Assembly (NCBI GenBank): GCA_963735595.1 | Contig: CAVTLK010000001.1 | Coordinates: forward strand, 448,001-512,000 | Reading direction: 5' to 3' | Length of the DNA: 64,000 nt | DNA from: an uncultured delta proteobacterium | GTDB lineage: Bacteria > Desulfobacterota > Zymogenia > Zymogenales > Zymogenaceae | Shown: positions 1 to 64,000 of the stretch, in pieces | Numbering within the stretch: position 1 is the first letter of the stretch | Layout: each line of letters starts with the position of its first letter | Translations under genes and position numbers: made by a program | The notes under the pieces: generated by a model | The model's input: the letters and a program-made list of their open reading frames with translations, nothing else | The model's database searches: none | Told to the model about the DNA's origin: nothing

Positions 1-1236
1 GCCGTTATGTTCCTTAAGGGAAAGGATGAAGCCCTCCTCAAGGACCTCACCAATCGGATGACGTCCCTTTCCGACGAGATGCGGTTCGAGGAGGCCGCCG
101 TCCTGCGCGATCGAATCGCGGCCGTCCACAAGATGGTGGCCGTCCAGAAAGTCGTCGGTAACGATGATATCGACCGTGACGTCATCGGTCTATCCCGGGA
201 GGGCACGAGCCTCGGCATATCGGTCCTCTTTGTGCGCGCCGGTCGGCTCATGGGGAGCCGGTATCAGCTCTTCACCAACGTATTGGACGATGATCCGGTC
301 GCCGTCCAGAGTTTCATAGAGCAATACTACCACGCCAAGGAATACATCCCGCCCGAGATCCTTCTTCCCGTTGAAATTCCGGAAACCGCCCTCGTCTCCG
401 GGTGGCTCTCCCGGGAGGCGCCCGTCAGGCTCACCGTTCCGAAACGGGGCGTCTTTAAGAACCTCGTGGAAATGGCCGCACGGAACGCTGAGTCCTCCTT
501 CCAGGCATATAAGAAGTCCCGCGAGAGCCGCGAGCAATCCCTCGCGTCTCTGGCAGACCGGCTGGGTCTGGCCGGGCCGCCAAAACGAATGGAGTGCTTT
601 GATATTTCCAACATATCGGGGACCAACGCCGTCGGCTCCATGGCCGTCTTCGTTGACGGAGTGCCGGACACGAATGAGTACCGCCGCTTCCGAATAAAGG
701 GAATCACCGGCATCGATGATTATGCCATGATGGATGAAGTACTCAGGCGCAGGGTAAAATCAATCTCGCCGGATAATCGCCCCGACCTTATACTCATCGA
801 CGGCGGCAAGGGGCACCTAGCCATCGCACACGCGGTTCTCAAGGACCTCGGCGTCACCGATATCCCGCTCTTCGCCATCGCAAAAGAAAAGCAGAACAAG
901 GCCGAATCTGACCGGATCTATCAGGTCGGAAGGAAAAATCCATTCGTGATTAAGGGAAACTCATCGGTCCTCTTCCTGCTCATGCGTCTGAGGGACGAGG
1001 CCCACCGTTTTGCCGTGGAGTACCACAGGCGGCTGCGCCAGAAGCGGGGAGTCGCCTCGGCCCTCGATGAGATACCGGGTATCGGGGCGAAACGCAAGCA
1101 CGCACTACTGACCTATTTCCCCCGCGTCTCGGACATCAGGGACGCCGATAGTAAGAAGCTTGCCGAGGTCCCCGGTATAACCGAATCGATAGCCGAAGCC
1201 ATAAGTGAATATTTTAATTCACGGAAAAGTAAGTAG
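1..1236 (+). CDS. uvrC: Excinuclease ABC subunit C (5'-truncated by window edge)
   Basis: UVR motif (FEEAAVLRDRI), ECFDISN, YRRFRI, DDYAMM, PDLILIDGGKGH, RDEAHRFA, C-terminal HhH (LDEIPGIG). Confidence 0.97.
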   Translation, partial: AVMFLKGKDEALLKDLTNRMTSLSDEMRFEEAAVLRDRIAAVHKMVAVQKVVGNDDIDRDVIGLSREGTSLGISVLFVRAGRLMGSRYQLFTNVLDDDPVAVQSFIEQYYHAKEYIPPEILLPVEIPETALVSGWLSREAPVRLTVPKRGVFKNLVEMAARNAESSFQAYKKSRESREQSLASLADRLGLAGPPKRMECFDISNISGTNAVGSMAVFVDGVPDTNEYRRFRIKGITGIDDYAMMDEVLRRRVKSISPDNRPDLILIDGGKGHLAIAHAVLKDLGVTDIPLFAIAKEKQNKAESDRIYQVGRKNPFVIKGNSSVLFLLMRLRDEAHRFAVEYHRRLRQKRGVASALDEIPGIGAKRKHALLTYFPRVSDIRDADSKKLAEVPGITESIAEAISEYFNSRKSK

Positions 1237-1269
1237 GCCACAATTAACCCGTTTCCGTCCATTTTAGTA

Positions 1270-1298
1270 TTGCTTTACACAAAAAAGTGATTTATCAT
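1270..1298 (+). promoter_or_regulatory. Putative sigma70 promoter for acyl-CoA ligase/comEC
   Basis: TTGCTT-17 bp-TATCAT in an AT-rich intergenic region; SD GGAGG before ATG 1342. Confidence 0.55.
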
Positions 1299-1341
1299 CA
1301 CCCATTATATTATCGTCCATAGCCCATGGAGGAATCTATAT

Positions 1342-3233
1342 ATGGATACCATGAACTTAACAATGAAAGATATCCTTGAGAATTCCGCCGCCCGTTTTCC
1401 CGATAAGCCCGCCCTTATGAAGAAGTCCGCAAACCAGTGGGTGTCTATCACCTACAAACAGCTCCTATCCATGGTAAGGGATTTCGGCACGAGCCTGGTC
1501 AACATGGGAATGGCCAAGGGCGATCGGATCGCCGTTTTGACGCATAACTGCCCTGAGTGGGTTGTTTCCTACTACGCAATCGTCATCAATAATGGAATCG
1601 TCGTTCCCATCGACAAGGAGCTCAAACCGCAGGAAATCCGCCACATCCTCGACGACAGCGGGGCCAAGTTCGTCATCGTCACGAAAGAGTATCTGGGCAA
1701 GGTCGAGGAGATCTGCGAATCGCTTCCCGATCTCAAGAAGATCATCCTGATTACCAACGGCGCGAGGGAAGCCTCGATGCCCAACGACCTCAAGGAAGAG
1801 ATGCGCGGCATTGAAAAGGCCTGGCTTACCATGGTCAGGAAAATCAAGCAGGAACATGAATCGGAAATAAAAGAGATCGAAAAGCTCTGGCTTACGTTCG
1901 AGGAAAAACTCAAGAGCCACCGGGTAAAGAAGGACAGCCTCATTGTCGAGAAGCAGAACCAGTTCCTCGAGTTCTTCCACGGCATTACCAGCGCCACGAC
2001 TAACGCCCCCGAGATCGTCTATTTTGAAGACCTGTTCGGCAATAAAAATATCGCCCAGCGTACGATGAACTACGAGGACGTTATCGCCGTTCTCTACACC
2101 TCCGGTACGACCGGGAAATCCAAGGGCGTTATGCTCAAGAACAGTAATATCGTATCCAACTTCATCGGCGTCAAACACCTCATGCAGCTCGATGAAACCA
2201 TCCGGGTGCTCTCTGTACTGCCTATCAACCACGTCTATGAATCGACCTGCGGTGTGCTGGCGCCGCTGTTCCTCGGGGGAACCGTGGCGTTTGCCGAATC
2301 GCTACTCAAGGTTGCCCAGAATCTTAACGAGATCAAGCCAAATTTCTTCCTGGGGGTTCCCGCGCTCTATCAGGCGCTCTACACCCGCATGTCGGCCAAG
2401 ATCAATGCGAGCGTGGCCGGCCGTATTATGAACACGAACCCCGTGACCAGGACATTGATCACATCCAAGATCAAGAAAGAGCTTGGCGGAAATATCGCTT
2501 TTATATCCGGTGGGGCGTCTTTGGACCCCGCGCTGCAGAAAGGCCTCAGGAACCTCGGCCTCAATATCTACAATGGCTACGGTATTACCGAGACCGCCCC
2601 GCTGGTTGCCGTTAACAGCAAGGTGGGGGAGATCGACTCGGCTCGGTCGGCAAGGTGATGCCCGATGTCGAGATCAAGATCGTGGACCCCAACGAAGACG
2701 CGATCGGTGAGATATGGATCAAGGGCCCCAACGTCATGAAGGGTTATTATAACAATCCTCAGGCCACCGCCGAGGTGCTTACCGACGCCTGGTACCACTC
2801 CGGCGATCTTGGCTACATAGATAAGGATAATTTCCTCTTCGTAATGGGACGGGTAAAAAACCTTATCGTGACCGGAAACGGCAAGAATATCTATCCCGAA
2901 GAGGTCGAGGCTGAGCTCGTCAAGAGCCCCTACGTTGAAGAGGCGATGATTTACGCCCACATGCCCGGAACTACAGACGAGGAGGTACGGGCGGTGGTCT
3001 ATCTCAATCAGGACGCCCTGGACGCCTATGCCAAGGAACAGGGTATCAAGGAACTGACAAAGAAGGACATATATACGCTCATCCGCGCCGAGATCAAGAA
3101 ATATTGCGCCAACCTTGCCGATTACAAGCGGGTCAAGGAGTTTATGATCAGGGACGAGGAATTCCCCAAGACCTCAACCCGTAAACTCAAGCGGTATGCC
3201 GTGGATGAGGTGATCTCAGTCAATCAAAATTAG
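1342..3233 (+). CDS. Long-chain fatty acid--CoA ligase (AMP-binding), split by one frameshift near 2640
   Basis: YTSGTTGKSKG, GYGITET, WYHSGDLG, GRVKNLI, GKNIYPEEVE, PKTSTRK across ORFs 1342-2658 and 2655-3233. Confidence 0.92.
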
Positions 3234-5693
3234 ATGCGGCACCCCCTCCCCCTTATCACTCTTGCTCTCATGGCAGGAATCGGGCTGGGGGTGTTCGTTT
3301 TTGTGCCCGTCGGAATTGCCCTCCTTTTGGCGGCGGTATTTTTGATCCTCGTTCTGACGCTCACAAAAAGCCGTTTTGCGCTTTATCTCTGTCTTGCCCT
3401 TTTCTTCTTTCTTGGAACCGCCCTCATTTCAACCTCGCTTCGGCCCGAAAAGAAAGGCAACTCCATCACGGACTATTGTTCCGGGAAAGAGCATGCCATC
3501 TGCGGGACGGTTGCGGAGCCGCCCCGAACGGAGACGGACGCAACCCGGATCGTTCTTTCCGACCTCATGGTCAGGACTCGCGGCGCATGGCGGCCGGCCG
3601 GAGGCAGTCTCCGGCTGACGGTTGGTGAGCGGTTATCCAACGTGTCGTATGGCGATACCCTGTTCTTTGTCGGCACGATAAGGAAACCGCGAAATTTCAA
3701 CAACCCGGGCGGATTTGACTACGAGTTTTCGCTTTTGCGTGCGGGTTTATCAGCAACCGCTTATACCGACAACCGGGACCATCTTCTCGTCAGAGAGGCA
3801 AGCCCCTCATCACCGATGGGGCTGGTGGAGCGATGGAGGGGCACCGTTCGGGATTTCTACGACTCCCGGTTACCCACGCCGGAGGGGGCCGTCATCAAGG
3901 CGCTCATCCTCGGAGAACGGGGGGATATTCCGGAGGAGATCCTCTCCGCCTATTACCGTACGGGGGTCGGCCACGTGCTGGCGATATCGGGCTCGAACGT
4001 AGGGATTGTCTATATCTTTACGTACCTCTTTTTGCATGCGGTGCTCGTGCGGTGGGGGAAATTCCCCCTCAGGCACTCGGTCAGGAAATGGGCCTCGGTT
4101 GTGTCTCTCGGGCCCGTGATCGTCTATACGCTCCTGGCCGGCCTTGAGATCACCGTGGTTCGTGCGACCCTGATGATCTCGGTCTTTGTTTTGGCAATCC
4201 TCATTGAAAAAGAACAGCAGGTCTTCAATACCCTGGTTCTGGCCGCCTTCGTCATCCTCCTGTTTTTACCCGCCTCGCTTTTTGACCCGTCCTTTCAGCT
4301 TTCGTTCGCGGCGGTGCTCTCGATCGTACTCCTGTATCCCACCCTGATCGAGCCCCTCAAGCAGCGCTTCTTCCCTATCGACGGAGTCAAGCCGCCGCTT
4401 GCCCATCGGATTGCTTTTCGCCTCCTCCAGTTTACTCTGGTCTCCTTCGCGGCGATCGTGGGCCTGCTTCCCCTCACGGCCTATTATTTCCACAGGGTAA
4501 CCCCGTTTGCTCTTCCGCTGAATTTCGTGGTTGTGCCGCTTCTGGGTCCCGTGGCAACCTCCCTCGGTCTCCTCTCCGTTCCGTTTATGACGGTCGCGCC
4601 CCACATATCCTCTTTCTTGAGTCTCATCGCCGCGTGGGCGGTGTCCCTGTCCGATAGCGCGGTTGTCTGGGCCGACGCCCTCCTCCCGACGGGGGTGGTC
4701 GTCTTCGGTCCTACATTGATTGAAATCGTCCTCTACTATGGGTTAATCCTATCGGTGTTTCTGTTATTCAGGAAAAGGCGGTGGGCGATAATCCCGGCGG
4801 CCCTGCTTATCCTTATTGCTATAGCTGACGTCACCCTTACGGCGTGGCACCGGTACGACTCGAAACGTCTCGAAGCGACATTCCTTTCCGTCGGTAATGG
4901 GGATTCGTGCGTTATTAAGCTTCCGGGCGGCGATATCATGGTGGTCGACGGAGGCGGACGGTTGGGAAGCGCCTTTGACATGGGCGAGTACGTCGTTGCG
5001 CCTTTTCTGCTCAATGATCGGATACTCAGGATCGATTACCTGGTGCTGTCTCATCCGGAACAGGATCACGCGGCAGGGCTCACGTACCTGATGGGCAATT
5101 TTACCGTCGGCGAGCTCTGGATTACAGAGGATGCCGTCCGCTCAAAAGAAACGGCGCCCCTTATCACGTCGGCGCGGACGTTCGGGATCCCGGTGATTAC
5201 GATCGATTCGTCGTCGCCGCCCCGCGCCATTGGACCCACGACCATCCGGTTCTTCAATCCCGCCCCGCCGTCAACCGACCAACCGGGTGACGTAAATAAT
5301 CGCTCTCTGGTCCTTCGCCTTTCTTACGGGCTTTTTTCCTTGCTTATGGCCGGTGATACCGAAGAAGAAGGTCTTTCCCGGATCGCGGCCGACGGAACCG
5401 ATCTTAACTCCCTCGTCCTCAAGGTGCCCCACCACGGATCGTCACCGTCGTCTCCCCTTTTCTTTCTCGAATCGGTGAGCCCCCGTGCGGCGGTCGTATC
5501 ATGCGGGTTTGATAATCCCTATGGTTTCCCGGGAGAAAAGTCGCTGGAACGTCTTCGGGAGGTCGGCGCCGATGTATTTCGGACCGACCTCGACGGTGCG
5601 ATATCGGTCGCCACCGACGGCCGATATCTGAGGATAGAGACGATGAACGGCGCCCGATTATATGAGGACATCCCTGACGGGGGCTGCCGGTAG
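3234..5693 (+). CDS. comEC: DNA internalization competence protein ComEC/Rec2
   Basis: NPGGFDY, HVLAISGSN, SFQLSFAA, metallo-beta-lactamase motifs LSHPEQDH, KVPHHGS, RTDLDGAI. Confidence 0.95.
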   Translation: MRHPLPLITLALMAGIGLGVFVFVPVGIALLLAAVFLILVLTLTKSRFALYLCLALFFFLGTALISTSLRPEKKGNSITDYCSGKEHAICGTVAEPPRTETDATRIVLSDLMVRTRGAWRPAGGSLRLTVGERLSNVSYGDTLFFVGTIRKPRNFNNPGGFDYEFSLLRAGLSATAYTDNRDHLLVREASPSSPMGLVERWRGTVRDFYDSRLPTPEGAVIKALILGERGDIPEEILSAYYRTGVGHVLAISGSNVGIVYIFTYLFLHAVLVRWGKFPLRHSVRKWASVVSLGPVIVYTLLAGLEITVVRATLMISVFVLAILIEKEQQVFNTLVLAAFVILLFLPASLFDPSFQLSFAAVLSIVLLYPTLIEPLKQRFFPIDGVKPPLAHRIAFRLLQFTLVSFAAIVGLLPLTAYYFHRVTPFALPLNFVVVPLLGPVATSLGLLSVPFMTVAPHISSFLSLIAAWAVSLSDSAVVWADALLPTGVVVFGPTLIEIVLYYGLILSVFLLFRKRRWAIIPAALLILIAIADVTLTAWHRYDSKRLEATFLSVGNGDSCVIKLPGGDIMVVDGGGRLGSAFDMGEYVVAPFLLNDRILRIDYLVLSHPEQDHAAGLTYLMGNFTVGELWITEDAVRSKETAPLITSARTFGIPVITIDSSSPPRAIGPTTIRFFNPAPPSTDQPGDVNNRSLVLRLSYGLFSLLMAGDTEEEGLSRIAADGTDLNSLVLKVPHHGSSPSSPLFFLESVSPRAAVVSCGFDNPYGFPGEKSLERLREVGADVFRTDLDGAISVATDGRYLRIETMNGARLYEDIPDGGCR

Positions 5694-5719
5694 GCCTATC
5701 GGAAGGCCTATCGGAAGGC
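5692..5719. repeat. Short tandem repeat, 12-mer AGGCCTATCGGA x2.3
   Basis: Read directly: 5692-5703, 5704-5715, then AGGC. Confidence 0.85.
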
Positions 5720-5771
5720 TTTGGCCGCATTCAAACGGGCCGCGGCTCCCGTCCGATCCGGTTCCTGCCGC

Positions 5772-7313
5772 TCACCGGTTACGGAGCGCTTTACCTGACT
5801 TACCGATATGGTCTCTGCCCAGGAAATAATTTATCCACGATGACGTGCGCCACAATGCCCAATCGCACGGGGGGACGGTGTCCGGCTTAAAGACCCGGTC
5901 GGTCCCCGTGCGTGCAAGCCGCCGGTACGCCCGCACCCAGACGCAGAGCCGGGCGCCCGGATAGACCTCGCACCATCCGTCCGTTGATCCCCCGCAGGGA
6001 CCGTTGCGCTCTTCCTTCGGACACTGCGACATGGGGCAAAGGTAAGCGACGTCAAAGAGGGCGCAATCCCCGCAATTACGGCATTCGAACAACAGGACCT
6101 TGATGCCGTTCTCGATATAGGCAAAGAGGCCGGAAAGAATCCGCGAGGAATCAACGATACGCGCCGCTATGCGCATGAGTCCGTAGAACGGACTCTTCGG
6201 TTCAAAGAAAACGGTATGAACAACCCGGGAGAAGAGATAGGCCGGATGCCGTAACAGGCGTCCACTCCTCCCGGACGGTGTTGTCGAGTTCAATCGGCCC
6301 GTCTTTTGTTTCTCGAAGAGATAGTACCCGCCCTCCTGGGGATAGTCGAACTCCGGCAGGTACCGCCGCCAATCGGCCGAGAGCGCTTCCCCCCGTTCAA
6401 CGATCTCGATGACCGTGTCGCAGTCGATGCCGTGCCCCCCGATATGCGCGCCCGCACATCCCATCCCCTTGGCAACGGCGTAGTGCCTTGCCGCACGCGT
6501 AATCCGCGCCTCTCTGCCCCTGTCGGGGGCCGTCCGTTCGGCCTCGATTTCGGCTAAGAGTTTCCCGGTCACTACGCAACCGGGGATAGTCCCCGCATTC
6601 ATAGTCCGCGCCGCCGGAAACGTCAGGACGAATATGTTGGCAAGCACGGGGATATCCACCCCTGCTCTCGACAGGAAGGTCAAGACCTCGTGAAGCTTGC
6701 GGGCGTCGTAACCGACCTGGGTTACAATGAAGCGGGCGCCGGCCGCTATCTTTTTCATGATCTTCTCGTATTGCCCGACGAGCTCAGCCTCCGTCTTCTT
6801 GAACGGCGAGACGGCCGCCCCGCAAAAGAAGTCCGTGGGGGCCAGCTTCAGCGGTTTGCCCATGAAGTCGTATTCAAGCCCCCGGTTCATACGGCCTATC
6901 AGCGACAGCAGGTGGATCGGATCGATATCAAATACCGGTTTAGCCATACCAAACCCGCCGTCGGTCGGATAATCACCCGAAAGGGCGAGGAGGTCTTTCA
7001 CCCCGTTTCTATGTAGGCCGCAGAGAAGGCTTTCGAGCTCGTTTCTGTTCTTATCCCGGCAGGCGACATGAACCAGCGGGTCAATACCGAGCTTTCTTAT
7101 CTCCACGGCGATGAACTCCGCCGCAATCGCGGGGCTGCCCCCCGGGTTGTCGGTAAGTCCGATGCCGTGGATTTTCTTTGACCGCGCCGCCTTTTCGGCG
7201 TTCTTTATCAGGTCATCCTGCTGCCTTTCCGCGAATCCACGTCCGGAGACGAGCTCCCAGTTTACGCAGAAGGTCTTTGGGTCACGCAGGGCCTCTCTGA
7301 ACATATCGCTCAC
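5772..7313 (-). CDS. metF: Methylenetetrahydrofolate reductase with Cys-rich C-terminal (MetV-like) domain
   Basis: TDNPGG, HVACRDKNR, LSGDYP, GARFIVTQ; C-terminal CRNCGDC, CPMSQCPK, NGPCGGS, CEV, CVW. Confidence 0.85.
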   Translation of the reverse strand: MSDMFREALRDPKTFCVNWELVSGRGFAERQQDDLIKNAEKAARSKKIHGIGLTDNPGGSPAIAAEFIAVEIRKLGIDPLVHVACRDKNRNELESLLCGLHRNGVKDLLALSGDYPTDGGFGMAKPVFDIDPIHLLSLIGRMNRGLEYDFMGKPLKLAPTDFFCGAAVSPFKKTEAELVGQYEKIMKKIAAGARFIVTQVGYDARKLHEVLTFLSRAGVDIPVLANIFVLTFPAARTMNAGTIPGCVVTGKLLAEIEAERTAPDRGREARITRAARHYAVAKGMGCAGAHIGGHGIDCDTVIEIVERGEALSADWRRYLPEFDYPQEGGYYLFEKQKTGRLNSTTPSGRSGRLLRHPAYLFSRVVHTVFFEPKSPFYGLMRIAARIVDSSRILSGLFAYIENGIKVLLFECRNCGDCALFDVAYLCPMSQCPKEERNGPCGGSTDGWCEVYPGARLCVWVRAYRRLARTGTDRVFKPDTVPPCDWALWRTSSWINYFLGRDHIGKSGKALRNR

Positions 7314-7358
7314 CTTGTTCCTCTGCTACCGCCCTTCATTACCGGGCGCGAAAACGGA

Positions 7359-7889
7359 CTACACGATAACCCGATCTCCCCGAAAACGAGCGCCCTCCAT
7401 CTCGAGGAGACACCGCTTGAGCGCCACGCCGCCCTCCGTGGAAAAGCCGGTCATTCCGCCATCGCCGGACACAACCCGGTGGCACGGGATAAACGGCGGC
7501 AGCGGATTTCTTGACATCGCCCCGCCTACCGCCCTGGCCGCTCCGGGTCTGCCGGCCATGCGCGCGAGCCCTCCATAGGTGATAACGGCGCCCCTCCCGA
7601 TAGCCGACAGAGCCGAATATAGCGCGCGGTCAAAAGACGAACAGCCGTTCAGGTCAAGCACGGCCTCCGAGAGGTCTACCGCCTCCCCCCGGTAGTAGGC
7701 CGTCAGAAGCCGTATCGCCGGTTCCGGGGGCGCAACAAGACTGTTGAAGGTCGCCCGGGGGGGGGTGAGGTTTCTCTCAACCAACTCGCGCGTCCCCATT
7801 GGCAGGACTGAACGGACCAGCCCATCGGCGGTGGCCGCCAATCCCACCCATCCCTGTTCCGTTTGAAATATACGGTATCCAACGGTCAT
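7359..7889 (-). CDS. ogt: Methylated-DNA--protein-cysteine S-methyltransferase
   Basis: ARAVGGAM, active-site IPCHRVV. Confidence 0.95.
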   Translation of the reverse strand: MTVGYRIFQTEQGWVGLAATADGLVRSVLPMGTRELVERNLTPPRATFNSLVAPPEPAIRLLTAYYRGEAVDLSEAVLDLNGCSSFDRALYSALSAIGRGAVITYGGLARMAGRPGAARAVGGAMSRNPLPPFIPCHRVVSGDGGMTGFSTEGGVALKRCLLEMEGARFRGDRVIV

Positions 7890-9466
7890 CGTAATTCTCC
7901 CCTGTTTCTGAATCTCTTCACGAACGGGCCGACAATGGCCCCAAGCTCACGGGAGCCGAGCAGGTACGTCGTCAGCAGGTAGACGGATAGCGAGCCGAGT
8001 ATCGCCGCCGTCAGCACAACGATCTTTTCGGTAGTCCGGCCCGGCTTATCCCAGCCTATCAGCGATGCTATCCACCAGGCAGCCGCCGCCATTGTCAGGC
8101 ATCCGGCCCCCATCCTTGTCATCGAGAAGAAGAGCCGTTTCAACCCGAGCCTGCCCATGACGCGGCGAAAAACCATCATGAGGAGCACGGCGTTTAGGGC
8201 CGCGTCCAGAGAAACCGCCAGCGCCAAACCGCAGTGGGCAAGCGGCACAACCAGGATAACCGAAAGCAGGATATTGACGATAATAGCCACAATACCGATC
8301 GAAACGGGCGTGGCAGTGTCCTTCATGGCGTAGAATCCGTTGGACAGCACCCGTATCGACGCGACAAAGGGCAGCCCTATCGAAAAGAATATGAGGGCAT
8401 TGGCGGTCATAACAACCGACGTAAAGCCGAACTCCCCGCGAAAAAAGAGGGCGCTGATAATCGGAACCGAGAGGATCGCCAGCCCCAATGCCGCGGGTAT
8501 CGTGATGTACAGCGTCATGGAAAGCGCATCGATAAACGTCCGCTTCAGGTCCTCGATGCGGTTCTCGGCCGCCATCCTGCTCATCGTGGGCAGTACCGCC
8601 GTCCCCAGGGCCACGGCAAATATCCCAAGGGGGAACTGGTCGAGGCGGTCGGCGTAGTAGAGGTACGAAACGCTCCCCGACGGCAGGAATGACGCCAGGA
8701 GCCTGACCACCACCACGTTGACCTGATAAACTGACGCCCCGAAGATGGCCGGGACCATCAGTTTGAGAATCGTCTTTACCTTGGGATCGAAGAAATGAAA
8801 ATCGGGGGAAAACGTGACACCCTTTCTTATCAAAAACGGGACCTGGAGGGCCAACATCAGGATCCCTCCGATGACAACCCCGAACGCCAGACTCAGTACC
8901 GGGACGTTGAGGAGCGGACTGATGAGGAGCATCGACAGGATCATCGCGAGGTTGAAAAACATGGGCGATGCCGACGGCGCAAAGAAATGCCCCATGCTGT
9001 TGAGCACACCCATCGCCAGGGCCGACAGCGAGATCAACAGCATATAGGGAAACATCACCTGCGCCAGCAAAACCGTCAGCTCCCATTTCTGGGGGTTTGC
9101 GCGAAAGCCCGCCGCGAAGAGCGTAAGGATTTCGGGCGAAAAGATAACCCCGGCCACCACCGCCGCCGCAAGCACGATCGTCATGAACGTCATGGTGATC
9201 CGGGCGACGCGTACGGCCTCCTGTTTACCCTCGCGGATAAGGGTTTCGGTGTAGACCGGGATAACGGCCACCGTCATGGTCCCTTCGGCAAAGAGCCGCC
9301 GCAGGAGGTTCGGAATGGTAAAGGCGACGAAGAACGCATCGGCGGCGTCCGTCGCGCCGAAGAAAAACGCCGTAACCATATCCCGGACAAAACCGAGGAT
9401 ACGGCTGCCGAGGGTGCCCAGCCCCACGACGCCGGCCGCCCTCACCATTTGGGAATTTTCAGACAT
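7886..9466 (-). CDS. murJ: Lipid II flippase MurJ (MviN)
   Basis: SRILGFVRD, AFTIPNLLRRLFAEG, YLYYADRL, multiple TM segments. Confidence 0.96.
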   Translation of the reverse strand: MSENSQMVRAAGVVGLGTLGSRILGFVRDMVTAFFFGATDAADAFFVAFTIPNLLRRLFAEGTMTVAVIPVYTETLIREGKQEAVRVARITMTFMTIVLAAAVVAGVIFSPEILTLFAAGFRANPQKWELTVLLAQVMFPYMLLISLSALAMGVLNSMGHFFAPSASPMFFNLAMILSMLLISPLLNVPVLSLAFGVVIGGILMLALQVPFLIRKGVTFSPDFHFFDPKVKTILKLMVPAIFGASVYQVNVVVVRLLASFLPSGSVSYLYYADRLDQFPLGIFAVALGTAVLPTMSRMAAENRIEDLKRTFIDALSMTLYITIPAALGLAILSVPIISALFFRGEFGFTSVVMTANALIFFSIGLPFVASIRVLSNGFYAMKDTATPVSIGIVAIIVNILLSVILVVPLAHCGLALAVSLDAALNAVLLMMVFRRVMGRLGLKRLFFSMTRMGAGCLTMAAAAWWIASLIGWDKPGRTTEKIVVLTAAILGSLSVYLLTTYLLGSRELGAIVGPFVKRFRNRGELR

Positions 9467-9479
9467 ACTAACAATTTCC

Positions 9480-9508
9480 TTGACAATAGCCGGAAAATAA
9501 CGTATATT
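9480..9508 (+). promoter_or_regulatory. Sigma70 promoter of rpsT
   Basis: TTGACA-17 bp-TATATT; SD GGAGGT before TTG 9545. Confidence 0.75.
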
Positions 9509-9544
9509 TCAAAAATTAAATTTAGACTTCGGAGGTAATCAAAT

Positions 9545-9814
9545 TTGGCTAATCATCGGTCGGCCATAAAACGGATGATCCAGGGCGAAAAGCGCCGGGT
9601 TAGAAATCGGCACGTCAAGAGCACCGTTAAGACCACTATAAAGAGCTACCTTAAAACCGTCGAAGAGAAGAACCCCGAGCTCGCCAAAGAGAGCCTTAAG
9701 CATACGATCACGACCATCAACAAGGCGGCTTCCAAGGGCGTCATCCACAAGCGAAACGCCTCCCGGAAGATTTCCCGGCTTACCCGGAAGTATAACGCCC
9801 TGTCCGCATCATAG
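9545..9814 (+). CDS. rpsT: 30S ribosomal protein S20 (TTG start)
   Basis: MANHRSAIKR, KGVIHKRNASRKISRL. Confidence 0.98.
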   Translation: MANHRSAIKRMIQGEKRRVRNRHVKSTVKTTIKSYLKTVEEKNPELAKESLKHTITTINKAASKGVIHKRNASRKISRLTRKYNALSAS

Positions 9815-10850
9815 TGGTGATATCCAGGGCCATTTTGTCCATCACCACGCCGCTCTTCCCCGATCGGGATTTTAACAGCTTATCCGTTTTATAGAACTCC
9901 CGAAATGCCCCGCGAAACACCTCATGAGGGATGCGGCGCGCCTGCGCCGTGTATTCGGCAAGTCTGAACACGGGAATCTTGAGCTCCCGCGATGCCCTCG
10001 CGTCTTCCACGTGGTGATCCATCAGTATCTTCAGAGACCAGAGACGCATGAAGTGCCACCGAATGGTCGATAGGATCTGCGTGGGTTCCGCTCCCTCACC
10101 GATCACCTCCCTCAGCATCTCCACCGAGCCCGCCGGATCGCCGCGTGACAGCGCGTCCGTCAATTCGAAGACGCTGCGCACCCGGAGGTACGGGAGGATA
10201 TCCTCGACGACCGAAAGCGTTGCCTGTTTTTCATCGCCCAGGAACAGTACGATCTTTTCAACCTCCATTGCAACGGCAGAAAGGTCCTGCCCGATACAAT
10301 CCACGATGGCGTCCAGCGCCTCATGGTCGATTGCTTTACCTTCCTTCTCCATACGCTTTACCACCCACTCCCGGATATCGGTCTCCCTTGCCTTGGCAAA
10401 CACGGTCACGGCGGCGAGTTTAGCCAGCTCCGAGAGCCGGTCCACCGGCGGCGGGGCGACACCCGAGGCCCCCTTCCCCCTTCCGACTCCCCGGGCCGTT
10501 ACTATCATGAGGGTCTTGGACGACGGGTCCTGCGCATAGGCGACAATCGTCTGGATTTCCTTTTCCTTCAATCTCTCCACCCCTCGGATAGTAACGACCT
10601 TTTTCGCCCCCCCCATAGGGATGGTCATGGCGGAGTTCATGATATCGGTTATGGCATCGTCCCCGGCATAGAAAACCTCGCACAACAGGTCACCGAAGAT
10701 TCCGCCCCCCGTAAGCGCAGCCGACACCAGACGATCCTCGTATTCGCGGACAAGAAAGTCGTTTTCTCCGTAAAAAAAATAGACGGGATAAAACTTCCCG
10801 TCTTTAATGTCCCGATCGAGGTCCCTGGGAGAGGCATAATGCCGAGTCAT
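9780..10850 (-). CDS. holA: DNA polymerase III subunit delta
   Basis: PVYFFYGENDFL, EVEKI, SVFELTDAL, DKLLKS; leuS-lptE-holA synteny. Confidence 0.9.
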   Translation of the reverse strand: MTRHYASPRDLDRDIKDGKFYPVYFFYGENDFLVREYEDRLVSAALTGGGIFGDLLCEVFYAGDDAITDIMNSAMTIPMGGAKKVVTIRGVERLKEKEIQTIVAYAQDPSSKTLMIVTARGVGRGKGASGVAPPPVDRLSELAKLAAVTVFAKARETDIREWVVKRMEKEGKAIDHEALDAIVDCIGQDLSAVAMEVEKIVLFLGDEKQATLSVVEDILPYLRVRSVFELTDALSRGDPAGSVEMLREVIGEGAEPTQILSTIRWHFMRLWSLKILMDHHVEDARASRELKIPVFRLAEYTAQARRIPHEVFRGAFREFYKTDKLLKSRSGKSGVVMDKMALDITTMMRTGRYTSG

Positions 10851-10856
10851 TGACGA

Positions 10857-11387
10857 TTAATACCCGAATACGAGCCGGTCATGGATCTCGAGCGCAAGCT
10901 TTTCCGTGACGTCCTGCAGCGCAATCTCCTTGTAGCTGTCAAACACGACGGCGCCGGTTTCGATATTGTAATCCTCGGTATAAGATATGTCCGACACTTC
11001 CCATACAACGGTGTCGTTCTTGACGAGTTTTGCCCCAACCCGCACAGAGACCGTTACGAGGACTGCCCGATCATCCTCGTCATATATGGTGTTATAATAG
11101 TCGACAGATTCGATGGTCCCGACAAGTTCTGCGTCGGCCTTTTCTTCTTTCACGGGCGTCAACGCGCCGGATTTCATGAATTCCCTCGTCAACGCGTTTG
11201 TCATAATCACCCCCAGCCTCGGCTCATCAGTCGGGTTAACGAACGAGGGAATATAGACCGTCTTGATATCCGGGGGCAACTGCTTCTTTACGTTTACGAA
11301 GGTGTAGCCGCACCCGAACAGGGAAACGATACTGACAAGCACAATGCCCATCGCCGATAGTCTCGATAGTCTTTTTATGACGTTCAT
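10857..11387 (-). CDS. lptE: LPS assembly lipoprotein LptE family (start uncertain)
   Basis: Lipobox LFGC followed by GY, IKTVYIPSFVN; position between leuS and holA. Confidence 0.8.
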   Translation of the reverse strand: MNVIKRLSRLSAMGIVLVSIVSLFGCGYTFVNVKKQLPPDIKTVYIPSFVNPTDEPRLGVIMTNALTREFMKSGALTPVKEEKADAELVGTIESVDYYNTIYDEDDRAVLVTVSVRVGAKLVKNDTVVWEVSDISYTEDYNIETGAVVFDSYKEIALQDVTEKLALEIHDRLVFGY

Positions 11388-11505
11388 AACATAACCCCGC
11401 ACCGTCCTAAAACGACGGTTCATCGTGTCGGAACTAAGACCTGCCCACGAAAACCCGGAGAAACGGACGTGCCCGCGTTCCCCTCTCCCGTTAGCCCTTT
11501 ATATA

Positions 11506-14010
11506 TTACTGGATCACAACGATATTGACCAGTTTTCGAGGAACCACCACGACGTTTTTGATATCCTTCCCCTCGATGTAATCCCTGACTTTTTCGTCGT
11601 CAAGGGCCCTCTTCCGTATCTCTTCGTCTGCGGCGTCCGCCCCCACGGTTACCCTCCCCCGTACCTTGCCGTTTACCTGCACAACTATCGTGATCTCGTC
11701 CTCCCGCGCAAGTTCATCGTCCCATACCGGCCAGGACGCGGTAACGACCGAAGGCGGCTGTCCGAGGGCTTCCCACAGCTCTTCGGTAACATGGGGAACG
11801 GCCGGGGAAAGAAGCAGCACAATACTTTTGCCTGCCGCCGTAAAGGCGGCGGCATCCGCCGGTGTTACGTCCTTGCCTTCCCCGATGAAGGCGTACATTT
11901 CATTTACCAGCTCCATCACGGCCGCGATTGCGGTATTGAAATGGAAACGCTCCTCGATATCCTCGGTAACCTTCCTGATGGTCTGGTGGGTCTTCCTCCG
12001 CAGCCTGACGCCCCGCGCCGTCAATCCGGAGTTCCCGCCTCCCGAAAAAACCTTCCCCTTCTCGATAACGTCCGCATTATCGACGATGATCCGCCACAGG
12101 CGGCCGAGGAACCTGAAAGAGCCGTCGATCCCCTGGTCGCTCCATTCCAGTTCTTTCTCGGGAGGAGACGCAAAGAGCATAAAGAGCCGTGTCGTATCGG
12201 CCCCATACTTTTTTATCATATCGTCAGGATCAATGACATTGCCCTTTGATTTGCTCATCTTGGCGCCGTCTTTGATGACCATCCCCTGGGTAAGGAGCCT
12301 GGTGAACGGCTCCCGGTATTTTATCAGCCCGAACCGCTCCATAACACGGCTGTAAAAACGGGAGTAGAGGAGATGCAGGATCGCGTGCTCGATCCCCCCG
12401 ATGTACTGGTCGACGGGCAGCCAATAGTCAACCCGCTTTTTATCCACCATCCCCCCGTCATAGTCGGGGCAGGAATACCGGGCGTAGTACCAGGACGATT
12501 CCACGAAGGTATCCATCGTGTCGGTCTCCCGGCGGGCCTGGCCGTTACACTTCGGGCAGGTTGTCTTCACGAAAGGCTCGTGGGAAACGAGCGGAGAGCC
12601 GCCCTCACCCGTGACCGTTACGTCAAGCGGCAACACGACCGGAAGCCGGTCTTCCGGCACCGGCACCACGCCGCACGTGTCGCAATAGACGATCGGGATT
12701 GGCGCCCCCCAGTAGCGCTGACGGGAGATACCCCAGTCCCTCAACCGGTAGTTGATCGTTCGGGTCCCCCGGTGTTTCTTTTCTAAATCGTCGATGATGG
12801 CGTCCATAGCGGCCCGGTTCCTCATGCCGTTAAAGGTCCCGGAGTTAATCAGGACCCCGTCCTCAACGTAGGCCTCGGTCATCGTGTCCCCCGACAGCGT
12901 ATGTGACTCCGGAGAGATGACGACGATGATGGGGAGGTCGTATTTTTTGGCAAATTCGAAGTCGCGCTGGTCGTGAGCGGGCACCGCCATGACGGCCCCC
13001 GTACCGTATTCCATAAGGGCGAAGTTTGCCGCGAAGACCGGCATCTTCGCGCCGGTAAAGGGGTTCTTGCAATAGGCGCCGACGAAGATGCCCTCCTTCT
13101 CATAGTCCTCCGACGAGCGCTTTATCTTATCGGTCTTAAGCATCCGCCCGACGAAGGCGTCTACTTCTTTCTGCTGGGCGGTTCCCCTGGAGAGTTCTAT
13201 GGTAAGGGGATGCTCGGGGGCAAGCACCATGAAGGTCGCTCCGAAGATCGTGTCCTGCCGTGTCGTGAATACCGGTATCGACCCGTCCCGATCGTTGAGC
13301 GGAAACTCCACCCTAGCGCCGTGGCTTTTGCCGATCCAGTTCTTCTGCATCGTGAGGACGCGCTCCGGCCAGCCCGGGAGCTTTTCGAGGTAGCCCAGGA
13401 GGTCTTCGGCAAACTCCGTGATCTTGAAAAACCAGCCGGTAATCTCGCGCTGGGCTACCTCGCGGTCGCACCTCCAGCAGCGTCCCGCGATCACCTGCTC
13501 GTTGGCCAACACCGTCTGGCAATTGTCACACCAGTTGACGAATGATTTCTTCTGATACGCAAGCCCCGCCTCGTACATCTTGAGGAAGAGCCACTGCTCC
13601 CACCGGTAATAATCGGGATCACAGGTTGCCAGTTCACGATCCCAGTCATAGGAAAAGCCCATCGACTTGAGCTGCGTTTTCATGTATTCGATGTTCTCGT
13701 AAGTGAACGTCGCCGGGTGCACACCCTTCTGTATGGCGGCGTTTTCGGCCGGCATGCCGAACGCGTCCCACCCCATGGGATGAAGGACATTGAATCCCCG
13801 CATCATCTTATATCGGGCGACCAGGTCCGTGATGCTGTAGTTACGCACGTGCCCCATGTGAATCCTGCCGGAAGGATACGGAAACATCTCGAGGACGTAG
13901 TATTTTTCTTTTTTCGGATCTTCAACCGACCTGAAAACCTTATGTTCATTCCAATATTTTTGCCACCGGGATTCAACGGCGGCCGGATCGTACTTGCCTT
14001 TACCAGTCAT
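11506..14010 (-). CDS. leuS: Leucine--tRNA ligase
   Basis: [41 protein letters not shown]. Confidence 0.99.
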
Positions 14011-14165
14011 TATCGGTCTCTTTCGTTATCGGATCATTCTCTGCCGGTTCGATATCACCATCATGTAGTAACGTAATTACGTATCATATATTTCTGCGAT
14101 TTGCAAGACTAATAGTAATTGGCCCGACCCGGTATTCGGTTTTTCGGAGATTCGGTCCCAGCTCG

Positions 14166-14174
14166 TGGTACAAT
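14166..14174 (+). promoter_or_regulatory. Extended -10 element, probably giving a leaderless mRNA
   Basis: TGGTACAAT (TGnTAnnnT) ends 6 nt before ATG 14181; no strong SD. Confidence 0.5.
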
Positions 14175-14180
14175 GGACCG

Positions 14181-16494
14181 ATGACGAGCGCACAACCGCA
14201 GCGACACGCCTATATATCGGCCGTTACGCTGGGCGGCATATCCATAGCCGGCCAGATTGTGCTCATGCGGGAGATCATGATCCTCTTCTACGGCAATGAG
14301 CTGTCGGCCGGCGTCTGTCTCTTTTCATGGCTCCTCTGGACTTCGGCGGGGGCCTTCATAGGCACCGCTCTCACTAAACGTAACATCACCGGTCCAAGAG
14401 CCCTCCCCGCCCTGCTTGCGGCCGTTGCCGTGCTGCTTCCGGCAACCGTCGTCCTCTGCGCGTGTCGCAAAGACGATCGTCGGAATATCCCAGAGTGAGA
14501 TCATCGGCATCGTCCCGATGGCGGCTATTGCCGCGGTCGTCCTTTTGCCCTTCTGTTTCTTCTCTGGTCTGCTCTTCCCCCTGCTCATACGGACAGCCGT
14601 CCCCGACAGCCGGAACGACCGTGATGCCCCTGCCCGCATATACCTGTTCGAGTCCATCGGCTCATCACTCTTCGGAGTCATTACCGCCCTTGTCCTCATC
14701 CGGCATTTTGACGCCCTGACGGTCGCGTTTTTTGTCGCCGCCATTGCCGGCCTGGCGGCACTGTACATCTCGGTTTCCACCCGCCGCCCCGCGGCGGCCG
14801 TACTATCGGTCCTCGTCGTCTCTCTTTTCGTCCTTCAGCCCCTGTTTTCTATTCCCGACATCGCCGCGATCACCCGGCAGCTCCAGTGGAAGGGCTTCAC
14901 GGTGGTCGAATCGACCGATTCCGTTTACGGAAACCTCACCGTGACGCGGGCCGAAAGCCAGACCACTGTGTATGACAGCGGGGTACTTTCGTTTACCTAC
15001 CCGGACGTCATGAACAGCGAGCTCGGCGTGATCTATCCCCTCCTCCTTCACCCCCGGCCCGTGAGGGTGCTCCTTGTGGGCGGCGGGATATCCTCGACAC
15101 TCTCACAGATACTCAAGCACCCCTCGATTTCGGCAATCGATTACGTGGAGCTTGACCCCGCCCTCATCGACCTCGGTGTAAGAAACCTCCCCTCCGAGGC
15201 GACCCGCCCGCTGTCGGACCGCCGGGTTCGGGTCATCCACGAGGATGGACGTCTCTTCATAAGGGAGGCCCGTGATCGGTACGACGTAATCATCGTCAAC
15301 ATGGCCGACCCCGTCAACGCGCGCATAAACCGCTACTTTACGCGGGAATTCTTCCGCGAGGCGAAACGGATCCTTGCCCCCGGCGGCGTCTTCTCTATCT
15401 CGGTAGGCTCATCGGAGGAGATTATCAGCCCGGTGCTCGCCTCCTTCCTCGGGAGCGTCTCCCGGACGCTGTCGTCGGACTTTTCCCATACGGCGGTCGT
15501 GCCCGGGGGCACCGCGTTCTTCGTGGCGTCCGACCTCCCGTCCCGGGTGGACATCGACCCCGCGGTACTCGCCGCCCGTATGAAGGATCGCGATATCGTA
15601 AACAGCTACGTCACCGAGCAGTATCTCCTTTATCAGCTGAGCGACGAGCGGATTGAGTACGTTCGCCGAAGTATTGAAGGCGCGAAAACGGCGGGGAACA
15701 ACACGGACCTCACTCCCACGGTCTACTACTACAATATGGTGCTCAGGAGCTACTGGCTCTCACCCGGGCTGAAGATCGCCCTTGCCGACTTCGCCGGATC
15801 ACGGCCGGTCCTACCGATCACGGCGATTATCCTGGCGGCGGTCGTCTGCGGCGCTCTTATCAGAATCCGCGCCCGGAAACCGGCCTCGCTACCGGCGGCA
15901 ACCGTCGTTCCCGCGGCGTTGACCTCCGGCTTTTCCGAGATCGCGATTACCGTCGTTATCATCATCGCGTTCCAGACCTTCCGCGGCTACGTCTATTCGG
16001 GCCTCGGCCTGATCATCTCATCGTTCATGATCGGCCTTGCCATAGGAACCGGGGCCGCCCGCTCCCGGATAGGCATATTCGCCCGCCCCTGGCGGCTCCT
16101 TGGTATCGTCCAGTTGCTCTACGGCGCGTTGTGCCTGTCGATTGTCGGCGTCCTCTTCTTCTTTTCGACGTACGGATCGGGGGGATGGCCCTGGGGACCT
16201 GCCGCCGTCTTTTCACTGCTGAACATGCTCTGCGGGATACTCGCCGGTTTTCACTACGTTACCGCGGTGCGATCTCTTGTCGTCTCGGGCCTTACGGCCG
16301 ACGCGGGGGGGTGGGTCTACGGGATGAACCTTGCGGGCGCGGCGGGAGGGGCAATTCTCGCCTCGGTGGTCATGATACCGCTGTGGGGATTGGTCACGAC
16401 CCTGCTGCTGGTGCTGGCGGCAAACCTGTGCGCTGCGGCGGTTGTCGGAATCGGGGCAGGATATATCGGCGAGAATAACACACGGCGCAGATAG
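14181..16494 (+). CDS. Polytopic membrane protein with central spermidine-synthase-like SAM-binding domain (frameshift near 14460)
   Basis: QIVLMRE..FYGNEL, YLFESIGS, SVYGNL, VLLVGGG, YVELDP, HEDGR, YDVIIVN, NRYFTREFF, NTDLTP, FQTFRGYVY; TM blocks on both sides. Confidence 0.82.
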
Positions 16495-16531
16495 AACCAG
16501 CGCCGTCCTCGAAAGAGACGATCATCCATTC

Positions 16532-17757
16532 TCAGACGCCCTTCGGCGCCTCCCATATCCCCGCGATCGGGTATCCGCAAAACGAGCACTTCCCTTTCTT
16601 GATCTTTACCTCTCCCACGAAGTACCCCATACGAAAGATTAGCGTCTTCCCGCACGTGGGGCAGTAGGTGGACTCGTATTTATGGCCCGGGACGTTGCCG
16701 ACGTAGACGTATTCGAGGCCGGCCTTTCGGGCGGCGGTATGCGCGGCTTCAAGCGTCTCTACCGGCGTGCTCGGGAGGTTGGTGAGCCGATACATCGGGG
16801 TGAACCGGGAAAAATGGAGCGGCGTCTCTTTGCCGACCTTATCCCTGATCCACTCGCACATCCTGGTGATCGTCGGGAGGTCGTCGTTCCTGGTGGGAAC
16901 GATCAGCGTCGTGATCTCCACGTGGACGCCCGCCTTCTTGTATCCCGCGATCGAGTCGAGCACCGGTTTAAGCCTGCCATCGGTCATCGATGAGTAATAG
17001 TCCTCGGTAAACCCCTTGAGGTCGATGTTGGCCGCCGTCAGGTATTTGGAAAGCTCGGCCCGCGGCCCGGGGTTGATATACCCGTTTGAATGCATGACGT
17101 TGATCAAGCCCGGCCTTCTTGACGGCCCTGGCGCAGTCCAGCATGTATTCGTAGAAAATCGTCGGCTCCACGTAGGTGTAGGCGACGCTCGCGGATCTCG
17201 ATGATTCGTGCCTCCCGTGCCAGCGCCGCCGGGCTAAGCCGGTAATTATCGGTGTTTTCCGGCCGGGCCTGGGAGATGTCGTAGTTCTGGCAGAATTTGC
17301 AGGTGAGGTTGCAGCCGGCGGTGGCGATGGAATATGACGTCGTTCCGGGAAGGCAGTGAAAGAACGGCTTTTTCTCTATGGGGTCGACGTGGATCGCGCA
17401 GGGGTTGCCCCATACGAGGCTGTAGTATTTCCCCTTCCTGTTCTCCCTGACCTCGCAGTATCCCCGTTTGCCGTCGGCCACCGTGCATCCCCGGGGACAC
17501 AGGAGGCACATTACCGTTCCATCGCCCAGCGGGGTATACAAGGGGGACTCCTTCGGTACCATGTAACCCCGTTCGGGATACCCCATTTCGTCGCTGCCGT
17601 CGGACGTTCCGATCGGCTCGGCACAGGCGGAAAGCGGCAGGCCCGCGGCGCAATACCCCAGGGCGCACGCGGATGCCCCCGTCAGGAATTCCCGCCGGGA
17701 AAGCCCCCCCGCATTTCTACCGACTACTTTTCTCTTACCCTCACCTGCCCCGTCCAC
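16532..17757 (-). CDS. amrS: AmmeMemoRadiSam system radical SAM enzyme with Tat-like leader (frameshifts near 17190 and 17105)
   Basis: CLLCPRGC, DPIEKKPFFH, radical SAM motif CNLTCKFC-QN, EPTIFYEY, NIDLKGF, PLHFSRF, YVYVGNV, CPTCG, CSFCG; N-terminal SRREFL. Confidence 0.92.
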
Positions 17758-17760
17758 AGT

Positions 17761-18307
17761 CTATTCCTCCGAGAAAGCCTCCGTCGTGAAGATATAGAGT
17801 TGGGCGTCCTGCTCTTTCCAGTCGTTCGGAAGGAGACGGGCCTTCACGCAGAGATTTTCGAGGTACTCGTTGAGCGTCCACCCCTGCTGGACTGGAACCT
17901 CCGGAAGGAAGAGGCCCGAGTTGCCTCCCTTTCCGAATTACTACCCCGTGCGTCCCGACGATGATCTCGTCGACGCTCTTTATCGGTTTTAGCTCCGATA
18001 GTACCGAGACTTCGATAGTGATATCTTTGAGCTCCGCTTTCGTCACCGGGTTGTCAGAGAATCGATAGTCGTAGACTGCCCCGAGGGCACCAAGCGATAC
18101 CGTTTCGTACAGGGGATAGACCGGCTCGATATAGCCGACGCAACCTCGCAGCTCTCCATCGTTGGTGAGGGTAACGAAAGCGCCGCCGGGCCTTCGTAAG
18201 GGCGGCCGAATCGCTCTGTGAAATCGGGAACGCACTTTTCCCGACAGCTCGCACTCGATGGTCTTCCTCGCAATCGAGAGGAGTTCCTTCCTGTCGTTCG
18301 TCGTCAA
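17761..18307 (-). CDS. amrA: AmmeMemoRadiSam system protein A (AMMECR1 family); possibly fused to AmrB; frameshift near 17920
   Basis: LLSIARKTIE, GAFVTL, LRGCVG, IEVSVLS, GTHGV; shifted frame gives GLFLPEVP..QGW..YLENLC.KA..FSEE-stop. Confidence 0.88.
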
Positions 18308-19266
18308 TCCCTCCCGGCCTCGTCCCCTTCTCCCGCCGGCGGCCCTCCCCTCCCGTAGACGACCGCCGAGATGTATCCGACGACGGCATCGGTTGTCCCG
18401 GTCTCTGTCCCGCTGTCGTCATACATTGTCACAAGGACCCCCGAGGAGCCGAGAGCACTTGCCGCGAGGAGCGCCGTCACCACCGGCCCCGCCCCGCAGG
18501 CCTCGGTCTTTCGGCCGACGACGGCGTCGTACAGCCCCTCTGCGATCGTTCTTCTCGAGGAATTTCCTGAATACGCCGTCAAGCGAGCGCGCTTCCGTGC
18601 GTGAATGGTAGTGCGACAGGTCCGACGAGGCGACGATCAGGACGCGTTTATCGCCGATCGACGCCGCGATCGCCCGCGCCAGGTCCTCGCACGAGGCGAG
18701 GCTGCAGCTGCCCATGACAATGGGGACAATCTCAAAATCACCGAGAACGACCTGAAGGAACGGGACTTCGACTTCCACCGAATGCTCCGGGAGGTGGGGA
18801 AGCCCGTTTTTAGTGATGCGATCGCCCTTCTTTACGATCGAATCGATCAGGTCGGTATCAGGGCGATACGTCGCCCAGAGGCGTACGGTACGGACCGTCG
18901 GCGTATATGGCCGAGCCGTCAAACGAATAGTGATGGCTTGGACCGATAATGATGACGGTGTCGTAGGAGGTCCCGGCCAGCGCCTTGAAACCGGCGGCTG
19001 CCGTCTGGCCGGAATAGATATACCCTGCGTGGGGAGCAATGACCGCGAGCGGCCGTCCCGGCACCCTGATTGCCGGCGCTTCGGCGAGAAAACCCGTGAT
19101 CATTGCCCGAAGGTCGTTCGGATCGCCGGGATAAAAGGAACCGGCCACCGCGGGGGCCCGGGCCCGACGTCGGACCGGATAGCTCTTCACCCGACAGGCA
19201 CGCGGGGGTAATAAAAATGAGTATCAAGAACAGGGTTAGCCGGATCGCCTTCGAGTTTCGACCCAT
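18304..19266 (-). CDS. amrB: AmmeMemoRadiSam system protein B (MEMO1 family) with hydrophobic N-terminal leader; several frameshifts
   Basis: PAVAGSFYP, PHAGYIYSG, IIGPSHH, TPLG, EHSVEVEVPFLQ, SSDLSHY, EACGAGPV, VVGY over four ORF pieces. Confidence 0.88.
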
Positions 19267-19293
19267 AAGTCGTAATATCCCGATGGCTATCGG

Positions 19294-19512
19294 TCAATGA
19301 CAGCTGCCGCAGTTTTTCGACGTACATCCCCCGCAGCCGTCCCCCGACGACGCGGAGATAAACTTCTCGCCGCTCTTGACCGCACAGACCGACATTTCTT
19401 GTTAACCTGCTGTGGAGGCGCACTTAGGGCAGGAAATCTCGGCACTCCTGGACATTACCAGCTCCTCGAACTCGTTGCCGCATCCCCCGCAGACAAATTC
19501 AAATATCGGCAT
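19294..19512 (-). CDS. FmdB-family zinc ribbon protein (not in ORF track; one frameshift near 19408)
   Basis: Manual translation MPIFEFVCGGCGNEFEELV..CPKC..; C-terminus GCGGCTSKNCGSCH-stop. Confidence 0.85.
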
Positions 19513-20099
19513 ATGCTACCTCATCGACCCAGGAGCCGTCGCCCCGTTGAATCCACCAGCCTGCGCGCGCCTGATTCTGCCAGCTGTCGGCAAAGAGGCG
19601 TTCGATCTGCGGTATGGTATCGCCGCCGAGGCCGTTAGCCGACGCGATCTCCTGATAGAGGCGCCTGCGGTCGGCGTTGTCGGCGTCTACCAGTCCCCGA
19701 AGGCTGCCCGATCGCGCCGATATCCAGCCCCCCCTGGTTCCTGATCTCCAGGTACCCACGGTTGGATATCCCGATATTGCCGCCGTTATAGAAGGGCATG
19801 AGCTGCGGGAACCGTCCCTCCATGGTGGAACGAATCGCCCGTATAGCCGGCGTTGAGATATTGATATCGACCTGCGCCCATGCGCTGTCCACCAGCAGGC
19901 CGGCAAGCCTGAACGGAACGGCCAGGCGCCCCTCGGGCTTCGTGTCCGTGGCCGGCTCCGCTCCCTTCTTGTAGACGTCGTCGACGATCTCATCGGCCGC
20001 CTTCCGCACCGCTTCGGCGGGGAAATATATATTAACCGTGACGCATGCCCCGACGAGCAGCATTATCGTCAAGAGCGCGGGAATTACTTTTCTCATCAT
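19499..20099 (-). CDS. YnbE-like/YdbL (DUF1318) lipoprotein; frameshift near 19710, exact stop uncertain
   Basis: Lipobox VGAC then VTVNIYFPAEAVRKAADEIV; GISNRGYL, LVDADNADRRRLYQEIA, AGWWIQ..GSW. Confidence 0.75.
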
Positions 20100-20195
20100 G
20101 GTCAATTCCTCCTGTGGCTCCTCTGTGGCTTTCCTTGGCTCCAGTTTGTTCCTCATAGGACCCGGATTGGCTCATGGTCGGTTCCTTATTCGGAC

Positions 20196-22832
20196 CTACC
20201 TGGTTTCAATCCTGATATCTTCGGTATCCTTTACGTTTATCCGCTCCAGCCGCCGCATCATATCGTCAAAACGGATCAGGTTGTTGGGGTTCTGATTGAT
20301 TACGTTGATGCCGGTAAGGCCGCTGCGCTTGATGAAATACTCGGTGTCGCCTTCGTGAATCATGCCCCTGAGCGTAAAATAGTCGTTCTTGAGCTCGAGG
20401 TGAATGCCGATCCCCGAATAGTTATACTCGTGGACGAATCGGTTAAGGCCCGTGCGGAGCAGCGCCCGAAAACAGGGTCGATCCCGATCCGAGGATCGTC
20501 AGCTTATCGACGAATTCGACGCTGACGCGCTTATCCACTCCCCGTCTATCGACCGTCCTGACATCTAATACAAATCGTCTCCGGCCCCCCGTAGGAGAAA
20601 ATAAGACCGGAGATTCCGCCTTCGGCGATCCCGGTGACCCTGCCCACGTCGATCGTTTGGGTCAGCGCTCCAAGGTCGATATCGGCAAACGTCACGTCAC
20701 ACCCGAGCCTTCGCCCCGCATCAAAGATATCCTGACCCCATATGTTTTCGATGCGTACCGCTCCATTAAATATTTTAGCAGTAAGGGTGCCCGAAGTAAA
20801 CAGCTTTTTTTCCTCGATCCTGACCTCCGCGAGCTCGCCGATGAGCTCCCCCTTCAGAGCGACAAGCTTTTCCTTCGGGAAGATCGCCGCGATATTGATT
20901 CCTTTCACGGCCAGCGACAGGCGCATCGTTCTGTTTTCGTCGAATATGTTTTCCCCCGAGCTCCACCGATCGTTACGGAGCCGCCGGCTGCCGAAACCAC
21001 AACGGTATCCTTCAGGGCAAAGGCGTTTTTCGTAAGCGCCGGTGATAACGTCACCGCACCGATATCGACCCCGCCCAGCATCGCGTGGGAAACGGTTACC
21101 TCTCCGAAGTCACCGGGGATAAGCTCCGGCGTTGCGTCTTTATTCGACCCGTCTGAAAGGTCGAAGGAAAACGGCATAGAAGCCGAAATCCCCTCGACCT
21201 TCGTGGAAATACCGGGGAAATCAAGGGTAGCGCCGACGATATCCAGTCTGCCCGAGACACGCGGCGCCGCAAGGTTTCCCCCTATCCTGCCCGATGAATT
21301 CAGAGAACCGGCGACGGCGCCCGTATAAAGCCAGGCGATGCGGTTCATGAAGTAGTTTCGAAAGAGGATGTCGTAGGCCGCTGCCATGTCGCGGACCTTC
21401 ATGCGGTACGAGAGATCCCCGCTCATACCGGCCCGCCCGGAATCGATATCTCCGAAAATATCCGCCGAGAGGACCGAGGGTATCGATACCTCGCCCGTAA
21501 AGTTCTTGACGCCCCCGTCGTCTTTCAGCCGGCCCGATGCCTTGAGGGAGATCCGGTGCTTTTCGAAATTGACGAAGAGGCCCGAGAGGAGGAGCCCGAA
21601 ATCATGGGCGGTGAGCTCGCCGTTAAAAAAGAATCCCTCCCTGATATCGTCCCTGAACTGAATCCGCGCCGACCCGGTAATACCCTGACCCAGGTAGCCG
21701 GAATCGGGAGACGAAAATCCGGCATTGACGAGATCGACCTCGAGATTGCCGGCAATGCTCCTGTCACCCGCATCGACAGTCCCCATCGTCAGGAGGCTTT
21801 TCGCCCGCCCCGTGATCCCCCAACCGGCAAGGAATTCGGGCATATAGTCCCCGAGGCGGCGGAGGTTCGCAGACGAGAGCATCAGCGAATCCGCCTCCGA
21901 CGTAACCTTCCATTCCCCGTTCTTCTCGACCGCTAAGATTCAGCAATACGTCCCCGAAACCGGGGCACCGAGAGCGCCGCGTCTCTCAGTATAAAGGCGC
22001 CGTCGTTTTCTTTCTCCATCTCGCCCGTGGCCGTGATCCCGTCCAGCATAAGGCCGCGCCCCTCCGCGGCAATCGAGAGGCCGTCGATCGAGATGTCCGT
22101 CGCTTCGACGGTATCACGGTTAAACCGTATGTGCGCCGTAACGTGTTTGCCCGCGAATAGAAAATCTCCGATCCGATACCCCGACTCTCCCATCCTGACC
22201 GCCCCCCGGGCCGAAACGTCCGGATAGGTTCCCGCAACACGCATCCGGCCGTAAAACGGCCCGTCGAGCATCGAGCCCTCGTTTATCCCTTCCGTCCGCG
22301 CCGATCCGGCAATCGTGAGGGACTCGCCCACGATGCCGTGTTCATAGCTCATATCCACGCCCTGGAAGATGTAGCGCCCTGACGTGTCGATCAGGACAAG
22401 CTCGCCGTTTTCGACGGTGATATCCAGCTCCATAATCCTCTGGATGAGACGATCCCCGTCGCCTCCACCTTCCCGTGACACATCCAGAGATATCGAGGGA
22501 TTATGAACGGTGATTTTTTTTATTCTCAGGGGAGTGGTCAGGCCGAGGCCGAACTCCAGTACCGCCGGGCCGGATGAAAAGACGACCGGGCCGGTCACCA
22601 GGTCCATCCCTTCCACGATTACCGCGCCGGGAGAGACCAGCCGTATCCCGGTTAGATACACCCGGTAGCCGACGGTTCGTTCGACGACACGCCCGACCGC
22701 ATCGCCGATCAGTTCGTCTCCGAAATAGTAGTAGAAGACCGATATCGCCGTTAGCGACCCGAAGAAAACGGTCAGGCAGCAGATCCAGATGATCCGGGCG
22801 AGGCGGGTCTTTTTCCATAGCCTCTTGGACAT
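20196..22832 (-). CDS. YdbH/AsmA-like beta-rich envelope protein; multiple frameshifts
   Basis: N-terminal TM anchor, long Gly/hydrophobic beta-strand repeats, C-terminal YNYSGIGIHLELKND..GINVINQN..FDDMMRRLERI; directly upstream of YdbL-like gene. Confidence 0.6.
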
Positions 22833-22906
22833 GCGCCTTCGTTTCCCTTTTGATCGCCGGTTACGGGTCTTTCAATATCAGGATAAGCCGTGTCCGTCTT
22901 GGTTCG

Positions 22907-22949
22907 TGTGACGAAAATCACAGCATAGCGGGGACTTCTTTTGTATCAT
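22907..22949 (+). promoter_or_regulatory. CRP-type box with class II promoter geometry
   Basis: TGTGA-CGAAAA-TCACA at 22907-22922; -10-like TATCAT at 22944-22949. Confidence 0.6.
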
Positions 22950-23002
22950 AATAGTATCGAATCATGTACGATAGCGTAATCAACGGCATACGGGGAAAAG
23001 CC

Positions 23003-23266
23003 ATGAAAAAGACGATCATGATTCTTGTGTTTCTTGCCCTTTCCGCGACGTTGCTGGGATGCATCGGGTACGGCGTCATCACCCATGGCGGATACGCGGT
23101 CTACCTAACCGACGGCTCCGAATACCATAACGTCTTGTGGTACAAGAGCAGGACTGAAGGTGTGGCCCTATCGGAGCATCCCACCGGGACGGTCATGTTC
23201 CTGACCCAGGACTACGGCCTTGTTGAGGTGCCATGGGCCAACGTGGTGAAAATCCAGACCGAATAA
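23003..23266 (+). CDS. Small hypothetical lipoprotein
   Basis: MKK, hydrophobic core, lipobox LLGC; alternative ATG at 22964. Confidence 0.75.
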   Translation: MKKTIMILVFLALSATLLGCIGYGVITHGGYAVYLTDGSEYHNVLWYKSRTEGVALSEHPTGTVMFLTQDYGLVEVPWANVVKIQTE

Positions 23267-23350
23267 AAGGCTCCGACACCGGACATATGCCATGCCGCCC
23301 TGCTCTGCCCGGCAAACCGGGAAATGACTGCCGGCACCCGGAACGAGGGG

Positions 23351-25090
23351 CTACTTCGCCGCCTGAGTGATGACGCCTGAGACGAACCGACCGTCGAGCG
23401 CGTCTCTATCGGGCACGTGCGTCATTTCGCGGACAAAATCTGCAAGGGTATCGCTGACGAATTTTACGGACGCGCCTCTGATTCTATCGTCGCCGCATTC
23501 GGGCATTCGCCCGACGAATGCCTCAACGTGCCGGATAATCGTACCGGAAATTCCCGGGTTTTCGCGCACCATATCATAAAAACGGCCCAGCTCTTCATCC
23601 GAAAGCGGGACGACCTCCCATTCACCCCCAAGACACCCCCGCACACACGCCGTCATAAAGATATGTTCAAGTCCCCAGCCATGGGTTTTCGCGTTGCCTA
23701 TCAGCCACGGCCTGATATCTTCGGGGATGTTCACGATCTCACGGATGAGATGGACCCGGGCCGAGAGCTCCGTCATGAAGCCCGCGGACGCCGTCAGGTC
23801 GGCGATCGATCTGAAATTTCTATAGCTATGCGCGCCGCCGGAGATCGCCTCATAGAAAAGGGGTTTTCCGGCCAAAAGGCCCTCGACAACACTGCGGGCG
23901 AAATCCCCCCAGAAGACCGGCTCGATGATCGACGAGAGTTCCCTCACGAGAACCTCGTTTCGTTTTCTTTCGGCCAGCGCCAGCGTATAACCCAGCCGAA
24001 ACAGCTCCACCAGATAGACATCCCGGATCGTCTGCTTTGCTTCATCGTAGTGCGCCGCCCCCGTGAGGTACTCCAAACCGAGATTGATATAGTCCCTGGT
24101 CATTTGCGCAGATGATACCAACTCCTCCACGTCAGAAAGGTCCATCCCCGAGGCCGCCACGACCTTATGTACCAGGTACGAAAGCTCCCACAGCAGGTGA
24201 GCGGCGCGGTCGTCGTCGGCCACCTCTCCCATGAGATCCTCGAAGAAACCGCCGGTCTTTCTGGGTATGAGCCAGTAATGGGGGGGGAGTTGGTCGGTCT
24301 GACGGTCGTCAAGGTAAATGACTTTGGACGACATTGAGCGGATCGTTTCGACGATTTTGGCCGGGTCTTCAAACAGGAAGAGATCCCGCGCCTCGCTCAG
24401 CTCCGGAAAGCCGATCATCGACATGCGGGACGATCTGAGCCGGTAGGCGTCTTCTTCCATAGGAGAGGGCAGCTCTCCGATCACCCCTTCCATGATAACG
24501 CGGTAATAGTCGGGCTCGTGCTCAAAAAAACCCATGAGGAGATTTGAGACGAGGTCGAAGTCCAGTTCCTCATCTATCGGCCTGAAATAGTAGAGATTGT
24601 CGAAGCTGAACCATCCGCCGTCGGTAAATTCGAGCGGGTCTTGATCGAGGTTCCTGGGCACTGCCTCGATGATCCCCTTAAAGAAGAGTATCACGAGCGG
24701 CTCATCGAGCATAAAGAGGCTCTTGGTAAGGACCCGCTCCCCGCCTTCCGCAAGAAGCTGGAGCCATTCCATGAACTTGCCGAAGTCTATCCGATCCCGC
24801 TTCCAGATATCCATATCCAGGAGCTGGACGATCTTCTCCGGGGCCGACATTTCGAGAATAATGGCCGCATCCGTGCCCCACGATTCCTTCACCGTAAGAT
24901 ATATCTCCTGCGGAGAGAGCTTTTTCAGGAGCTTGAGCGGATCGGGAGACGAGATTATGAGATTGGCCTTTGTCCTGACGGGCGATCTCTGGATAAGGCG
25001 GAGGCGATCCTCAAACGAGAGGGCCGTAAGTTCGCGCTCCGTCAGGCGCTCGCCGGCGAGCGTCCGATCGAGGAGGTTGTCTAAGGCCAT
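23351..25090 (-). CDS. Conserved hypothetical protein resembling DUF6178 family
   Basis: Intact 579-aa acidic ORF; PQEIYLTVKE, LDMDIW, YRLRSSRM..GFP, YINLGLE, LFRLGY recalled as family-like (not searched). Confidence 0.65.
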   Translation of the reverse strand: MALDNLLDRTLAGERLTERELTALSFEDRLRLIQRSPVRTKANLIISSPDPLKLLKKLSPQEIYLTVKESWGTDAAIILEMSAPEKIVQLLDMDIWKRDRIDFGKFMEWLQLLAEGGERVLTKSLFMLDEPLVILFFKGIIEAVPRNLDQDPLEFTDGGWFSFDNLYYFRPIDEELDFDLVSNLLMGFFEHEPDYYRVIMEGVIGELPSPMEEDAYRLRSSRMSMIGFPELSEARDLFLFEDPAKIVETIRSMSSKVIYLDDRQTDQLPPHYWLIPRKTGGFFEDLMGEVADDDRAAHLLWELSYLVHKVVAASGMDLSDVEELVSSAQMTRDYINLGLEYLTGAAHYDEAKQTIRDVYLVELFRLGYTLALAERKRNEVLVRELSSIIEPVFWGDFARSVVEGLLAGKPLFYEAISGGAHSYRNFRSIADLTASAGFMTELSARVHLIREIVNIPEDIRPWLIGNAKTHGWGLEHIFMTACVRGCLGGEWEVVPLSDEELGRFYDMVRENPGISGTIIRHVEAFVGRMPECGDDRIRGASVKFVSDTLADFVREMTHVPDRDALDGRFVSGVITQAAK

Positions 25091-25220
25091 AGGCCGGTAT
25101 CAGATCGTTCATTTTTTCAATTATATCAGAGGATTGCGCAAAAGGGAAGTTAATCATTTACTTCTGCGGCAAAATTAAGTAGTATGCAGCGCATCCGCAC
25201 TTCTCATGGTTGACAGCCGC

Positions 25221-26587
25221 ATGAATACCACGAACCGTACGACTCGGGGGAAAGCTCCCCCTTTACCGTAAAGTCCTGTTCGGCGTGGGTGATTCAACCA
25301 ACAGCCTCTTCTTTACCGTCATTGCATTCTTTTACCTTTTCTTCCTCACCGACGTAGCCGGGATCGCGCCGGCGCTTGCCGGATGGGTGCTCTTGGCCGG
25401 GAAGGCGTGGGATGCTGTAACCGACCCGATGATGGGATTCATATCCGACCATACAAAATCTCGATGGGGACGCAGGCGGCCCTACTTCCTGGCCTGTGTT
25501 CCGACGGCGGGCCTCTTTTACCTGATTTGGATTAGCCTACCCCATTCGAGAACCAGACCCTCCTCTTTCTGACCTACGCGGGATTGAATCTCCTCTTTTG
25601 GACCTTCTATACGATGATGGCGATTCCCTACTCCGCGCTGATGCCGGAGCTTTCCCTTGACTACGACGACCGTACATCTCTTGTCTCCGTCCGCATGTCC
25701 TTTTCCATCGTCTTCGGACTCCTGGCCGCCGTCGTTCCCATGGCGATCGTATCCCTGTTTCCCGATCGAAAGACCGGATTTGCCATGATGGCGCTATTCC
25801 TCGGCATGTTCGGCATATTCCCTTACGTTATCAGCTTTTTCGGCACGAAGGAGCGTCCGGAGTTCCAGCAGAAGGCATCGCTGCCGTTCTCTCGCGTCGC
25901 TCAGGGAAACGATGAAGAATCGATCGTACGTAGTCGCAATGGTCGTCTTTCTGTTGAGCTGGGTGTGCGTGGATGTAATCGGCGCGGTCTTTATCTATTT
26001 CATCATCTATTGGATGGGACTAACGGAGAACGATGTGTCGATCCTGTTGGGCATCATCTTTGTTACCGCGGTACTTGTGCTGCCGTTGTGGGTCCTGATC
26101 TCGAAATGGGTCGGCAAGAAGGCGGCTTATGTCATCGGGATGTCGTTCTGGGCCGTCGTCATGAGCCTGGCCTTTTTCCTGCGTCCGGGCGTTAGGAATT
26201 GGTTTCTCTACCTCTTCTGTTTTCTTGCGGGTTTCGGCGTCTCCACGGCCCACGTGCTTCCCTGGTCAATGATTATCGACTGTGTCGACATCGACGAATA
26301 TCGCACCGGCGCGCGCCGGGAGGGAATGTATACCGGCTTTACCCTCTTCGCCCAGAAGCTGGCCTCATCGGTAGCCCTCCTGCTGGTGGGGAGTTTCCTG
26401 GGCTGGGCGGGCTACGTGGCCAATACGGTGCAGAAAGAGAGCGCGCTGATTGCCATCCGGGTGCTCCTCGGCCCCGTTCCCGCCGTTCTGCTTATTCTCT
26501 CGATCTATCGCTGTTCTCCTGTACCCGATTACCAAGGCCGACCACGAGAAAATCAGGGACGAGCTGGACCGAAGGCCGCGGAGATAG
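25221..26587 (+). CDS. Glycoside-pentoside-hexuronide (MelB/GPH-type MFS) symporter; several frameshifts
   Basis: WDAVTDPMMGFISD, WGRRRPY, IPYSALMPELS.DYDDR, DCVDIDEY.TGARREG, YPITK. Confidence 0.88.
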
Positions 26588-26643
26588 GTATACGGGAGGC
26601 CGACCGCATTACAGTCTCTTTGGCAAATAAAGCGGGGTCATGT

Positions 26644-27024
26644 ATGGTTAACTCGATACTTCTGTATACCGGTTCGATCATTATAGTGACCTGGGGGATC
26701 GCCCACGTTGTCCCGACCAGAGGGGTCGTCGCGGGCTTCGGCAAGCTTTCCCGGGACAACGCCAGGATCATCACGATGGAATGGATCGCCGAGGGGCTGA
26801 CGCTGGTCTTCATCGGGGCGCCTGACGCTCGCCGTCACACTCGTCGCGGGCAGGCGCAATCCCGGCAGCCGATCGTCGTCTATCGCGGGTGCGCGCTGAT
26901 GCTCGCCGCCATGGCGGGACTGACGCTTGCCACCGGCGCCCGGACGAAGATTATCCCCATCAAGGTCTGTCCCATCGTAAAGGCCGCAGTAGCGATCCTT
27001 TTTGTCGTGGGAAGCGCGGGGTAG
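26644..27024 (+). CDS. Small hypothetical membrane protein
   Basis: About four hydrophobic segments; WGIAH, MEWIAEG; merged with the transporter in the ORF track only through a frameshift. Confidence 0.6.
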   Translation: MVNSILLYTGSIIIVTWGIAHVVPTRGVVAGFGKLSRDNARIITMEWIAEGLTLVFIGAPDARRHTRRGQAQSRQPIVVYRGCALMLAAMAGLTLATGARTKIIPIKVCPIVKAAVAILFVVGSAG

Positions 27025-27121
27025 ACCGGCTCCGGCGCCGGATCGGCGTCCCGGTCCCGGCCCATGCGGCACGGAACGTCAATTACCTGTCGGCTCCGTC
27101 CGATCCTCATCCGACGGCTGT

Positions 27122-28024
27122 TCAGTGAGTCGCGTGGTGTCTCCCGCTCTCCTCTTGCCGCCATTGCTTTGCCCTGAATTCGGAGAGGATGATCCCCGTA
27201 AGTATCAGCGCGGCCCCGACGTACCCACGGCTCCCGAGCACCTCGCCGCCCCACCAGTAGGCGAAGATCGCCGCGAAGACCGGCTCCATCGTAAAGATGA
27301 CCGCGGCCCTGTGGGGGACGTGTACTGCTGCGCCCAGGTCTGGACGGTGAAGTTGAAGGCGGTCGCGAAGATCGCCAGGAACATGATGGCGACGATCACG
27401 TATCCCGGACAAGCGTGGGGCGCCTCGCCGATCGTTACGGCCGACACCCCCGCCCACGTCGTCATCGCCACCATCTGGGCTATCGCCACGAGGTATACGT
27501 CGTGCTTGACCGCGTACCACCCCGTCAGGATCACGTGGAAGGCCACGCTCACCGCGCATGACGATCACCCAGACGTCTCCCCGGTTGATCGAAAAATCGT
27601 CTCCGACCGTCAGCAGGAAGAGCCCCGCCGCACTGATCACCGCGCCGATCGTGGCGGTCGCGGCGGGCATTTTTCTGAAGAAGATCGCAAGGATAAACGG
27701 GACGAGGATTACGTGCAGCCCCGTGATGAACCCGGCGTTCGAGGCCGACGTATAGTTGAGGCCTATCGTCTGAAGCACAAAGGCGGAAAAGAGGACCGAG
27801 CCCAGGATGAAACCGTCCCGGAAGGAGTGCGAAAGGTAAACCTTCTGAGCCGTCCGGCAAAGAACGGCCAGCAGTATCGCGGTGGCAAGAGAAAAACGCA
27901 GGAAGAGGAACCAGTAGAGGTCAAGCTCCGTGATGGCCGTCTTGACCATAATGAACGACATCCCCCAGAAGAGGCAAATGAGAACGAGCATCAGGTCGGC
28001 TATGACGCCCTTCCTGGTCGTCAT
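27122..28024 (-). CDS. DMT/EamA family transporter; compensating frameshifts
   Basis: FWGMSF, FLRF, QTIGLNYTSASNAGFITGL, QTWAQQY, MEPVFAAIF. Confidence 0.88.
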   Translation of the reverse strand: MTTRKGVIADLMLVLICLFWGMSFIMVKTAITELDLYWFLFLRFSLATAILLAVLCRTAQKVYLSHSFRDGFILGSVLFSAFVLQTIGLNYTSASNAGFITGLHVILVPFILAIFFRKMPAATATIGAVISAAGLFLLTVGDDFSINRGDVWVIVMRGERGLPRDPDGVVRGQARRIPRGDSPDGGDDDVGGGVGRNDRRGAPRLSGIRDRRHHVPGDLRDRLQLHRPDLGAAVHVPHRAAVIFTMEPVFAAIFAYWWGGEVLGSRGYVGAALILTGIILSEFRAKQWRQEESGRHHATH

Positions 28025-28046
28025 GTGAAACCCCGGGCTAAACGGT

Positions 28047-28074
28047 AAAAGAAAAGGGGCATTTCTCATGCCCC
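28047..28074 (-). terminator. Intrinsic terminator after ahcY
   Basis: Minus strand GGGGCAT-GAGAA-ATGCCCC followed by TTTTCTTTT. Confidence 0.75.
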
Positions 28075-28123
28075 GCGACTGATCGGATTTTCTCGTCTCG
28101 GAATGACCGCTTACGGCCGTCTA

Positions 28124-29385
<1,262 letters not shown>

Positions 29386-29544
29386 GATTATTCTCCTTAT
29401 CGTCCCTAAGGTCCCTATCGTCACGCCGGCATTCTTCGTGGAGTTACCCAATCATCACGCCGGCGTCGGTTATCTCTTCCTGCCGCCGGCCGGCCACGCA
29501 GCGCGTATTACCCCGTTTCGGCGATCGGGTACCGGAATTCATCC

Positions 29545-30723
29545 CTATACGCCGGCCGCCTTCTTGAGCCGCTTGACCATATTGACCGTTTCCCAGGTAA
29601 AGCCGTCTTCATCCCTTCCAAAGTGACCGTAGGCCGCCGTTTGCCGGTACTTCGGCTTGAGCAGGTCGAGCTGTTCGATTATGGCCGCCGGCCGAAAATC
29701 AAACTCCTCCTGAATTATCCGGGCAATCTGATCAGGCGGTATGACGCTGGTACCATCGGTGTTTATCATAAACGAAACCGGCTCGGCCTTTCCAATCGCA
29801 TAGGCGACCTGAACTTCGCACCGCTTTGCAAGTCCCGCCGCCACGACGTTCTTGGCGACATAGCGCGCCATATAGGAACCGGAACGGTCGACCTTGGAAG
29901 GGTCCTTGCCCGAAAAGCACCCGCCCCCGTGGCTTCCTTGCCCTCCGTAGGTATCGACGATGATCTTGCGGCCCGTTACCCCGCAGTCACCCTGGGGCCC
30001 TCCGATGACAAATCGCCCGGTTTCGTTGACGTAATACTTGGTCTTTTTATCCATGAGGCCCTCGGGGATAACCTTCCTGATAACCTCCTCGATGATCGCT
30101 TCCTTGATCGTCTGATACTTGGCGTCGGGATTATGCTGCGCCGCCACGACGACGGCGTCTACCCTCACCGGCTTGTGATCGACATACTGGACCGTCACCT
30201 GGGATTTCCCGTCGGGGCGCAGAAACGGCAGCACTCCCTTCTTCCTGACCTCGGCAAGCCTCCTGCACACCTTGTGCGCATACATGATGCTCATCGGCAT
30301 CAGCTCCGGGGTATCGTCACAGGCATACCCGAACATCAACCCCTGGTCTCCGGCGCCCTGGTCCTTGTGGAGGCCCTGGCCCACCGTTACGCCCTGGGAG
30401 ATATCGGGAGATTGCTTGTCAATGGACGTCAGCACCGCGCACGTCTCCCAGTCAAATCCCATTGAGGCGTCGGTATAGCCTATCTCCTTTATCGTGTTTC
30501 GGACAATCTGCGGCATATCCACCCAGGTACTGGTTGTGATTTCTCCAGCAATGATGGCAAATCCCGTGGATACGAGGGTCTCGCACGCTACCCGTCCTTT
30601 TTTATCTTCGCCGATAATCGCGTCAAGGATTGCATCGGATATCTGATCGGCCACCTTGTCGGGATGGCCTTCCGTCACTGATTCCGACGTGAATAGAAAG
30701 TCGGTCATTGACATAATGGGCAC
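29545..30723 (-). CDS. metK: S-adenosylmethionine synthetase
   Basis: [47 protein letters not shown]. Confidence 0.99.
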
Positions 30724-30784
30724 CTCCAGTCTGAATCGGTTCCTCGAGTATGGGAAATCCGATAGTTGTTCTTTTTAACTCTTT

Positions 30785-30813
30785 TTTATATCTTTCAATT
30801 AATCGAAAGTCAA
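30785..30813 (-). promoter_or_regulatory. Sigma70 promoter of metK with an inverted repeat in the spacer
   Basis: Minus strand TTGACT-17 bp-TATAAA; CTTTC-N8-GAAAG at 30792-30809. Confidence 0.65.
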
Positions 30814-30835
30814 GGGAATTTAGGTAACAAGCGCC

Positions 30836-32612
30836 CTAACGCGAACGCTCGTTGTCTGAGAATATCTCGGGAAAGCGCTCCTTCAATTCGAGGAATACAT
30901 ACCGGTCGATTTCTCTGGCCGTCGCAAACGTGAGGACCTCATCGGTAATCGCCTTGCAGTCTTTATACGAGATTTCCCGGAGAATTTTCTTTACTCTGAG
31001 GATAGACATAGCGTTCATCGACAGATCGTCCAGCCCTATCCCCACCAGTATCGGAAGGTAGAGCGGCTCGCCTGCCATCTCGCCGCACATGGCGACCCTG
31101 ATACCTTGTTCATGGGCCGCATGGACCGCCCCACCGATCATTCTGAGGACCGCCGGATGCAGCGGCTCGTACAGATAATTGACGTGCTCGTTTACGCGGT
31201 CTATTGCCAGTGAATACTGAATCAGGTCGTTGGTCCCGATTGAGAAGAAATCGACCTCCTTTGCCAGCAGGTCCGCTATGACCATAGCCGAGGGGACCTC
31301 CATCATAGAGCCGATCTCGATGTGTTCGTCAAACGGGATACCGCGGGTAAGCAGATCATCTTTTACCTCTTCGAGAATCATCTTGGTCAGACGTATCTCT
31401 TCTATACCTGAGATCATCGGGAACATGATCTTAACCGGGCCGTACGCACTGGCGCGCAGTATCGCCCGGAGCTGGTCCTTGAAGATATCGACTTCCTTGA
31501 GACAAAACCGTATTGCCCTCAACCCCATCGCCGGATTCATTTCCTGGGCAAGGTCTATCGGCGACAGGAAACGGTCTCCACCGAGGTCAAACGTCCTGAT
31601 GATGGTGACCTTCGGTTTCATGTTTTCTACAACGTATTTGTATACCTCGAAATGCTCCTCCTCCGTAGGAAGGCTCTTGCGGTTGAGGTAGATGAATTCC
31701 GTTCTATATAGCCCGATGCCTTCAGCCCCGTGCTGTTTTATGGACTGTATCTCATGGGGCATCTCGATATTGGCCATCAGAGAGACCCGGTAGCCGTCGG
31801 TAGTAACCGCGGGGAGTTCCGTTATGGAAAGGAGTTCGCGCTCTTCAGCCTGGTACTGCCTGAGCAGCCCCTCGTATTCGATCCGCACCTCGGCCGACGG
31901 ATTGATGATGACCTGTCCCGGTGGTGCCGTTGACAATAATGCAGTCACCGCCCTTGACCATGGTACTGACCGCCTCCAGACCCACGACCGAGGGTATCTC
32001 AAGCGAGCGCGCCATAATCGCGGTATGGGAGGTCCGCCCGCCGATATCGGTAATGAACCCCTTGATCACCTTGCGGTCTATCTGGGCGGTATCGGCGGGA
32101 GAGAGGTCGTGAGCCACTACGATCACGTCCTCGGTTATTCCGGTAATGCTCTCCTGATGCTTTCCGACAAGGTTCCTCATGATCCTCTCGACTACGTAGT
32201 CGACGTCGCCCAGACGTTCCGAGAGGTAGTCGTCATCGAGCTCGCTGAAAAACCGGCTTATCTTTTCGTGCTGGACCTTAAGAGCCCATTCGGCGTTGAC
32301 CTGTTCATCACGGATGATTCTCTCCGTATCATCGCTGATCATCCGGTCCTTGAGAATCAGGAGGTGCGCATCAATGATGTGTTTGAATTCATCGAAATGC
32401 TCTCCGCCGATCTTCTGGGTGACCTCCGTCAGCTGTATCCGGGAGTCTTCGACGGCCCGTTTGAATCGCTCGATCTCCGCCGCAACACCGCCTTTCCCGA
32501 TATGCCTCAGGGCATAGGTTACCTTTGCCCGATCGATGAGATATGCCTTACCGATGACAATACCCGAGGATACCCCGATTCCCGCAAGCCGTATCTCTTC
32601 TTTTGGAGACAT
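30836..32612 (-). CDS. ptsI: PTS enzyme I (PEP-protein phosphotransferase); frameshift near 31915
   Basis: GGRTSHTAIMARS, GIGLYRTEF, MGLRAIR, FFSIGTNDLIQY, MCGEMAG. Confidence 0.96.
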
Positions 32613-32928
32613 TTACTCCTCTCCAAATTTACTGCCGATCAGCCTACCCAATTCGGTCACCGCCTTCTTGGCATCCGGTACCGTTCGCCGTCACCCTGAT
32701 AGCGCTTCCCTGGATTGCACCAAGCATGAGAATACCCATGATGCTCTTTCCGTTGACCTCTACCCCGTCTTTAATGACCGTAATCTGTGACTGAAAGGAA
32801 CTAGCCGCCTTGATGAAAAGGACAGCCGCCCGGGCGTGCAGTCCGAGCTTGTTAATGATCTGAAATTCCTCCGAATAGCTACCGAGAGGATTACCGTTTT
32901 GTTTCGAGTGTAATTCGTGTGTGTCCAT
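32613..32928 (-). CDS. ptsH: Phosphocarrier protein HPr; frameshift near 32675
   Basis: NKLGLHARAA (His15), GKSIMGILML (Ser46); shifted frame ends KFGEE-stop. Confidence 0.92.
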
Positions 32929-32949
32929 AACTACTCAAATTTCATATTA

Positions 32950-33687
32950 CTACAACAACCAACATATCAGGATGACGATAAGGGAAAATCCATAGATCTG
33001 TGTAAGTATGCCCACTCCTCTCCGTGACAGGAGTGCGACGATACATATGAGCATGATGGGCGCGGCCCTCAGCCATCCGGACGGGTCCGTAGCCACCGGC
33101 AGCGGTAAGAGAACCGCAAGGCCCGCCGCCAGAAGGCCCAGTAGGATCACCATAGTCTTTCGTAAACGGATAGAGAGATTGGGGATTTCCAAGCGCTTGA
33201 TGTATCTCATCAGATCCATCCTCCCCCGGATACCGTGCAGGAACCCCATGCCTCGAACCCAGAGGTGAACCGCGTTATAGAGCGCCAGAAAGATAACCGG
33301 CGCAAGGATACTTCCCCATATAAGCGTAATGATCGCCGTAATCGCAAAAAGCGGCTTAAACGTCGACCAGAAAAGCGCATCCCCGACTGCCGCGAACGGA
33401 TTGGAGAGCGTCTCCTTAATTTCCCTGATCTCCCGTTTGGCCGCCTGCCCCCCGTTTAGTTGGGCAGACGCCGTTGCGCCAATAATGGCCGACGATAGAT
33501 AGGGATGGCTGTTAAAATACGCGAGGCTATCGGTCAACAGCCCGGCCCGTTCCTCCTTGGTGCGGCTTACCGCTTTGATGACGGGCGCCATCCCAAAGGC
33601 AAATCCGACATTTTGCATGCCCCTGTAATTCCAGCAACTCTGGATAAGAAAGCTCCTCATGAAGACCCTGGCAAACAATGCTGTCAC
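32950..33687 (-). CDS. PTS mannose/fructose/sorbose family IID component
   Basis: RSFLIQSCWNY.GMQNVGF, YFNSHPY, PFAAVGDALFW; GTGA overlap with IIC stop. Confidence 0.9.
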   Translation of the reverse strand: MTALFARVFMRSFLIQSCWNYRGMQNVGFAFGMAPVIKAVSRTKEERAGLLTDSLAYFNSHPYLSSAIIGATASAQLNGGQAAKREIREIKETLSNPFAAVGDALFWSTFKPLFAITAIITLIWGSILAPVIFLALYNAVHLWVRGMGFLHGIRGRMDLMRYIKRLEIPNLSIRLRKTMVILLGLLAAGLAVLLPLPVATDPSGWLRAAPIMLICIVALLSRRGVGILTQIYGFSLIVILICWLL

Positions 33688-34397
33688 CCGATCTCTCCTA
33701 CCAGAGAAGTCATCAAAACAAACGTCACGAGATAGCTGATGCCGAACGTCAGAAAGCCTTTTTGCCTCCCGAGTACCGCGCCACACCCAAGGAACGGCAG
33801 CGACCAGAAAATCCAGGTAGCGGCCACCATGACGGCCCGGGGCAGATGCGGATACACGAGGTACGTTACAGCCAGGACAGCGAGGATACCAACGCCTGTC
33901 AGAAGCGTAAAGATAAGGAAGAAAGACGCAAGACCGGCGATATTCTGCCTCTGTACTCCTCGCACATCTCCGTTCTGTGCGGCCGTCTTCGCCCGATTCA
34001 GAAAAACACCGTTTATCTTCCTGGCTCCCACATCGATCAGCCTTCCCGCTTCCGAGAGCGGTAATGCGGCGAGAAGTGCCAAACACAAGAGCGACGTATC
34101 AGTCGATCCGAGCATCCTTCCGGCCAGTATTCCGGCGGCCGGCGCCGCAACGGCCACGATCGTGTCGTCCGGCGGCAGCGCCGTTCCGAACGGCTGAGTA
34201 CCGAGCCATAAAAGCTCGAGCACCATCCCGATCACAAGGCCGGTCCGTACGTCTCCCAGTATCAGGCCCGTTACGGCCGACGAGACCAACGGTCGTGAAA
34301 CGAGGAACTGGAAAGCGGCGGTTCTATCCAGGTGCAGCAATCCCCCGACGATTGAGGTGACGATCACCGTCCAGAAAAGGCTTCCCCCATCCATCAA
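33684..34397 (-). CDS. PTS mannose-family IIC component
   Basis: SRPLV..GLILGD..GLVIG..LELLWLG..GTALPPD. Confidence 0.88.
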   Translation of the reverse strand: MMDGGSLFWTVIVTSIVGGLLHLDRTAAFQFLVSRPLVSSAVTGLILGDVRTGLVIGMVLELLWLGTQPFGTALPPDDTIVAVAAPAAGILAGRMLGSTDTSLLCLALLAALPLSEAGRLIDVGARKINGVFLNRAKTAAQNGDVRGVQRQNIAGLASFFLIFTLLTGVGILAVLAVTYLVYPHLPRAVMVAATWIFWSLPFLGCGAVLGRQKGFLTFGISYLVTFVLMTSLVGEIG

Positions 34398-34891
34398 CTA
34401 CTCCGCACCTTCTTGAAAATACTCTTCAACTCCAATTTTCGCTCCCCGGGCACCGAGCGGGTATCGATCGATACGCCCTCCTTTGAAAGCCTCTCTATCT
34501 CCGCAGTATCGTTGAGGCCTACACACAGGTTCGCGCTTACCTGGACCTTCCCCTCGCAGAAGTGCATATTGCCCAGGTTGAGGCAATCGTATTGAAACCC
34601 GGAATCGAAGGCGGACTTTGCGTCCCGCACCGAAGAAAACAAAACGATGAGCTTCTTCTTCGTAAAGCCTCCGTTCTTATAGTTCCGAGCGGCGTCCTGT
34701 ACTGAACTGAAGTCTATCTCAATGCTGCTTGGGACGGCCATCTCCATTACCGATCGCTTGAGGAGGTTCTTTTCAACCTCATCGTCAACGACCAGCAGCG
34801 CCTCGGCTTTGGTATAGGGTATCCATGCCTCGAGTATCTGACCATGTACGAGGCGGCTGTCAACCCGGACAAGGACAATACCCATGATCAC
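34394..34891 (-). CDS. PTS mannose-family IIB component
   Basis: RVDSRLVHGQ, LNLGNMH. Confidence 0.93.
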   Translation of the reverse strand: MIMGIVLVRVDSRLVHGQILEAWIPYTKAEALLVVDDEVEKNLLKRSVMEMAVPSSIEIDFSSVQDAARNYKNGGFTKKKLIVLFSSVRDAKSAFDSGFQYDCLNLGNMHFCEGKVQVSANLCVGLNDTAEIERLSKEGVSIDTRSVPGERKLELKSIFKKVRSS

Positions 34892-35310
34892 CCCTTTTTG
34901 CTGAGAAACTCGGTGGCGACGTTAATGTTATTCCTTCCGTACTCTTTTGCCTTGATCGCCAGGTCATTGAGGGGCTGTTCCGCACGTTGCGCGGTTACCT
35001 TAATGAGCATCGGAAGGTTTACTCCAGATACTACCTCCACCTGCGGACTCAGGAAGGTCAGCGCAAGGTTCGACGGGGTACCGCCGAACATGTCGGTAAG
35101 AATGATGACGCCGTCGCCGCTGTTGACCTCCTTGATAGCGGTCTGGATCTCCTTTCGAAGCACCTCCACGTCCTTTTTCGGGTCCAGCGAGAGCGCCCGT
35201 GACGCCGGCACTTTTCCGACGATAAGCTCGGCGGTTCTCAGGAGCTCACACGCGAGATTCAAATGAGATACGATGACTATCCCCACCATCTGTCGGTCAC
35301 CTTTCATCAT
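34888..35310 (-). CDS. PTS mannose-family IIA component
   Basis: IVIVSH, ILTDMFGGTPSN, GVNLPML. Confidence 0.93.
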   Translation of the reverse strand: MMKGDRQMVGIVIVSHLNLACELLRTAELIVGKVPASRALSLDPKKDVEVLRKEIQTAIKEVNSGDGVIILTDMFGGTPSNLALTFLSPQVEVVSGVNLPMLIKVTAQRAEQPLNDLAIKAKEYGRNNINVATEFLSKKG

Positions 35311-36177
35311 GTTTTCGTAATATCCCGGTGGCTAATTCTGATATTATATCCATCGTCCCGGCCGATGATTTCGGCCAATTGCTCGGCTATCACTACCGAA
35401 CGATGTACTCCACCAGTGCATCCCACCGCCACTATCAGATACGACTTGCCCTCCTTGACATAGTTGGGCAGGAGAAAATTCATCAGTTTCACGAATTGCC
35501 GGAGAAACTCTTTGGTCTCTGCCTTTTCGAGAACGTACTCCCTGACCTTCGGATCCAGACCAGAAAGCAGCTTCAACTCCTCGACAAAATAGGGATTCGG
35601 CAGAAACCTGACGTCCATGACAATATCGGCGTCCGACGGCGCACCGTACCGATACCCGAAAGAAACAATCGTCAGGTTGAGCCTTTTCTCGGGCAACGAT
35701 TCCCGGAAGTAATCAAAAATGACTGCCCGCAGCTGGTGAGGGTTGAGGGCGGACGTGTCGATGACCCGATGGGCCATTCTTTTCACGTCCCTGAGTAGTC
35801 CCCTCTCCTCCTCTATCCCTTTATCGAGATCTTCACCCCCGATGGGGTGAAGCCTGCGGGTCTCTTTATATCTCCGGACAAGCACCTGATCGGCGGCATC
35901 CAGAAAGACAATACGGTAGTCTTCTCCGCGTCGCTTGAGCTTCTTTAACACGGAGGGAAGCTCGGAGAAGAACATCTTCTCCCGCATATCCATTACGACC
36001 GCAACTTTGTTGATATCCCATCGTGACTGCGATGTAAGCTCCAGCACTTTCGGAAGGAGTATAACCGGGAGGTTATCGATACAGAAAAAACCGATATCCT
36101 CAAGGGCTTTGATAGCCGTGCTCTTTCCGGAACCTGATAGCCCGGTAATAATGACAAGTCTGATAGTCTCTCCTCAC
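35307..36177 (-). CDS. rapZ: RNase adapter RapZ (true start obscured, probably by an indel)
   Basis: IITGLSGSGKST and DNLP in frame upstream of the track ORF; SFGYRYG, DVRFLPNP, GCTGG.HRSV. Confidence 0.93.
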
Positions 36178-36674
36178 TAACGGGGGGGGACGATGAGACG
36201 CGCTATTATGAGGCTGGCCGCCGATCCCCCCATGATGAAATCACTTATAACGCAGATCAGGCCGCGGGTATCGATATCGTCTCCGACTCGGATTTCCGGT
36301 ATCTTTCGGCCCAGCAGATTGACAACGCCGACCTGGGGGGCATGAGCCCTTCGCGTCTTGTCCCGACTCCTCACCAGCCTGACCACGAGGTCAATAGCGG
36401 CCTCCTCTATTACAAAGGGGCGCCCTAACGCCGCCGCCACGTCGATAATCCCTGCGCCTCTTATCTCGATAAGCCCTCTGAGGCGATCGGGCGCTCGCCC
36501 CTTCAGGCCGTCCGGCCCGTCGCAAAGCTCCACCACGTCGTCGGCGACGAGTCGTGCGCCCTCATATAAAAGAGAAAGGGCGAGGCGGCTCTTGCCCGAT
36601 CCGCTCTCCCCCATCAGTATTATTCCCCTGGACATCACTTTCACCAGGGTGGCATGAACCGTGTTTTGTTTCAC
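36177..36674 (-). CDS. hprK: HPr kinase/phosphorylase, short form (catalytic domain only)
   Basis: VHAT, GESGSGKS, LVADD, LIEIRGAGI. Confidence 0.82.
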   Translation of the reverse strand: MKQNTVHATLVKVMSRGIILMGESGSGKSRLALSLLYEGARLVADDVVELCDGPDGLKGRAPDRLRGLIEIRGAGIIDVAAALGRPFVIEEAAIDLVVRLVRSRDKTRRAHAPQVGVVNLLGRKIPEIRVGDDIDTRGLICVISDFIMGGSAASLIIARLIVPPR

Positions 36675-36707
36675 AAAATAATCGGAAATAATACCTGTTG
36701 GATGGCC

Positions 36708-37166
36708 TTAGAACTTCTCATCCTCCTCCTGCAGCGCCCTGTAGACTTCCTGGGTGGTTTTGGAATCCAGGAGTCGTTCCCTGAATTTGGTGTCTTTGAG
36801 GAGACGAGAGATCCTGGCCAGCGCCTTGAGGTGCATCCCCGCCGTATTTTCCGGCGCCATCAATAGGAAAAAGAGGCGCGCGGGCTTTCCGTCGATAGAA
36901 TCGAAGTTAATCCCCTTTGCCGATCTCCCGAACGAAGCCACCAGCTTCTTCAGTCCCTTCAGCTTACCATGGGGGATCGCAATCCCCTCACCGATACCGG
37001 TGCTCCCGAGTTTTTCACGCTCCTCAAGCACCGGTATGAGTACACTGATATCCAATCCCTCTTTTTTCGCAACCATACCGGCCAGTTCTCCAAGAACTTC
37101 CTGCTTGTTTCGGGCCTTCAGGTCGGCGTTGATAAGATCGATATCGATAATATCCATGATCTTCAT
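36708..37166 (-). CDS. ptsN: PTS IIA (Ntr/fructose-type) protein
   Basis: REKLGSTGIGEGIAIPHGK, HLKALARISR; rpoN operon. Confidence 0.92.
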   Translation of the reverse strand: MKIMDIIDIDLINADLKARNKQEVLGELAGMVAKKEGLDISVLIPVLEEREKLGSTGIGEGIAIPHGKLKGLKKLVASFGRSAKGINFDSIDGKPARLFFLLMAPENTAGMHLKALARISRLLKDTKFRERLLDSKTTQEVYRALQEEDEKF

Positions 37167-37187
37167 GGATCACCCCGCCCTGTTATG

Positions 37188-37742
37188 TCAAATGCCCGTA
37201 TTCTTAGGAACTATATGGCCGAAATTGTTGTCTTTCCTTCGATAGATCACGTTCATCTCCCCGGAATCAGCATTGATAAAAACCAGAAATTCGGATTTCG
37301 ACATATCAAGCTGCATTGCCGCCTCTTCAAGAGTCATTGGCTTGGAATCCAGGGTTTTGGTGATGATCGCCGGTTCTTCACCTTCCTGACCGTAGCTCTC
37401 CATGCGCAGGGGCGCGGGCTCTGTGATTTCCATGGGGACCCTGACATTATCCGCTTTATGGCTTACCAGGCGTTCCTTATGTTTCTTGATCTGTTTTTCT
37501 ATTTTCTCCATGACCATGTCAATGGCCGAGTACATATTCTCGGTGGCCTCCCTCCCCTTGATAGTCATTTTTTCTGCATTAATGACAACTTCGGCGATTT
37601 GGCGGTGTTTCTCAACCGACAGGACAACCGATGCATCGACGGGGCTGTAGACGTATTTTTGAAGTCTCCCTATTTTATCCTCGGCGTACTTCTTGAGGGC
37701 GTCGGAATTATCCATATGCCTGAACGTAACGGATACGCGCAT
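37188..37742 (-). CDS. hpf: Ribosome hibernation promoting factor, long form
   Basis: MYSAID..KIEKQIKKHK, KPMTLEEA..NVIYRRKD. Confidence 0.94.
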   Translation of the reverse strand: MRVSVTFRHMDNSDALKKYAEDKIGRLQKYVYSPVDASVVLSVEKHRQIAEVVINAEKMTIKGREATENMYSAIDMVMEKIEKQIKKHKERLVSHKADNVRVPMEITEPAPLRMESYGQEGEEPAIITKTLDSKPMTLEEAAMQLDMSKSEFLVFINADSGEMNVIYRRKDNNFGHIVPKNTGI

Positions 37743-37763
37743 GCAAACACCTCCTATTTGTTG

Positions 37764-39140
37764 TTATATCCGCTTGCGTGAGCTTGACGAAAGGATACCG
37801 AGCATTTCTCGATACTTTGCAACGGTCCTCCGCGCCACCGTTATACCCTCCCGCCTGAGGGCCTGCGTTATCTTTTGATCGCTGACCGGCTTTTTCTCGT
37901 CCTCCTGAGCGATGATCTCCCTGATTCTCTCCTTAACACTCACCACCGATCTCTCTTCCCCGTTGAGAGCACAGATTTTCCCCGTGAAGAAATACTTGAG
38001 CTCAAAGACACCCCGGGGCGTGTGCATGTATTTACCGTTTGTAACCCTGCTCACGGTTGATTCATGCACCCCAACGTCTTCCGCGACATCCCTCAAAATC
38101 ATCGGTCTCATAGAACCGACTCCCTTGTCAATAAAACCCGTTTGGTGTTCCACAATGCTGCGCGCCACCCGATAGAGCGTCCGCTGACGCTGGTGAATGC
38201 TCTTGATGAGCCACGTGGCCGACCGTATTCGGTCTTTAATGTAGTCCTTCGTCGTTACGGGCACGTTACGCGCCCCGGTCAGTATGCTCCGATAGAACGG
38301 ACTGATCTTCAACCTCGGCAGACCGTTATCGTTGAGTGTGATAACATACTCGGTTCCGACCTTGTATACATAGACATCCGGAATGATATACTGCGGCTCG
38401 TAGTCAACGTATAATCGCCCGGGCCTTGGATCAAGGCTCGTGATAATCTCAACGGCCTTACCGACCTCTACAACCGATACCCCGAGCTTCTTGGCGATTC
38501 CGGAGTAATTCCTTTTCTCAAGCTCGCGCAGGTGATGCTCGATTATCGCGGATACCGTCGGGGTATCCAGACCGTAGTGCCGGGCCTGCACAAGAAGGCA
38601 CTCCGCGAGATTTCTTGAGGCTACTCCTACTGGATCAAAAACCTGCACCTTCCGAAGCACCGCTTCTACCGACGCCGTATTGCATCCCATCTTTTCGGCT
38701 ATCTCGTCGACAGACTGCGTTAGATAACCGTCGTCGTTGAGGTTGCCCGCTATGACCGCCCCGATTTCCGCGTCGGCCCCACACATGTTACCCATCTGAA
38801 GCTGCCAGACGAGATGATCCATCAGGGAGGTCTTCTCAAGACATGCGTTCTCGATGAAGTGCTGTTTCTCGTCAGAATCGCTAAAACCGGTGCCGCCATC
38901 TCCCCTATCGTACTCCGAATAGGAATCATTTTCGATGATTCGGTCCAGAACGGCATCGGCCGACTCCGATTCGCCTTCATCCCCCGCCTCTTCGAGCACC
39001 GGATTTTCTATCAATTCCTGGTTAATATGCTCTACGAGCTCCAGACGTGTCAATTGCAGCAGCTTGATAGCCTGCTGCAACTGGGGCGTCAAAACCAGTT
39101 TCTGAGTTAGCTTAAGCTCCTGCTTGAGTTCCTGGACCAT
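37764..39140 (-). CDS. rpoN: RNA polymerase sigma-54 factor
   Basis: TPQLQQAIKLLQL, HESTVSR, RpoN box ARRTVAKYR. Confidence 0.98.
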   Translation of the reverse strand: MVQELKQELKLTQKLVLTPQLQQAIKLLQLTRLELVEHINQELIENPVLEEAGDEGESESADAVLDRIIENDSYSEYDRGDGGTGFSDSDEKQHFIENACLEKTSLMDHLVWQLQMGNMCGADAEIGAVIAGNLNDDGYLTQSVDEIAEKMGCNTASVEAVLRKVQVFDPVGVASRNLAECLLVQARHYGLDTPTVSAIIEHHLRELEKRNYSGIAKKLGVSVVEVGKAVEIITSLDPRPGRLYVDYEPQYIIPDVYVYKVGTEYVITLNDNGLPRLKISPFYRSILTGARNVPVTTKDYIKDRIRSATWLIKSIHQRQRTLYRVARSIVEHQTGFIDKGVGSMRPMILRDVAEDVGVHESTVSRVTNGKYMHTPRGVFELKYFFTGKICALNGEERSVVSVKERIREIIAQEDEKKPVSDQKITQALRREGITVARRTVAKYREMLGILSSSSRKRI

Positions 39141-39384
39141 GGTGCGCCGTTATTCATAATGTCTTTCGGACTGAAGCAACTTCCCCGCAGTATCGGCCTT
39201 CTGCCTCCTTACCCGGTTCTTCCACACCGGCGACATCTGTTCAACCCGGCCGACTGCCGCGCGATATACCGATCCGATCTTCCTGCTGCCCATTTCATCT
39301 GCGATAGCCGTGCATCCGGCTATTTCTTTCGAAATATGAATAGGTAAGGATACACTACAATTTAAGCACTTTGGACAACCCGTG

Positions 39385-40128
39385 TCAATAGCTATTTGGC
39401 CGCATCGACCTCATGATCCCGCTGACCTCATCGGTATAGAATCCCTGACCCTCCCATATAAACAAGGGAGCAAGCACCGTAAGTTGCGTGCCCGCGTGCC
39501 GCCGGGCTTCGATCATGACCATCTGGGCGTCTTCGGTCCGCCGTGCGTGGATAAAACGCGCCCGCTTGGGTTCAAAACCCCCGGCGCGTAACTGCATTAT
39601 GATATCGGCCGTCCGCCAGGCGGGATAAATCAGGAAGAGTTTCCCCCCCGGCTTAAGCACACTGCCGGCCGCCGTGACAATATCCGAAAGCCGGGCCGTC
39701 GTCTCGTGTCGGGCGACGGTGCGTTCGTCATCCTGATTCTTTCGTCCCGTCCCGGCCGGGCGATAGGGCGGGTTAGATACCGCCGCGTCAAACGAAATCT
39801 CCTTCGGAAGATCCCGGGCCTGCCGAAAGTCTCCCAGGACGCTTTTCAGACGGTCTTCGAGCCCGTTTTCCCGGATGTTTTCCCGGGCGAAACGAAAGAG
39901 ACGCTCCTGGATTTCTATACCCCACACGGTACAATCGGGATATCGCGCGCATAGCAACAAACCGATGATCCCGACCCCGGAACCCAGATCGATGACGCTT
40001 GCCCGCTTTTTCAGGACGACAAACGACGCAAGCAGGAAGGAATCAATGCTGTAGCGGTATCCCTTCCGGGGTTGGTGGATGACCAGAGGGGCCGGACTCA
40101 GTTCGCCCGATGTATCGAAGTCGGACAT
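39385..40128 (-). CDS. tRNA1(Val) (adenine-37-N6)-methyltransferase-like
   Basis: GYRYSIDSFLLA, DLGSGVG, SNPPY, ARHE, EPKR. Confidence 0.85.
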   Translation of the reverse strand: MSDFDTSGELSPAPLVIHQPRKGYRYSIDSFLLASFVVLKKRASVIDLGSGVGIIGLLLCARYPDCTVWGIEIQERLFRFARENIRENGLEDRLKSVLGDFRQARDLPKEISFDAAVSNPPYRPAGTGRKNQDDERTVARHETTARLSDIVTAAGSVLKPGGKLFLIYPAWRTADIIMQLRAGGFEPKRARFIHARRTEDAQMVMIEARRHAGTQLTVLAPLFIWEGQGFYTDEVSGIMRSMRPNSY

Positions 40129-40135
40129 CGTATTG

Positions 40136-41422
40136 TCAGGTAACCATCCGGTAAAACACGAGGCCAGAGGCGGTCTTGGGATAGAAGAAGGTGCTCTTCT
40201 GCGGCATACGTTCGCCGGCCAGCGAGGCCTCCTTTACCTCCTCTATCCCGGTCGCGTTTACGATGAATGCAGCGCCGTTGCCCGCCGCCGCACGATTAAG
40301 GGCTTCGCGTGCGTCCTGCGAGTAGCCGATTGTCGGGTTTTCTATAGAAAGCAGCCCTTGGATCAGCACGTGGTGGAGGACCGAAACATCCAGGCGCCTG
40401 ATCTGATCCCTTATGTCGGCGGGGAAGAAACGGGCGATCTTTTTATGATCGGCGTTACTGAGCAAAAAATAGCGGTCCTTACCGGGATAAAATCCGAAGC
40501 TCCCTTTCCCCTTGCCTTCAAGGCCTTCGATAAAGCGGAGCGTCCCTTCTTCGTTGCGCTCGAACGTATCGACCGTAAAAACCTCCGACATTTTTGCCAG
40601 GACCGACTCTTCATCAAGAGGTACCTGGATCTCCACGATCCGGTGACACGGAAGGATCGTGATCGCCTCCCCTTCCAAAAGCGTAAAATACATGAGCGCA
40701 TAACGATGGGCGTCGCCGGGCGCTCCCCGCTTATCGAGCTCGTCCCGGAAGGCCAACATCGTCTCGTAGCGGTGGTGCCCGTCAGCCACAAAGACCTTCT
40801 TATCCCGTACCGCCGCGGAAAGGGCCTGGTGCACCGTCTCGTCAGCGCACCGCGTCAGGATATGCTCGACCCCGGCGCGGTCCGTATATCTGGTCACCTC
40901 CGGGGAGCCGATAATCGCATCGATAACCGCGCCGGTTTCTCGCTTCGGATCGGAAAAAAGGGAAAATATAGTGCTCAGCTGATGCCCGGTGGCCCGCACG
41001 AGATTGAGGCGATCCACCTTGGGCCCCGAGTAAGTATATTCGTGGGGAAATACGTCACCCTCGCCCCATTTTTCGAGCACGTGCAGCGCCACAAACCCGT
41101 CCCTGCGCTTTGTGCGGCCCGAGGGGTCCCGGTATACCTGAGAGTAACCGTATATCGACGGAGAGTCGTCCTGAACCAGCACACCATCCCGCGCCCAGTT
41201 GGTCAGGAAATCCCGCGCGCGCGTATAGCGGTTATTCCCGTCGGTATCGTCCGGATACTGCTTGCCGAGGATTAGCCGTATGACGTTAAACGGATTCTGA
41301 TCGTAATAGGACTCCTGATCGTCCGGCGAAATGACGTCGTACGGGGGCGTCATCAGGTTTTCCGCATGCGCCAGCAGACGCTCGTTGTAACGAACGGAGC
41401 GAAAGGGTTTGATAACCGCCAC
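40136..41422 (-). CDS. DUF1015 family protein
   Basis: PPYDVIS, PHE, ADGHHRYET, MPQKSTFFYPK. Confidence 0.9.
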   Translation of the reverse strand: MAVIKPFRSVRYNERLLAHAENLMTPPYDVISPDDQESYYDQNPFNVIRLILGKQYPDDTDGNNRYTRARDFLTNWARDGVLVQDDSPSIYGYSQVYRDPSGRTKRRDGFVALHVLEKWGEGDVFPHEYTYSGPKVDRLNLVRATGHQLSTIFSLFSDPKRETGAVIDAIIGSPEVTRYTDRAGVEHILTRCADETVHQALSAAVRDKKVFVADGHHRYETMLAFRDELDKRGAPGDAHRYALMYFTLLEGEAITILPCHRIVEIQVPLDEESVLAKMSEVFTVDTFERNEEGTLRFIEGLEGKGKGSFGFYPGKDRYFLLSNADHKKIARFFPADIRDQIRRLDVSVLHHVLIQGLLSIENPTIGYSQDAREALNRAAAGNGAAFIVNATGIEEVKEASLAGERMPQKSTFFYPKTASGLVFYRMVT

Positions 41423-41514
41423 GAAGTCTACCCCGTAATAGAAAATTAAACGCTATAAAAAATACCTGTAATTGTCAAGTGAAAACGCGGAGCGTCATTA
41501 CTTCCGCCGTATCG

Positions 41515-42477
41515 TCATGCGCCCGCGAGGTCTCTCGCCGCCGGGTATCCGGCCGCTGCCGTCGCGCTTCGCACCGCGTCCAACACCGCTTCCTCCACGG
41601 CCTGCGCGGCCAGCGCCCCGCATACGTTTACGTCAACGCTCCCGCCAGTCCCCGCCGAGACGGCAAACAGGGTATCACCGTCCAGCATTGTGTGGGAAGG
41701 GATAACGGCACGGGCTATCCCGTCATGCGCCATACGGGCTATCCGTCCCATGTCCACCTTCGTGTAGCTTCCCGACACCGCCACCACCCCCACGACCGTG
41801 GCCGATCCCGGCGGCATAAACGGATAGGTTATCTCACGGATGACCTTTCTCGGCCCGGCAAACGATTTCCGATCCCTATCCAGCGTCCCGGCGACGACAC
41901 GGCCCGTTTCCGGGTCAACCACGTCGCCCAGGGCGTTGACGGCGACTATCGCGCCGACCACGATACCTCCGGCGCCGGAGACCACCGCCGAACCGAGCCC
42001 CGATTTCACCGCGTATTCCATCCCGTATAGCTTACCCACCGTCGCCCCCGTTCCCACGCCGACGCACCCGCGATTGGTGTTTTTACCCGCCGATGCACAC
42101 GCCCGGTACCCGTCCTCATGGCCGGGCGTTACGACCCCCTTACTGAGCGGTAGGTCAAAAATGACCGCCGCCGGCACGATCGGCACGTTTATATACCCGG
42201 TCGGTACTCCCCTGCCCTGCTCCTTGAGCCATTTCATGGCGCCGGTTGCCGCGTCCAGGCCGAACGCGCTGCCGCCCGAAAGCACGACGGCGTCGGCCGT
42301 TTCGACGAGGTTAAGCGGATGAAAGACGTCCGTCTCACGGGTCCCCGGCGCCCCGCCGCGCACATCCACGCCGCAGGGCATCGCCTGGGAAAAGACGACG
42401 GCCGTTACGCCCGTGTGATGCTCCGCGTCGGTAACGTGGCCGACTGAGATCCCCGGTATATCAACGATATGGCCCAT
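41515..42477 (-). CDS. P1/S58 (DmpA-like) peptidase
   Basis: DVRGGAPGTRETD, SGGSAFGL, GTGAT, HTMLDGDTLF. Confidence 0.9.
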   Translation of the reverse strand: MGHIVDIPGISVGHVTDAEHHTGVTAVVFSQAMPCGVDVRGGAPGTRETDVFHPLNLVETADAVVLSGGSAFGLDAATGAMKWLKEQGRGVPTGYINVPIVPAAVIFDLPLSKGVVTPGHEDGYRACASAGKNTNRGCVGVGTGATVGKLYGMEYAVKSGLGSAVVSGAGGIVVGAIVAVNALGDVVDPETGRVVAGTLDRDRKSFAGPRKVIREITYPFMPPGSATVVGVVAVSGSYTKVDMGRIARMAHDGIARAVIPSHTMLDGDTLFAVSAGTGGSVDVNVCGALAAQAVEEAVLDAVRSATAAAGYPAARDLAGA

Positions 42478-42490
42478 CGGCGTTCCCCCG

Positions 42491-43840
42491 TTATTCCTTT
42501 GGACGCCTGTCCACGACCCTCACTGCCTTCCCTTCCGTTGCCGGCAGTGTACCGGCGGCGATGACCGTAACGCGCGGAGTGATCAAGAGTTCGGATTTCA
42601 AATCGCCAATGATCTTTTTTTCCAGCTCTCGCACCCGAGCGCCCCCCCCGGAAAAGAGGGCGTTGTCCGCCTCTACCTGGACCGTCATGCGGTCTATATG
42701 GTCCACCGCGTCCAGCTCAATAAGGAAATTGCTCCCCACGCCGTCGCACCGCATCAGCACCTGTTCCACCTGGACGGGGAAGATATTGACCCCCTTGATG
42801 ATGAGCATGTCGTCGGTCCGGCCGGTTATCCGGCTGATACGCCGGTGCGTCCTGCCGCAGGGGCACCGCCCGGGCATGAGCCGGACCCGGTCCCGCGTCC
42901 GGTAGCGGATCATCGGCATGGCCTCGCGGTCAAGCGTCGTCAGGACAAGCTCTCCCTCCGCGCCGGGGGCGACCGGCAAGAGCGTAGCCGGGTCGATCAC
43001 CTCGACGAGGTAGCGGTCCTCCCAGATGTGCATCCCGTCTTTTTCGGTGCATTCGAAGGCCACACCCGGCCCACACATTTCGGAGAGCCCGTAGGAGTTA
43101 AATGCGTCAACCCCGTAGAATTCTTCGATCTTTTTCCGAGATTCCTCCGAGTGGGGCTCCGCCCCTATGAACGCGCGGGCCAGTTTCGTGTCTTTCCGCG
43201 GGTCCACTCCCTCCTCGGAGAATATCGAGGCAAGGTGCAACGCGTAGCTCGGGATGATATGCACCGCCGTCGTCCCGTATTCCTTCATCAGCATGATCTG
43301 CCGCTTGGAGTTGCCGGAGCCGGCCGGGATGACCATAGCGCCGATTTTCTCGGCCCCATAGTGGAACCCGAGGCCGCCGGTAAAGAGCCCGTAGCCCATC
43401 ATGTTCTGAAATACGTCGGTATCCCTGAAGCCGGTCATAAAGAGACAGCGGGCCACGAGGTCGGCCCACCGGTCGATATCGTACTTCGTATGGAAGACCA
43501 CGACCGGTCTTCCCGTGGTTCCCGAGGATGAGTGCATGCGCACGACCTGCTTGAGCGGAACCGAGAGGAAGTCGGCCGGCTCGTGTTTCCGCAGGTCGTT
43601 CTTATCGATAAACGGGAACTTCTCGATATCGGCCAGGCGCGTAACCGACGCCCCCGACAATCCCGAATCGCCCAAAAGCTTCGAATAAAACGGTGCACGC
43701 AGGGCGCCCGCAACGGTGGCTTTGAGATGCGTTACCGTATGGGATTCGAGATCCCCGGGCCCGATCGTTTCCAGTGCCTCGTTCCAGAATTCCACAGTCG
43801 TCCTCCCGCTGTTCTTCACATACAAATAAGTATGTACCAC
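42491..43840 (-). CDS. paaK: Phenylacetate--CoA ligase family protein
   Basis: HSSSGTTG, GYGLFTGGLG.HYGAE, YGLSEM.GPGVA, RYRTRD, GRTDDMLII.GVN. Confidence 0.9.
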   Translation of the reverse strand: MVHTYLYVKNSGRTTVEFWNEALETIGPGDLESHTVTHLKATVAGALRAPFYSKLLGDSGLSGASVTRLADIEKFPFIDKNDLRKHEPADFLSVPLKQVVRMHSSSGTTGRPVVVFHTKYDIDRWADLVARCLFMTGFRDTDVFQNMMGYGLFTGGLGFHYGAEKIGAMVIPAGSGNSKRQIMLMKEYGTTAVHIIPSYALHLASIFSEEGVDPRKDTKLARAFIGAEPHSEESRKKIEEFYGVDAFNSYGLSEMCGPGVAFECTEKDGMHIWEDRYLVEVIDPATLLPVAPGAEGELVLTTLDREAMPMIRYRTRDRVRLMPGRCPCGRTHRRISRITGRTDDMLIIKGVNIFPVQVEQVLMRCDGVGSNFLIELDAVDHIDRMTVQVEADNALFSGGGARVRELEKKIIGDLKSELLITPRVTVIAAGTLPATEGKAVRVVDRRPKE

Positions 43841-44109
43841 ATTCGGGCAGCCAAGTCAAAAGGATAAGAGAAACGCCGTGCGTCATGTATGCCGCCCTGC
43901 AAGTGCTAACGCGTCTCTACGTGCAGGATTCTCATGTCTGTAACCCGCAACGGCCCGTTCGGCCGCCGTTTTCATATTTGCCCTTGATGCCGAGCGCATT
44001 TGTATGGTAGATTCAGGATGTAAGATACACAGGTGTCAACCGTGGACAATCCCGTTAGACCGTATCCCCTTGCCCGCAATGACCATCCTTCCGCGAGGCG
44101 GTATCTCCA

Positions 44110-45205
44110 ATGAAAAACGGTATATACATCGTCGCCGGGGCCCGCCCGAATTTCGTGAAAATCGCCCCGCTGGTATGGGAATTCAAAAGACGCGGTTTCA
44201 CTGACTACCGAATCATCCATACCGGCCAGCACTATGACTATACGATGAGCCAGGTCTTTTTTGATGACCTGGGGCTTGACCAACCGGATTACTTCCTGAA
44301 CGTCGGCTCGGGAACGCATTCCTACCAGACGGCCGAAATAATGAAATCGTTCGAAACGATATGCAGCGATAAAACGCCGGAAAGTATCGCCGTCGTGGGC
44401 GACGTCAATTCAACTCTGGCGGCTTCTCTTGTCGGGGCCAAGCTCACGATACCGGTTTCCCATATCGAGGCGGGGCTGAGGAGCTTCGACAGGTCGATGC
44501 CCGAAGAGATCAATCGGATAGTGACGGACCATGTCAGCGACAAGCTGTTCGTAACGGAAGAATCCGGCATCAGAAACCTGAAAAACGAGGGAATAGAAGA
44601 AATAAAGATGTTCTTCGTCGGAAACATAATGATCGATTCACTCGTCAGAGTGCTTCCAACGGTTAAGGCGCGTGCCCACCCGGAAGGGGAATACGCCCCT
44701 CGTGACCCTCCACCGGCCGTCAAACGTCGACAGCAGGGGTCAGCTTCTGCATGTTATCGAGATCCTGGAAAGCGTATCCCGTGAGCTCCCTGTGCTGTTC
44801 TTCGCCCATCCCCGGACGCGCGCCAGGATCACGGAATTCGGGCTGGAAGCAATGTTCCGGTATCAGGAATCTCCGGATGCGGGGTTTACCGAGGGCATCT
44901 ATCTCCTGGACCCGGTCGGGTACGTCGAGTTTCTTACCTATACCAGCCATGCTAAGATTGTCCTGACGGACAGCGGCGGCATCCAGGAGGAAACGACGTA
45001 CCTGGGGATTCCGTGTATCACCTTGAGGGACAATACGGAGAGGCCGGTAACGGTAGACGTGGGGACTAACGTTATCGCGGGACTGGATAAAGACCTTATT
45101 ATGAGCCATGTCGGGCAGATCATGCAGGGGTCCTATAAGAATGGAAGCATCCCGGAATTATGGGACGGGAAAACGGCATCCAGGATAGCCGATGCACTCG
45201 TGTAG
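44110..45205 (+). CDS. wecB: UDP-N-acetylglucosamine 2-epimerase (non-hydrolyzing); frameshift near 44695
   Basis: GARPNFVK, HTGQHYD, GDVNST, HIEAGLRS, TLHRPSNVD, TDSGGIQEE, TERP. Confidence 0.93.
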
Positions 45206-45364
45206 GTAATTGAGATTCGCCGGCACGTTTCCTATTTCTCTCGGTACTGTCGTACCTCCCGTAACCCGAAAAATACAACCCGGGCCGACCGATACAAACC
45301 AGCCTCTGGATACACTAAATAACTGAAAAAAGGACGGATTTCACCCAAAAAAGCACGAAAAGTA

Positions 45365-45392
45365 TTGACAATTTCTATAGATTTACTATACT
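45365..45392 (+). promoter_or_regulatory. Sigma70 promoter of yqeY-mutS2-dnaG-rpoD
   Basis: TTGACA-16 bp-TATACT. Confidence 0.65.
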
Positions 45393-45425
45393 TAGTAAGT
45401 TTAAGTGACCCAGCAAGAGGAAACC

Positions 45426-45881
45426 ATGCCTTCTCTTAAGGAACAACTGGACGCCGACCTCAAAGAGGCCCAAAAGGCCAGGGATATGATCCGCGTCAAC
45501 GTCATAAGGATGCTCAAGACCACCATCAAGAACCGGGAAGTGGAAAAGATCGGAGACCTCACCGATCAGGAGCTTCTCCAGGCCGTCAACGCCCAGGTCA
45601 AGACCCGCCTGGAGGCTATCGAGGGGTTCAAGAAAGGCGGCCGTGACGAGAGCGTGAAAAAAGAGGAGGCCGAACTGGCGATCCTGAAGGCCTATCTCCC
45701 GGCGCAGCTCTCAAAAGAAGAGATCGTGGCCCTTATCGAAAAAGCGGTTACGGAGACCGAGGCCGCCGGCCCCAGGGACATGGGCAAGGTCATGAAAGCC
45801 CTCATGGACGACGTTACCGGAAAGGCGGACGGAAAGCTCGTCAGCGAGCTGGTAAAAGAGAAACTATCCTCACTGTCATAA
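45426..45881 (+). CDS. GatB/YqeY domain protein
   Basis: YLPAQLS, DMGKVMK, GKADGK; SD GAGG before ATG 45426. Confidence 0.93.
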   Translation: MPSLKEQLDADLKEAQKARDMIRVNVIRMLKTTIKNREVEKIGDLTDQELLQAVNAQVKTRLEAIEGFKKGGRDESVKKEEAELAILKAYLPAQLSKEEIVALIEKAVTETEAAGPRDMGKVMKALMDDVTGKADGKLVSELVKEKLSSLS

Positions 45882-45988
45882 AACCGTGACAGTTTCTACT
45901 CAGAACTTCTCAATAGACAACGGTGCGTAACCGTCGTCGAACGAACTAATGAGGGGCTTACCCCCCGCCCCTGCCCAAGAAAGTGCAG

Positions 45989-48330
45989 ATGGACAACCGC
46001 ACCCTTGAGGTTCTCGAATATCCGAAAATCCTGAAGATCCTCGCGGACTTTGCGTCAACCGTTCCGGGAAGCGAGCGCTGCCTTGCCCTGCTGCCCCAAA
46101 CGAACCCCGCGGGTGTCTCCAGAATCCAGGCCGTCGTTAAAGAGATCAGGGAGATCAGCGTAGTCGAGGGAAGGCTTCCCTTTGGAGGGATCTGCGCGAT
46201 AGACCACCTGCTGACGCAGCTGGCCGTTCAGGGGGCGTACCTTTCTTCCCACGAGATCCTCGATATCGCCGGCAACCTGTCCGGCCAGCGGAAACTGAAA
46301 TCGTTTCTGACCTCCTTGTCCGAACGATACCCGAAAGCCGCTGAGCTTGTCTCTTCAATTGAGACGATGAAGGACCTCGAATCCCAGATAGAATCGGCCG
46401 TCGGCCCCCAGGGAGAGATCCTGGACGGCGCCAGCGAAAGGCTCCGCGAGATCAGGAAACGAATCAGAAGCGCCCGGGAGGAGCTCAACCGGACGCTCCT
46501 TTCGGTCATGGGATCATCGTCGACCAAGGAGGCCCTGCAGGAATCCATCGTTACCCAGAGAAACGGGCGCTACGTGCTGCCGATCAAGGCCGAGCACAAG
46601 GGAAAGATCCAGGGCATCGTCCACGACCGGTCCCAATCGAGCCAGACCTTGTTTATCGAGCCGCTGTCCGTCATGGAGAAGAACAACGAGCTCTCGTCCC
46701 ACACGAAAGAGGAAAAGGACGAAGAGATCAGGGTCCTCAAACGGATCTCTGGCGAGATCGCTCTGGCAAGGGAGGCCATCGGACGGAACAACCAAACCGT
46801 CATCGAAATCGACATGCTTGCCGCCCGTGCCCTGTTCGGGGAAGCCCTCGGCGGCCTGTCCGCGGAGATCGACGAGTCCGGAAAAGTCGAGTTCAGGCAG
46901 GCCCGGCACCCGCTCTTGATCCACAGCGGCATCCATAACGGCGCACACGAGTTTTCCGGCCATGTCATCCCGATCGAGATCACCATCGGGTCGGATAAGA
47001 AGCTGGTCGTCCTCTCGGGCGCCAATACGGGCGGCAAGACCGCCGCCCTGAAAACCCTCGGCCTGCTCTCCCTGATATTCATGACGGGTATCCCGATACC
47101 CGTCGCCGAGGGGAGCACCGCCGTCGTCTTTTCAGACATCTTTGCCGATATCGGCGACGAACAGGACATAGAGGGCAAGCTCTCTACCTTTTCGGCCAAG
47201 GTGGAACGACTCAAGTATATCCTCTCCGGGGCCGGCAAAGGGTCGCTCGTTCTCATCGACGAGATCATGTCGGCCACCGATCCCGATCAGGGGAGCGCGC
47301 TGGCCATGGCGGCAATGGATTATTTATTGGATAACGGTGCAACAATTCTGATAACGACGCATCTAAATACATTAAAGACCTACGCCCTCAATCGGGAAGA
47401 TGCCGTTAACGTATCGGTTACATTCGACGAGATGAGCCGAACGCCCCTGTATATACTCAACTATGGGTCACCGGGGGGTAGTAACGCGATTGCCGTGGCC
47501 CAATCCCTCTCGCTTCCAGCCGAGGTTATCACGAGGGCCAAAGAGAACCTCTCCGATGAATCACGAAAACTCACAAGCCTTATCGCCAAGATCGAGCGCG
47601 ACAGACGTATCGTTCAAACGCAGCGGAGGGCCGTCGAAACCCTCAGGAATAACCATCAGTTACTGGCCGACGAGATGGCCAGGCTGGTAACGACGATCAA
47701 CACGAAGCGAAATGAAATCATTGAGTCTTTTCGGCGCGAGGTCAAGGAGATCGCCGGCCGCTACGAGCAGCGCTTCAAGGAGCTCTTCGGCCGTATGGAG
47801 AACGCCACCGTAAGGCGGGGTGAAATCCACAAGGAATTCTACGATACCAAACGCGCACTTATCGATTCGGTCCCCGAACCCGTCCGCGAGTCGGAATCAC
47901 CCGATGGACTTGCGGTCGGTGACGCGGTGGCGCTGAGGGGAAGTACGGTGATCGGCAGCCTTCGTTTCCCTGTCGGGCGAGCGCGCCGAGGTCGAGTTCG
48001 GGGGCAGAAAGGTCTCGGTGGATATCTCCGAGTTGAAAAAGGAGACGGCCCCGTCTCTGCCCAAGGGCGGCGCCTATCACGAGCAGTATACCGATCCGAA
48101 AGACGGAGATCAATATCATCGGTCTGACCGTCGAGGATGCCATCCCGGTGGTCGACAAGGCGATAGACAACGCGATTCTCGTGGGGTTGGCCGAGATCGA
48201 GGTCATCCACGGAAAAGGAACAGGCAGGCTTAAGCGCGGGATCAGGAGCTACCTGACGGGGCACTCCCGTGTGAAGGCGCTCAAGCACGGGGGGCTCAAC
48301 GACGGAACGACGACCGTCGAACTGTCGTAG
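45989..48330 (+). CDS. mutS2: Endonuclease MutS2 with Smr domain; frameshifts near 47960-48100
   Basis: TLEVLEY, GIVHDRS, ARHPLL, SGANTGGKT, ADIGDEQ, TTH, Smr IHGKGTGRL. Confidence 0.94.
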
Positions 48331-48498
48331 CGGGCGGTGATCGCCACTACCGGCCCGGGCGGGAGCGGCGCGGTATCGAGCCGACCGCTCTATCGGCAAG
48401 AGGAGGAATTCAGGCCGCGCGAGTTGAGACGGTGTGCGTGTTCGCTCAGGAACGGCAGAGGGCTGCCGGGCTAACGGCCCATGGAAGGAAAGAGGAAC

Positions 48499-50275
48499 GT
48501 GGCGGGAAAGATACCCGAGACGGACCATCGACGAGATCAGGGATCGAACGGATATCCTTTCCCTCATCGGCAAGTACGTCACCCTGAAAAAGGCGGGGCG
48601 CAACTTCGTGGGCCTCTGCCCTTTTCACGCGGAAAAGACCCCGTCATTTTCGGTAAATCCCGAAAAGGGGATTTATAAGTGCTTCGGCTGCGGCAAGGGC
48701 GGAAACGCCCTCACCTTCCTCATGGAAGTGGAAGGGATGTCTTTTACCGACGCCGTGCGCGATCTGGGCAACCGGTGCGGAATTCGGGTCCAGACGGACT
48801 CCCGTACAAAGGAAAAATCCGACGACCGAGCGGCGATGCTCTATGCCGTCAATGAGGATGCCCGCGTCTATTTTACGGAGAACCTCAAGGCACCCGAGGG
48901 AAAGAAAGCGGTCGAGTACCTCAAGAAGCGGGGCCTCGACGGGGCGACTGCCCGCCTCTTTCAGATCGGGTATGCGCCTCCGGGTTGGGACGGCCTTATC
49001 TCCCATATACGTCGCGCGGGGCGCGGCGATTCGCTCCTGGTCGCGGCTGGCCTTGCCGTTGAGGGCGATCGCGGGATCTACGATCGGTTCCGCGACCGGA
49101 TTATCTTTCCCATCCGGGATCACCGCGAGCGCTGCGTCGGCTTTGGCGGCAGGATCATCGGCCCGGGGGAGCCGAAATATCTCAATTCCCCCGAGACGCC
49201 CGTCTATCACAAGGGTAACGTCCTCTATGGGCTGGACATCACCCGGGAAGAGATCAGGAAGGCGGGACGGGCCGTGGTCGTTGAGGGCTATCTGGACCTG
49301 ATCGCCCTGTTCCAGGCGGGCGTGAGGAACGTCGTCGCGACGCTCGGCACGGCGCTGACCAAAGACCACCTCGATCGACTGGGGAAATATACCCGGGAGG
49401 TCGTGCTCCTCTTTGATCCGGATGAGGCCGGTATGAAGGCCGCAGAGCGAACACTCCCCCTCTTCGGGGAGGGCACCCTTTACGCCAGGGCGGCGGTCCT
49501 GCCGGGCGGCGACGACCCGGATGACTTCGTCCGAAAGAACGGGGCCGCCGCGTTCGAAGAGATCGTCGCCGGCTCGCACGACCTTTTCGATTTCGCTATC
49601 GAGCGGGTCTTTACCCGACACGACCTGGCCACGGCCGGGGGCGTCTCTCACGCCCTCGAGGAGTCGGCCCCTATCGTGGCGATGATACGAAAGAAGGCCG
49701 ATCAGGACATATACATCGGCAAGGTGACCGAGCGCCTGGGCATTCGGGAAGAATCGGTCCGGGATGCGGTCTTGCGAGGGGTTAAGAAAGGACGGCTCCC
49801 GGCACCACCGGCAGGCCGACACGGAGGCAACCCCTGCACAATTCAATCCCCCCGCGGTGGAGGCGCGGATCTTCAAGATCGCGGTGAATTTCCCGCAGAT
49901 CCTAACGCAGTCGGGGCTAACCGAGCGTCATCTCCGTCTCTTCGAGGAGGATGTCCTCAGGAAACTCGTGGGTGAGATACTCACGATAGCCCGCGAAGCT
50001 AAGATTCCACCGGTCGCGTCCCTCATAGATTCGATAGCGGACGCGGTAACACGGGAGGAGCTTATCGGGCTTTCCTTTCTCGACTATGACGAAATTGGAG
50101 AAGAATCGGAGATACTCAGGATCGCCGAGGACTGCGTCTGGCGCCTCGAGAAAAAGGAACTTGAAAGGAAGTCAAAGGAGATAAACCTGCAGATACGCGA
50201 GAATACCTCCGATGAAACGGTCAGACGGAATTATTAAGAAAAAAAACGGACTATACCAAAAACTTAAAGAGGTGA
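48499..50275 (+). CDS. dnaG: DNA primase (GTG start; frameshifts; end approximate)
   Basis: CPFHAEKTPSF, CFGCG, DRFRDRIIFPI, KYLNSPET, EGYLD, FDPDEAG, DPDD. Confidence 0.95.
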
Positions 50276-50278
50276 TTC

Positions 50279-52046
50279 ATGGCGAAGAATTCCGGAATTG
50301 ATGAGGTCAAGCAGCTCATTAATCTGGGAAAGGAAAAGGGGTTTCTCACTTACGACGAGGTAAACGACCTCCTCCCCCCCGACCTCTACCCCGATCAGTT
50401 GGACGACATCATGAATATGTTCGGGGAAATGGATATCGACATTGTCGACTCCGCCAAAAAATTCAAGATTACCAACGGGACGACCGAGAGCCCTGACCGA
50501 AGACGAAGAGCCCGAGGAAACCGAGCAGGAGGAAATCGACTATCTGCCGGGCAGCCTCGGCAAGACCAATGATCCCGTCAGGATGTACCTTCGGGAGATG
50601 GGCTCTATCGCCCTCCTGACACGGGAGGGTGAGGTTGAGATAGCCAAGAGAATCGAAAAAGGCTCGACTGATCAGCCGGGAAATGATTCTGAGCACGCCC
50701 GTTGCGCTCCGGGAAATATCGGTCCTGTGCGACAAGGTCTCCAAAGACAAGATAAAGATCAAGGATATTCTCAAGGGTCTCAACGATGAGTACTCCCTCT
50801 CCAAGAAAGACGAGAAGGAGCGTAGAGATATCTTCATCTGCGATCGTTTGCCGCATCAAGGAACTGGACGAGGCAATCGCAAACGATCGAAAGGCCCTGA
50901 CCGTCTCCGAAGATAAGGAACGGATAAAGAACTCAATAGCCGAATCTCAGGAAGAGATGTCCCGTCTCGTATTGGAGCTTGACCTCGACAAGAAACAGAT
51001 TCATAAGATCTCCTCAAAACTCAAGTCTTTTAAGGACCGGGTGAAAAAGGGAGAACAGGAGATCAAGGATCTTGAGACGAAGACCAAGCTTCCCGTAAAG
51101 GAGCTGAAGAAGCACTTTAAGAAGGCCGAGCGGGGCGATGCACGATTTGCGCAGTGTCGCCAAGTCTCTTCGCGTGTCTCAGGACGACCTCAGGGAGATG
51201 AACCGGGTTCTGAAGAACTCCGCCAGGAAGGTAAAGCGAGCCGAGCAGGAGGCCGAGATGACGGCCCGCCATATTAAGGAGACCGTCAAGAAGATCGAGG
51301 AAGGCGAGCGTGTCGAGTCGGAGGCCAAGAACGAGCTGGTGAAAGGCAAACCTGAGGCTTGTCGTATCCATCGCCAAGAAGTACACGAATCGGGGTCTCC
51401 AGTTTCTCGATCTCATCCAGGAGGGCAACGTCGGTCTAATGAAGGCGGTCGACAAATTCGAATACCAGCGCGGGATACAAGTTTTCCACGTATGCCACCT
51501 GGTGGATTCGCCAGGCGATTACCCGTGCGATCGCCGATCAGGCGCGCACCATACGCATCCCCGTCCATATGATCGAGACCATCAATAAGCTCATCCGCAC
51601 GTCGCGTTATCTTGTTCAGGAAAAGGGACGCGAGCCGACCCCGGAGGAGATAGCCGAGAAAATGGAACTGCCGCTGGACAAGGTACGTAAGGTCCTGAAG
51701 ATCGCCAAGGAACCGATTTCTCTGGAGACCCCCATCGGCGAAGAGGAAGACAGCCATCTCGGTGATTTTATCGAAGACAAGAAAATCCTCTCCCCGTCGG
51801 AGGCCATCATCAACGTCAACCTCTCCGAGCAAACCCGAAAGGTCCTTTCCACCCTTACCCCGCGCGAGGAAAAGGTGCTTGAGAAAACGGTTTGGGATCG
51901 GCGAGAAGTCCGATCATACCCTTGAGGAAGTCGGGCAGGATTTCGATGTTACCCGGGAGCGAATCAGGCAGATCGAGGCAAAGGCGCTGCGCAAGCTCAG
52001 GCACCCATCCCGCAGCAAGAAGCTCAAGAGCTTCATTGAGGGATGA
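50279..52046 (+). CDS. rpoD: RNA polymerase primary sigma factor; about seven frameshifts
   Basis: Region 1.1 [74 protein letters not shown]. Confidence 0.96.
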
Positions 52047-52149
52047 GGCACCTCTGGTCGCGCTTTATGCCGGTATCAACCCGGGCGCCCGATCGGACTG
52101 ACTTTACGGAGAAATTGGTAATAACTGCGAGATATCAGGAGCTTTTTCC

Positions 52150-52178
52150 TTGACTATTTCGCGTGTTTTAGGTAGTAT
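52150..52178 (+). promoter_or_regulatory. Sigma70 promoter of the tRNA gene
   Basis: TTGACT-17 bp-TAGTAT. Confidence 0.7.
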
Positions 52179-52197
52179 ATCTAATTAAATATTTTCC

Positions 52198-52273
52198 GGG
52201 CCCATAGCTCAGTTGGCAGAGCCACCGGCTCATAACCGGACGGTCCCAGGTTCGAATCCTGGTGGGCCCACCA
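52198..52273 (+). tRNA. tRNA with CAT anticodon, probably tRNA-Ile2 (lysidine-modified) rather than Met
   Basis: 76-nt cloverleaf: GGGCCCA/TGGGCCC acceptor, TAGCTCAG D-arm, CCGG-CTCATAA-CCGG, GTTCGAATC, encoded CCA; paired G1-C72 argues against initiator. Confidence 0.93.
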
Positions 52274-52366
52274 TACGACAGGGACAACGGGCGGCGTTGG
52301 ATACCAAACAGATAAGGGATAGAAGCTATACTTCAGAAGCGACGGTCAATCCGACCGTTTGAGGAG

Positions 52367-52392
52367 AGGTGCCGAACAGGCACCTTTTTTTT
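52367..52392 (+). terminator. Terminator-like hairpin between tRNA and Nif3 gene
   Basis: AGGTGCC-GAACA-GGCACCT followed by 7 T. Confidence 0.7.
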
Positions 52393-52396
52393 GACC

Positions 52397-53234
52397 ATGG
52401 CCCCTTCGGTCACCGACATCATCGACTTGATCCAGATCATTGCTCCCACCTACCTGGCCGAACCGTGGGATAACTGCGGTCTCCAGGTCGGCAATCCCGA
52501 CGCTCAGGTAAAAAAAATCGCCGTTGCCCTGGACCCCGATGAGCCGACGATCCTTTCGGCCGCAAAAAGCGCGGTCGATCTCCTTATTACCCATCACCCC
52601 CTTATATTCCAGCGTCTTTCTTCTATCGATGTCAGAGCCGGCACAGGCAGGGCAGTGGCCGCAGCCCTCAGCGCGGGCATTTCGGTTTATTCGGCCCACA
52701 CAAATCTCGATCATGTCCCCGAGGGAACGAGCTTCGCGATGGCCCAGAAACTTTCCCTCATCAATCCGGACCCCCTGCCCTGGCCCGGTCTCGGCCGCCC
52801 ACAGCAGGCCGTATCAACCGACCATACCGATGGCCCCGGACGGAATCGTCTATATCGGCGACCTCCCTTCAAGAATGAAACTCATCGACCTTGCTAGATT
52901 CGTACAGGAATCCCTCGACGCCCCCCTGATACGCTATGTCGGCGATCGGCAGTGCTCCGTCTTCCGGGCGGCCGTTTGCGCGGGAAGCGGAGGCGATTTC
53001 GTCGCAACGGCACGCTCGCTGGGCGCTGATGTCCTGATCACCGGGGAGGTCAGGTATCACGCGGCCGTATCGGCGGTAGAGTCGGGCATTGCGCTGATTG
53101 AGGTCGGGCATTTCTGGTCAGAGCTTCCCGTTATATCTGAGGTGGCGCGTAGTATCGAAGAACAATTACTCATAAGGAAATGGTCCGTCGGCGTCATGAC
53201 TATCCAGGGACGGGACCCGTTCTCGTATGTATAG
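52397..53234 (+). CDS. Nif3-like dinuclear metal center hexameric protein; frameshift near 52800-52830
   Basis: WDNCGLQVG, ITHHPLIF, HTNLD, CAGSGG, ITGEVRYH, GHFWSE. Confidence 0.92.
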
Positions 53235-53307
53235 CACACGAAGCATCACTATAGAACTGTTTCCGATCCGCCCTATAGCCGGATCCATCAAGTAATGGAG
53301 GAGAAGC

Positions 53308-54053
53308 GTGAATGAAGAGGTAATTCTCATGATACGTCTTCAGGAGTTGGATACCGAGATCGTTTTCCTCAGGCGGGAGAAGACCGAGATACCCGTGCGT
53401 ATCGCCGACCTTAACGACGAGATCTCGACCCTTACTGACCTCCTGACTCATGAACAGGAGCGCGCCGTTGGTCTCGAAAAGGAAAAACGAAGTAAGGAAT
53501 CGGGATTAAAGGACGAGGAGGAGCGTCTGGCCAATTCCGAGAAGAAGCTCAACGAGGTCAAGACCAATAAGGAATACCAGGCCGCCCAGAAAGAGATGGA
53601 AGATCATAGAATCCAAAATTCCCTGCTCGAAGAACAGATACTCCTGGCCATGGATCAGCTTGACGCCCTCAAGACCGAGATCGCCAAAAAGTCAGGGGAG
53701 CTTGCTGACGGCACCCGTGTGATCCATGAGGAAATCGAAAAGCTCACCGCCAGGGCGGCCGCCGTCGAGGATCAGGTCACCCAAAAAGTAACGGCGACGG
53801 GCCAAGATCGTAAAGGAACTGAACTCTTCCTTCCTTTCCACGTACGAGCGGCTTATGAAGACGTTTCGTAATGAACCGGTACTCGTGAAGGTTAAAAAAG
53901 GCGTCTGCAATGGATGCTATATGAACCTTCCGCCCCAGTTCTTCAATGAGCTGCTGAGCGATCGGGACATCAAGACCTGCCCGAATTGCGCACGGCTTAT
54001 CTACCTGGACGAGGAGATTCGAAAAAGACTCGGTGAACGGGGCCCGGCCATGA
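53308..54053 (+). CDS. Coiled-coil plus C4-type zinc ribbon (DUF164-like) protein; frameshift near 53795
   Basis: LQELD, KTNKEYQA, CNGCYMNLPPQ, CPNCARLIY. Confidence 0.88.
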
Positions 54054-54623
54054 GCCGTGAACGGCTAATGGAGACGGCGGCCCGATTCCTTCGCCGTCTT
54101 ACCGAAGATCCGATACTGGCCGCCATTTCCGAGAAAGTAACCGATATGGACAGGCGGGAAATCAGCGGTCTTCTCACTTTCGCCGCAGATACGCTCTGAC
54201 CCTCCGCCTGTGCCGCCCTCGATGAGGCAACCGTCCATGTGGACGGGGCTTCCATCGGCAATCCCGGCCCGGCCGGCGCGGGCGCTAGTCATTATGGATC
54301 ATCGGAATAAAAAGATCGCCGAAGTCTGCCAGCCCCTCGGCGTGACGACCAATAACGTCGCCGAATACCGCGCGCTTATCGTCGGCCTGCGCAAGGCGCG
54401 TGAACTCGGTGTCAGGCATGTTCACGTCAGGGCGGATTCGGAGCTGATGGTCAAGCAGATATCCGGTCATTATCGAATCAGGGACGAGAAACTGCAGGCG
54501 CTCTCACGCGAGGCTAAGGAGATCATTGATTCTTTTGACTCTTTTGATATACTGCATATTGACAGGAGCAAGAATCGGGACGCGGATCGGCTCTCCAAGC
54601 GAGCCGCCGACGCCTCGGTGTAA
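54050..54623 (+). CDS. Ribonuclease HI family protein with N-terminal extension; interrupted as assembled
   Basis: VDGASIGNPGPAGAG, TNNVAEYRAL, DSELMVKQ, HIDRSKNRDADRL; in-frame TGA at 54197 and frameshift near 54284. Confidence 0.85.
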
Positions 54624-54775
54624 CGGCCTCGATACGTTTTATATCGTAAACGGTATGACTTCGTCTTACGCGGAGTCGCTGGGACTAAATTGCGTCTGTT
54701 AGCGGCCCGTTGGCCGGAATGATGAACGCAGGTTTTCTACTTCGGCCAAAATCGAAACTACACAAGGAGGAAGGA

Positions 54776-55143
54776 TGTCAGCTCAACAGGGAAGCGCGGG
54801 AGGCAGGGGTTCCGGCGGACGGCCGTCATCGGGATCGCAGGGTGGTTCTGCGGGAGGCCGCACGCCTTCGGCGACCGGGCCCTCTACCGGCGGCACGTCG
54901 ACCGGCGGTACTCCCGCCCGACAGGGGGCCGGCGGCGGGGAGATGAGATCCGGACTATCCCCGACCTATACGGAGAATATGAACGGACAGGGCTCAACGC
55001 AGGGCGACGCGCCGTTCGGCACCGGTGATTCGGGAACGGCCGGCGGGCCCATTGCGTCCAAAAGGGGATGCGGCTGCTGCGGAGGGGCGATGCTGGTGAT
55101 GGCCGGCGCTGTCCTTGGTCTCTCGGCTTTACTTATCCTGTAG
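54776..55143 (+). CDS. Gly/Ser/Thr-rich low-complexity protein with C-terminal Cys motif and TM helix (track start 54775)
   Basis: SD AAGGAGG; 122-aa ORF ending KRGCGCCGG-AMLVMAGAVLGLSALLIL. Confidence 0.6.
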
Positions 55144-55469
55144 ACTGGCCCTATTAGCCGGCCACCCTCGCCCAGGGTTGCGATAGTATCGGTCCGAGGG
55201 CTATCCGGCGCCGCGGAATTGACCGAAAATAAAATACTATTTTTTTTCCGTTTTCTTGATATACTGAAAAAAGCGATCGGTAATGAGAGCGTTTGGAAGC
55301 ATACCGGTAACCGGTATCAGTGGCCGACAACGCATCGACACATACCCGTTCCTCGCGGCCATGATCGTTTCCGAATTCGTACAACACGCTCCGGACGACA
55401 CGATCTTACACTCCGTATTCAGGGACAGTTTCTATACACATATCGTCCGCATAGACTAACGACAGGATC

Positions 55470-55852
55470 GAAGCAGACAGGGCGGTCGCCGTCGGGTTTT
55501 ATACCCGCCGGAGGAAAGTCCGAGCTCCACAGGGCAAGGTGCTGGGTAACACCCAGTGGGGGTGACCCCAAGGAAAGTGCCACAGAAAACATACCGCCTG
55601 ATCGCCGCAAAGCGGCCCTCGGGTAAGGGTGAAAAGGCGAGGTAAGAGCTCACCGCGGTTCGGGTGACCGGGCCGGCAGGGTAAACCCCACCTGGAGCAA
55701 GACCAAATAGGGAGGCGATATCCCCACGGGGATGAGAGAGCTGCCCGTTCAAGCCTCCGGGTAGGTCGCATGAGTCCGCGGGTAACCACGGACCGAGATG
55801 AATGATCGTCGCCCCACTCGTGGGGAACAGAACTCGGCTTATTGTCTGCTTC
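55470..55852 (+). ncRNA. rnpB: RNase P RNA, bacterial type A
   Basis: P1 GAAGCAGACA/TGTCTGCTTC, GAGGAAAGTCC, AGTGCCACAGAAA, GGTAAACCCC, GAGCAAG, ACAGAACTCGGCTTA. Confidence 0.97.
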
Positions 55853-55880
55853 GGTAATTTATCTTATTAAGGAGGGTAAC

Positions 55881-58800
55881 ATGGCTCGGAGGAGGGCCCG
55901 CCGTTTCTTACTGTACCTGATCATCATCGCGCTCGTCTTCTTTTTTATCAAGGTATCGCTGCTTCCCAGAATACCAACCATCGGCAAGACAACGACGAGC
56001 AAGGTATACGTCGCCCTCGGATTCCATACGAATCTCTATCACTCCTATCGGGGAGACACGCCCGACGAGGCTGGGTTCGGGAAAGATATCGTAACGATCA
56101 GGAAGATCATCGCAACGATGGATGAGCACAATAAGAACGGGAGTAAGGTCAGGGCCGTCTGGGATTTCGATAACCTTTTTACCCTTGAAGAGATACTCCC
56201 GCATTACGCCCCCGATATCATTGAGGACGTCAAGGATCGCGTAGAAAAACAGAAGGACGAGGTAATCCTGATGTCCTATAACAACGGACTGGCGTCGGCC
56301 ATGACCGAGCAGGAGCTTACTGAATCCATCATCAGGGCGATTACCAATTCGAATGGGTCGGGAGTCGCCGATATCTTCGGCACGTTCACCCCGATCGTCC
56401 GTCCTCAAGAGGGGATGACATCCACCGGCTCGTTCGGCGTCTATAAGAACCTCGGTATCGAAGCGGTATCCCTCTACTATAGCGCCATTCCATTCGACAA
56501 CCTGCGGGTATTTCTGTCTCCCCTTTCCGTTGAAGAGGCCCTTAACCCGGTGACGTATAAGAACAAAAAGACCGGCGACGAAATGACAATAATCCCAACG
56601 TATAACGTCGGCGATTTGATTGAAAACGTCTCCCTGACTAAATGGGCGCGGGATATTCACCGTATGCAACTGGAAGGAACCGTCAAGGGAGACGTCCTGC
56701 TGTTTATCAACTTCGACGCCGATGATTCGTATTGGAACGGATATACCCTTCCGGTCTACCTGAAGTGGCTTCCCAACACCGGGGGCCTTTCACGGCTGAT
56801 CGATGAGGCCGACGCCGCCGACTATATCGAGTTTACCACCCTCGGCGAGTATTTGAATACCCACAAGCCGAAGAAGGAGGTCTTCTTCGGACAAGATACC
56901 GCCGACGGAACCTATAACGGATATAACCCCTGGGCGGAAAAGACCTCAAGCCATGATTACTGGACAAGCCTGATGGAAGACCGCCGTAACCACAAGGCCG
57001 TGAGGCTGTCATATCGGGCCGTTGATCTGAAAGAGTACATTGTGAAGGCTGTCTCCCTGTCGGAGGGGGAACCGCCTGCGGAACCGGAGCTTCCCCCCGG
57101 AGAAAAAGACCTGTTAGCCCGTGCGTTCGATCTGAGGATGCGGCTCTTGTCGACTACCCACTTCGGCATGGCTACCCCCCTGCTTTGCGCCGAGCGCGAA
57201 TTTGCCGCCGAACGGATAATTACCGAGATGCTGGACAATTCCCGCGCCGCCCGCGAGTCGGCACGTACCGCGCTCGCCCGGAAACTCTATGAAATCAGGC
57301 CCCCGCGCCGCTCCCCTTGGGGGGATGAAATTCATCGATGCGTTCCTGACCCTCTCGGAAAATAAGGACGGGACTTCCCCCGATTTTGTCTTCATCACGT
57401 TTGATCTTACCGGGCTTTCGATACCGGACGAGGGTTTTTACATCCTCGGGCCGAAAGGGCGGGTCACGATACCGTACGTCATTTCCTCTCATCTCTCCCC
57501 TGACGGCACCGTTGGACCGGTAACGCTCTTCTTCTCGCCGTCCGCCGGTTCCGGCCCCTATTTTCTTTTCCATGGTCCGAAAGGGATCTATCCGGTCGTC
57601 GGTTTCAAGACAACGGCAGCCGCCGGCGTCCTTACCAACGGCGCCGTCAAGATCGAAGTTTCAAAAGAAGGGATCATCAAAGACGTTGTCTATAACAAAC
57701 GCCGCCTTTTAAACGAAAAGAGCCTCCTGCCCAAAATCACCTACCGGGTGAAGGATCGCGAGAAGACCATCGACCTTTCGCCACGGGCACTGAAGGTCGC
57801 AGTTGAAGAGGACGGCACCGAGGGAGTCGCCAGGATTCGAATCTTCGGAGACTTTGAGGTACCCGAGATCAAGGGTTCCCAACCCGGCTTTGTCGACTAC
57901 CGGCTGACCCTCCTCGACGGGGTACCCTATCTCTTTTTCGACGGCGAGATCACGTACCCGAACACGCCCAGAAACGGGATGATGGGCCTCGGCAAGCCGA
58001 TCTCGTTGTTGAGAAAAATTGACCGTGGGTGGTATGAGACGGCCCCCGCCGAGCTTATCTTTACCAATACCGCCGGAAAAAATACGCCCTTTGAGATCAC
58101 CAAGCGTGACTACCTCGGCGTCGAGTCCTCTTACGTACTGGACTATTTCAAACACTCCGACGCAAATCTTAACCTTGCGGACGTCAATAACCATATCACC
58201 GCGGAATATGCCGCCGTTTCGGGAGGTGGCGGCGGGATAGCGGTCGCATTGGACAACACGATGCTCTCCAATTTCGCGTTCCTTCCGGCGAAGCTCACCT
58301 ATGACAACGAGAAAGGAAATTTTTCGATCAGGCTCAATCCGTTCGGCGCCTATTCCGGCCCTCATTACTATCATCCCACGTGGGGTACGGGGCTCGGCTA
58401 TGAGGCCGCCTTCCTGAGCGGTGAGTCGTACGAAAGCTCGGCCCCCTCCTACAACGGCAAGAAGGAACACTTCGCCTTCATGGTATCCTTCTTTGAAGGC
58501 GCGACACTTCCCGATGACACCAGGCACGACCTCATCGCCTACGCCGATCCGCCCATAGTGGTCAGCGGTGGAAGGATGCGGGTGGTTGAATCGCAGCGAA
58601 CGCCTGCCGATCCCACCGCCCCCGAGGGGATTATCGCCGCCTACGAAGACGGTAAGACCTATATTATCTGGAACCAACCCCCCGGCAACCCGCAGAGCTA
58701 CAAGGTTTACCTCGGCACCGAGAGCGGAAAATACGCGAGCGTCTATGAAACAAAAGATACGAAGCTAATCCTGACAGATCTGGCGCCGGACAAGACCTAC

Positions 58801-58965
58801 TACGTCTCGGTCGCGGCCCTTTTTATCACCGGAAAGGAAATGGGCCCTAAGGAAGAAATTTCGTTTATTGGAGGAAAGACGACCTTCGAGAAGAAGGGCC
58901 TCGACCTGCCGATATCATTGCAGCTGAAGATACTCTGGCATGGATTGCTTGCCCTGATCAATTGA
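55881..58965 (+). CDS. Large exported hypothetical protein: putative GH38/GH57-like or deacetylase barrel, beta-supersandwich and FN3 domain; frameshift near 57320
   Basis: SD AAGGAGG; basic N-terminus and TM; FHTNLYHSY, RPQEG, FDAD; FN3-like PTAP..WNQP..SYKVYLG..LTDLAPDKTYYVSVAA. Confidence 0.55.
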
Positions 58966-59000
58966 CGACTTCCCGTCTCTCCGGGAAAGCTACATACATA

Positions 59001-59028
59001 AAGGGGGCGCGGTTTGCCGCGTCCCCTT
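59001..59028. terminator. Hairpin between convergent genes, likely terminator
   Basis: AAGGGGGCGCGG-TTTG-CCGCGTCCCCTT. Confidence 0.7.
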
Positions 59029-59073
59029 CTCTATTTCACTGAACCGGCCCATTCGCGTGGACCCGCGAAGGTC

Positions 59074-59944
59074 CTACCGAAACAGGAGCCGATCGGCGTT
59101 TCTCCCCTTGATCTTTTCCTTGAACTCGGCGGAAATATCACACCCGTCCAGCGCATCGAGCGTCTCCTTGAATCCCCTGAGCGGGTTATCCGAGGCAAAG
59201 AGCACCTTATGTTCCGCGTTGTACTTCGTATACGCGTCCCAGGGGAAATAATTATAGAGATCGGGGTAGGCCGAAATATCAATATAGACGTTGGAATGCC
59301 GACGCCGCCAGGGACCATGCCTCCAGCGGCCAGGGAAATCCGCCGTGGCCCATGACGATAACAAGCTCCGGGTATCTGAGGGCTACCGGCTCAAGGAGCA
59401 TCGGGTGGCCGAGCAGCGCGTTGGACCCGGGCGTAGACATTTGATGCGCAGTGTGCGTCCAGACGATCGCGCCCAGCTCTATCGCCTTCTCCCAGAGCGG
59501 GTTATGTTTCGGGTCAGAGATAAGGAAATGCTGCATCGGGGGCACGAGCTTCATGCCACGGCAGCCCAGGTCGCCGACCGCCCGGGCGAAGTCGTCGACT
59601 GCGCCTTTCTGCCGAGGGACGGATCGATGCCGGCAAAGGGGATGAAGCGATCGGGATACCGGGAGGCGAGTCTTCCGACGTCCTGGTTGGTAACCGCAAC
59701 CACCCCCGAAGCCGTGGTGTAGTCCGCGCCGACGATGACCGCCTTGTCCACTCCCGCTTCGTCCATCTCCCTGATGATATCGTCAGACGCTCCTGTTCGT
59801 GAACAGGTACTGCAGCGCGCCGGTGATGTTCTTGAAACGATCCGTATCGCGCATCGAGCCGTAAAGGCGCTGCGCCGCTTCTTCGATCCCCGGCAGCACC
59901 GTCACTTCCTTGCAGAACGGATGGATGTGCATATCGATGATCAT
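59074..59944 (-). CDS. Amidohydrolase_2 family protein; multiple frameshifts
   Basis: IIDMHIH, MDEAGVDKAV, PDRFIPFAGIDP, MGHGGFPW, NVYIDISA, LFASDNP. Confidence 0.85.
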
Positions 59945-59963
59945 GGGATGTCTCCCCCATTTT

Positions 59964-59989
59964 GCTGTTTGATACGCTGTTTGATACGC
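59964..59989. repeat. Short tandem repeat, 12-mer GCTGTTTGATAC x2
   Basis: Read directly: 59964-59975 and 59976-59987. Confidence 0.85.
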
Positions 59990-60009
59990 CGTATACCGCA
60001 CGCACGGGG

Positions 60010-60799
60010 CTACCCTGCCCTTCCCGCGGCCGTTGTGAGATAGCGGCCGATAATTACGTCCCGGGCTTCCCGCTCGCCCCGCGGCTCGATCGGATCGAGT
60101 ATCGGCGGCTTGCCGTATTTGACCTCAAGTGCCTTTGCGATCAGGAAGTCGGCCAGCGAGGGATTTTTTGACAGGATCGGTCCGTGCAGGTAGGTTCCGA
60201 TCGTGTTCTTGTAGATAACCCCCTCCGTCTTGTCGGTCCCGTTATTGCCGTAGCCGTACACGACATCCGCGAACGGCACCATCCCCTTGCCCAGCTCCGT
60301 TCTCCCGCCGTGGTTTTCAAACCCGACAATAAGCGCATCGCCGATCCCTTCCATGCGCGGACGGACGATAACATCGCCGATCAATCGTTTTGCCGTCCGT
60401 CCCGGGCTCCTGGTAACCAGATCATAGATTCCCAATCCCTCGATCATCGTCCCGTCGGCCGCAATATAGTACGGAGCCGAGAAACTGGTACGCGCCGCAG
60501 ACGAAAAGGCCGGGAATCCCCCGCTCTATCACCCGCCGGAGGTTGATTTCCTTTCCCCCGATGAGGTCCTTCTTGACTATCTCCTGCTGCCGATCCTGCG
60601 CACCGCCCATAAAGAGGAGGTCGGCCGAATCGATCCCGGCGCCGTCCGTCCCGAGCGATACCCCGGCGACATCAACGTCGATTCCCCGCCATCGGCACCG
60701 TTTCGTCAGGATCATGACGTTGCCCCGGTCGCCGTACGTGCTCATCAGGTCCGGGTAGAGCCAGCCGATTGATAGTCGATATTCGCGTTTTTTCGTCAT
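60010..60799 (-). CDS. gatD: GatD, CobQ-like glutamine amidotransferase of lipid II isoglutaminyl synthase; frameshift near 60470
   Basis: LYPDLMSTYGDRGN, GGAQDRQQ, CGAYQFLG, GFENHGGRT, GTYLHGPILSKN. Confidence 0.9.
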
Positions 60800-62166
60800 G
60801 TAGTCTTAAGTTTGAATTCGTCCCCGGTAAGTATGTTCCTGGCCTCCAGCATCGCGGAATAGGTCGGCAGGATAAACAGGAAATTACCCGGCGCCGTCTC
60901 CTGTACTGCGCGTTCTATCGCCGTGCCAAGGTCGGGGATGACGGTGACGCCCCCGGAACACTCACTCCCCTGGGTTGTGGCGCGATCTTCACCGGCGTAC
61001 TTCAGGCGGATGGCCATGTCGTAGGCGCGGTCTCCGGAAACAATGATTCGATCGGCAGGCCCCATGAGAAGCTCGAAATCGACGTCCCATATCCACGAGA
61101 CGTCTCTGCCGTCCGGGATACGGTCGTTCAAGAGGACGAGCACCCTCCGTTTCGTGCGGGTCGAACTCCTCCAGAACCTCGACGGATTGATTGAAACCGG
61201 TCGGGTTCTTGGAGAGCTGAATGACGATCTTCCGCCCCCGGTAATCGATGATCTCCTGCCTGCCGAAGGCGGCCCCGAAATCGGCGATGTCACGTCTTAT
61301 CTGTTCCAGCCGAGATACCGAAGACGGTATGGAGCATGAGCGCCACGGCGTTTGTGTTATATCGGTTAAACAGGCCCAGGAGCGGGCTCTTTACCGTCTC
61401 GGAGTAGTCCACGATGCCCGAGGGTCGAAAACCGCAACCGGCGCACAGGAAATCACCGATATGGGAATAGGCGATCGGCGTCTATACGTGAGTCGCTCGG
61501 CGCACTCGGGACAGTACAGGGAGTCCGCCTCGTGACCGGACGGCGCGTTTTTTCATGGCCTTTTTCTTAAGACCGAAAAACGATACGGAGAGGTTCGCGA
61601 GAGCGATTTCCCGAGATAGAAGATCTGGGGATCGTTGCCGTTCATGATAAGGGCGGTCTTTTTCGTGAGTGAGGCAAATGCCTCCTGCCACTTGAGGGCT
61701 ATGGTGTTCACCTCGCCGTAACGATCCAGCTGGTCCCGAAAGAGGTTGAGCACCATGATCGCATCGGGTGGAAATTCGGAAAGCAGCAGCGGCAGCACGT
61801 TTTCGTCCACCTCGAATATCGCCAGCATCGGCGGCAATCTTGCCGAACAGGTTCGCGTTGCTGAATCAGACATGAGGCGACGCCGTTCTTAAGATTGGCG
61901 CCCGTCTCGTTGCCGATTACCCGATACCCGTTCTTCGAGAGGATATGCCGGGTGATCTTTGCCGACGTGGTCTTGCCGTTGGTGCCGACGATGACGACGG
62001 TCAGAAGGATGGGGTTCTTCTGGATCATCGTCCTGATGAAGCTTCCGGAAAGCCTCAGGGCGATTTCGCCCGGCCATGTGAATCCGTGTCCGATGCGTCC
62101 GGCACGGATCAGGAAGGCGATGGTCTTGGTGAGGGCGAGGATCGGAACAATCATCGCTTGGTCCAC
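60796..62166 (-). CDS. murT: MurT ligase (Mur domain plus DUF1727); multiple frameshifts
   Basis: GTNGKTT, GANL.NG, FEVDE, NLFRDQLDRYGE, YCPEC zinc insert, DGRDVSWIWD, PTYSAML; ATGA overlap with gatD. Confidence 0.9.
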
Positions 62167-62391
62167 TATTTCCCCAATAGTATCACGTGCTCCCCTCTTG
62201 CCATCAATTTTCGGGACGATCTTGGCCGGGAGAAATAAGATGCGTCGATATTGTATATGGCGCGGGTACTATCGACCGGCCGCCGTACCAACATACGGGA
62301 GGACCTATTTCATCGGGACATGAAATAACAACAGGGACTACGTCTCGGTGAGATTCAATTGTACATTTAGGAGGTGAAAAGACGGAGATAA

Positions 62392-62415
62392 GCGGCCCCC
62401 GGGTACGGGGGCCGC
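62392..62415 (-). terminator. Hairpin after hsp20
   Basis: GCGGCCCCCG-GGTA-CGGGGGCCGC, 10-bp stem, weak U-tract. Confidence 0.6.
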
Positions 62416-62420
62416 CTCTA

Positions 62421-62868
62421 TTAGTGAGCCTCGATCTTGATGGCCTTCTTGTTCTTACCGTTGGCCTTCGGCAATAGTACCTTCAGGATGCCCCCCTTAT
62501 AGTCGGCCTTGATTTTTTCCTCGTCCACCTCGCCGGGGAGCTCTACGGTCCGTTTGAAGTAACCGTAGCTCGTTTCCCGGCAGAACGAATTCATCTCCTC
62601 TTCTTCGGATTCGTTACGTTTTTCACCCGAGATGGTCAGATATCCGTTGTCGACGCTCAGATCGATGTCTTTCACGTCCAAACCGGGCAGCTCCGCCTTC
62701 ACGATGATGTCCTTCTTGGTTTCGCTCATGTCTATTCTCGGCATCGGGCGGAAGTCGAGCGAATCGCCCACAAAATCGGTAAAGAAATTGTCGTAAAGGT
62801 TTATCTCACGTTTCAGGTCCTCACAGACCTGTGATTCATAATAGACTTGCCACTGGTATTAGTCTCAT
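62421..62868 (-). CDS. Hsp20/alpha-crystallin small heat shock protein; frameshift near 62853
   Basis: PRIDMSET, AELPG, LTISGEK, YGYFKRTVELP, GILKVLLPK; SD AAGGAGG before ATG 62868. Confidence 0.92.
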
Positions 62869-62901
62869 GGTTTCGTCCCTCCTTATCTTCGGTCCTTTAA
62901 A

Positions 62902-62930
62902 TAATGTAATCACGTTTTCGTCGTTGTCAA
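62902..62930 (-). promoter_or_regulatory. Sigma70-type promoter of hsp20
   Basis: Minus strand TTGACA, about 17 bp, TACATT. Confidence 0.55.
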
Positions 62931-63003
62931 TATCTTCATTTCTCGGTTGAACTCATATGATGGAATCTGTTAGTATGGTACTGTCAGCAGTATGGAGGAG
63001 ACA

Positions 63004-64000
63004 GTGAGGATAGTAAAGATAATCATAGCCGCCGTAGCGGTCCTTATCGCACTTGCAGTGGCGGGAACGTGGCTCTACCTCAAGGCAATCGTTCCCACGT
63101 ACGAGGGGGAGCTGTCGCTCCCGGGTATTACGGACGGGGCCGTCGTTATCAGGGACATCTACGGCGTACCCCATATCTATGCGGACACCACGCACGATCT
63201 CTACTTTGCCCTCGGCTACTGCCAGGCGCAGGACCGCCTCTTCCAGATGGATTTCTACCGCAGGGCTGCGCGGGGCAGGCTGTCCGAGGTCTTGGGGAAG
63301 GACCTCCTTGACGCCGACCGATATCTGGTAACGATGGGATTTGCCCGCACCGCGGAAAAGCAGCTTGAGAGCCTTCCTCCCGATCTGAGGGAGATCGTCG
63401 AGGCGTTTTCGGCAGGAATCAACGCTTCTATCGAACACAACCCCCTGCCCGTCGAATTCAGGATTCTCGGGTACCGCCCCGAACCGTGGACCGCCGAGGA
63501 TTCCCAGGCCATCGGGAACCTCATCAGCTTTCAGCTCGCCGGGTGGGCGTATAAGAACGAGATCCTCAACTGGCTCATACTCGACAAGCTCGGACCGGAG
63601 CGGGCCGCCGAATTCCTCCCCTTTCTCCCGAAGGAGACCGTCTTTATAACTGCAGGACTCTCGCCCATGTCCGACGCCCCCCGGATATCCGACGAATCCA
63701 GGAGCTTCCTCTCGTTTTTCATAAACCGGGTCCTCGCCAGCAACAATTGGGTCGTGTCGGGGCGAAAATCGGAGACGGGGGGACCGATCCTCTGCGAGGA
63801 TTCCCATGAGTCGGGGCCGGAGATGCCCACCCAGTGGCACCTCTCGCATCTGGTCGGCCCCGGTATCAACATCGCCGGGGCCATGTTCCCCGGGGCCCCG
63901 ATCTTCGTTTTCGGGCACAACGACCATATCGCCTGGGGGGTCACCAACTTTACCCTCGATACCCAGGACCTCTATATTGAAAGGATCAATCCCGAAAACG
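63004..64000 (+). CDS. Penicillin acylase family Ntn-hydrolase (3'-truncated; absent from ORF track because it has no stop in the window)
   Basis: GTG with SD GGAGGAG; TM, RDIYGVPHIYA, AQDRLFQMD, GRLSE, in-frame SNNWVVSG at 63739, GHNDHIAWGVTN, QDLYIE. Confidence 0.92.
   Translation, partial: MRIVKIIIAAVAVLIALAVAGTWLYLKAIVPTYEGELSLPGITDGAVVIRDIYGVPHIYADTTHDLYFALGYCQAQDRLFQMDFYRRAARGRLSEVLGKDLLDADRYLVTMGFARTAEKQLESLPPDLREIVEAFSAGINASIEHNPLPVEFRILGYRPEPWTAEDSQAIGNLISFQLAGWAYKNEILNWLILDKLGPERAAEFLPFLPKETVFITAGLSPMSDAPRISDESRSFLSFFINRVLASNNWVVSGRKSETGGPILCEDSHESGPEMPTQWHLSHLVGPGINIAGAMFPGAPIFVFGHNDHIAWGVTNFTLDTQDLYIERINPEN

Follow-up and report, generated by a model that had tools for sequence, protein, structure and literature searches.

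An export-tagged variant of the AmmeMemoRadiSam system with a putative transporter-like membrane partner

The 64-kb window (the whole stretch of DNA that was analysed) carries a set of genes that, by sequence comparison, is a widespread export-tagged variant of the known, unexplained AmmeMemoRadiSam system with a transporter-like partner. The original prediction was that this module is addressed to the cell envelope, and comparison of the sequences supports it strongly: the leader of the radical SAM enzyme AmrS is conserved, leader type tracks tatC, the leader survives where the gene is split, and the partner protein has a Sec-type leader. On balance we favour a reading in which export-tagged AmmeMemoRadiSam carries out its radical SAM reactions at the outer surface of the cytoplasmic membrane and is likely provided with SAM by an MFS-fold neighbour. 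Radical SAM enzymes are assumed to depend on the cytoplasm for SAM and low-potential electrons, and a widespread export-leadered AmrS with a transporter-like partner challenges this cytoplasm-only view. A version acting outside the cytoplasm would also narrow an old question, namely what the trio of Memo, AMMECR1 and radical SAM proteins does; its human members are disease genes.

Gene content and reading of the locus

The amrS gene (16532..17757, reverse strand, about 407 aa) is matched by the AmmeMemoRadiSam radical SAM model TIGR04337 in two pieces of 117 and 194 bits; in an intact relative AmrS reaches 364 bits, the cut-off being 220. It starts at GTG 17757, with a GGAGG ribosome-binding site (17766..17770, within the 3' end of amrB-amrA) 8 nt before it and the stop codon of the upstream gene 3 nt before it. 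From this GTG a Tat-type leader (17623..17757, reverse strand) leads in a single frame to the TIGR04337 core; it consists of an n-region, S-R-R-E-F-L with its two arginines at 17697-17692, an h-region, and L-S-A-C with the Cys at 17625-17623. The three cysteines of the CxxxCxxC motif (17290..17313, reverse strand) show no variation across the 98 members aligned. The twin-arginine leader, h-region, LSAC and intact CxxxCxxC that had been read in AmrS are all present, and the start upstream of RR holds; the alternative start at MGYPER was rejected, since its Met is Ile in three of the four relatives compared. RR is retained in all five family members compared despite synonymous codon changes, and [ST]RRxFL followed by an h-region occurs 11 times in the 7.26 million six-frame residues of the genome, which puts the chance of meeting it at about 9e-5 per 60 residues.

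The gene upstream of amrS is an amrB-amrA fusion (17761..19266, reverse strand, about 499 aa) with Memo and AMMECR1 domains, which are matched in pieces by TIGR04336 and TIGR04335 (269 bits against a cut-off of 26, and 148 against 99, in the intact relative). AmrA, AmrB and AmrS had been referred to as a trio, and here they are not a trio of genes: separate amrB and amrA genes were rejected because in all six relatives that have the locus the two form a single intact ORF, about 499 aa long, that opens with a hydrophobic leader. The predicted Sec-like leader before PAVAGSFYP is there (19198..19266, reverse strand, with a possible lipobox Cys at its end); it begins at ATG 19266, and on the way to PAVAGSFYP the frame is broken near 19165 by one extra base, which is absent from relatives. 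The Memo metal-site and RGC-hydrophobic-G motifs were found in the window's own copy, and among 39 fusions H40 and H72 are each kept in 97%, and C217, the R-G-C sequence and D359 with R361 in 100% (the third Memo metal ligand is assigned by motif, the direct MEMO1 alignment spanning residues 36-224). Convergent with amrS is a gene (14181..16494, forward strand, about 776 aa) that, by profile match and model, encodes an MFS-fold membrane protein of 7 + 7 helices, between which a spermidine-synthase-like SAM-type domain is inserted. Both this gene, which lies beyond the 16532..19266 first described, and the AmrB-AmrA fusion had been overlooked in the original prediction.

The assembly breaks all three genes: amrS has two frameshifts, from one extra base near 17209 and another near 17106-17109, amrB-amrA has a net five, and the membrane-protein gene has a single one, from an extra base near 14453-14458. 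These are most likely assembly errors. Such a tally could also describe a cluster of pseudogenes decaying in the source organism, which we consider very improbable because nearly all the breaks are single extra bases and neighbouring genes show the same breakage. Relative G003, 90% identical in DNA, differs from the window by 18 small gaps in 5.4 kb, mostly single extra bases in the window, and the same comparison finds the genes adjoining the AmrS locus disrupted in like manner. Related organisms' contigs lack the extra base at 14458, 17106, 17209, 18545, 18861, 19165 and 19270, at several sites in up to three of four runs (relatives only). No RNA dataset is among the listed sequencing runs that hold the locus, and the DNA runs in which it has a small share are uninformative on habitat.

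Export leaders of AmrS homologues

An RR or KR motif is present in 117 of the best 120 AmrS homologues (RR in 84, KR in 33), which bears out the predicted conservation of the leader in close homologues; among the other three, one is Tat-like by eye and two begin within the leader. The loci sampled, 20 from relatives and the 80 strongest of 598 matches among the species genomes scanned, span Thermodesulfobacteriota, Omnitrophota, Nitrospirota, Bacteroidota, Verrucomicrobiota, Acidobacteriota, Zixibacteria and others. They gave 100 scorable AmrS rows, 2 leaderless canonical and 98 export-type; by our own pattern rules, with five rows reassigned by eye (L095 and L097 from Tat to Sec-like; L061, L068 and L141 from none to Tat-like), the latter comprise 72 Tat-like and 18 Sec-like leaders, seven with none in frame (split) and one cut by a contig end. 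Two leader calls, L104 (Tat) and L156 (Sec), lie upstream of the Met and are spurious, and L104 and L110 were placed in the canonical set upon inspection. Weaker AmrS matches have no leader in 21 of 22 cases, the remaining one being a spurious call, in a control that is not blind because its 20 loci were chosen as weaker matches whose alignment starts behind the leader.

A tatC gene above cut-off was found in 25 of 25 Tat-type genomes (as fragments only in one), in 7 of 7 split-type genomes and in 6 of 18 Sec-type genomes; the source genome has one of 229 bits, also above cut-off, tatC being the Tat component searched. Many Sec-type genomes are small assemblies, so that absence of tatC may be incompleteness, and since they are also related to one another the association of tatC with leader type is suggestive rather than statistical. 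Tat, predicted as the export route of AmrS, is the most frequent signal, at 72 of the 98, and with 18 of Sec type it is not the sole one.

In each of the seven AmrS genes with no leader in frame (six of Nitrospirota type and one Omnitrophota copy from another branch), a separate ORF of 40-50 residues lies just downstream and encodes a twin-arginine motif with its h-region, followed by the first strand that the AmrS gene itself lacks (E-A-x-F-W/Y type). Judged from this arrangement, the split AmrS would be exported in trans through strand complementation, and the leader as a whole looks as though it were selected as an export signal.

The lipoprotein character that had been attributed to AmrS would have a narrower reach. 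The lipobox pattern occurs in 12 of the 16 nearest homologues (the Cys is kept in 14 of the 16 by eye) and in none of the next 104, so it is a possible trait of close relatives and was rejected as a clade-wide feature. The letters L-S-A-C overlap an A-x-A signal peptidase I site, and two close homologues have the Cys replaced and the A-x-A site kept.

The Tat label clusters on the AmrS tree (11 changes against 38.8 when shuffled). That export-type AmrS proteins form a clade finds support in a 48-row subset, in which 25 of the 98 export-type rows split cleanly from 23 of the 24 canonical rows with an SH-aLRT of 96; the full 122-row tree does not resolve these rows as a single clade, and a leaderless group shares an open fork with the export-type rows at support 82. 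L050, a truncated AmrS, was left out of the trees and L002, on a long branch, out of the 48-row subset. Elsewhere the source genome encodes leaderless paralogues of AmrS (two), AmrB and AmrA, which makes the export-tagged set a second copy.

The membrane protein and the fused AmrB-AmrA as companions of AmrS

The membrane protein is a more constant companion of AmrS than AmrB-AmrA is. Of 97 export-type loci 48 have it, and of the 61 whose flank is 3 kb or longer 35 do, whereas it is absent from all 22 canonical loci; the corresponding counts for an adjoining AmrB-AmrA fusion are 37 of 97 and 0 of 22. Among 41 genomes a strong full-type membrane partner (E < 1e-80) was found in 21 and an export-type AmrS in 20, all of which belong to those 21 (for this count the N-termini of weaker AmrS copies were inspected in part); in G030 the membrane protein and a leadered fusion are present and an export-type AmrS was not found. 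Signal-bearing AmrB was seen in 15 genomes, the source genome and 30 fetched loci having been searched, so its predicted co-occurrence with leadered AmrS is real, though at the loci examined leadered AmrB-AmrA was not found in several Tat-AmrS genomes, including G018 (99% complete) and G020 (96%). AmrA would therefore not be the only target of AmrS. By eye a hydrophobic leader is present in 36 of the 36 fusions printed, with a lipobox-like pattern in 11 of them; fusions without a leader occur too. Because such leaderless fusions exist and signal-bearing AmrB was unseen in G018 and G020, we regard AmrS and the membrane protein as the core of the system.

The model of the membrane protein (pLDDT 91) consists of seven helices, the insert and seven further helices. 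Over its full length it matches MFS transporters in structure, among them VMAT2 (Z 29.7, rmsd 3.5, 348 residues aligned) and SotB (Z 28.9, rmsd 3.5, 355 aligned). The top matches are cation-exporting antiporters, only a few Z units above the rest, and nucleoside and amine transporters match as well; the predicted MFS fold is shared among all of these and leaves the cargo unnamed. In both halves K/R-rich loops alternate (48 homologues averaged) in a way that places the insert outside, the weak points of this topology being the K/R-rich flanks of the insert (3.8) and a third loop (2.1) that fits the positive-inside rule weakly.

The insert matches spermidine synthases in structure. Acidic positions that would contact the adenosyl group are conserved among 48 homologues (E329 in 85%, D331 in 89%, D361 in 95%), and in many of them the Gly-rich motif has degenerated. 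The acidic residue of GGG(D/E)G and the Asp that ends strand 4 are what we take to be the catalytic residues of aminopropyltransferases; the Thermus enzyme has GGGEGA and D, the insert here has GGGISS with N in place of D, and only 3 of the 43 rows printed have D at the strand-4 position. With these motif residues replaced, an active spermidine synthase was rejected as the identity of the membrane protein, and with the acidic adenosyl positions kept the insert looks like a binding domain.

Possible radical SAM chemistry outside the cytoplasm

The AmrS model (pLDDT 97) has PDB 3cb8 as its best structural match (E 2.8e-14, TM 0.81 of target), and its best profile match is pyruvate formate-lyase activating enzyme (E 2.7e-16); a sequence search found no solved structure of the AmrS family, and a search of the Atlas gave uncharacterised clusters only. 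AmrS is 19% identical to this activase (PDB 3cb8/3c8f), from which it differs by its extra N- and C-terminal four-Cys domains and by its Tat leader. Two four-Cys sites are kept, besides CxxxCxxC, in nearly all 98 members. The activase acts on a protein loop. Against glycyl-radical activase models, whose cut-offs are 131-430 bits, AmrS scores at most 45, and no glycyl-radical enzyme is among the annotated recurring neighbours of AmrS loci.

From these sequences we infer that AmrS would be localised, and active as a radical enzyme, outside the cytoplasm. The series of steps that we favour begins with what is seen in the sequence, namely the Tat leader of AmrS, the Sec-type leader of AmrB-AmrA and the tatC gene of the genome. 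AmrS would very probably be loaded with its clusters, folded and exported by Tat, perhaps with a lipid anchor in this family, and would meet Sec-exported AmrB-AmrA outside. The SAM-type domain of the membrane protein, its aminopropyltransferase catalytic residues lost, is predicted with high confidence to face the same side, and the export leaders together with this outward domain make radical chemistry in the envelope likely. It is then somewhat more likely than not that the MFS part exports SAM and that the outer domain holds it or hands it over, perhaps taking back 5'-deoxyadenosine; the membrane protein is in any case a named candidate for SAM export. Electrons may perhaps be supplied by a NapH-like membrane polyferredoxin acting with a Tat-tagged DUF362 protein, or else by a protein of DsbD type. 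Quite tentatively, AmrS would act on a protein partner, the radical passing to the Cys of the AmrA RGC(I/V)G motif, and AmrA with the His-His-Cys iron site of AmrB would modify an envelope molecule and not RNA; for a version acting outside the cytoplasm, tRNA and rRNA, the standing proposal, would be excluded as substrates.

The candidate reductants recur among 101 loci as DUF362 (21), NapH/NosR-like ferredoxins (12) and DsbD_2 (12), none being universal, and the AmrS locus in the window has no candidate reductant gene; the source genome has a Tat-tagged DUF362 gene beside a Fer4_5 gene on contig C2. All 12 DsbD_2 loci fall among the 18 Sec-type loci. Export of AmrS already folded and loaded with its clusters is hard to reconcile with the Sec-type leaders of these 18, and 6 of the 18 genomes nonetheless hold tatC. 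A second Tat-tagged radical SAM enzyme lies beside the membrane protein in seven loci. The membrane protein could thus be, though we think it doubtful, the SAM exporter of a general periplasmic radical-SAM platform that feeds both AmrS and this second enzyme, with AmrS of lineages that lost Tat exported unfolded by Sec and its Fe-S clusters loaded outside with the aid of a DsbD-like neighbour. If true, no earlier SAM efflux system would be dedicated to chemistry in the envelope, and Fe-S loading outside the cytoplasm would be implied.

The same observations allow other readings. The enzymes might be exported with SAM leaving bound to AmrS and being used catalytically or sparingly, while the MFS protein imports a product in periplasmic salvage or uptake; nucleoside and amine transporters are among its structural matches, and its acidic ribose- and adenine-contacting positions are conserved, though the Gly-rich motif is often degenerate. 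We hold this to be unlikely, as we do that such a product is nucleoside-like or amine-like and captured by the outer domain, because bound SAM cannot pass the translocon with a Sec-type AmrS and the best MFS matches are cation-exporting antiporters, albeit only a few Z units ahead. Or the leaders may merely anchor the proteins on the cytoplasmic side of the membrane, catalysis being cytoplasmic, as it is for radical SAM enzymes otherwise and as is proposed for the HXS enzymes (PMC13128918); Sec-type leaders, being hard to square with cluster loading, also speak for this. RR-x-F-L is unneeded for a tether, yet it is kept even as a split gene, leader type tracks tatC and the partner has a classical cleavable leader, all of which make tethering quite improbable.

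Exported AmrS might alternatively be an iron-sulfur/SAM sensor, or a metal scaffold with an iron-binding Memo, and not a radical enzyme. Human MEMO1 binds Fe or Cu via His-His-Cys, with no dioxygenase activity reported (PMC11081632), and AmrS retains the two further four-Cys sites. The CxxxCxxC motif and the activase-like barrel of AmrS are however fully conserved, and its residue conservation is that of the cytoplasmic family, so that this too appears improbable.

The nearest described system is AmmeMemoRadiSam itself, with which this locus shares TIGR04337, TIGR04336 and TIGR04335, all above their curated cut-offs in the intact relative; the locus differs from it in that both proteins bear export leaders and an MFS/SAM-domain protein is their dedicated partner, and the RNA base proposed as substrate would be unavailable to it outside the cytoplasm. 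We found no published report of an exported AmmeMemoRadiSam form in the literature covered; Burroughs et al. 2019, outside that coverage, reportedly extends Memo gene contexts and for this reason may mention exported versions. PMC2034487 describes the gene-neighbourhood link and the B-A fusion and proposes an organic radical transfer to the Cys of the AMMECR1 motif, and 'signal peptide', 'secreted' and 'periplasm' are absent from its main text. The RNA-modification proposal for the trio is repeated in passages of PMC4075521, and passages of PMC7159879 mention AmmeMemoRadiSam in passing. Human MEMO1 and archaeal AMMECR1 (PDB 7kq8, 1vaj, 1zq7) are matched by sequence at E 1.5e-18 and 5.7e-25, AmrB-AmrA retaining His-His-Cys-type residues and the RGC-hydrophobic-G and DxRF motifs; it differs in that the two domains are joined in one protein that bears a signal and is coupled to radical SAM chemistry by its partner enzyme. 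The HXS antiphage system is alike in that radical SAM chemistry is tied to a periplasmic function, and unlike in that its enzymes have no signal peptides and are proposed to mature an effector in the cytoplasm, whereas AmrS is itself export-tagged (PMC13128918).

The membrane protein passes the cut-off of NF037959, fused MFS/spermidine synthase (71.5 against 40), and lies far under that of PRK03612, membrane polyamine aminopropyltransferase (128 against 472). It is unlike both in its replaced motif residues, its second seven-helix half and its linkage to exported AmrS and not to polyamine genes. A synthase domain behind a 7-TM domain is noted in PspA operons (PMC11237479). Two cultured carriers, Desulfoferrobacter suflitae and Dethiosulfatarculus sandiegensis, are among the loci, so that experimental tests are practical.

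Genes upstream of amrB-amrA in the window

Upstream of the fused amrB-amrA gene, and on the same (-) strand, positions 19294-22832 of the window contain three genes that family members share. One is small and codes for a zinc ribbon, whose PF09723 match was seen in a homolog; another is a DUF1318 gene; the remaining one is long, and its product, about 877 amino acids in relatives, has no match there in Pfam or NCBIfam. This set may resemble the YdbH-YnbE-YdbL envelope-bridge operon. Many genes in positions 14100-19560 and their neighbours are broken by densely spaced single-base insertions in the assembly (18 gaps over 5.4 kb in a DNA comparison with the relative G003); the window's gene calls are to be read against the relatives' sequences.

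Genes adjoining export-type AmrS

At seven loci (L088, L096, L100, L109, L111, L116 and L135) the Tat signal is split from AmrS, and a 40-50 amino acid ORF immediately 3' of amrS (for example L096:8993-9163, + strand) carries the RR motif, the h-region and the first strand that the leaderless AmrS lacks; this arrangement apparently originated on two branches. Sec-type AmrS is the only kind that adjoins a DsbD_2 (PF13386) membrane gene, which is present at 12 of its 18 loci (L087, L095, L097, L099, L106, L107, L112, L113, L114, L122, L124 and L126; for example L107:9005-9664, + strand), mostly in Omnitrophota. Its product possibly holds cysteines reduced for extracytoplasmic cluster loading.

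The neighbour of Tat-AmrS at L052 (7350-8423, + strand), L057, L058, L070, L074, L079 and L081 is a distinct second radical SAM enzyme with weak activase-type matches and its own leader (RR-D-F-I). Genome G020 has two Tat-type AmrS genes in tandem (L064:6736-8951) and, judged by score, at least three export-type copies.

Related genes elsewhere in the window's genome

Contig C5 of this genome (G000) encodes a 603 amino acid protein (L044:1330-3141, + strand) with a Tat-like leader and a divergent AMMECR1-like domain (E 9e-7), whose long C-terminal part has no NCBIfam match. On contig C2, a Tat-tagged DUF362 gene (L185:1396-2352, - strand) is the immediate upstream neighbour of a gene for a Fer4_5 membrane polyferredoxin, and a similar pair is present at AmrS loci L060, L094, L140 and L141.
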